From Sporopachydermia quercuum (taxonomy: Eukaryota), in contig BCGN01000009.1 in assembly GCA_001599295.1 (NCBI GenBank), positions 726,413-790,412 of the forward strand: a stretch of DNA of 64,000 nt, written 5' to 3'. Shown one piece after another: positions 1 to 64,000 of the stretch. The position numbers and the translations under genes are program-made. Each line of letters begins with the position of its first letter. Within the stretch, counting starts at the first letter, position 1. The notes beneath the pieces were generated by a model, which did not search any database, had not been told where the DNA came from, and worked only from the letters and a program-made list of their open reading frames with translations.

Positions 1-1611
1 GTGCTCTGCAATGCAGCTGCTTATAACGAAAGAAATAGAGACATTCTAGAGAAACATCTACAAAAAGATCAGCAGTTTGGTAAGGCCCTTCTNTGGATTT
101 ATTCTCAGGATGTGTCAACCAGTAACACCATCACTGAGGCCATCAACGAGGTATGCGATAGAGTAACTGTACTATTAAAAAACTATTCATTAGATTCGAA
201 GCAGCGAGGGAAAACCATTGGCGGATTCTTTATTCCCATTTTGAATCATTATATTTCAAGATTTCAGTATAACGCAGAAGAAAAAAACATAGATGAGATT
301 TTGTTAGGGGTAGAGCTACTAAGCGGAATACAAGAAGACAGAGGATCTGACATAACCAGCCAAAGTATTCTAATATTGGTTGAACTGTTTGATAGGACAT
401 TAGACGTTAAAAATGGTGATTTAACAAGCACTGACGAAGAATTACAGGATGAAACGTTTGAAATACTATTAGTATTAACTAAGTTCATCGAACATCTATC
501 AACTTCATATTACTATACATTTGAAACATGTCCTTCTAACGTGATTCAAGAGAATCTGTTTAGGATTCTGGCCAAGCTTGAAAATTTTTCATCACAGCGA
601 AATATGCTTAGGTATAACAGAAGTGTTTTGGCTATTATTGGTGGAATCTCTGCTAATATTGAGAATAGTAACATCGAAGACAGGAGCTTGGCTATTGGGT
701 ATATTGATGATAAGCATAATGGATATGTCAGTTCAGCCGCTATGACAATTCTGTCGAATTCAATATCCAATTCTGAAAGTAAAGATGCTGTTATTGGTTT
801 ATTAGAAACGACTAATGTGGCATCAGAGTCTAGCTTGAATAATGATACTAATAATGGCGTCATACAAAGAATAGTGGCTGCGGGAGAGACGTTCAAAGAT
901 CCAGTACTGTTGCAATCATATTTCCATTTATTGAAGAATACTCTCACTTTTGACACTATAAATGCTCTGGAGTCTCAGAAAATACAGGATTCTTTGTTAG
1001 CAGCTATAGAAACGTGCATGTTCAATATGAAGTACTACGGTGGATTAGGAGCATTATTGAACAGCTTTCTAAAGAAAATGGTAGCGATTGGCAATAAGAA
1101 AGTTATCACGATCTTGATTAGGAATCCTAAGTTTGACTCTGGTGTTTTAGACAATCCTAATTTCGACGAAAGCTTCATTGATATCGAATGCTTGCTGATC
1201 AATAAATTGGTGATCTTTTCTAAAGGTGCTACATCCTCAAGACTAACTGAAGAGCTTGTGTTCAAGAAATTGTTGAGGCAGTTTATTCCTCAATTGGGAA
1301 ATGCAGATACACTTTCCAANGACCCGCAGGGAGCACTTTTGCTGTTTGAATTTACCAAAACACTAGGAGTTCTCGTTGCTGACAGAAACATTAGAGAAGG
1401 GCTGCTGGAGACGTCAGAGAAGGAATTGACAGATTTCCTCAGTAAAATGTACAGAGTTTCACAGGATATGATACCCAATGATGGAAATCCTAGTAAAGCG
1501 TCTTTTAATACAATATTCGCTAACAATTTGCGGTTTATTGCTGGAAATATACTTGAAAGTTGTGTGCTTGAAACTATCAAAGGATTATGTAATCAGATAT
1601 TGAGGAGTTAA
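1..1611 (+). CDS. BEM4: Bem4/SmgGDS-like ARM-repeat Rho-GTPase-interacting protein (5' truncated by the window edge)
   Basis: Open frame from base 1. Helical protein whose segments LCNAAAYNERNRDIL, IIGGISANI, AAMTILSNSI and KDPVLLQSYFHLLK resemble the corresponding S. cerevisiae Bem4 segments as recalled. Confidence 0.6.
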   Translation: MLCNAAAYNERNRDILEKHLQKDQQFGKALXWIYSQDVSTSNTITEAINEVCDRVTVLLKNYSLDSKQRGKTIGGFFIPILNHYISRFQYNAEEKNIDEILLGVELLSGIQEDRGSDITSQSILILVELFDRTLDVKNGDLTSTDEELQDETFEILLVLTKFIEHLSTSYYYTFETCPSNVIQENLFRILAKLENFSSQRNMLRYNRSVLAIIGGISANIENSNIEDRSLAIGYIDDKHNGYVSSAAMTILSNSISNSESKDAVIGLLETTNVASESSLNNDTNNGVIQRIVAAGETFKDPVLLQSYFHLLKNTLTFDTINALESQKIQDSLLAAIETCMFNMKYYGGLGALLNSFLKKMVAIGNKKVITILIRNPKFDSGVLDNPNFDESFIDIECLLINKLVIFSKGATSSRLTEELVFKKLLRQFIPQLGNADTLSXDPQGALLLFEFTKTLGVLVADRNIREGLLETSEKELTDFLSKMYRVSQDMIPNDGNPSKASFNTIFANNLRFIAGNILESCVLETIKGLCNQILRS

Positions 1612-2128
1612 CATGGGCACAGGAGACGATACTAATGAATAAATGATGATGTGATATTATATTATTAATGCAAAGTAATACATGATTATGTAACCATATG
1701 ACATGTAACGTAGAATAGCAAGTGAACATCATATCTGCAAGTACGTAATCACTTAGTAAGCTGATTATAANAGCCATTTACGTCGATATTTTACCGAAAA
1801 TATCACCATTTTGTTCCATATAAAACCTTATAGTCAACCCTCTAGCTAATCCTTTCTTCGCCATACCTTCTGATGATATAATCACAAAACCCACCTTCTA
1901 CTAAGTTACCCTCCTCACGAACCGTAGGCACAAACCACAAAATTCACTTCTCATCACAATAACTAGCTGATAACAGGTATCCTTCCTTTTCTTCCTATCC
2001 ACTATAATCATCTACATACTTGTTAAGTTAATCAATCAAGCTAAAGTAAATTAACCATTTGGAACCATTCAATTGAACCACCAATAAGGGTTTTGCTTTG
2101 CATTTGACTTTAGATTGCCGTTTCAGAC

Positions 2129-5100
2129 ATGTCTTCTGTAAGTATAAGCTTAGCAATTGAACGGACGATTGGTTGTATGTGATGAGCAGTGCATAGGAGG
2201 TGATGTGACAGGAAGGGTAAAGAAACTCTGTGAATATTTAGTAAAATAAGACAGAAACGCTGAATTATCTGGCAAGTACGAACGGAGATACTTTGGTGCT
2301 TTTGATCCTGCTGATGATTTATTGCATTNTGCATTTCTGCTGTTGGCAGCAGCTTGCTAGTTGTGCATATAGAACGGTAGGTATGCGTTGACAGCAAAAT
2401 AAAGATAAGCGAACAGTTGAAAGTCTATAACATATTATTTGATACGATATTTTACACAGTGAAGGTGTATGCTATTTTGATGCTTGTAGTGCTGATTGCT
2501 GGTGATAAATCTGGTGGCAATAACACCGTATGCTATGCTAAGCAGCACTTGGTGTATGGTGATAGCCGAAGGATATGACGTTTGTATCCAAAAGCACTGT
2601 ACTGTATTATTGTATGTACAATAGTAAGCGATGATAAGCCATTAAATGCACTGAAATGTAATTGGATGGTTATATTTGCCATATGCTGTATGCTATCATA
2701 CCTGCTCAGAATGCTATCATCTGCTTAGTAATATCCAACCATGATGTGGTACAATGTTGATTTGTCATACTCCCAGTATGAAATTTACGTATTCAGACTA
2801 CTGATCATATCACACTGATGGTAAAAGCATATAAAGCAGAAAATGCTCTATATATTACTGCATGCTTACTGTTTTAATCTGCTCTATTGCTGTCTCCTGT
2901 TATCCAACCCATATGCTAGACTACAGCTGCTCATCTATTCAACCATCCATTACGAACTACCAAACTCACATACATTCATACTAATACTAACAAACTACAG
3001 GATACTAACAACATGCAGGTCGACACTCCTGATGGAGAAATCGACGAATCTCTATACTCCAGGCAACTCTACGTGCTCGGTAAAGATGCCATGCAGAAAA
3101 TGGGCAAATCCAACGTGCTTGTCATTGGATTAAAGGGCTTGGGCGTAGAAATAGCAAAAAACGTTGCCCTTGCTGGTGTGAAATCCATTGCTTTATATGA
3201 CCCAGAGCCGGTAGAATTAACAGACCTCTCCACACAGTTTTTCCTGTCCCAGGATGATATCGGCAAACCAAGAGCCGAGGCTACCCGAGCCAAACTAGCT
3301 GAACTGAATCAGTACGTTCCAGTGTCTGTTATCACTGGAGAGCTAAACGAATCTGTCATAGCTAACTACCAAGTAGTAGTCGCTTCTAATACACCACTGG
3401 AAACCCAGGTGAATATCAACAACTTCACACATAAAAACGACATCAAGTTCATCTCTGCTGACATCAGAGGTCTCTTTGGCCGCGTATTTGTTGATTTTGG
3501 TGATAAATTCACTGTTGTCGATGACACTGGGGAAGAGCCCGTCACAGGAATCATTGCTAGTATTGATGAGGAAGGGACTGTTACGGTCTCGGATGAAGCA
3601 AGACATGGTTTACACGATGGTGCTTATGTCAAGTTCACCGAGGTTGAAGGACTCGACATCAACGATGGAACCCCTTATGAAATCACCACCAAGGGTCCAT
3701 ATACTTTCACTGTTGATGTGTCTAAAATACTAGGCAAATATATCAAAGGTGGTATCTTCACTGAGGTGAAAATGCCCTTGGATTTGACCTTTGAGCCCTT
3801 GATCAAACAATTAGAAGCCCCAGAGTACCTTATCTCTGATTTTGCTAAGTTTGATCGTCCTGGGCAGCTGCATTTAGGCTTCCAAGCCCTGGAACAGTTC
3901 TTCAACAAATACAATTATTTCCCTACCCCTTTTGACGAGGAGCATGCTACAGAAGTATTGAAATTAGCTAGCAACCTCGCTGAACAGAACCCTGCCATTC
4001 TTGGTCAGGGACAAGAAAATGTTCCTGTGGATGAAAAGCTGATACGTGAGCTTGCTTACCAAGCAAGAGGAGATATCCCAGGTATGGTTGCGTTCTACGG
4101 AGGTTTGACCGCACAGGAGGTGCTGAAAGCATGCTCAGGAAAGTTCCAACCTATTAAACAATGGTTCTATTTTGACTCTCTTGAGAGTTTACCTGTTAAG
4201 TTCGCGAGATCCAAAGAACTGTGCGCACCTATTGGTTCTCGTTATGACAATCAAATTGCAGTGTTTGGTAAGGAAATGCACGATGCCATTACTAATCTCA
4301 AGGTGTTCCTTGTTGGAGCCGGAGCTATTGGTTGCGAGATGCTGAAGAATTGGGCAATGATGGGCCTTGGAACAGGTCTGAATGGCAAAATCGTTATCAC
4401 CGATATGGATTCTATCGAAAAGAGCAATCTCAACCGTCAGTTCTTATTCAGATCTAAGGACGTGGGGAAACAGAAAGCTGACTGTGCTGCTGCTGCTGTC
4501 ATTGCCATGAATTCAGATCTCAGGGGGAAAATCGACACTAAACTTGAAAAAGTGGCCCCCGAAACTGAATCCATCTTCAACGATGATTTCTGGCAACAGC
4601 TAGATCTCGTGGTGAACGCTTTGGACAACGTAGAAGCCAGACGATATGTTGATAGAAGATGCGTCTTCTACCAGCTCCCATTGCTTGAAAGTGGTACCTT
4701 AGGAACCAAAGGTAATACCCAGGTTATTCTTCCATTTGTTACCGAGTCCTATTCATCATCACAGGACCCTCCCGAGAAATCTGTACCCATGTGCACGTTG
4801 CGATCGTTCCCCAATAAAATCGACCACACTATTGGCTGGGCAAAATCTTTGTTCTTAGGATACTTTACTGACAATGTGGAAAGCGTGAATCTCTATCTTT
4901 CCCAGCCAGACTTTGTTGAAAGCACCTTGAAGAGAACAGCCGATCCTAAGAGCATTTTGGAGTCCATCAAGGATTATTTAGTAGATAAACGACCATTGAC
5001 ATTTGAGCAGTGCATCTCTTGGGCCAGATTGGAGTTTGAAGCCAATTTCAACTGGAACATCAAACAGCTGTTGTATAATTTCCCTAAGGATTCTGTCACT

Positions 5101-6078
5101 ACCACTGGCCAGCCATTCTGGTCAGGACCTAAACGTGCTCCTGACCCTTTGGAGTTTGATATCACCAATCCTGATCATTATGACTTTGTTGTAGCAGCGG
5201 CTAATCTTAGAGCTTATAACTACGGGCTCAAGGGCCGTTCAGATCGTGAGTTCTTTGAAGAAGTGTTGAAGAACGTAAAGATTCCCGAATTTACACCAAA
5301 GTCAGGCGTTAAGATTCAAGTGAATGAAAACGAAAACGACAATGACAACGCTGGCAGTGGGGGTGATCTCGACGGGGATGCTCTAGGCAATCTAGCCTCT
5401 ATTCTACCTCCACCAGCTACCCTGGCAGGATTCAGGCTCAACCCAGTAGAATTCGAGAAGGACGACGACACTAATTTCCATATTGACTTCATAACAGCTG
5501 CTTCCAACTGTAGAGCAATCAACTACTCTATTGAACCAGCGGATAAGAGCAAAACCAAGTTTATTGCTGGTAGAATCATTCCTGCCATTGCCACTACAAC
5601 TGCCCTTGTCACGGGTCTCATTTGCTTGGAACTATATAAAGTGCTTGAACGGAAAGACAGAAAGATCGACGACTATAAGAACGGGTTCATCAATTTGGCC
5701 TTGCCGTTCTTTGGCTTCTCGGAACCAATTGCTTCACCAAAGGAGAAAATAGGCAATAGAGAATTCGATAAGATTTGGTCTCGATTTGATGTTTATGATG
5801 GAGCTAAGATGACCTTACAAGATTTCTTGGATAAATTTGAAAAAGAGGAGAAGTTGGAGATCTCTATGTTATCATATGACACCAGCTTATTGTATGCTTC
5901 TTTTTTCCCTCCCAAGAAGACTAAAGAAAGAAAGGGTATGACGATGGTTCAATTGATCGAGGAAGTGTCCAAGAAGCCCCTTGCAGAAGGAATCAAGTCA
6001 ATAGTGTTGGAGTTCTGTGCGGACGATGAGAATGGCGAAGACGTGGAAGATATTCCATACTGTTGTTTGCATTTATAG
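2129..6078 (+). CDS. UBA1: Ubiquitin-activating enzyme E1; exon 1 2129-2137 (MSS), intron 2138-3000, exon 2 3001-6078
   Basis: [37 protein letters not shown], catalytic [34 protein letters not shown] donor at 2138, TACTAAC 2985-2991, CAG acceptor at 3000, all in frame with the 3013 ORF. Confidence 0.95.
2738..2822 (+). ncRNA. Candidate intronic box C/D snoRNA (target not identified)
   Basis: ACC-ATGATGT (box C-like, 2741-2747) ... CTGA (2815-2818)-TGGT. Terminal stem ACCA/TGGT, length 85 nt, internal hairpin TCATAC/GTATGA, inside the UBA1 intron. Confidence 0.45.
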
Positions 6079-7314
6079 GGATAGGTATCAATTTGGTGTA
6101 GTGGAATAGAACTGGATGAGAACTAGAAGAAGGAGCAAGCTAAAAAGAATAGTTGAGAATTAGGGATGTGAGATTTGCTCATTAGAATGACAGGATTATG
6201 CAATTGGTTACATTACGTATTATTTATTCATTCGTGAGTAACGGAGAATGAAAAATGTGGAGTCTGATAACAGATGATGTTGTGAGGTGTATAAATATTT
6301 GATAGATTGCGTTCTGATGTGATTATGATATAATATAGGTAAATGTAGGTAGTGGAAGTTATCTATATGGTTTATTACCTGGGTATTGTTGTTAGAGCTA
6401 TATGGTAGGTCTATGATCAAACTGAAGTAAGGACTTCCAGTATGTAATATATGTGTTACTTATGCAACTAATATGCTACTAATATACTGGTAACAATTTA
6501 TTAGATTCCTGCTATAATCTACTAATTTACTAACATCACTCATATTGTTATTTATTCATAGATAGTATAGAAACAGTTAATTGCTGTATCCTTTCGGAGT
6601 CAAAATCATTATTCCCTTATACTTTGATTTCATTATTATCATATAATACATTTTCTACTCATAAAGCTGCAATCGTATACATCCATATGAATCATTAAGT
6701 TCATTGCTGTTGTATGGAGTGTTGATAGTCAGTTACCGGAAAACTGGCATAAGATTAACAACTCCAGCGATTCTAAATAAAGTGGTAAATTTTGAATGAA
6801 AAGTTAGAACCTTATTAAAGTTGAGACTAAAATCATTTTGACTAAGGACCTAATCTGTTTCAAGCATTCAAATTAAAAAGAACTGATATTGGTCATTTTC
6901 CCACAGATGTTAAATGCCTAGTTATTTGTATTCAAACTGTGAAAGATTAAAATAAGCTAATATATGTTTCTCATAATAAATCTTCCTATAGTATGTTGTT
7001 CTCCCAAGGTATCCGCAGTCTTATTGGTGAGTGCAAAGGAATACCGGCTAAGTAAATGTATGGATAAGTGTCTTATTGAGCTGAAACACCTATTTATCAT
7101 TAGCTAAACGACGAATAGTATTACTGTCTTATTATACTATAGAGTAACTGAAATATATTGTATTCAAGTCAGAGCCTTTAATATAAATAATAAAACTGAT
7201 TATATCCCCTACTATAATGTATCTCCTTGCTTCTAGCTCTAGAGAACCATCATCTCTCCTTCTACTCCTACTCCTACTCCTATCATATTCCTATTCCTAT
7301 TCCCTTTCTTCTAT

Positions 7315-10300
7315 TTAATTTCCTTCAATAATCCTTCTTAACTCACTATCTTGCCTATTATACAATTCATTAAATCCTCCCTTCTCACACACTTTTCCAT
7401 CTTTTATAACAAATACCTCTCTTCCTATCTCCATCACTCTCCTATCATGAGTTACCATCACAATTGTTATGCCCGGTACATATTCCTGTATAATTCCTTT
7501 ACTTATCAAGGCAATAATCTTTCTTGCTGACTCAGGATCCAATGCTGATGTGAACTCATCTAGAAGCAATAACTTAGGCTTTCTTATAATACTTCTAGCC
7601 AACTGCAGCCTTTGAGCTTGACCCCCTGACACTAATGACACTTCACCAGCAATTCCTAATAATGAATTCAATCCTAGCGGTAGAGAAATTATGAACTGAT
7701 ATAAATCTACAAGCTTTAGCACTTCGTGGACGTCATCAATAGATATTCGCTCTTTTTCTTCTTCGGTTAAACCATAGAGAATGTTTTCATAAACTGTCCC
7801 TGGGAAGAAAACAGGAGACTGAGAGACAATGCTTAGATTCGCTCTCCAGGTTTTAGTATTGATGGTGTTTATGTCGACGTTTCTATTGTAGTAAATAGAG
7901 CCATTAGTTGGAAGATATAATTTAGAAAGCAAAGCAAGGATAGTTGATTTGCCCGAGCCTGATTTTCCAACAATACAGCTGACTGAACCTGAAGAGAAAG
8001 AAAAGGAAATATTTGATAGGACGCTGGAGGAAGACGATGGATAGGCAAATGATACGTTTGAAAAGGAAATAAAAGCATTGGAATGAGCAGAATTTAAGAA
8101 TTTAGTTTCTGAGATTGTAGGTTCTGAAGTGATAAAATGGTTGATAAAGTTAGATTTACCACGATTGCAGGTAGTATGGATAGGCATGGCAGTAGTAGTG
8201 GTAGCAGTGTCATTTTCCTTATTAATGCTATCATTCTTCATAATTTCAACGTTATCATCATTACTGTTTTCACCCTCCTCATTTCCCCACAAGCCACCGT
8301 CTAACATAAAAACCTCTAAAATATACTTAGCAGCCCTAAATCCTTTGCTAGCATCAGGGATATGACCAATGCATTCAGTTGCTGATATCATTGTAAATAC
8401 AATGAGAACAAAGGCGCTCATGATATTTTCAATATCTCCTGACTGGAATGTTATATCATTATTCCCATTACTGTTAACAATCTTAGCGCCATCTCCTATC
8501 ACCTTCATTGTATAGTATAATAAAGTTCCAACACAACCGAACATCAAGCAACCATTAATTCCTATCACCAAACCAATCAAAGTAGACCTCACAGTTTTAT
8601 TATTACCAATTTCTTTCTCTGCTTCATTCATTTTATGATTGAAATAGCTTTCTAAACCTAAGCATTTAACTGTTCTAATACTATTGACAGCTTCATGGAT
8701 TATCATCTCAACTTCCAGTACTCTTTTCCTATGCTTGTTTTCGTTCTTATTGAGAATAATCATGCAGCACTGAGAAGAAATGATAAAAACAGGAATAAAA
8801 GATAGTCCTACCAGAGCAATATTCCATTTAAGAACTAAAGACCAAATAATACCTAGAAGCATCAAAGTAACAGCACTGGTGATAGCACTTATTAATTCTA
8901 TTGTCACAGCTCTTAGATCTCTTATATCATTAAGAATAAGTGCAGAAATAGTATTTGGAGACTGCAGAAGATGGCAGGAGACTTCTTGCTTTAATAGTTT
9001 GTTTAAACATTGGATTCTCAACTTATGGATCCAAGATTCAGAAGCTTTGTTGAGAAAATATGATTTGAGGAATTGGAAGCTTCCATCACCAATTGCAACA
9101 GCTATAACAACCAGTGACCAAACTGTCATCTTATTAGTGTTATTATTAGTGGTAGTAGAAGAATTCTCTGCTACTAGATTTGATAAAAGCTTGGAGAATG
9201 TATAGGAGAAACAGGGATTGGCAATTCCATGAATAAAAGCAGATAATACACCAAATAGCAAAAGTTTTGAATATCCAAATGTAAACAAGTTGCCTAATAC
9301 TTGGGAAACGGTTGCTTGGTTCTCAGGATCAGTAGCACCAATAGCGTTGTTAGAGCTGTTGGAAGTATTTTCAAGAGAAACAATATCATCTGCAGACAGT
9401 TGTTTTTCATTAACAAAATAAGGTCTTTTGACTAAAAATTCAGACATTTCAATAGAAGATAATGAGTTCCTTCTACCATTGTTATCTCTTTTACTTGATG
9501 TCCTCTTGTTGATACGAGCTACAGTAGTAGGACTANTATAATTGTTACTACTAGTACGTCTGTTTGTAGGACTATTCTTGCTGCCTCTACTCAATTTTTG
9601 ACTGTTTGAATCTTTTTGAAAATATCCTTCTTTTTCTAGCTCTTTTCTTATCCCTTGTGCTAAGATCTCTCCATTTTTCATTATTATCACATTATCCTCT
9701 GGCTCTACTTGAGAATAATCATGAACAATAAATACTGTTGTTCCTCTTCCTTTTCTCCATTGTTTGATTCTGTTGAGTAAAACACTTGCGAGGTTTCCTT
9801 CTAGCCCACTGAAAGCTTCATCTAATAAAAGAATATTGGGATTACGTAGGAAAGCTATTGCAATAGCAATTCTTTGTCTTTGACCACCTGACACATTAGA
9901 TCCTTTGTTATTAACTTTAGAGTTTAGTCCATCTGGTAAACTATAAATAAAGTCGCTCAAACTTGCAAATTCAACTGCCCTTTTAAGAAGAGTTTCAGTT
10001 ACATTACCAGAAGTTTCTGTTTTCTCATCCTTCATTGCCCCCCATAGGAGGTTATTTCTTATAGTATCGTTGAACAAATAACATTCTTGCTGAATAAATG
10101 TTATATTTTGAATAAGAACTGAACGCGGAATGTTGTTTATATCAATTTTATCACTGAATGTAATAGTTCCTTGCGAAGGGGTATATAATTTCAGAAGTAA
10201 GCTTCCAATGGTTGATTTACCACTACCAGAAGAGCCAATAATGAAAGTTGGTTTTCCAACTGGAAGAGTGAAAGACACATTGTTTAAAACGTTGATATCG

Positions 10301-11559
10301 GGTCTTCCAGGATAGGCAAAGGAGATGTTGTTGAAGCTGATCGAAGATTTACAAGATATAGAAGACATATTAAATGTTGTAGGGTCCTTGAATGGATTGG
10401 AAATCATAGGTCTTGGAGAGTTTATATTAGTAGGGAGAGCGACTGTAGAGCTCTTAGCACTGAAAGAAGCATTAGAGTTGCTTATATGAAAGTCAAAGCT
10501 TTCTTTATTGGAATTATTACCTCCGCCACTCTCAGTACTAGAATTCTGCTTGATAGTAAGAACTCTCACACTAGTGTTTCCAGAACCTGCTAAGAATTCT
10601 CTTAATTTGTTGGATCCAACTATCGCTTTATTGATAGTAACAAAGTTAGGGGCCAACGTTCCAAACTGTTGTGCCGCCATTATACAAGACCAGAAAGTTG
10701 TCATAACATCTCCAGTTTTTGCTTCTCCGTGTCTAACTTGTTTTGATCCATACCAGAAGCCTTGAACAAACATCATTAATGCGAAAAATCTTAGTAATGA
10801 TAATTGTACGGAAACAACTAATGAAAGCTTATAAAACCAAGCAGAGCAGATATCAATCAATACAGAAAATTTGCTTAAATTCTCATTCTCACCATTAAAT
10901 ATTTTAATTAGCTTAAAAGAATTGACTGTCCAGTCAAGCAATTTTCCTGCTTGAATATTTGCTTCATTCTCATTGCTGGTGTACCGTTCAACGTACTTTG
11001 AACATATAATACTTATGATTAGGATAAGAGGACTTGTTGACAAAATAACAAATGTCAATGACCAGTTATAATAAAAGGAAGTAATCAGTAAGAAAATAAT
11101 ACCAGATCCCCCTTGAAGAGTACTGGGAAGTGCATCAGCAATACCTATTCTTAGCTCTTCAATACAACGCTGTAAGGAAGTAAGAGTTCCATTGCTATCA
11201 GAATTTAAATCAAACCATTGGATTTCCTTTGAAATTGAGGATTTATAAACCATTCTTCTCCCTCTTTTAGCAATTATTTCGCCATAGAAGACCCAGAAAC
11301 CTACTGCTGGTGCTATCACTAGAAACGCTCCAAGTCCTACAGACATCACAATGCCACAGTTTATAAGTACATCATAAAAGAATTGCTGTTTAGTTGATTG
11401 GCTAGATAGTAGTTCTTCCAGGTTATCAAACACTCTGCCCATTAAGATTGTAAGAGCTGCACTTGGAAGAGCAGATATGATCAATAAGATCGTTCCAACG
11501 ATAATGANAGGTAGGTCTTTCTTATCGAAGAAGATGTTAAGGTCCTTCAGGNCAGACAT
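7315..11559 (-). CDS. STE6: a-factor pheromone ABC exporter (ABCB full transporter, TMD-NBD-TMD-NBD)
   Basis: Two Walker A motifs (GSSGSGKST, GKSGSGKST), signatures VSGGQRQR and VSGGQAQR, Walker B LLLDE twice, RCIEELR motif. Convergent with UBA1, as in S. cerevisiae. First ATG is at 11559; the ORF-track extension to 11802 is probably not coding. Confidence 0.9.
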   Translation of the reverse strand: MSXLKDLNIFFDKKDLPXIIVGTILLIISALPSAALTILMGRVFDNLEELLSSQSTKQQFFYDVLINCGIVMSVGLGAFLVIAPAVGFWVFYGEIIAKRGRRMVYKSSISKEIQWFDLNSDSNGTLTSLQRCIEELRIGIADALPSTLQGGSGIIFLLITSFYYNWSLTFVILSTSPLILIISIICSKYVERYTSNENEANIQAGKLLDWTVNSFKLIKIFNGENENLSKFSVLIDICSAWFYKLSLVVSVQLSLLRFFALMMFVQGFWYGSKQVRHGEAKTGDVMTTFWSCIMAAQQFGTLAPNFVTINKAIVGSNKLREFLAGSGNTSVRVLTIKQNSSTESGGGNNSNKESFDFHISNSNASFSAKSSTVALPTNINSPRPMISNPFKDPTTFNMSSISCKSSISFNNISFAYPGRPDINVLNNVSFTLPVGKPTFIIGSSGSGKSTIGSLLLKLYTPSQGTITFSDKIDINNIPRSVLIQNITFIQQECYLFNDTIRNNLLWGAMKDEKTETSGNVTETLLKRAVEFASLSDFIYSLPDGLNSKVNNKGSNVSGGQRQRIAIAIAFLRNPNILLLDEAFSGLEGNLASVLLNRIKQWRKGRGTTVFIVHDYSQVEPEDNVIIMKNGEILAQGIRKELEKEGYFQKDSNSQKLSRGSKNSPTNRRTSSNNYXSPTTVARINKRTSSKRDNNGRRNSLSSIEMSEFLVKRPYFVNEKQLSADDIVSLENTSNSSNNAIGATDPENQATVSQVLGNLFTFGYSKLLLFGVLSAFIHGIANPCFSYTFSKLLSNLVAENSSTTTNNNTNKMTVWSLVVIAVAIGDGSFQFLKSYFLNKASESWIHKLRIQCLNKLLKQEVSCHLLQSPNTISALILNDIRDLRAVTIELISAITSAVTLMLLGIIWSLVLKWNIALVGLSFIPVFIISSQCCMIILNKNENKHRKRVLEVEMIIHEAVNSIRTVKCLGLESYFNHKMNEAEKEIGNNKTVRSTLIGLVIGINGCLMFGCVGTLLYYTMKVIGDGAKIVNSNGNNDITFQSGDIENIMSAFVLIVFTMISATECIGHIPDASKGFRAAKYILEVFMLDGGLWGNEEGENSNDDNVEIMKNDSINKENDTATTTTAMPIHTTCNRGKSNFINHFITSEPTISETKFLNSAHSNAFISFSNVSFAYPSSSSSVLSNISFSFSSGSVSCIVGKSGSGKSTILALLSKLYLPTNGSIYYNRNVDINTINTKTWRANLSIVSQSPVFFPGTVYENILYGLTEEEKERISIDDVHEVLKLVDLYQFIISLPLGLNSLLGIAGEVSLVSGGQAQRLQLARSIIRKPKLLLLDEFTSALDPESARKIIALISKGIIQEYVPGITIVMVTHDRRVMEIGREVFVIKDGKVCEKGGFNELYNRQDSELRRIIEGN

Positions 11560-11881
11560 GATGGAGAAACTGCGGTGGAAGTTAGAATGGTATATTGTGT
11601 TCGTTATTGGCAATTTTTTTCCTTTATGAATCTGAAAACTGCTTGTCACATCTATAATAATACATACTTTATGCCCTCGAAATGGAGATATAAACCAATA
11701 AGTCAAGGAGTTAACGAAGAAAGTACAGGGGAAAGGTTTGATTATATAGAGCAAGCAATGAGCTACAAAAGTATGCTTGAAAGGGCAAAACAAAAAGCAC
11801 ATCTTTCAAACAAGCAATTTCCAAATGGTTAATATTCTGATGATAAATTCTCCCTCNGAAAACATTTCTTTATTATCAATT

Positions 11882-11938
11882 TGTTTCAAGTTACTTTTCA
11901 ATTGAAAAGAAACTCCATTGTGGCGCACTAAATAGGAA
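11882..11938. promoter_or_regulatory. a-specific gene element: Ste12 PRE (TGTTTCA 11882-11888) plus a2 site CATTGT (11916-11921), 5 bp spacer, Mcm1 box ACTAAATAGG (11927-11936)
   Basis: Motifs read directly 320-380 bp upstream of the STE6 ATG; spacing matches a2/alpha2-Mcm1 operator geometry. Confidence 0.65.
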
Positions 11939-12311
11939 GGTAAACCTAATCTCACGATTTAAAGTTTTGCTTGCCCTTCCCTCCTTAATTCCAAACTCTA
12001 AATAATTAGCTGTCTAAGTGTTTCTATTAATTCCGTATCTCTACTCTCGATTCTGCTTATAATTTCCGAAATTATATTTGTCCCATAACACATGTGGTTA
12101 CAGTCGATTGCCGTTGACACAATTGCAAATTGCGTTTGCTGGTACACGTCAACTTCTTTTCCTTCGTTTATGGAATCGATGATTGATATATATGACAGGA
12201 ATAAGACAATATTATCTGTTAGTTGTATAAGATACGCAAAGAATCTGGTTTATAAGATTGCGGTAATAGCGTAGTTCTTTTGCAGATTAATAACTATAAT
12301 CGAGTCTAAAA

Positions 12312-13358
12312 ATGGATACTTTATTGGTTGATTTGTTGAAGGAAGTTGATTTGAAAGCTCAGTCCTTGCACAGTATGTTTCCGTAATGATCAGTTGATCT
12401 ACTGTTAACTGGATGGCTATTCAACATTCAAAGAAGGGAAATTGTTGGTGATCACTACGTTATTAGCAATTGAGCTTACCGCGATTCTAACTGAGTATTA
12501 TTATAGTTGCTTTGCTTTCAATTGCCTTTAATCCAGTTTTCTGGAACATCGTTGCTAGATTAGGTAAGTGGTCATGAGTGATTTGAATGAGCTATGAGAA
12601 CGCGGGAACAGAGTATATATAAGATACGTTTCTTAGCTATGGTGAGATGGTAAATTGTGTTGGTGCTTTTCTATTAGTTGGCTTTGAATCCAACTAGAAC
12701 TTTTATTGCAGCTTAAGGTGTGCTGTTGATGAAAACCAACTATAGCAAATTCAAGTTATGGCACTGGAAACGGCATCTATACTTATTTCCGCTTTCCTCT
12801 CGTAGCTTGCTTTCTCAAAATCAGAAATCAAAATGCTAACACAACATTCTCTTGATTACTACAGAATACAAGACCAAGATCCTAACTAAATTGGCCTTCG
12901 GTAAGCCGTATCTTGGCTGCTATGGGCTAGCTGTTACTATCTTTTCTCTTGGTATTGTCAGAGACTACCTTTACGAAAGAGCATTATCTGAACAACCAGT
13001 TGCTCCATTTTTAGACACTCCAGCATTTAGAATTGCTGGTGTTGTTGCTTTCATTGCAGGAAACATTCTTGTTTTAAGCTCTATGTGGGCTTTGGGTGTC
13101 ACTGGTACCTATCTGGGAGATTACTTTGGAATTCTGATGGACGAAAGAGTCACCGGATTTCCTTTCAACATCACCGACAATCCAATGTATAACGGCTCCA
13201 CTTTGAGTTTCTTGGGAACAGCTTTATTCTTTGGTAAGCCAGCAGGTATCTTAGTCTCTGGTTTTGTTTACTTTATGTATAAGATTGCCTTGACATTTGA
13301 GGAACCTTTCACTGCTCAAATCTATGCCAACAGAGATGCTGAAAAGAAGAAACTTTGA
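12312..13358 (+). CDS. OPI3: Phospholipid N-methyltransferase, 203 aa; exons 12312-12372, 12507-12563, 12865-13358
   Basis: Spliced product gives SIAFNPVFWNIVARLEY and LGVTGTYLGDYFGILMDERVTGFPFN...NPMYNGST, EEPFTAQIY. Donors GTATGT and GTAAGT, branch sites TTCTAAC and TGCTAAC. Exons total 612 nt. Confidence 0.93.
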
Positions 13359-13773
13359 ATCTCCTAAGCTTGCTTACTTTCTTAGCAATGTCCAGTTTCT
13401 ACTCTGATTTGGATAGTTCAACACTCTATTCATCTATCTATCTTTCATTCTGATTGTTCTGTAAATATCATGTGTCGCATTGCTATATAATCATTGGATT
13501 GTTATATAGCGATTGCTTTTCCTTTCTTTTGGTTTCATTGTTCCTTCTCTCAATTGCTTTCATTTTATTTCACTTCATGTTGTTTTGTTTCCCTTCCTTT
13601 TCATTTTGGGTTTGAATCTGGGGTAATCAGTGGGCGGTTATAAAAGAATTGTGCGTTCAACACGTGTATCTTTAATCTATCTATGTACATGAATGTATAA
13701 TACGTTTATATACAAGCAAAAAAAAAGATGTCAAAACTATCAAATCTGAAAACTGTTCTATCAACACTCTTGT

Positions 13774-15468
13774 TCAGACAGAAAACTCTCTAAAAGCCTT
13801 GAACTGATCACTCAACTCTTCATTAGCTTTGGTCTTTGTTTCCTCTAACTCAGCTATCTTGTTCTTGTAGATATCATTTATTAATTGATAGATAGCTTTG
13901 ATTCTTTGATTTATATCATCAAATAGCTTTTGTCTCTTGATACTTGCTAGATCCTGCCTGTCTATTGCTATCTCTTTAGCCAGCTCGTTTGTCTGGTGTT
14001 TGACTGTTGCCAGTACCAACAGAAACTCGTATATATATCCATTATCGCCAAAAACACGCATTTGGCAAAGATTCAGTAGCTCTCGGTTGAATTTAAGAGC
14101 AGCAAACACTGCTGATGGATATTGAAGTATAAACGGATCGCTAAGCAGCAGCTTTAAACAAGTTATGAAATCAAAGAGAAAACCATTCATATAGAAACCC
14201 AATCCCTGTCCGAGATCACCAGATAGATGTTCAAGCAGCAGTGTCACCACGTTGATATTTTCAATACCTCTTGATTTCAACGTGCGGATACAGGATTCTA
14301 TCACTGGTGTAAGCTTCTTATACCTGTTGAAGAGCACTTTGCTATCACCGTCATCATCTGGACAGTAAAACGAAGCCAGTTGAATCAAAACAGGTATTGA
14401 AACATCTAGAATCAATACCGATTGGTTTTCTGGTGTCAATGTAGGAATGTATGATAAATTATTCAGCATGAGGTCCCAGAACAAATTCAATAGACCTGTT
14501 AGATTCGCCAGTTCCCTGGTGATCTTGCCATTGGTGATTGAATCATGGAGAATCTCTGTTCCATAGAGCTTTATCATACATTCATAATCCTCTATCATAT
14601 TCAAGATAGTTGGAACAACTATATGCCAGTTTGCTTTTAATCCCTCTGAAGATATCACCGTGATCACTGAATTCGTATAGGGCATGATTTCATACGAGGT
14701 GATCTTCCAATCGGAGTCCTCAGTATCCATTCCTAAGATGGGACCTTTTTCTTTTTTATAGAGGTTCAGTCTTCCTGTTTTTGTTAGTTTTTCGTTTTTC
14801 GGAAAGCTCTTAGTAAGCTTTTTGATGTCTTCAAGCAGCAGCTCAATGTACTCTGGATGCCGTTTAACTGTATGCTGTAAGATGTCTTTACATACATCGA
14901 CTGTAAAGGAATTAAGGACCCAAGGAAGATTTTCGAGAGAAAAATAGCAAACTGGCAGAAAATCCTCATAAGCTAAAAGCTGGGAAAATAAAAGATCACC
15001 ATCAGAAGAAGATGCAATAGAAATACAGTAGGACAATAACACTAGTGTCAGATGATACACATGTGCTTTGGTGAACGCATCGTTCTTTCCCTTCGTGATT
15101 TCATTTTCGCCAATCCATTTCCATCTTTCTCTTGGAACATTCAAGCTCAAGGAACAAATTGTCTTTAAGCATTCCTGCGCATCTTTATTGTTTATTTTAC
15201 TGTCTTTCTCATAGTCAATAGCTAATAGGCCTAGCTGCAGCGCTACTAGTTCATCAGGCAGTTTGAACCTCCTGGAAAGCAACGTAGCCTTTGTAAGCTG
15301 CAGATAGTCTATACTGTCTCCTTTGTATGCTGAATTCTGGGAAATTAGTCTATGAGCTTCTAGAGGATCTTTTGCAGCGTATAGCCTTTGGTTATTTTCT
15401 GGATGAGCGTACCATTGCTTTAGCTCTGATAAATATGCATGGTAGAGATCAATCTGAGAGTTGCTCAT
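13774..15468 (-). CDS. TTI2: Tel2-interacting protein Tti2-like (TTT complex, HEAT/ARM repeats)
   Basis: WHIVVPTILNMIEDYECMIKLYG resembles the Tti2 core motif (W..PGILN.LDD....K.KG). First ATG at 15468. Confidence 0.65.
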   Translation of the reverse strand: MSNSQIDLYHAYLSELKQWYAHPENNQRLYAAKDPLEAHRLISQNSAYKGDSIDYLQLTKATLLSRRFKLPDELVALQLGLLAIDYEKDSKINNKDAQECLKTICSLSLNVPRERWKWIGENEITKGKNDAFTKAHVYHLTLVLLSYCISIASSSDGDLLFSQLLAYEDFLPVCYFSLENLPWVLNSFTVDVCKDILQHTVKRHPEYIELLLEDIKKLTKSFPKNEKLTKTGRLNLYKKEKGPILGMDTEDSDWKITSYEIMPYTNSVITVISSEGLKANWHIVVPTILNMIEDYECMIKLYGTEILHDSITNGKITRELANLTGLLNLFWDLMLNNLSYIPTLTPENQSVLILDVSIPVLIQLASFYCPDDDGDSKVLFNRYKKLTPVIESCIRTLKSRGIENINVVTLLLEHLSGDLGQGLGFYMNGFLFDFITCLKLLLSDPFILQYPSAVFAALKFNRELLNLCQMRVFGDNGYIYEFLLVLATVKHQTNELAKEIAIDRQDLASIKRQKLFDDINQRIKAIYQLINDIYKNKIAELEETKTKANEELSDQFKAFREFSV

Positions 15469-16489
15469 TATGTTTGGAACCCGAATATTGTACAGGAAAT
15501 TAGTAGTAAAAACAGGTATGCTACCAGATTGAACAATTTGGGTTAGAACGAACAAATCAAAGCTTTATTAGTTGTTTGTCATGATAAGAATAAGAAGATA
15601 GAGACTTTCTGAGGTTTTATTATTACGATGAAAAAAGAACCGTAGCATGCTGGAATTATGCATAACTATGCATGTGATTTGCAGATGATTGGAACTTTAT
15701 TTCCCTGGCGTTGGTTTTAGTAGCAAGTGTGAATAGGGTGGAAATATTAAAGCGTTTACAGTATGATTTTAAGTACAGTTGGCATATATTTGTTATTTGT
15801 TATTTGTTGAATGAGATTCAAACAATATATCTTAGATAATTATCACTAATGGAAGGCAGAATTGAATGTTAGATTTAGGCTAAATCGAATATTAGAGTTC
15901 GAAATATTGCATAAGTCGGCAGCAAAAGAATCCCATCAAAAGAATCACCAAAAGGTACTACTTTTCTTGATTGAATCTTTTCCCAAACGAAATTATGGAG
16001 TCTCAACTCTCAGAATTATGAGCACACCATCCAGTATTCAGAACTGTTATAAGCTTTTTATTTCTCTTCCTTAAAAATACTCCTCTTGATGTCTATTATT
16101 CTACAATATCACAAACCCATTATCTGATAAAGTTTCTGATAATACATATTCATGCTTATTGATGCACAAACCTAATTCAACCTTATCTTCCATCTCCGAA
16201 TTCAATCGTTATCAGATCGTCTATTCCTCTTGCTTTTATAGGCTGGTTGATCTAGCGAACGGATCATTATCATTATCATAATTATAAGCTCGATAGACTA
16301 TTCACATAGGTCATCCCTATTCGTCCACAGCCAATCTAACCCAGAACGACATTTTCTATCCTTCTGAGCCNACTAGCACTACCTCGTTCATCACCTTCAT
16401 AAACAAACAGATGATACCTATTGATCATATCTTATAAGTCATAACAACATAACCAATCAACCACGATATATCTTAAATAATAAAATATT

Positions 16490-17692
16490 ATGAAAATGAC
16501 CAAAACTGATGAACTTGGGCCTCACAGCCAACAAAACTCTCCATCAATCTCTTCTTTACCAGTACTTTATTCAACGTTTGGTATGCTCATCATAGACGAG
16601 GTACATTTTCCTTCCGGTGAATCTAGAAAAAATATCCTAGGCGGAGGTGGCACTTGGACTGTTCTTGGTGGCAGGTTTTTCCTGCCGAAGGCTGGGCTGA
16701 AAACTCAGCTTAGGTACTGTTCAAAGAGTATATCTTGGATAGTAGATGTTGGCAGGAGCTTCCCAGTGGAAAGTAGAAACGAGATTGATAAATGGGACCT
16801 GAATACAATTTATCAAGAAGATCTTACCCGTGAGACTACATTCGGTTGGAACTTTTATGGGCCCAATGAACATAGAGATTTTAAATACTTGACCCCTAAG
16901 AAACGAATCACTGTGGAAATAATGAAANAGTATCCTGGTCTTATTAACTCCAGGAGTTTCCACTTACTTTGCTCTCCTAGGAGAGCAATTGAACTAGTGA
17001 CGAAGATCAATGCTATACGGAACAATGAAAGGGATAGTGCCCTAGATGCCAATCATGGAATTAATAATAATGGTCATAAGAGTGATGATAAGAACAGCCC
17101 ATTATTTATATATGAACCTGTACCTGATGAAGCACAACCTAATACGTATGCTCTTCTCCAGCAGGTGCTTCCTTACATCAAGATNCTGTCGCCAAATGCT
17201 GAGGAAGGGGCAGCTTTTCTGGGCCTACCTGAACCAGAAGGCAAAGAAGAGATAGAAAAAGTGGGCTGTGAGCTTGTTCAATGGATGAACGATGGCTGCT
17301 TTGTTATTCTGAGGTGTGGTTCCTTAGGATCGTTTGTTGTTGAGAAAGGAAGTGAAAGAAAGCAGTGGCTTCCTGCTTATCATGAAAAGCAGGATGTTCA
17401 TTATAGGATAGTTGATCCTACAGGAGCAGGAAATTGTTTTCTTGGTGGGTGTATGATTGGCTATATAATTGCGGTAGAATTAGGATATTCTCTCTGGGAT
17501 GCGATCGAGATAGGGTGTGTTTTTGGTAATATCAGCGCAGGGTTGGCTATTGAACAATGGGGTGTACCTAGTGTAAGTTTTGATGGGTTGGAAGAGTATT
17601 GGAATGATGAGCTTATAAGAAGTAGATTGAATAAGTATTTGAGGAAAACAGATTCCTTATTGGATATGGAAAAGGTGTTAAATATGTACTAG
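16490..17692 (+). CDS. MAK32: Mak32-like PfkB/ribokinase-family protein
   Basis: GMLIIDE, GGGGTWTVLG, WIVDVGRSFP, SFHLLCSPRR, SPNAEE and the PfkB signature VDPTGAGNCFLGG. Confidence 0.8.
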   Translation: MKMTKTDELGPHSQQNSPSISSLPVLYSTFGMLIIDEVHFPSGESRKNILGGGGTWTVLGGRFFLPKAGLKTQLRYCSKSISWIVDVGRSFPVESRNEIDKWDLNTIYQEDLTRETTFGWNFYGPNEHRDFKYLTPKKRITVEIMKXYPGLINSRSFHLLCSPRRAIELVTKINAIRNNERDSALDANHGINNNGHKSDDKNSPLFIYEPVPDEAQPNTYALLQQVLPYIKXLSPNAEEGAAFLGLPEPEGKEEIEKVGCELVQWMNDGCFVILRCGSLGSFVVEKGSERKQWLPAYHEKQDVHYRIVDPTGAGNCFLGGCMIGYIIAVELGYSLWDAIEIGCVFGNISAGLAIEQWGVPSVSFDGLEEYWNDELIRSRLNKYLRKTDSLLDMEKVLNMY

Positions 17693-18107
17693 CTTTTGAA
17701 TAGAAGAACAGAAGAATAGAAAAATAGCATTAGATCAATGATAAGATGATAGAGATGGAGATAACGGTATCAGGATAAGTAGCACAAAGTATATTAATAC
17801 AGAGTAAACTTCATTTATCAACAAAACAAGTATCGTTTCCCTTAACACCTATAAAAGGATTTCTATNTCCAATCAATCAATCAACAAATAAATAAATAGA
17901 TAAAAATCAAAATCAGAATAAGCACATTTACCTACCAAACCAAACTAACTGATCAGTCAAACCAAAGCTATTCAAAGAAATAGTCCTCTCCCATAAACCA
18001 AAAAATAGAAACATTTTCTCTTCATTTCGTAATAAAATACCCATACATCATAATAACATACCCGTAGGCTATTCACCTCCTCCTACTCTCTGCTATACAT
18101 GTCCAGT

Positions 18108-19075
18108 TTAAAGATCTATTGGTCCAGCAGGATCTTCATCTTCTTCCTCTTCCTCTTCATCATCGTCGTCATCGTCATCACTGCTACTACTCATTTCTTC
18201 ATCTGAATCTTCGTCATCATCACGTTTCAACGTAATATTTGAAGCATACCTTTTAATATAGTCTCGAACTCTCTCTTCATATACTTTGGAGTCTCTAATC
18301 AAAAGACTGGAAGCCTCTGAATTCAAAGGATCAGCTGCATTAGGATATCTTAGAAGTTGAGGAAGAAACACTTCGAATATATTAATCATATCGAACATAG
18401 GAGACCAGGTTTGATTGATGACGTCAAGGCAAACAGAGCCTGACATTTCGTCGATATTTGGGTGGAATATTTTGTTTTGGAATCCAATAGATGGTGATTT
18501 ATAAGGGTATTGGTCAGGTAACTCTACATGGACTTTCCATGTTCCTCCTTCAAATGGTGCTGTATAGGGTCCTATGTTAGTAAAGGTTATGACAAGGATG
18601 AAAATATGACAAGAATACTACAGCACAACTTACTTTCTTCTGGTCCATGGAATAACACAGTGAACTCTTGCATATCATCATTGACCAGTTGGACTTCAAA
18701 ATCGCTCATAAGACTAAGGTAAGGGATAAGTTAGTATCACTGAATGGGTTTCTGTAGTAGTTCAGTTCTATGTAAGTGAACAATGGTAATAAATACGTTT
18801 TTATACTAGAGGCTTATTGAATATCTTTCAGCTGCCGGTTTTCGATATACTTCACCAAATAGCACTTACAGCTTCATCACATCTGTTTCGATACGTCTTT
18901 TGGGCGAACTAGATAGATAACAGTTAGTATACTACTATTACATCTGATTGATCGTTAGGTCATACGATTTAGATGCATCAATAGCACACCGAAATTCTCT
19001 GAACTATCTTTTCCTAGAACTTCAATGCTCCATCAATATTTACTATTCAAACAGTATATTCATTTCATACCTCAT
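18108..19075 (-). CDS. UBC8: Ubiquitin-conjugating enzyme E2 (UBE2H class), 191 aa; exons 19075-19071, 18908-18870, 18713-18634, 18559-18108
   Basis: Splicing gives [22 protein letters not shown]...[27 protein letters not shown]...[22 protein letters not shown] plus an acidic tail. Three introns with GTATGA/GTAAGT donors and TACTAAC branch sites. Confidence 0.95.
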
Positions 19076-20651
19076 TTTTGGATTTTTGGATCAGTAAAGT
19101 TTCGTTCTCTTTATAGTTCCCTCTTTTTTCTCTGATCTCTATTCTATGCTACGCTGCTAATCTGCCTTTTTATACCGACCGCAAAGCTCTAATTGACTCC
19201 CCTTTTATCAGATATCGTTTGTGACTTCAAAACTATTGATCACTCTTCCTATTACCTCCTTGTTATTTCTGCCCTCTCCTGTCCTGCTTCTTGTTGCATA
19301 TATACTCTTAATTATCTCGTACTATCGAAGTCCCAACACACTGATAACAGAAATACAACAGAGGCGACTAGGTAAATTCCCTATCTGTAGATATCAATCA
19401 CCAAACTGAAATACGTAGTAGGTGTTACCTAACCTAACAAACACAAACACTGCTCTACCTCAATCACTAACACAAAAAAAAAAGGAAGTGATCACAACAA
19501 ATGTAATAATAATTGTAAAAGTGTGAATATCTATAATTATTACGACAAATATTCCAATTAGCGAAGATCTTTGGTTGTGTTTGTGTTACAAATGCATAAT
19601 AAGATTTGTGTTGCAACCACTGTAAGCTTAGTTCTTCAGCCTTGAGGGAAAAGTGGGATTTGGCGGTACGAAATGGTAATAATCTAAAGAGCTGATGATA
19701 ACTATTATTGTTGTTTATAGTAATGTTTAGAAGATTAATATTTAGTAGCGTTGAAAACATTTCCAGTGACCCAGAGTTCTAAGTAGTTAAGAACAACTTA
19801 ACAATTTCCCCTCCTAAATAAAATGGATAAAGATAAAGATCAAGTCATGTGTGATTTTGCCCAGTGCAGATGGAATTTCCCAATATGGTTGATCAAATCG
19901 TATCGAGTAATTTGTTGATAGAGTAAGGACTAAAAGGATGGTAGTAGGAGGAGATTTATGATATATTCGATACTCAACNGTAATGGTAATTATGAGAGAG
20001 GTAGAGAAGAAATATAGGACTGTTCAGTAACTAGCTGTTCAGTAATTGTACAGTGGATATGTGGGATGTGTCGAGCGGTTTATATTCTGGTGAGGATTGC
20101 CATTTCGCAGGAGGATTATACGAGGAGCTCTACGGAGTATTGTGATTGAAATAACTGGAATCAATAGCAAATCGAGTATTATATCTTTATTAGGTAATTA
20201 AATCATCATGTGCCATTTCAACGTACTGAGTTCGAGCAAAGATAGTTGCTGTCTCTTTTAATTAGCTGTTAAACCTGAAGTGCAATTGCTAAATGGGTAT
20301 TATCCTCCTGATGGTCTCTACAAAAGTCAAGTACCTCTAGCCTTCAAAGTACGGTCTTGAAATACTACATTAGAACTGAAATACTACTATCTGGAGAGGA
20401 TCAAATACATGTTTGTTGTTCGTTGTTTGATTGTCTGTTCTTAGAAAGAATACATCAGTCACAACTCGTGTAATACCTTTTGGCTCACCTCTCAAATGTC
20501 CAGAACATCACTATCTAGGCTGCTTCGACAATCTTCAGTTGTCGATTATTTTTCAAGAATGATTGTATTAAATTCACTTGAACAAGAATCACTATACTTT
20601 GATTATAATAATACATGGATAAAGTAAGATTCATTCTTCATTGCTTTCCAT

Positions 20652-21104
20652 TTATCTTATCCTTCTCAATCTCTCCGATTCGACTGCAACGCCATTGCCT
20701 TCCACGTCAGGTAGCAGATTCCTCACCAGCTCTTTCTCTTTACTAGTTAATTCTTTCTGGTACAAAATATTTCGACTAGAAACGTCGGTCGTATTCTTAT
20801 CAGCTTGTACTTCTCCATGATGGTCCCATTCTCCTTCAATCAACTCCGAACGAAGATTCTTCAATTCCGCATCTAAGTGAGCAAATTGTGCTTTTGTCTC
20901 CGCCAAATTGATTTTCTTTCCGTTATCCATCTTTTCTATACTCTTTTTAAGACTGTCTTTGATTTCTACGAGTTGCTGTCTATCATTTTCGGTGTCTACT
21001 TCTATTGGTTTCAGAACTTGTATCATCAAATCATTGTTTTTCTTCAATGAATGCAGATGAACATGTTTGGTGGACTGTGGATAAAAAAAGCTTTGAGCGG
21101 ACAT
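20652..21104 (-). CDS. Hypothetical 150-aa charged, coiled-coil-like protein
   Basis: ATG-initiated ORF in A-rich context with protein-like composition; no family recognised. Confidence 0.6.
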   Translation of the reverse strand: MSAQSFFYPQSTKHVHLHSLKKNNDLMIQVLKPIEVDTENDRQQLVEIKDSLKKSIEKMDNGKKINLAETKAQFAHLDAELKNLRSELIEGEWDHHGEVQADKNTTDVSSRNILYQKELTSKEKELVRNLLPDVEGNGVAVESERLRRIR

Positions 21105-22111
21105 TATAGTAACTCTGGCGTGTCTATTAAAAAGGGAAAAAAATTTGCCGAAATAGTTATTGATAGAACATATTTAAGACAGAAATCAGCTTGAAAAATT
21201 CAGGAATAATGGTGTAGATGTGTTGTTATGATGCTGTTGAGATTTTATTCAAATGGTTACTTGAAGTAGTCGTTGGATGTGTATTTTTTGTCCGATAAGC
21301 TGTACAATATGTCANTAGCTAACTCTCAAGACACTAGAGCAATTGCAGGTTGGTAAATTGCTAAATGCACACTACTTACTAGTTATATAGTACTTCCCAA
21401 TATTGAACTTACTGCATGTATAAGGCATTCAATGCTTATGAAAATAAATAAAGTAGAAACGTGTTATTCATATTTTTTTGTTTATTATATACAAGATGTC
21501 TAGAAAGGTGACATTATGGTGTAAGGATGACCCAGTTCAGTGGANGTATTCTAATCAGGTATTCGGACAAGTCCACACTTGGAAGGTCGGAAATTGAGAT
21601 ATGAAGTGATGTAGCAAGATAACAAAGACAAATAAGCATTGGTTGATGTATTGATGATTTCGTTCAGGGAAATGGTTATCGTTTTTATTAGCAATAATAA
21701 ACCAAGGAGAGTTTCCGGTTTGTATGTCAATATCTTGAAACATAATCCTCTAATCCTCATCTTTTCCTCCTTTGAATGTCAAAGCGCTTGCTCCATCTCA
21801 TCAGTGACAGTAGGCTAGGTTCAAGCAAATAACTGATTTAAGTAAAACTGTGAGAGATGAGCGAAGCTGTGCGTTCTACACTTCTTATGTGTTCTCTGGA
21901 GAAGCATCCACCTTGGTGGTAACTTTCCACTTCAAGGCCACGACTGTGATAATTCTTTGTGTTATTTCTGACCTTCGAAGTCACAGCTGTAGATGCCTTT
22001 TCAATCTAATCCATTAGATATCCCATAAACGTCTGATTTTGATAGCTTATTTCTCTTCACACATATAATTAGAATACCAGGCGATATCTGAACAACAACT
22101 TTTTGTCACAG

Positions 22112-22482
22112 TTATACATCTGCAACTCCTGCTGATGAAGCCTTCCTTTTGTCTGCATATCTCTTCGCTGTATTATACTCTTTCTCGTCTACTTTTATTT
22201 CTTTGATACACCCGGCAGGAATGCTTACCAACCCTGTGTTTCTCTTTTGATATAAGTTGTCACCTGCTATAGGTGAAATCTCGTCCGTATGTGCTAGGAG
22301 AACGTTGGGAACCTATCAATNAGATCTGTTAGTAGCTATTTTTGATTCTTTCATTTGGAAGACCAGTTTTGTAAGCAATATATAAAACATACCGAATCAG
22401 TGCAAGTAAGTATCCCTTTGAAAATTCTCCCATCAGTAACGGTCACTATGAATGGTATTCCAACGAAATCATGGGCCTCCAT
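22112..22482 (-). CDS. MAK31: NatC auxiliary subunit, Sm-like (Mak31/Naa38), 96 aa; exons 22482-22393 and 22312-22112
   Basis: Spliced product MEAHDFVGIPFIVTVTDGRIFKGILTCTDS|VPNVLLAHTDE...RNTGLVSIPAGCIKEIKVD carries Sm1 and Sm2 motifs. 80-nt intron with GTATGT, TACTAAC and TAG. Near MAK32, as in S. cerevisiae. Confidence 0.85.
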
Positions 22483-25400
22483 TTTCAATTGATTGAGACA
22501 ATCTGGTTGATGTGTGATTGTATTCTAACAGTAATTTATCAACTGTTCGACCGAAGGATCTTGGACTGGTGACATCAAAAAAGGAACCTGAATCGTTTCG
22601 AATATTTTTCTGGCTGTTAATAGACCGCTCTCCCTTCAGCATTGTAAGTAAACATTTGATAAACATGTATTGAGAAAAGTATTAAGAGATGATAATTGTG
22701 TGCCCTCCAATCCTTTCTTCCCGCGAACTTTTCAAAATAAAACTAGATGCAATATTCATGCACAAAGGGTAAATCTAATAAAGTTTAATTTGTATTTGTT
22801 GTTGACTTGTTACTCATTTGCTGACCATAGAGATTATGGTATTAATCCTCAGTTATGTTAACTATATAGTGTTATTAATTGAAAGAATTACAAAGATATA
22901 AATAAAACGGATTTGAGTAAGTATTTATATTTATTAATCATGTCANAATGTATGAAATGTTCTTGATACTATTTCCAATCATTTTACTACTGTAGCTTGA
23001 TCATATTCTAACATTTTCAAAGTTAAGGTACAATGTAATGTAATGCAACTTAATGCAACTTTTATATAAGCTCAAACTCTTAAAGCTGGGGACCCTTGAA
23101 ATTACAGGGCTTCAAAAGAACCTTTATAGTAGATTTATGTCAAATATTCTTCTACCTTGTCAGATCATTATATGGAGTCAAACTGCGGTTCTCTCTTCAT
23201 TCACCGGTTGTTTGATACCTCTATAGTAAAATTGAAACGCAAATTAATTGAATGTAATACATGTGAGTATTTATATTATTTGGATATATGAATAACACGT
23301 TTTTTTCCATTGTCATTCTTTGTAGCTTGAGAAAGAGCAATGACAGATTACTTGTTACTCAACTGGTATTCTACATTCTACTTCGATTTTCTACGTTGTG
23401 GTTTTCTACTTACTATTTATAGTGCACCTAATGGATTGGATAAATGCTTCACATAGCGGGTAAATGAACCAACAACTGGCTTTATCGCAAGTAAAAGCTC
23501 TACTCTTGGCGTTCTTCCAATGACAACCACCATCTTGTAGTACATCATTTTGAAGATTTATAAAGACAGGTCGCTGATAAGATGCTCTCTGAAATATCGT
23601 CTGTGTTTTCATGCAGAAATCAGCTGAATATGCCGAAACCCTACTTTCTTTCGTAGGAAATTATTGCTAATGTCTGCCTTCAACAGAACACTCATCTTAG
23701 ATCATATGTGTTCTGTTGTTGTTGATAATTCGCATGAATCACACTGACCCAAGTTATCAAGAGATTGCTAGCGTTTCGAACAACATGGCTGTTCTAACGT
23801 TAGCTAATTGAGCGTTTGGCAATAAAGACAGCAGGGAGACAGTATAATAGTTTTCTTCATTTATGTTGACTATCACACATCCATTATTATGTGCGATTCC
23901 ATCAACTGTATGTTCCTATCTGTTCCTATATAGTTGTCTCAATAGTCTGTGACAAGATTGTCTCTCATACAATGTCTTACTATGACATGTCTCAATCTTC
24001 TATCATCGCATTTCTAATCTGATCTTTTAATATGATCAGTAAACGTATCATACAAATCAGTTAATTGATTGCCATTTTCCTGCTTCTATGTTTGGGCCTG
24101 ACAATAGCATCAGACTATCGTAGTGAATCTGACTAGACCAATAGGTTAGCGACGTAGCAGACCAGAATGTATCTACATGTTGTAAACAGGGTGTTGAACT
24201 CACTATGGACTCACTCATTTATCTATAAGCCAAATCAGAACCACTTGCTTCTGCTATTTCATTTCAAACCAATTGAAAAGAAAAACTGAAATACTCCATT
24301 TCTTTCTTCTTTGATGTAATTTCATTTTGCTTCAATTCAACCAGCTTATTTTGCCTCTTTTTATATCATTTTCATTCATTCCTCTTCTTCGATTGGTGCC
24401 CATTCTTTATCTACATGTACTTACTGTACATCGTTTTCCACTAATAAACTCGTCCTTGTTTGTTCAAACTACAACCAAGAAAATGCGTTATCAACAGGAT
24501 GCTTTCAGCAATAACACTTTTGAATCAAAGAACGTTGAGTCAAAAGACATCTATTAACAGGTCAAGAGAAAAAATAATAATTATTCTACTTATATTTGAT
24601 TAAAAGTGTCTACTAGTCAGGCAGTCAATCGACTCTTAGGAGTCTCAAGAAGATCAACAGGAAGGAATCTAAAAGTTAAATTTCTTTTGAAAAGAATATT
24701 AAGATTAAGATCTAATTGACCTGNAATTAGCTTCTTAAACTTTAATTGTGGTTAACAAGGCTAGTTGTGAGGAGATTATCTATTGACCATTTAGCAGAAG
24801 CAGTGAAGGAGAGAATATATCCACATACTAATACCAGTGTAATTGGGTTAATAAGAAGAACATGTTCAAGAGTAATTCTGGGAGCACATAATACAAAGCG
24901 TATAGTGAATGTATAGCATTATTTATGACTTGGAAGTATTAACTACCGTAATCTGGAGTCGTCCATCCAGTATTGTATGCCGAAGGTACACAAACAAACT
25001 CTGTGTGAGCCAAACTTAATCTCTGTACGTAAGAAAGATCATTGTGCTTCCGCCTTGTGGAGTCCCTGTTACTTTCGCTATCCATTGAACTTGCAACTAA
25101 GAAGGAAGGATTTGATGAAGGAAAACAGAATGAAAGAAGCAGAAAATACCAGCCATATTCAAAGGTATCGGCAGAGTATCTGCAGAAGAAGCAGAAATAG
25201 CTGGCTTGTAGTTTGAATAGTTCAGTTCCTGTTCACTTCCACTGTGTTTTCGTTTGGCGATTGTTTGAAACGAAAGCTAGCAAGAGAACAAACAAGTGAT
25301 TCAAACAAGCACAGCAAGAGCTAAAAGAGCACGCATGAAGCGAAGCTATATAGCGAAGGAAACGAAGGACAATTGAGCCAACAAGATATACGGCAGTTCA

Positions 25401-26314
25401 TAGAAAATAAACCGCTTTGAAAGCTGAATTTTTGCTCAGGTTTTGGTAGTTCCCTTGAAAGCGAATAATTGCTTGAGGTACAGTCAGTTAGTTGTTGATT
25501 TATTCGCCTCAAGAATCGAATCAAACGATTGAATGCATGACTAGCTGTTCGGTTATTTTGTAAATTGGGAGACTTTCGGATCAATTTTGCTGGCTGTTTA
25601 ATCAAACAGTAAACGAATAGAACGGAGATCAAGCTGAAAGCAAATATAGCATTAAGTGTATAGAAGAGGAGGAAAGAGAAAGGTACAGTTGATTGTCGGC
25701 AAATAGTTGAATCTGTTGAGCATTTCGATAAAGCGTTTGTTTGAGCATTTCGTAAGTAAGTGTATTGTTAAAGAGCATTGGATAAAGGAGGATGTGAGAG
25801 GATGAATTTAGAAAGAATGAGCTGTTCCTTGTGAAGTCAAAGGTTCGGATGAACATGAACATGAACATGAATACAAGTGACGATGGATGTCTTTTTAATG
25901 GAGTATCAAATATGCTGTGCTGATATTGTCTAGTCAATATCAAACAAATGTTTGACCAATGCAACTGAATTCCCGTAATTACTGAACTAAGGGGGAACGT
26001 TCCAGCTACTGTTCCTGTCCAAAAGGCAGTCACACTATGTTGCATTGAAATAGACAATCAGGAAGATATTCAGTCCACGGACATAACTGATTCAGCAATG
26101 TGTTTCCATTGAAGCATCAGTAAGAATAACTCCACAGAAAACGACGATTCCTATCAACACGTAACAACAGAGAATCAGCAGTTTATTCCTCTCTTTATCT
26201 GTGCGCACGCTTCTATTTTACTAAGTTTGGTACTAACGAAGCTCCTTCAGTTTCCATTTACATGTCATATGATTGCATCTGATTATTATCATATCGTCTA
26301 TTAGATACTGATTT

Positions 26315-26389
26315 GTATGTTCCTGCTATAATCTAGCTACTAGTTCCTGCACTACCTCTATTTCTGCTACTTACTAACAGCACTGCTAG
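26315..26389 (+). other. 5'-UTR spliceosomal intron of glycogen synthase
   Basis: GTATGT at 26315, TACTAAC at 26372-26378, acceptor TAG 26387-26389 (or CAG at 26380), about 10 nt before the ATG. Confidence 0.7.
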
Positions 26390-26398
26390 AACTTCAAC

Positions 26399-28456
26399 AT
26401 GACAAGAGACGTAAAAAACCACATCCTGTTTGAAGTGGCAACAGAAGTGGCCAACAGAGTAGGAGGGATCTATTCAGTACTCAAATCAAAAGCTCCAGTA
26501 ACATCTTCAGAATATGGCGATCGATACTGCTTATTGGGCCCTCTGAATCCTCAAACCGCAAGTGTAGAAGTTGAAGAGCTGGAACCAAAAGACCCTCATC
26601 TCAGCGAATCGTTGAAATCAATGTCGGAAAGAGGTATTAAGTATCTCTATGGAAGATGGCTCATTGAAGGTGCTCCAGCAGTACTATTATTTGATACCGG
26701 CTCGGCATACAACCATTTGGACGAATGGAAATCCGACTTATGGACTACGGCTGGGATCCCCACTCCACCCTCGGATGCTGAAACCAATGAAGCGATTGTC
26801 TTTGGTTATCTTGTTGCTTGGTTTCTAGGTGAATATGTCTGTCACAACCGTGAACAGGCAGTCGTTACCCATTTCCATGAATGGTTATCTGGTGTTGCCT
26901 TGCCGTTATGCAGAAAGCGGAGAATCGACGTCACGACAATATTCACTACTCATGCCACGCTGTTAGGCCGTTATTTATGTGCAGGATCTGTCGATTTCTA
27001 CAACCATCTCCAGTATTTCGACGTCGACGCGGAAGCAGGTAAAAGAGGTATCTACCACCGATACTGTATTGAAAGAGCAGCTGCCCATTCGGCTGATGTT
27101 TTCACCACTGTTTCCCACATCACTGCGTATGAAGCTGAGCATTTGCTTAAGCGGAAACCCGATGGTGTTTTGCCCAACGGTTTGAACGTTGTCAAGTTCA
27201 GTGCTGTCCACGAGTTTCAGAACCTCCACGCCATTAAGAAGGAGAAAATCAATGAATTCATCCGGGGACATTTCTACGGCCATTACGACTTTGATCTCGA
27301 CGACACGTTGTATTTTTTCACTGCTGGAAGATACGAGTATCGCAACAAAGGTGTTGATTTCTTCATTGAGTCCCTAGCAAGGCTCAACCATCTTTTGAAA
27401 GTGAATAACAGCAAGAAAACGGTTGTAGCGTTCATCATCATGCCTGCAGCTACCCACTCTTATACTGTTGAGACTCTCAAGGGCCAAGCAGTCATTAGAT
27501 CGCTAGAAACCACTGTAAAGGAAATCCAGCTGTCGATTGGCAAAAGACTCTTCGAACTGTGCGCGCGAGACACTCATCCTGAAAGCCAGTCGTCCTCATT
27601 GTTTGATGAGTCCAGCCTTCTGACGCCTTCGGATAAAGTGCTGTTGAAAAGACGTGTGTTTGCCTTGAAAAGGTCCACACTGCCTCCTATTGTCACCCAT
27701 AACATGGCAGACGACTCGACAGATCCTATTTTGAATCAAATCCGCAGGGTGCAGCTGTTCAACCATCCTTCTGACAGAGTGAAAATAATCTTCCATCCTG
27801 AATTTCTAAGTGCCAACAATCCTATTCTTTCTCTTGATTATGATGATTTTGTCCGGGGCTGTCATTTGGGGGTGTTCCCTTCCTATTACGAGCCTTGGGG
27901 ATACACTCCGGCAGAATGCACTGTAATGGGCGTTCCTTCTATCACTACCAATCTATCAGGATTCGGCTGCTATATGGATGATTTGATTTCCCATTCGAGC
28001 GACTATGGTATTTATATTGTTGACCGGCGAATGAAATCTATTGATGAGTCGATTGATCAGCTGACTCACCAGATGTTTGATTTCACTAAGAAAACCAGAA
28101 GACAGAGAATTAACCAGCGGAATAGAACTGAGCGATTGAGCGATCTGCTCGATTGGAAGAGAATGGGCTTGGAGTACATTAAAGCCCGTCAGTTGGCGTT
28201 GAGAAGGGCTTATCCCAGTGCTAAATTTGAGGAAATCAAAGCTCCCGAATCGTCACCTGAAGGCAAGGGCAATACCAACGGTGTGAACGTGATGACACCT
28301 GGGGATTTTGGCAGTTTAGGGGAAGTGCGCGAATCTCTTGGTACTGAAGATTACGTTGGGTTTAAACTAGGTGATACAGGTGAAGATGAGAGGATGGTGT
28401 ATCCGTTAAGTCTGAAGAGCAGGAAAGGAAGTATTGGAGGAATAGGTGACCAGTAA
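26399..28456 (+). CDS. GSY2: Glycogen synthase (GT3 family, Gsy1/Gsy2 type)
   Basis: [75 protein letters not shown]. Confidence 0.96.
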
Positions 28457-29359
28457 CTGTGGGAGGATGTGAGGATGTTTGATGATGGAGACCTGATCAG
28501 ATGAGGAAAAGCTAGATGCAGAAGAAAAGAGAACAGTAGTATACTAATAATGCATATGCAATCATTGGCAATGACAATAGCAATAGCAACGTGTATTGTC
28601 TAATACTATAATAAATTAATCTTTAATATCAGAAGGAAATAGAAGCAAGTGTAGATGTAAGTAGAAAGGCAGCAGATATAAGCAGAAACTGTAGGATGGG
28701 GGGTTGCATAGTATATAAGTGTTCACTTGATTGGATGCTTAAGTGTTTGAATACTGTGTGAATTTGAACAATTGAAGATTTATTTAAATGGTTAAGTATC
28801 TATTCGAATGATTAGATCTCTGTTTGAATGTTTGAATGTTTGAATATTTGGTTGATGTGCATGAATACTGTTGATCATAAAGGCAAGAATAGACACTTAT
28901 TTAGACGTTTGAATATTCATTTAAATGTCTGAATATCGAATAAAATGCTTAAACGTTGAATGCTTGTTTCTCTCGTTGTCCACGTAGCGGCAGCTGGACA
29001 TATTCTAGAGACATTTAATACACAGTGTCACCAGTAGATACATTATTCACTCACGCTTGGATATTCTCCAAAAGAAGTAGACAGATTACTATACACCATT
29101 AGCATAATGTCATAAAACCCGATCACTACTACTTATCGTTCTTCCTACTATTGCTGTTTTTATTGCAGTTATCAGCTTTCAGGGCATATTTACTATTGGN
29201 GAGTATATAATAGCCCCTGGAGCATTACTCACCGCATGTAGGTAAAACTTCCACAACCAAATGTATGTGTGCTTCAGGTATTATATCTTTCAGTACTTGA
29301 CAAGTTATAGTACGAAATATATGTATTATAATATAAGAAGCCTAGTAAATTAATAAATT

Positions 29360-30300
29360 CTATTAATTGCTATGGTTTCTTGCTTTTTCTTTAGGGGAAT
29401 TACATTGACGGAAATCGAAGGATTTTCCTTGTATATACCAACAGTGAAGTTGGCTTCTTCCATCTCCTCTGCTAGCCCTTCAGCTTTCTCTTTCTCTGCT
29501 ACTCAGGCAGCCAAGAAATCGTGTGAATCACGCTGGAAGTTAGACGATGAATAGATTGATAGGTCCTTTCTATAGCAATTAGGTAGGAAGTGTGTTAAGC
29601 CGATGCTAAGCCAATTGATGAGGTCACCGATTGAATGGCTTGGATTATAAGTATTTCGACATTTCGACATTTCCCAGTCACTGGTAACAGAGCGAACGTA
29701 ATGGTAGCAAAANGAAGAGATACAAGATAATTCAACAGTTCAATAATATGGCAACCGTAACAAACCAGTAAACTGTTCAGATGTAAGCCTTCTATATAGT
29801 CGAAACTCCAAACAATTATAGTTTGTTTGTATTTTAATCCTCTCACTGCTTCATTACACTTTCATGGTTGACCTTAATAACAAAATAAACAGCTCGCTTT
29901 GCATTGCGTTTGTTTGCTGTAGTAGCGTTTTCCTCCTCTGGCATGCTTCTTACTGTAAAAGCGTTTCCAGATTTACGATCAAGCGCTATGGCAATCTGTA
30001 GAGATGCTGTAGATCCAAGAGTTTTCCCAGAATCTAGAATGGGATGGGATAGCACGATGTTGCGTTTCAAGGGACCAGCCACTAGTCCAATTTCTTCATT
30101 TCATGTTCATTATCCTCTTCATCGGCATCGCTGATTGCATTCTCCTCTCCAAGTGGCCATTGTTATCAAAACTTTTACCAATGAAAGCTCCAACAGTTGC
30201 ACTTCCTCTTCTTACAGCATCAGATATACTACTATTTCCTGGTGCTACATATTCCAGAGTAGAGGAATTAGTTGAAGAGGAACCAGTCCTAATGCAAACC
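29360..30300 (-). pseudogene. Possible decayed membrane-transporter (MFS/Dal5-like) relic
   Basis: Frameshifted, stop-containing peptides EHEMKKLD*WLVP, ALDRKSGNAFT and hydrophobic TVYWFVTVAILL/FATITFALL in colinear order. Confidence 0.3.
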
Positions 30301-30505
30301 TGGGAAGATCACGGAGCATTATTTTTTGTTAGAGCAGCTCAACCTCGAACCCTCAAGCATATTAAGTGTTTCTAATGTTCACGGTAGTCCCGTTTGCAAC
30401 TGTAAGCCTAGAAGGACGTCTGGATAGGGCAACAAGTTGAGCAGTACAGTCGGCAACTCTTCCACTTGAGAAAGGAGAATTGATAGGAAATACGAGGCAA
30501 ATACC

Positions 30506-30557
30506 AGGCGAATGAACAGGTGAATAAACAGGTGAATAAACAGGCGAATGAACAGGT
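30506..30557. repeat. 12-bp minisatellite (CAGGYGAATRAA) x~4
   Basis: caggcgaatgaa caggtgaataaa caggtgaataaa caggcgaatgaa caggt read directly. Confidence 0.85.
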
Positions 30558-30740
30558 AAAGATAGTCCTGAAGGTGATTCAGAAAATTCATTGAACTGTC
30601 ACTAATAATTCCGTAAAAAGGTAGAGATGTGAAGTTTGAGGCACTGTACCTGCTACTTTAATCGTCGTTTTGATCAACGATGGGAGTCTTGATGATTTAG
30701 ACAGAACTTTGGTTGGAATCAAATAGCAGCAAGGAAACAG

Positions 30741-32213
30741 CTATGGAAATGAAACATTCTGCACCTCAGAATACGCCTTCAGCTTGTTTTCCGTGAACCT
30801 GCTTATAAGGTCCAGATCCCAGCACGCCTTTGACAGCGCAAGAGCCTTCACATCGTCCTCCCTGTCCAGTTTTTTATACTCCCAGTATAGGGTTTCCACT
30901 TCTTTGGCTTCGGCCTTCATATCGCCGAAACAGCCAGCCAAAGACCACTTTTTCGCTGTTTCCTCTGGAATTATCTCGTTGCTATCTCTGGCAGCCATAG
31001 GTGTTCCTGAAGCTGGCGGTGGCGGAGGAATAGCATGAGAATGGTTTGATACCGCGATAGCCCTGGGAGTTCGCGATGGGCCTCCGGANGTTCCTCCCGA
31101 AAAGCCTGCGTCCCCATGCCGCTTCTCGCCCGCGTTGTTGTTCGCTGTAGTGCCCGAGCTGCTATGGCTGTTGATGCTATTCGTGGTGTGGATACTGGGA
31201 CTAGAATAGCTGCTAGCGCTATTGGCAGAGTGAAAAGAGGCCCTTGGAGGAATATCAGAGCTCTGTCTGTTGGGAGGAAACGACTCCCGATGTCTTCTGG
31301 GTCCTGACGGTGCACCTGAAGGGTCAGTATGGTTATTATTGGTGGTAGTGCTGTTGTATGACCTTCTATGTGTCTCTGGGTAATTGCTGGACCCTCTCCA
31401 GCTACTATTGCCAGTAGCTTTGACACTATCGCGTTCTCTGTGACTGTTATTAACGTTTCTACTGTATGAAGGTCCCTCCACAGATCTTCTGCTGTTTCTG
31501 GGATCGCTCCTGTGCTCATCTAGACCCTCTCTACTTCTTCTATTGTCTCTGTAAGGGCTATTTCGGTCGTTGTCCCAGTTTGAATACCCTCTAGGGCCTG
31601 GCGGAGGTCTAGAACCCGGGAAATCAGGCTTGCTGTCCCCTCGAGTGTCTCTGTATGCGCTTTGTTCTTCCAGAAAAGGCCTTGAAGTCTTTGTAGAGCC
31701 TGAAGGTCCTGAGGGATCATTAGCATCAATACTATTGCTATCATTGTTTTCCTCTCTATCAGCATGGTATTCTCTTTCTCTATCTAGACCCTGGGGATCT
31801 CTTGAGTCTTGCCCGCGTTGTCCATAGTTGTATCCGTCTTCATTTCGTCCGTTTGGCTGCTGATAATGACCATTAGAACTCCTGTCATAGCTATCACTGC
31901 TTCTATTGGGCCCCGGGTACGAATATCTGCCTTTGGATCCGCCAGATCCTCCTCTTCCTCTGTAGCTATTATAATCGGGTCTTCTGTATTCTGAGTAGTC
32001 CCTTCTGTATCTTGGATCCGAAGGTTTTCCGATTTTTGGGTAGTCTCTGCTAAAAAATAACGTTAGTGGTGAGCGAATAGGATGGTACTCCATGGATAGA
32101 GTGTCATGCTGTTTCGTGTTTTGTGTTTCGTGCTTTGTGCTGCTGCAAACGGGAGGCAAGACAAGCAAATCAAAGTGAACATACTTTGGGGGAAAATAGG
32201 GTCTTTCAGACAT
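30741..32213 (-). CDS. R/Y/G/S-rich disordered protein with C-terminal helical segment, Lge1-like architecture; exon 1 32213-32185, intron 32184-32050, exon 2 32049-30741
   Basis: ATGTCT...CCAAA|GTATGT donor, CACTAAC branch, TAG acceptor. N-terminal YRGRGGSGG low-complexity region and C-terminal coiled-coil-like AKEVETLY...LDLISRFTENKL. The CDS is solid; the Lge1 identity is tentative. Confidence 0.7.
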   Translation of the reverse strand: MSERPYFPPKYVHFDLLVLPPVCSSTKHETQNTKQHDTLSMEYHPIRSPLTLFFSRDYPKIGKPSDPRYRRDYSEYRRPDYNSYRGRGGSGGSKGRYSYPGPNRSSDSYDRSSNGHYQQPNGRNEDGYNYGQRGQDSRDPQGLDREREYHADREENNDSNSIDANDPSGPSGSTKTSRPFLEEQSAYRDTRGDSKPDFPGSRPPPGPRGYSNWDNDRNSPYRDNRRSREGLDEHRSDPRNSRRSVEGPSYSRNVNNSHRERDSVKATGNSSWRGSSNYPETHRRSYNSTTTNNNHTDPSGAPSGPRRHRESFPPNRQSSDIPPRASFHSANSASSYSSPSIHTTNSINSHSSSGTTANNNAGEKRHGDAGFSGGXSGGPSRTPRAIAVSNHSHAIPPPPPASGTPMAARDSNEIIPEETAKKWSLAGCFGDMKAEAKEVETLYWEYKKLDREDDVKALALSKACWDLDLISRFTENKLKAYSEVQNVSFP

Positions 32214-33739
32214 TTTGGACCAAAAACAGCGCAATAAACAGTAATATTTGCTGAAATGATAACAACAAGTAGTTTGCCTGAATGTGGAGTGTGTACGGCA
32301 AATGCTGCTGTTGATAGTAACTATAGTACAATAAATACAAGACAGAGTCGGTAAATGTAGCTGGTAGTATANGAGCTGTTTGGTGGAGATAGTAAGCTGC
32401 TATGCCAAGGACATTTCCATAGTAGTTGATGGTATCTGATAATAAGGATAAAAATGGACTGATTAGAAAATCTATAATGAATAGCAGGAGAGTTTTGGCG
32501 CTGAAAGAGCGCAGAGTCTGAGAAGGGATAATTCTGGTACCTATTTTGGGACGGAATTGTTGGCTCTGATTCAGGGGGGCCGTTGTGGAGACTTTTGGGT
32601 GTGACATTTGAAGGGAAATAGTGATTATTTGGGCTGTCATATGAAGGTAAAATAATGATTATTTCATGACACGAATTACAGGTGAAGGTGGTGCGGTTAG
32701 CATATGAAGATGGCATTCATAATGAACCACTAGATAAATATACAACCGCTTCCCCGAAACCTGAAAAATATGATTCTGTATGCAATGGAACCAGTACCAT
32801 CAGAACAAGGATCACGTTGTTTTTTGAGTGCAGGCTTCAGTATACTTCAGAGCATATAGTCCAAGATGGATGCTACTTTATCTAGACTGCTTTTCAAATA
32901 TGCTTCTGGCAGTGTAGTACACTCTCAAAATTTTCATGCTCCAGCGAATGAAAGGTTTCATACTCTTCAAACAGGAACTTCAATAGGAGTAGAATCAGTC
33001 ACCTAACATACGTTTGTATTTGGATCTATCATCAATGGCCGTTGAATTCAGAATCAGGCAGCTATTTCAATGATTCACATAACACCATAAAACTTACTGA
33101 ATATCTAGTAAATAAATAGTACATAAATTCAACTGGTTATTAATGCTTCCATTTGATGCATTGCTAGCTCTTTATCATTCAGTTGCTATCAGGAGCAGCT
33201 GATTTCACAATTTCCCCTACTGAATTCTTCTCAAACAGAATGAATTATTGTTAAATGTTCCGCTAATGAAAGCATTTTATTGTCTTGAACCTAATTATAA
33301 TGCTAAATCTCTATATTCTATGAACTATTATGCTTGATATTTTGATTTGATGTATGTTGAATGAAGAGTGAATGTGCTTAAATGAGTGCATGAAGTGTAC
33401 TAGCGGAAATCAGTAGTCGCTTAGTCATAGTGAAGGAGCACCATAAACCGTTGAAAAGCAGATGAAAAACAGTTGAACATCCAATCAAACACTCTACACG
33501 AGTGCATTCCGCAAGCGTATGCCAATAGGTTATTTGAAGGTATCCTATCCATACAATTCAACACTAATCCTATTCCTCATTCAATAGAACTAGCTGGAGA
33601 GAGACTAAGAAAAAAGAGTCAAATAATGACAGGATTCTGATTCGGGAGCATCTCTTTCCAAACGTGATGATTGCCCCTGACAGTTAAAATGTTACGAACT
33701 TCCGTAGTACTTGCTTGATACTATCCGATACTACCATCA

Positions 33740-34070
33740 GTATTCAGGTTGAATGTTGCATCCAGAAATATACAAATTAATAATCCCTGGTTTCGGAATT
33801 ATCTCCCGGTCCTCTGATTTCTCTCACCTCCAGCACTTTCAAATCCAGTCTGAAGTCTAAGGACGGCGGAGCCTCCGACCAATGCTTCCCCTACTTGTTT
33901 GCGCTAGTCAACNTTTTGATGTTCTTAGTGCAGTTTCCGTTAGTCTAGTAATCGAGCTCTATTGAATGAGAATTGATTTTCGTGTATTAAAATTAATGCA
34001 AATGTTTAGTTTAGTGAATGAAGATGAGTTTCGATGCCAGAGAATGGCTATCGTGTCCAATTTTCATACA
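33740..34070 (-). mobile_element. Possible highly degenerate Ty3/gypsy integrase C-terminal relic
   Basis: One frame reads KINSHSIELDY*TNGNCTKNIKXL...WSEAPP...EVREIRG...ETRDY*FVYFWMQHST, loosely colinear with the region after GPY/F in yeast Ty3-like integrases as recalled. No LTR seen. Confidence 0.25.
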
Positions 34071-34264
34071 ATATCTGGGATGTCCTGCGATCTAATTGAT
34101 GGAACCGCTAGAACGTTTACAAAGCAGAAATTCTCAAGCGTACCGAGAAAAGAATGGGCACTATGAGTAAAAGACAATGAACACCCCTGCTTTTCTTCTT
34201 TTTCTTCTTCTTCTGCTTCCCATATTAGTCTGTCTTCTTATGCTTCATTGGCCTTTAAGTTCAC

Positions 34265-36256
34265 CTAATAAAGCAACCCTTTTAATAATTCTACTCCCTC
34301 TATTGCTGACATCATATCTGACTTGGTAACATTAGAACTGACTTTCCTCTGGCTATAATCCTCACCAACTCCTTGATACAAATTAACACCAGCACTTGCA
34401 CCTCCTCCACCTTTGGATTTCCTTCCTCCTTGCGAAGTTGATCCCATTGATCGTCTGCCGCATATTCCTGCTACATTTATAAGACCAGAAGATTCCAGCA
34501 CGTTCACTACCTCTAAGTACTCATTGAGCTTCAATTGGCCTAACGGAGATCCAGTTTTACAGTAATGATCAAATAGCTTTTGAACGGTCAATGTTGATTT
34601 CCCGTCAGCAAAATCACACTCGGCCTGAACTAACGTTGCTAGGACAGCTTTCTGTAGTACCGTTATTTTATGGATCCTCGATAGCGACGACTGGCCAAAG
34701 GATTGGGAACATACTTTGGCCATTTGAGAGATCATTGCTTTGGGAGCGTTTTCCAACGTATAAGATAACAGAGAATTATCATTGGCATTGCTGTTCAGGT
34801 TTTCCTGTACTTTGAGCCTTAACGACTGTTCAACAAGCTCAATGGCTCTTCTGCAAATATCAAATGCTTTCCGGAGATCTCCGGTATTACTAGACGTCTT
34901 CTTAGCACACAGCATAATGGCTGCTGGATGAATCAAAGGCGGAATGGTAGGCTTCGGGGATGTTTCTGGAGGATACAATGATAACAATCTTGTTCTTATT
35001 ATGGAAGAGATCTCTCCAGATGTATAAGGAAGAAAAGGAATAACCTCTGGGTTCAAACTGTTTGCCTTCAACCTGGGAAGGAACCTATCAGTTAAATCAA
35101 GAGCATTAGCAATACCGATCAATATCAAATTGGAATTCGGTTTGAAAGCCCATGAGAAAAGCTCAAAGAGCACTTGCTGATCTCTGGTAATTAGATGGTC
35201 CAGCTCATCCAGTACTAATATAACAGTGCTGGGATTCTCATTACTCTTCCTGAACATAAGATCTGCCAATTCATTAATACCTTTTGGCGATGGTAGTTTC
35301 TTTTTCCCCTGAGTCAACTCTGAATATATCTCATCAAATATCATAGATGGTTGAGAAACAATCATACAGTTTACTTCTGCAAAGGCTATATTTTCAAGCT
35401 GTGGGTTCAATTTGCATGAATATCTAGTATNGGATTTATGAGGCTTGAGAATCTCTTGAAGCAGGCTATCAAGCATTGCAGATTTCCCTGTGCCTGGAGG
35501 TCCACTGATGTATAAAGCACCTGAAGTTTCAGCGGACTTATGATGGTTTAATTTGCTTTCGAGGAATCCTATAAGCTGTTGCCTTTCCTTATCTCTTCCA
35601 TAGTACTCTCTACATTTAGAGCCTCTTTGGAATATAGCTTTGCCTTTTGTATAGACAGAACTGAAGCTGGGAAACTCAAAATCTAGTACTGCATCAAAAG
35701 TGTGTTTTCTACTTTTAGTTGGACTCTGGGGCTCTTTTGAATATAGTTTTAACAACTGGGTGTTTAAAGATAGTCCTTTGGGTTTCTGAGGGGTCGATTC
35801 TGGAGAAGGAGGAAGCTGCGGTTCATCTTTTGCAAGAGTGAATAGTTTGAAAGGTTTCACATTTGGCTTTACCTTTGGTTTACTAGGTGTTATGTCTGAC
35901 AGATTGTTCGTTTTCTTTTTCTTTGTTGCAGGCTCTGATTGAGATATTGAAGATGGAGAAGATTCATCTATGAANGGATCTTCCAGAGGGATGCTAGTCA
36001 ATAAGAGTTCATCATCATCAATGGTGGAGCTCCTTGAAGTTTTTGAACAGGATTTTGGTGTGGGAAGCAAATTAGTTGTAGTATTAGAGCTCAANTCAGT
36101 ATCAATTCTGAGATTTTTTGATGGTACGCTGGAAGCCCTTGTTGATTTTCTCAATTGTCGTCTTTCAGCGGTCGTAGCTGTGAGTTCACTGCAAGACTCA
36201 TCATTGATTGCTTTCGCGCTTGATCTAGTTCTTCTAGGAGTATTTGGTTCACTCAT
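34265..36256 (-). CDS. CDC6: Replication licensing AAA+ ATPase Cdc6
   Basis: LYISGPPGTGKS, VLDELDHL, LIGIANALDLTDRFLPRL, TGDLRKAFDICRRAIE; N-terminal CDK sites (TPRR, TPK, SPTK). Confidence 0.95.
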   Translation of the reverse strand: MSEPNTPRRTRSSAKAINDESCSELTATTAERRQLRKSTRASSVPSKNLRIDTXLSSNTTTNLLPTPKSCSKTSRSSTIDDDELLLTSIPLEDXFIDESSPSSISQSEPATKKKKTNNLSDITPSKPKVKPNVKPFKLFTLAKDEPQLPPSPESTPQKPKGLSLNTQLLKLYSKEPQSPTKSRKHTFDAVLDFEFPSFSSVYTKGKAIFQRGSKCREYYGRDKERQQLIGFLESKLNHHKSAETSGALYISGPPGTGKSAMLDSLLQEILKPHKSXTRYSCKLNPQLENIAFAEVNCMIVSQPSMIFDEIYSELTQGKKKLPSPKGINELADLMFRKSNENPSTVILVLDELDHLITRDQQVLFELFSWAFKPNSNLILIGIANALDLTDRFLPRLKANSLNPEVIPFLPYTSGEISSIIRTRLLSLYPPETSPKPTIPPLIHPAAIMLCAKKTSSNTGDLRKAFDICRRAIELVEQSLRLKVQENLNSNANDNSLLSYTLENAPKAMISQMAKVCSQSFGQSSLSRIHKITVLQKAVLATLVQAECDFADGKSTLTVQKLFDHYCKTGSPLGQLKLNEYLEVVNVLESSGLINVAGICGRRSMGSTSQGGRKSKGGGGASAGVNLYQGVGEDYSQRKVSSNVTKSDMMSAIEGVELLKGLLY

Positions 36257-36588
36257 TCTTCAAATCAAGTATGTTTTTCAATAGATTTTACTTATTAATC
36301 AATAGAATCATGTAAAAGATAGTAACTATTCCTATTTAAAATCAGCTGAAATGGATCCTAGATACTGCAGCTGGAGATGATCGAACTGTTTAATAGGCAA
36401 CGAAACTAACAATACAGTACAGGGAAAAAAAGAAAACCATAAAATCAAATTCAACACGGTCGAAAATGAAGATCAAAAATTATTTCCATTATAAACATTG
36501 ATTATCCTTTATTAATCAATCAATTGTATACCTCAACCACGATTGAATAGTGAAAAAAGAAATGGCTGGTTCTCGATTAGGGAAAGAA

Positions 36589-36605
36589 ACGCGTTAAAGA
36601 CGCGT
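36589..36605. promoter_or_regulatory. Tandem MCB elements (ACGCGT x2) upstream of CDC6
   Basis: ACGCGT at 36589-36594 and 36600-36605, about 340 bp upstream of the CDC6 ATG. Confidence 0.8.
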
Positions 36606-38167
36606 CAAAAGCTCTCCTAAAATGGAACATTTCCATTTAATCCGTTTCGGTTTTGGCTACGGAATTGNCTGGAGAGACGCCGGTGGGTATTCTGAAGACA
36701 GTAAGAGTCAGAGAAACAAGGTAAAAACGAAGTTTTGGAAGTATCTAGGTGGTTTTAGTTGGAATTATTCGAATTTTTGGTGATTCAAGAATGTTATTAT
36801 AANATGAAGTAAATCAGTAGTATATATAGATAAGTATGTATTGTGTTGTATTTAGTGCAAAGGAGATTATGTCTCATTTGAAGAAATGTCATACATGTCA
36901 CATAGCAAAAAATTGTCATGATAGGACAGGATTATACTGAGCATGTTCCACCGGAATAAACCGCCATTCTCTTCTTTATTATTGACGATATAGACACAAT
37001 GTATGACTTGAAATCGATAGAAACACATAGAGAACTCAAATTATTATACCTCTAGCATTTCTAGATCATGGGGGACAAAAGCACTTACTTCGTCATTATG
37101 TATAACTCGNAGTCTTGTTCTCAAATCACGACAGCAGTTCAATTTGTGACTAAACACCCCTTCAGTACACTGACCCGGATAGTATTCAGTCCGTCAAATA
37201 AATTCATCCTGCCCGGATAAGTCCCAACTGCTCTAAACCCATCCCCTCACACCCTTCCACCTAGCCATTTCTATTAACCGATTATCTAATCATCTATTCT
37301 CGTGAACAAGAATTTTATGATTACAAACAGAATTCCCTTTTATTCAATATTCTTCTCGCTTTGATAAATGCATCAGCATCATCATTGCATGTTATTACTG
37401 CTGTTTAGCATCATTATTATCATTACCAAAAGCTCTTTTCTATTGTATTATTGTTTTGTATTATTGTACTGTATTATAGTGATATCACCTCTATTGCTTT
37501 GGTGCACTTATGTGATAGTTATTTGGTTTGAAACGTTGAATTGAACGTCTAGAGACCAGTAGAACCGCATGATGCTATTGACTGAGTTTAGTAACAGCGC
37601 ATAAGAATCAAGGGTTAAAAATTAAGTCTTGCTGAAGGAAAGAGCCAATCAGCAGCAGAACGAAGTAGATCGTCGATAGAATAACGTGATAGGCTACAAC
37701 AAAGAACTAGTTGCGAAATTAGAAGGATCAAATTAAGCTTTCAACTGTGCCAGTAGTTTGTCAACTGGTCAGATGTCATAATACACTAGACTTTGTTAGC
37801 GGCAGTTAAATAGAACAACTGAACAAAAGAAATCACATGATTTGTCTTATTGTTGTCAGACATTGTCACTGACTCAAACGCCGAAAAGATCAGATATTTG
37901 CCTGATTGATCTACCGGTATTAACAGCACTAATTATAGAAGCAACAACAGGAATAAGACTGCATGTCTACTCNTTACGCGGCATTGATACCTAAGTTATT
38001 TGTACAAGATTGCATTATCAAGGACCCAGAGTTCATAGTTCTGCAGCCTTTANGTACCAGCGCGCACAGGAATAGAACAGCAGAAAAAAGTCGTTCCCAC
38101 GTTCACTACAGCACGTCACAGCATCGAATAGCATAAATCATATTTACCATATCAGCATACGTTTATT

Positions 38168-41100
38168 ATGCATTCAAATATATCACAACTGTTGCAGGCT
38201 CCTTATAACGGCTCCGGCCCATCAGGAGGCTCCGCAAACCAACCGAAAAGCACAGCGGGGAATGCACCTCTGCGGAAACGGTCAACGTCTCCAGAGGTAA
38301 CAACAGCATCGGCAAGGACCCAAAATCTGTCTTCCGGGACCAATTTGTACAACAGCAACAACAATAGCAACAGCAATAGTGGCAAAAGACCGTCCAGTAA
38401 CACAGTTCTGCCTGCAAACGAGAGCAGTGCAATAGGAGACCCAAATCCCAATGCAGGAACGGGACCGTCGGGACCGTCGGATGGGTACAACGGCTCTAGT
38501 TATTACGATAGGGACCGGGAAAGACTGCGAAGAGAACGAGAGGCTGCGGAATACAAAAAGAAAAGGATCCCGTCGCGAGAGTTCAGTGATCGGGATAAAG
38601 AAAGGGACTGGGATTGGGACCGTGACCGGGATCGAGATCGAGATCGGGACAGAGAATTCCCTCCGAGTCAATACCCATATCGGCGAGACTCGAGCTTGAG
38701 AACACCCCCGGGACGACCTTCCGGTCCAAATCCATCGAGATATGATCCGAAACCCTATTCGCGAGGCAATTCGTACCGCCACGACTCTTATCGTCATTAC
38801 CGAGCTGGCGGGCCTGGTGGATCTGGTGGGGCACCGGCTGGAGTCTCTCAGCCTCCAGCCACGGCTATTCCGGCCGGATCAACCGAAAAACAAACCTTAT
38901 CAACCGGACCGGGTCCTGTTAAAACAAGTGGGTCAATTTCGGCTCCTCCGACGGGTCCCAGTGCTTTGAAAGACTGGGACTTTGACCCTGATCGTGAGAG
39001 AGACAGGATACCCGATAGAAGACTTCGCAAGGATCTGGATGGGAGAACAGATAGAGACGGACGGTTCGGAAGGAAGTCCTGGGAGAATGAGGTGGAGCCA
39101 AGTTACAAACGAGCAAGGTCTCCGTTCCGAGACTCTCGGCAAACCTCGGGACGTCCGGAACCCAGTAATAGCTCCGTTGGATCTATTCCCGAAGAAGAAA
39201 GACCCTCTGCAGGAGGACCAACAAGGGATCGAGAGCCTAATCTGGATAAAGAGACGGATTTGTTCCCGGACCTCTTAGAACGGGACAGGGAACGGGACAT
39301 GGACACCAGACCCCGCGGTGGAAGCACTCGAACATCAGGACAGGGCCCCGGTCCAGCTCCAGGTCCTGGTCCAGGAATCGGGCCGGGTCCAGGACCAGGG
39401 CCTCTTTCCCATAGGCGATATTTTCCGAATACCCACACCCAACCTCCTTCGGGTCCCGGAGCGTATCGGGAACGATACCCGTCAGACTATCGGGACAGTC
39501 GTTACAATCGGGATAATAGAGACAAATACCCCGGGCCAGGGGATCGGTACATCCGAGATCGGGACAATAGGGACAGAGACTCTGAACTTGACTTCCGACA
39601 TTATGACTATCTACCCCGGGACAGAGAACGGGAAAGATTTAGGTTCAACTACCGGGATCCCAGAGACCCTAGAGACCCTCGGGACTCCCGAGATTATCGC
39701 GATCGGTACCGGGACCCAAGCAGAGATGCTCCTGTGGGTCCTCGCAGCCTTTATCAAAGAGCCAGCTTAGAAAGTCCTACTGCAGTTTCAGCAAGTTACT
39801 ATGAAGAAAAGGAGAGACTACATAGATACAGCACAGGGTCTAGCAGTTTGACTAACTCTGTCCGGAAAAAACCCAATTTGATCGACACGGACAGCGAGAA
39901 AAACTGGGGTAGTGGTACAAATCTTAGTTCTACTAGCCAGAAGGCTCCAGACTCTTTTGAGGGTCTCTCCTCTAATTTCAAAGGGCCCTCGTTGATCGCA
40001 AATGAAAAGGCAAGGACCCTCAAGCAGAAGGATCTGAAAGAGCTTTCACCAAACGATTCAGACAGGAGCGATGTTCTCAAAGGACGTCCAAGTGTCCGGA
40101 AAGAGCAAGACACGGGTGCGGCTGCCGACAAAATGGACATTGACGAAGATAATAGCACAGTTAAAGGAATCTCGGAGAGCAAACCGAGCAAACCAAGCAA
40201 ACCGGACAGCGAGAAAGCGGTGGAAAGCGGCGAAAATGGGGGAATAGTTGTCAAGTCGGAGCCTGAGGGTCCGAAAGCTGCTGATGAAGACGCTAGAAGC
40301 GCAGCAATGGACATTGAGACGGAAATTAAGCCAAAATCGGGTGTTTCTGACCAAAAAGATTCTGGTAGAGCGTATAAAGAGTCTATTTCTCCCGAACCAA
40401 CGTCAAACCTCATTCCAGACCTTAACAATAAACTGATTAAAGACTTGGCCACAGCCACAAATCCAAGTAAATTTGTTGCGGACATTGACACTAAAACCAT
40501 TTTTCATGAACACAATGCAAATCTAAAACCCAGCGAAGAAACTCAATTCGAAACTGAAGACGATGACTATTCTCCTACTGAAGAACCCTTTGGCATAAAG
40601 AATGAAAGTGAGTCCGAAGAAGGGATTGAGAAAGACAAGCAACCCAAACTCATACTTAAAACTGAGTCTTCTGAATACTCTCCGCAGCCACAGGGGCCAA
40701 ACTTTCCTCCTTCCGAGTCTCTCGAACAACACCCTTACGTCTCAGACTCTTCTAAGAATGAATTAACTATCCTAAGTGAAAACAAGCTCATTAACTACAA
40801 TTATATCTTCCCTCTAAACAGACTTGAAATGCAGATGTACAATTTGGAATTNCTGCCAAAGGAGACGAAGCGGAAATATCTTAAATATACCTTGCAGACC
40901 CCAGTGAAGACCCTCAGAAGTTACCCATTCTATAAGGCCAATCTCGTACACCATGAAACCCGACAGCAGAGCAACCTTTTGGAGGCTTTCCGACAGAAAA
41001 AGCGGTTTATACACGTGAAAGAGAAACAACTGTGTAAGCAGTATCTCAGACTGAAACAGGAATGGGACCGAAGCTGCGCCGTCTTGGAATTAGCCGATGT

Positions 41101-42625
41101 AAAGCAGCCGGAAGAGGCCGGAGATGAGGTCGGCGGCGATGGACTTGGCGGCAGCAGTGGCATCGGGATCGGCACTGGAAGTGGAGGCGGAGGCGGTATT
41201 GGTGGAGGATCTGGGGGTGTTGGCGGGGTCCCGGGCTCTGGTGGCTCTGGTGGCTTGGGAACGTCTAATAGAAGATCACGTCATCATGGAGACTCTGTCC
41301 GAACCGAGGCTGAATTTTTAGAGATTCTAGCTAATCTGGAGCGGGAAAACGCTCGTGATCCTGCCTATAGAGCCAGATTAACCGCGGCTAAAGTCCCCGA
41401 TATGATACTAGACCCTGTGGCCCGCGAAGAGATGAAGTTTATTGACGTAAATAACCTTGTTGAGAACAAGGACCGATGGGCTAATCGGCTCAAGACGGAC
41501 AAAATAGACACTTTCACCCCTGAAGAGCATGAGAAATTCTGTGCTGCCTACGTGAATTATCCGAAACAATTTGGCAAAATCAGTACATTAATGGGAGGCT
41601 TACGGTCATTTGAAGAATGTGTGTTACACTATTATCGGACAAAGAAGAGTATTGATTATAAGAACCTCGTGGCCAACAAGAAGCGAGGAGGTCGGAAAGG
41701 TAAAAAGAAGGAAAAGAAGGGCAAAGGCGGAGGATCTGGNTCTGGCGGGGGATCTGGTGGATCTGGTGGAGGACCTGGCGGTAAAACTAATAACAATTCT
41801 ACTAGTACTTCCAAAGCCGGTACTCCTAACGCTCAAGAGGAATCAACAGCTGAGGCAGCAACAACTAATGCAGGATCTGTGGATACCGAAATCTTTCCGA
41901 GTGCGGCCGAACAAGTGGAAGAACGAACGAAAGAGGAAACTGAACCCGCCAGTATTCCTTTAAATGGCGGTGGTCCTTCCGTTTACACCGAAACCGGACG
42001 GCCTAAAAGAGCAGCAGCACCGACGTTTGGGGAAGAGGATAAAAAAGAGGATGAAAAGAAGAAAAAAAAGAGAAAAGACACTAAAAAGAAGCCCGAAAAC
42101 GATCCTGATGGTAAACCAAACGCTGCTGGAAAGGTCCAAGAAGACCCTTCTGCATTAAAGTCTGGAAACACAACTGGAACAGCTGCCGTAGACAGTTCAA
42201 CCTCTAAAGCCGGCGCTAAACATTCTCCTGTTGAAAATGATTCCTCCGAAGCTTCTACAAACATACCCGAGAAAGGAATTACTAGCTATTGGTCAATTGG
42301 TGAAGTAGACTTGTTTCCTAAGCTTTTAATGCAATACGGTAGCAGATGGGACGAAGTAGCGAAAGTATTACGGTCAAAATCACCAATGATGGTTAAAAAC
42401 CATTATTCACGACATGCAATGTTATACGGTTGGGACTCAATCGTTGCTAAAGCTGATAAAGCGCTGAACCTACTGGATCAGGACAATAAAATACCGGCTG
42501 AAGGGTCTCGAAATAGTTTGAAAATCGGTAGTGATGGTCCAGAAAGCACCATTGCCTCCGTATCTATTTCAGCCGATACTTCGAGATCATTTGGTTCGAA
42601 AATAAGCAGTTTATTGAATGACTAA
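38168..42625 (+). CDS. SNT1: Set3C/NCoR-like two-SANT-domain protein
   Basis: HGDSVRTEAEFLEIL, AAKVPDMILDP, SANT1 FTPEEHEKFCAAYVNYPKQFGKIS...ECVLHYYRTKK, SANT2 TSYWSIGEVDLFPKLLMQYGSRW; next to ELO and RRP43. Confidence 0.88.
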   Translation: MHSNISQLLQAPYNGSGPSGGSANQPKSTAGNAPLRKRSTSPEVTTASARTQNLSSGTNLYNSNNNSNSNSGKRPSSNTVLPANESSAIGDPNPNAGTGPSGPSDGYNGSSYYDRDRERLRREREAAEYKKKRIPSREFSDRDKERDWDWDRDRDRDRDRDREFPPSQYPYRRDSSLRTPPGRPSGPNPSRYDPKPYSRGNSYRHDSYRHYRAGGPGGSGGAPAGVSQPPATAIPAGSTEKQTLSTGPGPVKTSGSISAPPTGPSALKDWDFDPDRERDRIPDRRLRKDLDGRTDRDGRFGRKSWENEVEPSYKRARSPFRDSRQTSGRPEPSNSSVGSIPEEERPSAGGPTRDREPNLDKETDLFPDLLERDRERDMDTRPRGGSTRTSGQGPGPAPGPGPGIGPGPGPGPLSHRRYFPNTHTQPPSGPGAYRERYPSDYRDSRYNRDNRDKYPGPGDRYIRDRDNRDRDSELDFRHYDYLPRDRERERFRFNYRDPRDPRDPRDSRDYRDRYRDPSRDAPVGPRSLYQRASLESPTAVSASYYEEKERLHRYSTGSSSLTNSVRKKPNLIDTDSEKNWGSGTNLSSTSQKAPDSFEGLSSNFKGPSLIANEKARTLKQKDLKELSPNDSDRSDVLKGRPSVRKEQDTGAAADKMDIDEDNSTVKGISESKPSKPSKPDSEKAVESGENGGIVVKSEPEGPKAADEDARSAAMDIETEIKPKSGVSDQKDSGRAYKESISPEPTSNLIPDLNNKLIKDLATATNPSKFVADIDTKTIFHEHNANLKPSEETQFETEDDDYSPTEEPFGIKNESESEEGIEKDKQPKLILKTESSEYSPQPQGPNFPPSESLEQHPYVSDSSKNELTILSENKLINYNYIFPLNRLEMQMYNLEXLPKETKRKYLKYTLQTPVKTLRSYPFYKANLVHHETRQQSNLLEAFRQKKRFIHVKEKQLCKQYLRLKQEWDRSCAVLELADVKQPEEAGDEVGGDGLGGSSGIGIGTGSGGGGGIGGGSGGVGGVPGSGGSGGLGTSNRRSRHHGDSVRTEAEFLEILANLERENARDPAYRARLTAAKVPDMILDPVAREEMKFIDVNNLVENKDRWANRLKTDKIDTFTPEEHEKFCAAYVNYPKQFGKISTLMGGLRSFEECVLHYYRTKKSIDYKNLVANKKRGGRKGKKKEKKGKGGGSXSGGGSGGSGGGPGGKTNNNSTSTSKAGTPNAQEESTAEAATTNAGSVDTEIFPSAAEQVEERTKEETEPASIPLNGGGPSVYTETGRPKRAAAPTFGEEDKKEDEKKKKKRKDTKKKPENDPDGKPNAAGKVQEDPSALKSGNTTGTAAVDSSTSKAGAKHSPVENDSSEASTNIPEKGITSYWSIGEVDLFPKLLMQYGSRWDEVAKVLRSKSPMMVKNHYSRHAMLYGWDSIVAKADKALNLLDQDNKIPAEGSRNSLKIGSDGPESTIASVSISADTSRSFGSKISSLLND

Positions 42626-44813
42626 ACTATCAAACAAAGTTGTTAACTGGTGAATTGGTTTATTGCATAAGTTAGTATATCTTCAGACACGCCCTCCTTT
42701 GAGATTTAGATTTAAGATTCGCTGAACGTATTTCCAAATATGGAAGCATGATTACTCAGAATGAATGAAGTTTGAATGCTGATTATAGTTTGAGGGTTTG
42801 ACTGAAGTTTATTTTTAGAATTGCATGTGATTGCACACGAAACCAAACTGGATTCTTAACCATTCAAACGGTGGATGACAAAGAGAAAGATTAAGTGGTG
42901 ATAGGCTGAATAATAACTGAATAATGAGTTCTATATAATACAAGTTATTCAATCAATGATTCAGTAGCTGTATACAAAGATTTATATAAATAATAACTTC
43001 TAATGTTATATTTATCCTAAAAAAGATACAACCCTTTTGCTGTTTCGTTGAATCAGTAGATGTCTAGTGTTTGAACTGAAGTGATGATACAGTTAAATTA
43101 TACGGCTAAGCGTGGCCTTATTCAGTTGAGAACGTATTAATTGTAGTTATATCTTAGAATATCCATAGTAAATGGTGACCTCCGTTGGTTCCTTAAATAG
43201 TATTCGATCATCTATCTAATCGGGCCCTTTGTTGGATCCTGACGAAAAATCAACATCTCAACAAAAAGAACATAGCATTAGTCACTTTGGAAATGAAATA
43301 AATGCTAGAATCCTTTATGAAAATAGAAGAAAATTAAATAAATCAGAAGTCTTTTACGGAAAATATTAGTAATTGAATAATCCACTTTATCATTATGTCT
43401 GACACTGATGTCTCACTCTCTTGTTTGCTTTATTTGCTATTCTAGCGCAGAAATTCTACCTATCGATCGGTTTGCCATGAGGAGATGTGATTGTAAATAG
43501 AACAATAGAGCTTTCAATTAATAGGAATAACGCGTTCAATTTACATTCAATATACGTTAATTACCAGTTGATTCACATAAAAAAAAGGAAATCGAGAGAG
43601 ATCAAACACACATCGTCAATATTTCAATTGAATAAATAAGTAAATAAATAAATAAATAAATAAAATGGCAATATATGAACCCAACCAAGCCTCGATCGCT
43701 TCTTCCTATGACTTTGTAGTTAGCATCAACTCAGGTGCCATTCCATAACCCTTCACTTCACACTAAGAATGATTCTAATTCTTCCCTGCCATAGTAATGC
43801 CTACTCCGTTTTCACCTCATCTTCGTAACTCTCGACCAATTCTCACCGCTTCAAATACAACAACCAACAACCATCCTCTACAAGTAAAACATAATATTTA
43901 AAAACCCAACACCAATAATAAACAATAAACCGCTTGCAGAACCAAATATCCCACAATCTTTCTTGTCTGCCATTACAAGAAATATTATTACCTAATCTGT
44001 CCGTACGAAGGATAAGCCGTTTGAAGAACACTGGGGTTGTCCGAAAACTAGTGTAAACGATACAATGAACTCAAACTCTATTTCCCGCACTTTGAATCGA
44101 AAAAGCTTAAACATCAATCGCGTCCTGTGTTTTCGTTGAACAAAAAATTTCATTCTCGTGTCTTACAAATCTACTATTGTTTCGCTTTGGTTGAGCAGTG
44201 CCGCTGTTAGCTCTTGCTTTACTTTTCATAGCTTTGTCTTTGATTATTCAATGATGAATGCTGAAGAGTATTAATTGTAGAGACCTATTTGGTATTAAAA
44301 CTGGTTGAAAAAGCAGAATTTCTGTTTAAAAAAAAATTAAAACTATCAAGTAGATATTAGCCAAGATTGAGTTAATCGACTGAAGTGTTTCTTGCTCGAT
44401 ATTTGGAGTAGAGCTTAGACAAGGTGAAAAGGTGAATTTCTCGTGATTTTTCGGTGACGACTTTGAGTTTTATTGCGGAATCTCCTGTTACCTCTCCCAG
44501 TTGGAAACCTGAAATATTTGGTGATTTAAGTGAAAAAATTCAAACTGTTCTGTGCTACAGCCCATCGAACCATTGTTTAGTCTTTTGTTCACTGGCAACT
44601 AAGGACCTATCTATACCTTATTGCAGAGTAAACACGTTTTTGATAAGTGTATTTTCCATTATCATTTCACAGTTAAGGAATTAATTGTTGCTGCCATCGT
44701 TCTTTTTTCAAGTTTCCATCATAACTGCTCCTGTATGAAGTATTGCGACTGATTATATTGCATTACATTATCACAATCTTCTGACGCCCTATCATATCAT
44801 CACCATCATCAAA

Positions 44814-45951
44814 ATGTCATTCAGCGTTGAAAGACCATTTGGTATTTATCTATGGGACATATTTGACAAAGCTGTGGCCCAAGTCACCCAAGGGAAGTTC
44901 GTCCCATCAGAATTTGAATTCATTCCTAACGAGCTGCCATTTGCTGATCACTTATCAGTATTTGAAGTCATTTCTGCCTATTATATTGTTATATTTGGGG
45001 GTAGATATCTTCAAAACAAGTTCAATTTGAAACCTTTAAAGCTACTTACTCTTTTCAAGCTTCATAATTTTATTCTCACTGCTGTTTCTTTCGTTTTGCT
45101 ATGTTTGATGGTTGAACAATTGATTCCGATACTTAGTCAGCATGGTCTTTTCTGGTCTATCTGCAATAAGGACGCTTGGACTCAGCCTTTGGTCACTCTT
45201 TATTATGTGAGTAAAATTTTTTTTAAGGATGCTTTATAGGTATTCTGGCTGTTTGTTCCTACTTGTCCTTGTGATTATTAAACTAACAGTTCATTTTAGC
45301 TGAACTACCTAACCAAGTACTTGGAGTTCATTGATACTCTTTTCCTTGTTGTTAAAGGAAAACCTTTGAGTAAGTACTGACTATCTCTCTATATTTCCTT
45401 CTATTTTCACCACTAACAGAAATCCGCTAGCTTTCTTACACACTTATCATCATGGTGCTACCGCTTTCCTTTGCTACACTCAACTGCTCGGTCATACATC
45501 TATCCAATGGGTAGTAATTGGTCTCAATCTAACAGTCCATGTGATTATGTACTGGTACTATTTCCTAGCAGCTTGCGGAGTAAGAGTCTGGTGGAAACAA
45601 TGGGTCACTAGAATGCAAATTATCCAGTTTATTATTGATATTGGATTTATTTACTTTGCTTCTTATATCAAGTTTGCTTCTCAGTATTATACTAGATTAC
45701 CCCATTGTGGAACTTGCGCGGGAGAAGACTATGCTGCTGTGTATGGTCTTATTGTTATATCTTCATATCTTCTGCTATTTATTGCATTCTACATCAAAGT
45801 GTATATCAACAAAGTGCAACATCGCAGAGCGCGTTCTCTGTCGAAGCCTGATGAAGATATCAAGAAGGCTGTTGCTGATTCTGCTTCAAGTTCTGGTGTG
45901 GAAAAGGCTGGTAAATATCAATCTTCCACGACCAAATCGCGAAAGGCCTAG
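44814..45951 (+). CDS. ELO2: Fatty-acid elongase (ELO/GNS1/SUR4 family), 327 aa; exons 44814-45206, 45300-45369, 45431-45951
   Basis: Spliced LYY|LNYLTKYLEFIDTLFLV...PL|TFLHTYHHGA, HVIMYWYYFL, WVTRMQIIQF. Donors GTGAGT and GTAAGT, branch sites AACTAAC and CACTAAC. Symbol assigned from SNT1-ELO-RRP43 synteny; some residues look Elo3-like. Confidence 0.9.
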
Positions 45952-46140
45952 ATGTTATGATGGTTGGTTCTGTTCTGGGTATTCATTGCTTGATGTGTTG
46001 TTTGTGATAATCAAAAGTCAATAATCAATACTCAATACTTAATTCTGGAAGATTAAGTAAGTAAAAGACGGCGAGCATTCAATTTCAATTAGTATGCATG
46101 ATGGTTATAGTTGGTTCTAGTTTTATGGCAGATGGGTGTA

Positions 46141-46216
46141 TATGTATTTATGTATTAATGTATGTATTAATGTATGTATTAATGTATGTATTAATGTATG
46201 TATTATGTATGTATTT
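46141..46216. repeat. 12-bp minisatellite (ATGTATGTATTA)n in the convergent ELO/RRP43 terminator region
   Basis: About 5-6 copies; contains repeated TATGTA, a yeast 3'-end efficiency-element motif. Confidence 0.85.
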
Positions 46217-46362
46217 ATATATAAATAAACTACAGACTTACATTTCAACATAGACTGAATATCTATTAATTACACGAATAATTGCCATTTCCTTCTCTTA
46301 TATTTTCACATAATGTAAATGTTTTAGCTGTCATCATCACACTTTCATCTGCCCTCATTCAT

Positions 46363-47445
46363 CTAATATTTGATATCTTTGCTTCTTAACTGTGCTAACC
46401 TGATCGCCTTTCGAATATCATCTTTCGTTATCTTAGCTTCACCTCCATATAATGAAAAATGCTTGAGCTCATCTCCTTGAGCAGAAATAGTGATTCGAGA
46501 ACTGACAGAAAACTCCTCAGCTTCACCATTCAAATCAGCCAGAAAAACTGTATCGCCATTAATCTTTCCTTGACTCTTTTCTCCATTATCCAGTAGAAAC
46601 CTCTCGTCAATCTTTGCTATACCAAAACAGGATGTGACAGGCAACAGTGAATCTTTGCTACTCAATCTCAGTTCGAGTCTTCTATCTTGATTTCTATCGC
46701 ATAACAATGTCCAGTTATCACTTTTCCTATCAAGATGTCTGACATCGTCAGGCAAATAACATAAAGGAAGCTGAATGTCTTTTAAAGCTGCTACCGTAGC
46801 TGTATGTATTAATGTGAAAGGTGGACCTGAACGGCCGATCACCTGAATATTGGCATACAATGCAAATCTCCATCTGAATTTCGATAAATGATCATCATCT
46901 TGGTTNCCATCAAAATGAATATCTAATCCTTGTTTATACTTCTCGATTTGTTCTTCAGGATATTGCACTGACATTATTCCATTCTCTATGACTTTCCTCC
47001 CTACTATAACTTGCACACTTTGTGCAGTGATTAGTCCCGAGTTTCTTATATTTTCATACAGTTCTTGGCTCAAACCCATTTCTTCGTCGCTAGGAGGACC
47101 AGGATTTCTGCCCCTATTGACCTCTACGGTCGGATAGAATGCAACGAACCGCGGGAATTTAATTGATAGTTTGCCAAAGTCTTGGACGGAGTTGTATTCA
47201 AGCTGATCGACAGGTTCTATTCCTGCTGTTATGGAGCAGATGACAGTTGTTTTTCCGGATTTTACAAAAGAGGAGCCTAGCACTGATATTTCGTTGTTGA
47301 GATTGCCTTTGGATATTTCGATAGGCCTGAACTCTTCAAACTGGCGTAAACTGTATGGTCTAGCATGGATGTAGTTGAGATGTCTTTGGAAAAACACTTC
47401 CGGAGCTACCCGGGCGAAAACGTTTGGTTCGAATTCGATGGACAT
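46363..47445 (-). CDS. RRP43: Exosome core subunit Rrp43 (RNase PH-like)
   Basis: FEPNVFARVAPEVFFQRHL, RQFEEFRPI, GKTTVICSITAG, YPTVEVNRGRNPGPPSDEEM, ADLNGEAEE. ATG at 47445. Confidence 0.9.
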   Translation of the reverse strand: MSIEFEPNVFARVAPEVFFQRHLNYIHARPYSLRQFEEFRPIEISKGNLNNEISVLGSSFVKSGKTTVICSITAGIEPVDQLEYNSVQDFGKLSIKFPRFVAFYPTVEVNRGRNPGPPSDEEMGLSQELYENIRNSGLITAQSVQVIVGRKVIENGIMSVQYPEEQIEKYKQGLDIHFDXNQDDDHLSKFRWRFALYANIQVIGRSGPPFTLIHTATVAALKDIQLPLCYLPDDVRHLDRKSDNWTLLCDRNQDRRLELRLSSKDSLLPVTSCFGIAKIDERFLLDNGEKSQGKINGDTVFLADLNGEAEEFSVSSRITISAQGDELKHFSLYGGEAKITKDDIRKAIRLAQLRSKDIKY

Positions 47446-48865
47446 TGTCAAAATGGGTTATTTAAGTACACGTATGTGACTTATTGTAGCAATAGCTGGT
47501 TCTATTGTGATAAGTAGTAGATATATCTGTGATGAGTGACTGCAGTGTGACTGTTGATCTGTGGTCCGCCCAAGAGCACTTTCAGTTTGGTCGGAATTTG
47601 GGCTGAAAGTTCAAGCAAAACAAAAAAAANTCAAATCAATCCCCGTTAAGAAATGAAGCAGATATAAGAAAAAAAAATTATTTGGTTTTCAGCCTTTCAA
47701 GCCGTTTTCATAGCTATTTAAAATCTCACTAATCTTTCTGTTATATCATATAATAGAAGAAAGAAATTGCTTACATAATTGGCAGTTGTCCATTAATCAT
47801 TCATGTTATATCAGGTGACTTATACACGATAGCTGGAAGATATATGGACATTATCGGACATTTTAACAATTTCACAAGACGGGGAGGGGGGGGTCTGACT
47901 CGCTCCGCTTCTGTGTAACTTTTCATAATTTAGGTTCCAGACTTTCCGTTGTGTTGTTATTGGTTATTATAGTCGTATTAAAGTTCATCGCTCAGATCTA
48001 TTTTTGTCCAATGTTGTTTTTGTCACACGTCAAGTCAGGCAGAATGCACATGGGTAGTAAACAGAATTACGATATCAATTGCAGAAGAATGGGCGAAATG
48101 TCTATCAACAACAAACTGGCTCTTCTTGTTTGTCAATTCTTTGCTGATTGCATTTCGTTGATTTACTGCTGTTAAAGGCTGTAATAAAACACTACTGAAT
48201 CCATCTGTGAATGTGCAAGAAACCTAGATTTTTGTCATTGTTGTTAGATTCAGTTCTGAATGACAATTGATCGAGTGGACACGTTGGATACAATAGATAG
48301 ACCACATAGACCACATAGACTAGATAGATCGGGAGATAGGATAAACATAGATTAGATCATATACACACAACATCAGCAGGTTTTTATTTCCCGTTATTCA
48401 TACTCAATCAGTTGCCGAACCTTGCGTTGAAACTGACTTGACAAACCCATTGGTAAAGGGAACAACGAGATAGAAAGGTGATAGTAAGAAGCGAAGCGAC
48501 ACGTCTTCCAGCATTTAAGTACCCAACTGTTGTACGACAATAAGCAATTATCAATAGACAACTAATAGACAATTAATAATAAACAATTAATGACAACAAT
48601 AAGCAAGAGCATTGAGCATTGAGCATAAATCAAGACATCGAGCATTATACATTCCACTAATCAAACAATCAAGCAAGCAAACTGGACTTTGCTTGCTTTG
48701 CATCAACTACACCATTCCTGTTATTCAATTCACTCTGCAATTCACACGGAAAATCACAGATTACCGCACATTTGAAAGCATATTGGTTCTTATTCGAACA
48801 CCGAGAACAAATAATCTACAGAGGTTACCTCTCGTTTCTCTATCCAACCCCTTCACCATATCATC

Positions 48866-50047
48866 ATGCTACAACGACTACTTATCTCCCTCAAAACTGG
48901 GAACTGGGTTCCTCCCATTTCCCTGAAAATCGTAATCCTCTGCATCACATGGTACAGCGTATCTGCCATCACAACAACCATCAACAAGGCTATTCTAGAT
49001 CAGTTCTCGTACCCTGCTTTACTAACAGAAGTACAGTTTTTCATGAACGTTGTCATGGGCATATTAACCATAGAAGCACTTAAATGGTTTCCTTTCCTGC
49101 GCCAACTATTCCCAGATGGCTCTGTACCAAAGAACGGATATATCCCACGGCCTACCAGGCGGATTCTCCGGAAAACNCTGCCAATGGGTGTTTTCCAGTT
49201 CGCGGGACATATCCTTTCTCACGCAGCAACCTCGTTGATCCCCGCCGCCGCAGTGGCATCCATCAAAGCCCTTTCACCTTTGGTAACTGTGGGCGTCTAC
49301 AGGTTCGTTTTCTTCACCAGAATGCCTATCGCTACGTACCTTTCCTTGATTCCTCTTGTGCTAGGAATCATGATGATTCTAATGAAAGGCTCCATCTACG
49401 AAGTTCTTACCGGCCATTTTCAAGGTGTCTTCTTTGCCGTGGTATCAACGTTTGTATTTGTAGCCCAGAGCATTTACTCCAAATCTGTTCTCTCCGGCAC
49501 CAGCAGCAATGAGTCTGCTTCCGATATCCCTCTGGCGGAAGTGCATCTCCCTAAGCATGCGCGTTCCAATAGCTTTTCGCACAAGGTGACAGAAACAGCA
49601 TCAAAATTTCTGGCTGATGGCGCAGAGGGCAAGCCTGATAAGCTTACCGTTTTGATTTACTGTTCAGCGTGGGGTTTCCTCTTCTCCCTGCCAGTTTTCC
49701 TCTCGACAGAGCTTTTTTCCGTGCTTTCGGTGTTCGCTGGTGCCGGCAAACCCTTGGAACCTGCCGGAGAACAACCAGAAGCAGGACCTATCAGTATTCC
49801 CTACATACTTTTACTATGGGATGGATCTTCGCATTTCGTCCAAGCGTTGATAGCTTTCCATATAATCGGTGCAATCTCGCCAGTGTCTTATTCAATTGCT
49901 AGTTTGTTGAAACGGATAGTTGTTATTACCGTGACAATGTTATGGGGAGGACATGTGATACAGCGGTCGCAGGCATTTGGTCTTTTTCTCACTGGGGTTG
50001 GTTTATATTGTTATGATCGATGGAGTGTGGGGGCCCATAAGCATTAG
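48866..50047 (+). CDS. Triose-phosphate/nucleotide-sugar transporter family (SLC35E; YJL193W/Sly41-like)
   Basis: LCITWY, FSYPALLTEVQF, PMGVFQFAGH, SIKALSPL, TYLSLIPLVLG, AQSIYSK, SPVSYSIASLLKRIVVI. Confidence 0.88.
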   Translation: MLQRLLISLKTGNWVPPISLKIVILCITWYSVSAITTTINKAILDQFSYPALLTEVQFFMNVVMGILTIEALKWFPFLRQLFPDGSVPKNGYIPRPTRRILRKXLPMGVFQFAGHILSHAATSLIPAAAVASIKALSPLVTVGVYRFVFFTRMPIATYLSLIPLVLGIMMILMKGSIYEVLTGHFQGVFFAVVSTFVFVAQSIYSKSVLSGTSSNESASDIPLAEVHLPKHARSNSFSHKVTETASKFLADGAEGKPDKLTVLIYCSAWGFLFSLPVFLSTELFSVLSVFAGAGKPLEPAGEQPEAGPISIPYILLLWDGSSHFVQALIAFHIIGAISPVSYSIASLLKRIVVITVTMLWGGHVIQRSQAFGLFLTGVGLYCYDRWSVGAHKH

Positions 50048-50050
50048 CGT

Positions 50051-50346
50051 GATGGATGCTATGGACCGGATGGTGGTGGATTTTGAGAATGCCGGTTACG
50101 GTTCTGGGACTCCGGTTGGTTACTACTGTGCACGGCTGCGGCTCTAGGTTCATTGGAGCCGGGGTTGTCCAACCCTAAGTCGCCCTTTGCACTTTAACTC
50201 CAACTCTTGTTGTGAGGTATCNAATTTCCGGGTTTCCTTCTAATAGCACTAGCAAATTCCTCATTCACAACACGTAGTCTCCCTTTTCTCGGCTTGTACG
50301 TGCTGTGCCGTGCTGACTGGAATGGCGAACTCAACAAGCATCCATC
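50051..50346 (+). ncRNA. Unidentified ~296-nt structured RNA element (3'-UTR element or independent ncRNA)
   Basis: Perfect 10-bp closing helix GATGGATGCT/AGCATCCATC enclosing about nine mutually compatible nested helices; G-U pairs indicate the + strand. Confidence 0.55.
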
Positions 50347-52206
50347 TCCTACTGAGAATTGCATTTGGAGATTGTCTATTGGTTGTTAATTCTAATACTA
50401 TGCACTATGTTACACTATGCTACACTATTCTACAACATTATTATCATGTTCACATCTCAAAGCAGACTAAATGACAGTCAACTTCCAGCAAATGGTACTG
50501 ATTCGTTGTTAAGCTCGAGAAAGCACAATCTATTCCGAATTTAACAAAAATTGATGTAAAGCAAGTTAAGAATTCAGTGTCAATAACAATCACATAATCA
50601 ACAAAATTATCAATATCCAATAGTAAAGCTCCCAGTAGTCCTTGTTCTGGCTTTGAAATACTTCCCAAAAAGGGGGAAATCACTCACACAGTTATTCAGC
50701 AGCTTTGAGAGAAGAAATCTACGATTAACGTTTTAGTTCTCATAATAAGCTGTTGGATATAATTCATCCTTCATTACGTATGCTTCAAGACGGTCAAACA
50801 GCCATTGAGAATCATTGAGAAGCGTGGAAAAGTGTCCCAATAATACCAGCTGACGGACTCCAAATCTCCATTATGATCCAGCTATAGAAACGGAAATGCT
50901 CGTAGTGTCGATAGGATTTTTCAATCAGTGCTTGCCAGTGTTGTTTTGTGGTTGATATTTGTTAATAACAATGATGTGGTTTTATGCTTTTCACAGCTCT
51001 TTTCCGAAGCATCAAACCCCGCGGGAACATCCTACCGCATGCAATGATAGAATATAGATACACCGGTGGCAGCACAACCATCATAGAAAATGCTGGTAAC
51101 AATATGTGCAATAATATACTCAAGACTGACATTCGCTTTTTGGCTTTGATTAGTGTATACATATATATAACATATACAACATATACATATATGTAGTTAT
51201 TAGCTGTTTATCTATAAATTATGATATTAATTAACGGGTATGGATCTACTAAATGGGAACCGTGCTTGCTGATATGAGAGTGTTTTTTTTTCTGTCAATC
51301 CGTGTTTGAATTCAGCGTTACGATTTCTGCTGAATCTTATTATATTTATTGCAAGGAATGAACATGGTTCAGCTTGCAGCGGCGGCCCAGTCGAAAAGGG
51401 GATCCTACGGATAATTGTGATAGAATCAATCGGCATTTCCAGCGTCCAATTGAATAGATACTGTCAATGCTGCAACTTCCTGCTACATTGCAGCAGGAAG
51501 CCAAAGTTTGAAATTGAAAAATTTACATGATTTATCAAAAGGGTATTATTCCTATATCGTTAGGGATATTAGTAAAGAATGGAATTTATGGAATTTCATC
51601 ATTGAGAAGAGTTAAACGACGTAATGTACTTAAAATTACGACCTATCTGTGGGAAACCGCTCAAATCTCATGTGACGATTTATCACCAGCAGTGTTAGGT
51701 AAACTAGGATTTTTACATGATTAGATAAATTACGAAACTTGTGATAATCACAATATTTACATTNGCTATATGAACTGAATCTTCTATTAGTGTTTTGTAC
51801 TTTTATCATAAACTTTAATTTAACTATCACCAACAGACAATCCAGCAACACAAACACTAGTAGTACCATTTGTGTACAGTTATTATCATTAGCGTTGTTA
51901 GTATGTAAATTCAATCATTCATTTCTTCATTCTCTTCTTGTTTTTCTCTTGTTATTCTTCTCATTATTCTTCTTGTTATCATTTTCTAGTTAAAACAATA
52001 TCAGAAACATAATGCTTACATGATCTACATAGGTTTATTGTCTACAATGCCATTTTGAACCATTGAGAACAGGAATCAATAGTATCGAAATAGTATCGAA
52101 ATCGGCTCTTAGACCTGAGTTGCAATCAATTCAGTGCTTACTTATCTCTTTATTTTTATTTTCCTTGTAATTCAATACTTATCCTTTTATCATCATGTTC
52201 ACTTTC

Positions 52207-55200
52207 CTATTGAAATCTCCATTTATATACAACGCCCGAAGTGCTCCCAGCCAGAACTTCTGCTCCACAGTCCGTATAAACCATTCCATGGCCTTTTTCA
52301 TAGCTTTTCCCATTGGAATTCCTGTTATTCATTGGCAGCAACCGCAAAGCAATACTACAGATATCTCCACCTCCGTCCTGAGATGCCAGTTTATTAGGCG
52401 CCGTGAATGATTTCTCTAATTGGAATTGCCAGGAACCATTAGCAATTCGCAGGCTAAAAATCTGCACCAGGTTATTCCAAGCGATTGCCAGTGTTTCTGT
52501 ATGCTCCCAGAACTCGTGGCTTTCGTTTTCCGTCCCGGAGAATCCGTTGGAAGTGCCGAACGTTATGCATTTGATGGACTGTAAGTAGGACACGGAGGAG
52601 GATGGAAAGGAGAAAGAGGAAGACCGAGGTCTTCCAGGGCCGTCGGTTGCCTTCCCGTTGGTGTCCTTGCCGACTGTTGCCTTACCATCGCTGCCACCGC
52701 CAGTTAAATCTTTCTCGATAATCACCTCTCCATTGATATCATATACCTTTAGCACTCCCCCTGTGAATATAACAGCTATCATGCCAGTACTATTGCTAAC
52801 ACTAAACATTTCTGCCCTACTGGCAAGCTTCCTTATAAGCCCAAACCGAACGGTCTCCCATACAAACACATTGCCCCGGGAATCAATGCTCAGGGCGAGA
52901 TTGAACACTGGCGCGGTAGCAAAGGCTTTTATTGGTTCAGTATGAGCTCTGAGGCTTTGGATGAACTGGAGGGAGATTTTATGAGTGTTATGGGTGTTGT
53001 GAGAGCTCAGGTGGTTGTTCGTTAAGCCGTTTGCGGATCCAAGGTTTCTGTTCGGCACAAGCACCAAGGGTAAATTTTGTCTTCCGAAGGCTCCCGAAGT
53101 CCCCGCATGCAGTTTCCACGCTGTGATGAGACCGCTGGAACAGCCGGTGAGAATATACCCATTTTCCAGCTTCACGAGCTGGGTGATTCTCTGCTGGTGC
53201 ACTCCTTCGTAGCGGACTCCCGTGCCGGACACTAGGCTTCCCATGCCGCTGTCAAGTTGCAGCACGACATTTTCGCCTATTTCTACCACATTCCCAGGGC
53301 CAGTTTTCCATTTTTTGGACCCAGGTACGTACTCCAGTGTGCGCACGGCCTGGGTTTCTGCCCCAGCACCTAGCGTGGTACCTATTTCAGCTTTACCGCC
53401 CGCAATACCCGCATGGCCCTTGGGGCTGAGGCTCAAACGGCACAGGCACACCGCGCCAACCTCCCGCGTCGGGTGTGGCTTATCAAACACTTGCTTCGGC
53501 GTCTGGCCGAAGTTGTGAATAATCCCTATTGCCGCATTCCTTTCTACCTCGTTTTCGATCTTGTCAAGATCAACAGCGCCCCGGTAGCTGAGATGATGGA
53601 ACACATTGGTGGCCTTTTCTGCTTCAGCCCCACGCTGTTTATACCCGAAAACCAGGTCGATCCACTGATGGAGATGCTCTGAGACGTAAGGGCTTTCCAG
53701 GGCCAGCCGATGCAAGCGGATGAATCGATGGGGGTCGCCGTGGGCCCAGGGGGGCAGCTCTACATTGTCTACTGTTTTCCCTGCGGAGTCCTGCAGCTGG
53801 CCAAAGGCGAACCGGTTGTCGTTGAGGAGAAACTGCGGGAAATAGAAGAATTCCGGGGTCAGCTCGCGAACATCTGAGCTGTTGTCACACGACGAGGATT
53901 CCCATGCTTTCCGGATCGAATAGAACAGTCTGTCAGGGAGATCAAACTTGCCTCCTTGCAAACGGAGGTAGGACTGTGTGTAAGGCTGGATCCGTATAAG
54001 ATAAGACGCCACGATCATGGCGGAGGAGTAGTGTGTTCCGTAATGGAAAGGTCTTGTGCCCGAGCCGGTGCCCGAACCTGTACCAGATCCCGTGGCAGTG
54101 CCAGAAGTCTCGTCAAGCATCTCCCGCATGGCCAGGAACCGTTCCTTGAACAGCAGCTCCCTGTTCACCGTCTGAGCTCCCATGGGCTTGGAAAGGTCTC
54201 TGAACGTCTTCAGGTCTGATAGATCCAACTGGGTGCTTGTATAGTCGGCAAGAACCCACGGGAAGACAGGATACTGCGTGAGATCGTTGAAAGTCCGACC
54301 CGCCAGCGTATTTACGATCATTAGATAGTAGAAGTTTGATATTTCACCTTTTCTCCACCGTCTAGTGGCTGTCGAGAGTCCCTGACCAGGGTTTTGGCTG
54401 TTAGAGAACACAGAGGAGAGCTTACTTGCAAAAGAGCTGCCGGGAGGTAAAGGTAAAGGCGTGTTCCCCACAGAAAAAGCCCGTGCCAGGTCGGGGTCCA
54501 GCACCGGTTCTGCTGGGAAACTATTTTTTCCATGGGAGTTCGCATGGGNATTGGCCGTGCGCACGGCATTCAGTTTGGCGTAAATAGAATCTCTAGTTTT
54601 CGCAGTAGTGGCTGTGATGAGGAAGCTGGTTCTGTTTGAGAAAAACAGCTCCAGGGCGACATCTCTGAGCAGGAATTCACGTTTAGATATCAAAGCGACC
54701 GTTTTTATATCCCAGGAGCGTGTTTTTGTTGTTGTATTCGATTTGACACTTTCAGCAGTAGCAGAAGCCCCAGCTCCAGCGCTGGAAACCCTCCTGGATT
54801 GAATCATTAAGCTGTCTAAATAAGGATCTCTGTACTCCTCCGGAGCTTCCTTGGCATCTAGAATGTCGCCTTGTTTAGTATGGACATAGCCATCAATTAT
54901 ATACAGATACTGTTCACCCAGAATGAGAATTCCTTGGGTTGATTCTAACCCTGTGATACGGGAGATATTCCAGATCTTCTTGATGGTGTCACTGGGGAAC
55001 AGACTTCTAAGGACTTTTCTGTTGTAGTCTTCCTGGTGAGACGCCAAGGAGAAATCGTTGAACAGGCCAGGCGGTTCTATAATGGAGGAGGATGGGGGTT
55101 TGGTAGAGGATTTGGTGGGGGATAGGGAGTTTCTGTCCAAAGCTGTAGATGAAACAGTTAAATTAACTGACGACGTCGACGATGAGCTGCAGATAATACT

Positions 55201-58200
55201 AGGAGGGTCAATTGGATTATCGCCAATGGTACTATCAGTATCAACACCGTTTTGTGCATTATCATCGTCAGTATCCTTATTATCCTTATTATTATCACCC
55301 TTATTTCTCCTATCTTCAGGAACCATCATCTTTCTCATTCGCTCTTTGCCTTCAGCAGAACTAAGAGCAAAGCTGAGCCTCTCACTATCACCGTCACGGT
55401 CACCACTTTCACTTTCACCATCCAAGTGAAACGCATTTTTCACTCTTTCTACTAATTCTACCTTCTCCTTAAGCCGTTGATACTGTTTTACGTAGAATTT
55501 CACATCGTCAAGCCTGTCTTGGATGTTTCTATAGTATTTTTTCTTTTCTAAAGCTGTGATAGCAGATTTCCATGATTGATTCTCCTGGTGGAGTTTTGTT
55601 AGATGGGAGAGTTCTTTCCGGAGGGGAAACACGGGTGGGTTGTTGGGGATGGCAGCGGTAGCACCTTTGAGGCCAGCAAGGGTGGGTTTATGTTTGGTGG
55701 ACTTTGCAGTGAGAATGGCTTGCATCTCAGGCAGTCTGGAGGTATCTATAAAGGGTGTGATTGAACCCGTGCTGAATACTGGGTCAGATTCTGTACGAAG
55801 TCCTTGAGAGGCTGTGTGATACATACCGAGAACAGATTTACCTCCTATTTTAGATTTCATATCGGTGCATATTTCCTTGATTTTCGCCTTGCGGACCTCG
55901 TCTTCAACCAACCAGGAGCGAAAACTGCTGTTATCGTGGGTGGAAACGTACTGGAAAACCTGTCCCAGTATCTTCGCAGCCTCTTCGTGCGCTGCGTCGT
56001 TGTTTCCAAGCTTTTCGCCCACTCCTGGTAGCATTGCCAACAGGTCTTCCCCCTGGAAGAGATACAATGTTCTAAGACAGTTCGAAGCGTTTTCATTGAT
56101 AGAAGCAGACTCAGCAAGACAGTTGATGATTAAAGCTAGTACCAGAGCTCTTGTTGACTGTTTATCAAGCGTCTTGTTAAATATGATGTCCTGGTTGTAA
56201 AGGATCTTCACCAGTAGGTCATTCAGTTGAATCTTATTCTCATTATCAGCACTACTGCTGCTACTACTATGATAACTAAGATAACTAAGGTATTCAGACA
56301 TAAAAGACCCTAAAAGGAGCCCGAAATCCTTAGAAATAGTTCCAAACGTTGATAGATACTCAATTAGCTCCTCACAGGCTTTATAATCCTGTAGAGGTAT
56401 CAGATTTATCATTTCTTTCATTACAGTGGATATGGTGTATTGAATAATAGGATTGAGGTTTCTATTGGCCGTCGTGTTGGAGTTTGTGGTTGTTGCAGTA
56501 TTGGTTTTCGTTATTAGAGCATTGATACTGTCGCTTGAGGTAAGGACAGTCCAAAGAGCAAGATAGGAAGGAAACGAAAAACTTTGTAGGAGGTTTGTTA
56601 TAGGAATGGGAGTGAATATTCTTTCAATGAACAGGTGCGATAGATGTGTAGATATCTGTTTCATGAGGTTCTCAAGGAGGTTAGTAGTAGTATTAGGACT
56701 ATCAGTGGTAGAAGCAGTTGAAGTAGTAAGAGCAGCAACAGTATTATTAGCAGTACTAAGTAAATTATTACCAGTATTAAGTGTATCATTACTACTACTA
56801 CTGGTATTCGTTGATTTAGCATTATTAGCACCATTACTAGCATTACCACCATTATCCATCTTATTGCAGATTCTAATACAATTTCCTAGCACTGAAAGCA
56901 GATCGGCAAGAAATATCAAATAAGAATCTGATAATAACAGCTTGTTACCAGCTGGTGATATTCTAACTAGAATGTCAAGAATTTTGATGATCCCTTTCAA
57001 TGATTCATATGTTTGCTGAATCGATAAACTCTCCGGGTTTCTATGAGTAGTAGGAGCAGGAGCAGAAGACTTAGAATCGGTAGGAATAGTAGTAGAATAA
57101 AAGGTAGCATTGATAGAGGTAGCGCTGTCCTCATTATTATTGCCATTCCTATCACCATCCTTATTATCACTCTGATCATCCATATTGCTATCCCCCCTAT
57201 GATTTTCCTGCTTCTTATTCCTATTCTTATTCCTATTTCTTCGCCTTCCGCTCCTAATCTTACTCTCAATATACTCAACACCATCGGAAATCATCATCAT
57301 GAAAACACTTATCATCTCTGGCATAGCAATCAAATCTCCATTCTTATTCCTGCTATTTCTGCTGTTTCTTCTGTCGCTAGAACCCTCGAGCCGTTCAATA
57401 CATTCAATTCCTTGTGCCAATCTGCTTCCAAAGCTCAAACGAACATCTCCGTACGCTAAACAGCTGATCGTTGCGTTGAGTACCCCTGGGTCGCTCCACC
57501 AACGGGCGAGAAGCGCCCCAAGGATTTCCTGGCCTACCGGCTGGCGCACAAACTGCTGGTGCTGGGCTAGCAGCAATTTCAACGCCAGATATACTGCATA
57601 GGGCTCGTTGGTGCTCAGTAGCAGTACAAGCCATCGCACGGTTACTATACGTAAAATCTGTCTTCCGGAAGTTGGGAAAACATCTCTGTTGGCAACTACA
57701 GTGCAGAGAGCTTCTAATAAATACGTTCCAGCTGCTATGCAAAGCCCATTCTCTGTAGTAGCTGATCCATCGTTAAGAAAATACACTACAGCGAGGGAAA
57801 GTGCTTTAGCAGTCTGCAAGGGCAGGTCTGTTCCCGCTAGCACCATCACGGACTCTCTAAGGCTCGGGAGGACTTCCTTGCGGAACATGCCTGCTTTCAA
57901 GCCCTGGATGATTCTCTCGGGAATAGCCATACGGCCTAGAGCCTTGCTGTTGTACTGGGCATGTTTGCTATCCCTGCCGAAGACTGAGAACTGGAACAGG
58001 AGAAACTCAATTGTATCGCGGGTTGTGTGCGCCCATATAGCGAAATCTGCTACCAGTGCTCTGTACGCGGTGGGATTTGCCAGTATGGAGTTCTCCGGAG
58101 CTAAGAAATCGTACCCACAAAACGCGAGGATGGTATCAAGGACTTCTGGAGAGCAGAGATGGCTTTTCACCTTGAGAATTGCTGCTAGGACGTCGTAGAT

Positions 58201-60516
58201 GTTGTGGAGTTCTGTTTCAGCAGCCAGGGCCCAGGAGGAGTTAGTAGTATGAAAACAGAGCGCCAGAGCGTCGCGTAGTGTTGTACTTGTTGATGCAGTT
58301 TCCACTGGGGCCAAAAGGATTGCAGGTCCTCCCAGAAGGATTGCTAGGTCGCCAGGAGCAGCTGTTTGCCAATAATAGGTGTTCCTTGANGAAGAGCCAG
58401 TTGCTTGCAGCTTTTCTGCAGCGTTTCTTGTAGGAATTGCGCTGTTTATGAAGTGAATGTTGGAGAGAGTTGTCCCTGGGACGGTCCCTCCACTCGGTCC
58501 TGAAACGGCAGTAATGAAATTACCACCAGTGGTAATTTCTGCATCGGCACCGCCAACAATAATTTTAGCATCTTCATTCCTATTACCGTCAGCAATCCCA
58601 TCGCATATATAATTGCCAGCCTGCAGTGAGAAAACCCACCTTGGGACGCTCGGTATTTTCTGCTCCTGCTGTTCTTGCTGCTCGTCGTACAGCTCCTGCA
58701 GTCGGATATCCCGTAGGGCTTTCCTATGGTATGTGAATAGCTCATCGCTAGTATCCTCAGGTCTATTTTTGCTTTCTGGGCCTAAAAAGAAGCTGTTGAC
58801 TATCCATTCTTGTGACACTNTCTCTGTGATGGATATATTGGTTATATGCAGCTGAGGAGGAATAACAGGAGTGGCTGCACCAGCTTCTCCACTGGCTATA
58901 AATTCACCAGAGAATCCTATGACAGGCTTCACACTCTCGCGACCAACCGTTGAACGCACGTACCCAAGAGACTGCACATACTCACCATCTACGTACATCA
59001 CCACTTGGTTCTTCTTCTCGGTATACTCATGAGCAGAGAAACTCAATACCAGGTGGTGGAACACACAAGTATCGAATTCAAACTCATCAAAAGCGAGGAG
59101 AGCTTTTGATCCATCTAGGAATTGGATCTCAACGGTTAAAACACTATTGCGAAGGAACACTTTTGTATAGAATCCTTCATTCGACTCCAGTTGGAGCAGT
59201 CCTATGTCCAACGTTGGTTCATCAGAGGGAACTATTCTACACCAAGTTGAAATAGAGCAGTTTGATAGCAAATCAGGACATGAAAGGTCGATTTCCGGGA
59301 AACTAATAGCTGCTTTGTCTCTGATGTCTGTAGGGGAAAATAGATAATGGTCTGGGTTCACCGATAGACGTTTCACAATGTCTGTAAGGAATCTGAGGGT
59401 CGAGCTATTGGATTTCGCTGATGCTAGCAACTGAGCGAACTCGTTGGCAGAGCATTGTTTTTCAGCAAGTAGCAGGCAAAGTTTTTCAAGAAAATACGTT
59501 CCAAGCGTAGGAATATCGTTAGGGCTATTGTTAGGGCTATTTTTTTTGGCAGTGGCCGAGAGTAATGGAGATAGTAGCCTCGAAAAGAGCGATATCCTAT
59601 GCAGACTCAAGCTGACCCAGGGTGAAGTTGTAGCTGTGAAATAGAGAGCGTCAAGCACAATGCACAGTAAAACAGTGTTTTTGTATATTCTCGATTTGCT
59701 GTGTCCGTATTGTGGGTTCTTTCGGCCGGAATCAGTATCTGAGTCCGNACCAGAGTCGTCAGTGTCGGAGTCTGAGTAGGAAGCAATGCCAGGTGCAGAG
59801 TTCTCCTCGGCGTACGTTTCTATTGCTAGGTTTTGAATTTGTTTGGTGATATTATCGGAACTCTCATCGTTTTTGCTGTTGCTGTTGCTGTTGCTAGTTA
59901 TTATTCTGCTGCTCGTACTAGATACCAGGTAAGCGATGATTTGGAATGCCAAATCACTATCTGGCAAAAAAGGGTTTCTAGCTGCGGATAAATTGCTGAT
60001 TGTAGCTGTTTCCACTTCTCGGATAAAATCGTTCGGTTCTTGGGATGATGCCATTCGGCTTAAATCGGATACGAGTTCATTGGTGATGTATCCGAATGTC
60101 CCCGTAGCCTCGGAAGAGCTTTCCTGGTAAATGCTATTAACACTGGCGTAGAAGGGCACTTCTAGCAGCACTTGTAGCAACTTCACGTCACCTCTGGTGT
60201 AGATATCCGAGTTAAATATCGTTTTGGCTATTCTTATAGCCGTATCCTCTTTATCTCGTAATGATACTCCTTGAGCTGTTTCCAGTAGACGACCTAGCTG
60301 GAAGAGGCAATTGGAGACCATGGTAGTTTGAGAAGAGCTAGTGATAGAGTCCTGAAACGAGAAAAAAGAGGTTAACTGGCCAATTAGCTCGTTTATTTGT
60401 TTTTCTGTTGACGCATCTCCCGTTTGTAGTTTCATCTCTGAAAGGCTTGATTTCAGCTGTCTAGAACCAGAGGCCCCTGGCCGCAGGGACCCAGAAGATG
60501 AAGGAGGATGGCTCAT
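52207..60516 (-). CDS. BPH1: BEACH-domain protein (PH-BEACH-WD40), 2769 aa
   Basis: [16 protein letters not shown] (PH), [62 protein letters not shown], C-terminal WD40 repeats. Confidence 0.95.
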   Translation of the reverse strand: [2769 protein letters not shown]

Positions 60517-62790
60517 CGTTTATGAATAACCGCTGGCAGCTTGAGGATAAACCTATTTGCTTTTAGATAAGTGTTTTCAATAGTCTGGCATTTGATATGT
60601 TCGTATGTATGTTATGCGTGATCTAATTCAACCTGGAGAAGCTTATGCTCTGGTGATCAATTGGCAGAAGAGGCTTATCAATTGAGTCTCGAACAGGTTG
60701 TTGGAAACCTATGGTTGTACCTTTTTCTTGACAGAGTACACTTTTCTTGGTTTTCTACTGGTCTTAACCAGCTGAATCCACATTTATAATGAAATTATCC
60801 TTTTATTTAATAGAATGAACGGTTGATCGATTGTTGTTGAAGATGGGAAATTCAGTAAAAGTATCACAGAAGAAGAAATGGAAATATTTAGGAGATTTAC
60901 ATAAGAAAGCACTTTAGATCTCCTTTCGTCAATGGATAAAGTTCAAGACTATGTTTAAGTATGTGTATTTGCATTCTCATGCATATATGAGGTGTGGGAT
61001 GAAAATAGGATTTATATGTAAATGGATTGGTTAAATATATTTAGAATGGAAACGCATATTATGGTTGAGCACTTGATATCTAATAAGACTCTAATTGTTT
61101 GGAAGCAATAAGTTTTAGAACCTAATGAAAAGATTCATTGTAAAGTGAGGTACATACCATGCAACTCATNTGTATTATTGTTAAGCTTTGATTCCGAAAT
61201 AGATTTGATGATCTTCCAATTCTCTTTTCGAGTGATAAATGATAAGACTTGGAGAACAAAGAAGAATATGAAGGTCTCCCTAATACCTGATTTTCAAAAA
61301 CAGCTAATGTTAAACCTCAAGTGTACGAGCCTGACATAGTCAAATGAATATCTATATACTGAAAGAGAACCCATAAGGAGTTACGTAAAGTTTGAAAATC
61401 TAATGCAAGTATTGAAACCTTGATAGTATACAGGTCAACTCTTTTGATCAAATAAAAATTCGTAGTTCAAACTCGCAATAATAGATACTATATATTATAC
61501 TCNACCTGTTTTATCAAAGTGAAAGATCAAGTAATCCCTTATCTCCTCTATACCATTGATGTGTGTCGTGTAAGCTTCTCCCTTAAAGTTGAGAATGCAT
61601 ATATCATATCTTGCATATTCCCGATGAGCACCAATTTCCTGTCGAAGTGATTAATCTATTGCTTATGCTAAGGATCCCTTTATGATATATAGTTGATATT
61701 TGTATAATGTTTTTCCACTTTTTGTCAGTTTTGCTATAAGAAAGAGTGTGGACCTGGTCCCTTGGACTGACTGAGGATGAGGCATCACTATCCTCAGCAA
61801 CGGTATTCTTCCTTAGTGGAGATATCTCAAACTATGAGATGCANATGCAGATAGTTGAACCAACTGACAAGCAACGGCCACTATGTTCAAAATTAACCTG
61901 TAAAGCTCTCATACACACAAAAGTGACCTAGACTGTTTTGTTCACTTTGTATTCCATATTGATAGTTTGGAAAATTAAAACTGGTAACACTCTACTTTCT
62001 CCTTCTTTCCTACACTGATCTTCCTCAGCTTAGAGTCTTGGTAAGCCACTTGCAACCCTGTATCCAAGTAGTCAATTCTAAGGATTACTTGATGGTGTAA
62101 AACATAGCACAGAACATATTCCATTCAGATGCTCTTACTTTCATTCACTAGGACATCGACCCTATAACAAGTAGATAAGTGAAAAATTGTGATTGAGGCT
62201 GAATAATCCATCAAGAAACCAAACAGAATAAATAATCAGAAAAACAGTTGCAAGATTGACTAGCAAAGCATCTCTATAGCTGGCAGGTTGCCTTCAGACG
62301 ATATATTATACGTACTACAAAAGAATTTCACATTAATAATTCTTATTTATTAGGTGGTGTTTCTATTTTTCTTTTCTCTTTTCTTTTTTCCTCTCCTATT
62401 ACGTGAAGTTGGCTTAGTCAAGCGAACAAATTGGAAGGTGATTGTGGTTCATTGGAAAAAATTGAACACAAACCGGTAGTTGACTGTTAACAAATTATGA
62501 AATAGCATAAAACAAAACTTGTATTTGTGATCAACTAATCTCATGGGTAGATAACGATCGTTTGTCCTAATCACAACTACCAACGATCATACATCAACAG
62601 GCCGCCCCAACGGTAAGGATTGGCACTTATAGGAAAGAACACTTACAGGAAAGAATAGAGGTCAAACCAACGTACAAAAGATACTAGATTAGTACTTACA
62701 GAGTATCAGAACTGCTGAAGGAATTCGTCCTAGAAATTTGGTACCAATTACTATATTTACTATTAGAGGATGGTCTGAGCAAAGGATACA

Positions 62791-64000
62791 ATGGACCGGC
62801 AAGAGTATGTAGCAGAAGACCTTGATTTGCCAATGGGCGACCCAGAAACCAAAAACAACGTCAGCGAAACTAGGAAATCAGCAGAAGACATCGAAATCGA
62901 AACAGACGAGCAGATAGCTTCTGAAGAACAAGAGTCAGACAAATTTCAAGCTGATGATGTTCTCGCAGACCAAAAACTCGCTCTCGCCAACTCAATCAAT
63001 CCTCCATACAAACCAAACGAAGACAGGTACGTTTTGCCAAAAGCTTGGTTTGAACAAGCACTTGGACAAAGATTTTCTACAACTACAGACTCAACTCACA
63101 TACCTCCAATTGACCTATCTTCTCTTGCGAAGGAAGACGATGTTTTGGCTGATAATATTGAAGGAGATATCGTATCCGTACCTGAAGATGCATACACCTT
63201 TTTGAAGGAGCGCTTCGGAATAAGGCAAGGATCCCCTGTAGTTGTTAGAAAGGCCATTGACGAGGAAACGATTGAGCTGTATATGCCTAAATTCTATGTC
63301 CATATAGTCAATGGTGCACCAGATGAACACCTTATAATTAGCCAACTGAACACTAGGGCAAGAAAGTCAGAATTTTTACTACCACGGAACTCAAATCTGA
63401 AAAATCTTTATAGCAAGATCGAGGGAATCATCAATACCAAAACCAAGAAGTATAAGATATGGAAGCTTTCTTCTGACGTTGCTAGAAATCTGCCACCTGT
63501 AGTATCTCCTCTGGTCAACCATGCTATTGCAAAAGAGGGCAAACAAATTATCAACAGCAAGAAGACATCGTCGTTGGAAACACTGGGGCTTGCCAATGGC
63601 GGTCACATACTATTAGAACCAAAGTTCAAGGGCCAGTCGAGAAAAGCAGAATTAGCAAACGCGAAAGCACTTGGTCGCTCTCTATCCCAAGCAGAGAGCT
63701 CTTACTCATTACAAGGAGGAACCACGGGTCTTACTAACCTGGGGAATACTTGCTATATGAACTCAGCTTTGCAATGCCTGGTGCACATTTCCGAAATCTG
63801 CGAATATTTTAGTTCCGGAGCATTTAGAATGGAGCTCAACAGAACAAATCCTTTAGGAATGAATGGACAAGTGGCAGAAGCATTCAACAAGCTGATACAA
63901 GAACTTTACGCCGACTCAAACGAAAAGGCATACTCTCCAAGGGCTTTCAAATCTGTCATAGGTAGGTATGGCCATATGTTCTCGGGATATCAACAACAGG
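62791..64000 (+). CDS. UBP12: Ubiquitin-specific protease with N-terminal DUSP domain (3' truncated by the window edge)
   Basis: Frame open from ATG 62791 to the window end, so it is missing from the ORF track. DUSP-like RYVLPKAWF...PPID, Cys box GLTNLGNTCYMNSALQCLVH, NPLGMNG, FSGYQQQ. Confidence 0.88.
   Translation, partial: MDRQEYVAEDLDLPMGDPETKNNVSETRKSAEDIEIETDEQIASEEQESDKFQADDVLADQKLALANSINPPYKPNEDRYVLPKAWFEQALGQRFSTTTDSTHIPPIDLSSLAKEDDVLADNIEGDIVSVPEDAYTFLKERFGIRQGSPVVVRKAIDEETIELYMPKFYVHIVNGAPDEHLIISQLNTRARKSEFLLPRNSNLKNLYSKIEGIINTKTKKYKIWKLSSDVARNLPPVVSPLVNHAIAKEGKQIINSKKTSSLETLGLANGGHILLEPKFKGQSRKAELANAKALGRSLSQAESSYSLQGGTTGLTNLGNTCYMNSALQCLVHISEICEYFSSGAFRMELNRTNPLGMNGQVAEAFNKLIQELYADSNEKAYSPRAFKSVIGRYGHMFSGYQQQ

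Follow-up and report, generated by a model that had tools for sequence, protein, structure and literature searches.

A GC-rich island directly downstream of a SLY41-like transporter stop codon: a possible lineage-specific structured domain of the 3'UTR

We found that the 296 nt lying directly downstream of a SLY41-like transporter gene form a GC-rich non-coding island, which is predicted to fold into a multibranch RNA domain on the strand of the transporter. With a GC content of 0.507, the island ranked at the top of the 2261 non-ORF windows of 296 nt in the 64-kb stretch of DNA that was analysed as a whole (hereafter the window). It is a real compositional anomaly, and its predicted RNA fold, which differs from the one drawn for it in the original prediction, is moderately supported. 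The single most likely reading, to which we give a probability of roughly 0.4, is that the island may be a lineage-specific structured segment of the transporter 3'UTR, i.e. a selected cis-acting RNA domain; a neutral GC-rich remnant ranks close behind and is nearly as likely. The window is eukaryotic and budding-yeast-like, and the two features around which the argument is built are the following.

48866..50047, + strand: SLY41-like TPT-family sugar-phosphate transporter CDS, 393 codons from the ATG, with the stop codon TAG at 50045-50047
50051..50346, + strand: GC-rich non-coding island, a predicted multibranch RNA domain and probably the proximal 3'UTR, as judged from GC content, MFE, ensemble diversity and periodicity

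The ORF at 48866-50047 matched the Pfam TPT family (PF03151) with an E-value of 3.4e-37, and the protein database contained 185 homologs of it, the best of which were 41-43% identical and some of which were named Sly41 at their source. In an alignment with nine homologs, the motif GLYCYDRW was located within a few residues of the C-terminus in all eight yeast homologs as well as in the present transporter. Since the yeast homologs end near GLYCYDRW, as here, we take TAG 50045-50047 to be the genuine stop codon, and as judged by this alignment the transporter C-terminus is complete. The island then starts at 50051, the fourth base after the stop codon, in agreement with the spacing of 4 nt given in the original prediction. 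The next long ORF encodes a protein of 2769 codons on the - strand, ending at 52207, which from its sequence is presumably a BEACH-domain protein. The island opens the 2.1-kb gap between these two convergent genes (transporter and putative BEACH gene), and gaps of 1-2.3 kb are usual within the window. Single Ns occur 45 times in the window, approximately one per 1.4 kb, with one inside the island at 50222; such isolated Ns could stand for ambiguity codes where a diploid assembly is heterozygous.

Composition was the strongest feature of the island. The non-ORF windows of 296 nt had a mean GC content of 0.353 (sd 0.037) and the next best after the island reached 0.439, placing the island at +4.2 sd, and the earlier description of a GC-rich island in AT-rich non-coding DNA was borne out. 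A 51% GC patch of 300 nt amid 35% DNA requires either constraint or youth; the position of the island at the extreme of all 2261 windows in an AT-rich genome thus suggests constraint or a recent origin. No AT-rich tract was found within the island, the first one lying past 50347.

The non-coding status claimed earlier was likewise upheld. The island lacked 3-periodicity, with a chi2 of 4.4 compared with medians of 16.5 for coding (n=96) and 6.1 for non-coding sequences (n=75), although the test is a weak one for this gene, as the transporter's own last 300 nt score only 8.9. No Pfam match overlapped the island among 40 fragments of the + strand and 35 of the - strand, and a PDB search with five island ORFs returned nothing significant, with noise at an E-value of 0.36. 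Each of the six frames is interrupted; among the fragments that overlap the island, the longest has 73 codons (50253-50471) and runs past the 3' end of the island. We therefore regard it as extremely unlikely that the island hides coding sequence, be it a missed exon, a small ORF or an extension of the C-terminus through readthrough or a frameshift. Its GC content of 0.51 does resemble that of coding sequence (mean ORF GC in the window, 0.430) and an ATG-started ORF of 31 codons is present at 50052-50147, but apart from the missing periodicity, the broken frames and the negative Pfam and PDB searches, readthrough of the TAG would add only 12 codons before a TGA, and the transporter C-terminus is aligned with those of the yeast homologs. 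A resemblance of the peptide MDRMVVD to the CCT N-terminus was dropped as unsupported by searches.

Folding was carried out on the 296 nt with the N at 50222 kept. The MFE structure of the + strand had an energy of -102.2 kcal/mol and contained 94 pairs, 13 of them G-U; it was near-identical to the centroid, and most of its helices had pairing probabilities of at least 0.83. The predicted fold is multibranch and is closed by the same 10-bp stem as the fold drawn originally, from which it otherwise differs. Its multibranch loop holds a 5' hairpin, a central hairpin, two small hairpins and a 103-nt 3' hairpin. The individual elements, together with a short motif that overlaps the central hairpin, are listed below.

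50051..50060, + strand: 5' arm of the predicted closing helix, GAUGGAUGCU, pairing with 50337-50346
50078..50113, + strand: predicted 5' imperfect hairpin (GGA/UCC, UUU/GGA, AGA/UCU, GCCG-GUUA-CGGU)
50114..50174, + strand: predicted central hairpin with apical loop GUUCA (GGUUGG/CCAACC, ACGGCU/GGUUGU, CGGCUCUAG/UUGGAGCCG)
50171..50178, + strand: AACCCTAA motif, the template-like sequence of the original prediction, partly paired in the MFE structure
50230..50332, + strand: predicted 3' long hairpin, with four lower stems, a 16+2-nt internal loop and an apical stem at 50266-50307
50337..50346, + strand: 3' arm of the predicted closing helix, AGCAUCCAUC, pairing with 50051-50060

All ten pairs of the closing helix are Watson-Crick pairs, and its pairing probability was 0.99. 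For the 5' hairpin the pairing probabilities were 0.92-0.94, with z-scores of -2.1 on the + strand and -1.2 on the - strand. The central hairpin (-28.9 kcal/mol, pairing probabilities 0.83-0.97) gave a z-score of -3.48 on the + strand (1/300) compared with -1.58 on the - strand, and is in these models the most strand-specific element. A similar preference was seen for the sub-domain 50106-50281 (z -2.9 on + and -0.5 on -). The main stems of the 3' hairpin had pairing probabilities of 0.83-0.98 and z-scores that were much the same on the two strands (-1.9 on + and -1.8 on -). Its apical hairpin at 50266-50307, however, contains an A.C mismatch on the + strand that becomes a G.U pair on the - strand; its z-score was -4.8 on the - strand, where it ranked sixth among 7524 natural windows, and -2.3 on the + strand. 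As modelled, the strand signals are thus in conflict, with the apical hairpin favouring the - strand and the central hairpin and 50106-50281 favouring the + strand.

The 11 helices listed in the original prediction are all present in the sequence, with canonical pairs only (69 pairs, including eight G-U), and GTCCAACCCTAAGTC was found as stated there. The nested architecture into which they had been assembled was not recovered. It had an energy of -67.9 kcal/mol, or -85.0 kcal/mol after optimal completion, compared with -102.2 kcal/mol for the MFE structure and a shuffle mean of -87.3 kcal/mol. Two of the 11 helices, the outer 10-bp stem and the GGCTCTA/TGGAGCC hairpin, had a pairing probability of 0.99, whereas the other nine did not exceed 0.15. 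The three-way 'arm 1' of that architecture (50115-50206) is the MFE structure of its own sub-window (z -3.7) and ranked 11th among 4124 natural 92-nt windows, a comparison in which arm 1 was framed optimally and the background windows were not. It had also been argued that selection on RNA is indicated by non-Watson-Crick pairs that are G-U on the + strand. This argument is not supported: it is partly circular because only pairing helices had been listed, and 50266-50307 has an A.C mismatch on the + strand. In the shuffle comparison proposed for the fold, the + strand as a whole folded better than its shuffles (z -3.0), and the energy of the fold as drawn lay above the shuffle mean.

The whole-element statistics depended on the background chosen. 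Against dinucleotide shuffles, the MFE z-scores were -3.0 for the + strand and -2.8 for the - strand, with one of 200 shuffles as low in each case. Shuffling within blocks of 148 nt and 74 nt gave -3.0 and -3.3 respectively for the + strand, and -2.7 and -3.0 for the - strand. The z-scores of the whole element are thus alike on both strands, as a DNA-level palindrome would give in such calculations. The two strands differed in ensemble diversity: the + strand value was 33.5 compared with 69.6 +/- 20 in the shuffles (2/80 as low), whereas the - strand value of 64.7 was ordinary (shuffles 68.5; 32/80 as low). By these models the + strand is more stable than its shuffles and has a better-defined ensemble. 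When GC-corrected natural 296-nt windows of the same 64 kb served as the background, the + strand ranked tenth of 319 (z -1.64) and the - strand 92nd of 319. With ten of 319 natural windows at that level, the stability of the whole element is not exceptional. The closing repeat was also examined at the DNA level. Perfect 10-bp inverted repeats within 300 nt numbered 26 in the window, and 36 pairs of 10-mer inverted repeats were counted compared with 28.3 +/- 6.7 in block shuffles, i.e. such a repeat occurs at chance frequency.

Next, we compared the island with loci of related transporters. Of 235 relatives found in metagenomes, we retained 80 loci, none of them more than 39% identical, and searching these 80 with the island gave a best blastn E-value of 0.43 and no nhmmer match. 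In 59 of the 80 loci the C-terminus was recognisable and at least 900 nt of downstream sequence was available. None of these 59 distant SLY41-family loci was GC-rich over the 300 nt that follow the stop codon, the maximum difference being +0.063 compared with +0.147 here. The island is absent at 59/59 distant homolog loci, and thus the element, if functional, would be lineage-specific.

The remainder of the gap and of the window contained several other features. A stop-free, isolated fragment of 68 codons at 51518-51721 on the + strand (match 51527-51721) corresponds to residues ~291-351 of CCT6 (T-complex protein 1 subunit zeta), with E-values of 9e-4 for Pfam Cpn60_TCP1 and 4.4e-7 for CCT zeta in the PDB. 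A word-based search with this fragment found nothing, but a full HMMER scan of a library of 1.84 billion proteins then matched, 13 of the 15 matches being CCT6-like at ~50% identity. No other part of CCT6 was found in the gap by tblastn. The fragment has a GC content of approximately 0.33 and, by eye only, a possible frameshifted upstream continuation at ~51480-51530; located between the transporter and the putative BEACH gene, it looks like a decayed pseudogene fragment. Just upstream of it, on the - strand, lies a strong hairpin cluster (51331-51521) that includes CUUCCUGCU/AGCAGGAAG around 51470-51500. The cluster has an MFE of -54.6 kcal/mol (z -3.48, 0/200 shuffles as low) and holds the best-scoring natural 92-nt window of the 64 kb (z -5.4), and its one Rfam match was at chance level (51479-51497, 19.2 bits compared with a threshold of 34.1, E 0.53). 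In the AT-rich DNA directly 3' of the island, a 10-bp tandem repeat, CACTATGCTA, is present in 3.2 copies (90% matches) at 50403-50434 and may be part of the polyadenylation region. Elsewhere in the window, non-ORF DNA of the + strand at 29200-29600 (GC 0.43-0.44) turns up repeatedly among the natural windows that fold best; intron-like signals (GTATGT ... TTTAG) were seen there by eye, and it is probably an intron-containing small gene and not an RNA gene.

The island immediately follows the stop codon on the sense strand, and no AT-rich tract precedes 50347, from which we infer that it is within the transporter 3'UTR. Transcription would most likely be on the + strand, with the island forming the initial ~300 nt of the 3'UTR in the mRNA of the SLY41-like transporter. 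The 10-bp helix between 50051-50060 and 50337-50346 would then close a compact multibranch domain on the mRNA, acting in cis. Closure of this domain would bring the AT-rich region past 50347, the expected site of cleavage and polyadenylation, to a distance of only a few nucleotides from the stop codon, and by shortening the effective length of a long 3'UTR it could influence mRNA stability or the context of termination. Since the 5' arm of the closing helix would be located at +4 to +13 after the stop codon, a terminating ribosome would have to open the helix, and we propose that the fold could be translation-sensitive. Both the compaction of the 3'UTR by the closing helix and its opening by terminating ribosomes are suggested here from general knowledge of such mRNAs. 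More tentatively, the island may represent a selected lineage-specific RNA domain of ~300 nt with no relative in Rfam, which could act either as a translation-sensitive 3'UTR module or as a stable RNA processed from that 3'UTR.

The rival that weighs most is a neutral origin, in which a GC-rich remnant or an inserted fragment (decayed sequence, captured DNA or a foldback-like piece) has no RNA function and folds well only as a by-product of its GC richness, with a G/T-rich 5' half and a C/A-rich 3' half. Such an origin is quite possible. It would account for z-scores that are alike on both strands, for the mixed strand preferences of the sub-hairpins, for a rank of 10/319 that makes the island no outlier among natural windows, and for terminal inverted repeats of 10 bp at chance level; it also fits the lack of the island at all 59 distant homolog loci. 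The decayed CCT6 fragment in the same intergenic gap indicates that gene decay or the capture of fragments has taken place there before. However, the CCT6 relic is already at background GC (about 0.33) whereas the island is at 0.507, so that the island as a remnant would have to be much younger. No source for it was found: a self-similarity search revealed no second copy in the 64 kb, plasmid and phage collections gave no match, and no signal of a protein relic was detected. The inverted repeat has no adjoining target-site duplication, and the + strand ensemble was better defined than that of 78 of the 80 shuffles. A more specific version of the same idea takes the island as what is left of a MITE or foldback transposon, with the 10-bp terminal inverted repeat marking its ends. 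Elements of this kind have terminal inverted repeats, a flanking target-site duplication and multiple genomic copies. The perfect 10-bp repeats, 276 nt apart, and the internal inverted repeats nested within them are what such a remnant would show, but the flanks (AGCGT and TCCTA by inspection) contain no target-site duplication, the island is single-copy within the 64 kb, and inverted repeats this long occur about as often as chance predicts, making a transposon remnant very unlikely.

An independent, lineage-specific ncRNA gene (a divergent snoRNA, say, or another small nuclear or nucleolar RNA) that lies on either strand and abuts the transporter stop codon by chance is also unlikely, though less so than a transposon remnant. 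GC-rich non-coding islands of AT-rich yeast genomes are often RNA genes, and the ~300-nt length and the helix joining the 5' and 3' ends recall RNase P, MRP and SRP RNAs in outline. The original prediction had reported no recognised ncRNA, and this was confirmed with Rfam 15, which gave zero matches at gathering thresholds in the 64 kb, its families covering RNase P, MRP, SRP, U snRNAs, snoRNAs, telomerase RNAs and the TPP riboswitch. A relaxed search (E up to 10, lax filters) of the 401 nt around the island, in which the rest of the gap was also covered, produced no family match; there were only chance-level matches at the 3' edge of the island, to CoTC_ribozyme (13.9 bits, threshold 58) and U1A_PIE (14.4 bits, threshold 50). 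A tRNA scan found none. No convincing fit to RNase P, MRP, SRP, snR30 or U-snRNA motifs was seen by eye, and inspection showed neither GNRA/GNAR tetraloops nor a CR-I/CR-V-like pair. In box H/ACA RNAs, a hairpin, the H box (ANANNA), a second hairpin and an ACA follow one another, the ACA being three nt away from the 3' end; each box lies 14-16 nt from a two-sided pseudouridylation pocket. An H-box-like AUAGCA (50244-50249) and an ACA (50335-50337) were found by inspection and favour such a gene, but the 16+2-nt internal loop of the 3' hairpin is no H/ACA pocket and the lower stem stops several nucleotides before the ACA, so that this candidate was rejected. Box C/D RNAs carry a C box (RUGAUGA) near the 5' end, a D box (CUGA) near the 3' end and a terminal stem. 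A scan of the gap for C/D boxes gave three weak candidates, none convincing, and in the island the only pairing is that of a degenerate GUGAUGG (50049) with CUGA (50313), which are separated by 268 nt and flanked by a stem of 4 bp; this was rejected as well. A + strand promoter would have to sit inside the transporter CDS, and a T-run terminator is absent.

The original prediction had named telomerase RNA as one option, on account of the template-like AACCCTAA. The same motif presumably also matches a Tbf1-type TTAGGG-binding site; for promoter-element readings built on zinc-cluster (CGG/CCG) and Tbf1 sites, no downstream gene was found. The template of a fungal telomerase RNA is complementary to about 1.2-1.5 copies of its own telomere repeat, and the RNA further comprises a template-boundary helix, a pseudoknot, a three-way junction and an Sm site. 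With CCAACCCUAAG as its template, an RNA of this type would use AACCCUAA, which is able to template TTAGGGTT, and a ~1-kb RNA would fit the 2.1-kb gap. TTAGGG-like telomere repeats are described for early-branching Saccharomycotina in PMC7857110, which also speaks for this option. However, AACCCTAA was found once in the 64 kb compared with 2.18 copies expected, at least one copy being present in 90 of 100 shuffles, i.e. it occurs at chance frequency, and CCCTAA was found 16 times compared with 26.4 expected. The motif is partly base-paired in the predicted fold, its CCAACC part having a pairing probability of 0.83, and the Rfam telomerase families gave no match across the whole gap. The element starts 4 nt past a stop codon, which leaves no room for a promoter, whereas yeast telomerase RNAs are usually independent genes according to PMC6115765. 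Thus the telomerase option could not be sustained, and we consider it the least likely of all the explanations above.

The island is a modest lead rather than a discovery, and the selected and neutral readings are not separated by the present data. If it is a selected RNA domain, selection would hold it at 51% GC compared with 35% in non-coding DNA; it would then be a rare budding-yeast case of a large, GC-maintained structured module at a stop codon, and a case for 3'UTR folding that couples translation termination to the fate of the mRNA. If it is a neutral remnant, it provides only a caution, namely that on paper a GC-rich patch of an AT-rich genome folds well.

Compared with known systems, the island shares with fungal telomerase RNA a possible template for TTAGGG-type repeats (AACCCUAA), but an Sm site, a pseudoknot and a three-way junction were not established in it by eye, and its 296 nt differ from the usual length of more than 1000 nt in yeasts (PMC6115765). 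Like MITE and foldback elements, it is self-complementary internally and bounded by a terminal inverted repeat, here a perfect one of 10 bp; unlike them, it has neither a target-site duplication nor another copy in the 64 kb, and its repeat is expected by chance. Fungal nuclear RNase P, RNase MRP and SRP RNAs are about 250-520 nt long with paired 5' and 3' ends. The island is like them in its size class, in a GC content above that of the genome and in a terminal helix that closes a multibranch fold, but it differs in having no covariance-model match even at E-values of up to 10, and CR-I/CR-V (P4), GNRA/GNAR helix-6/8 loops and an Alu-domain motif were not seen by eye. Among cis-acting 3'UTR elements, the She2-She3 zipcodes of yeast, ASH1 E3 among them, begin at the stop codon or close to it. 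The zipcodes known so far span about 50-120 nt and have defined protein-binding motifs, whereas no such motif was identified in the island, and in the 59 distant loci no such element follows the SLY41-family stop codon. Eberle et al. are said to have reported in 2008 that NMD is modulated by folding of the 3'UTR, which places the poly(A) region close to the stop codon. Consistent with structured cis-acting 3'UTR domains, the island lies directly after a stop codon on the sense strand, is non-coding and is predicted to form a stable domain, with a long-range closing helix that would shorten the distance between the stop codon and the poly(A) site.
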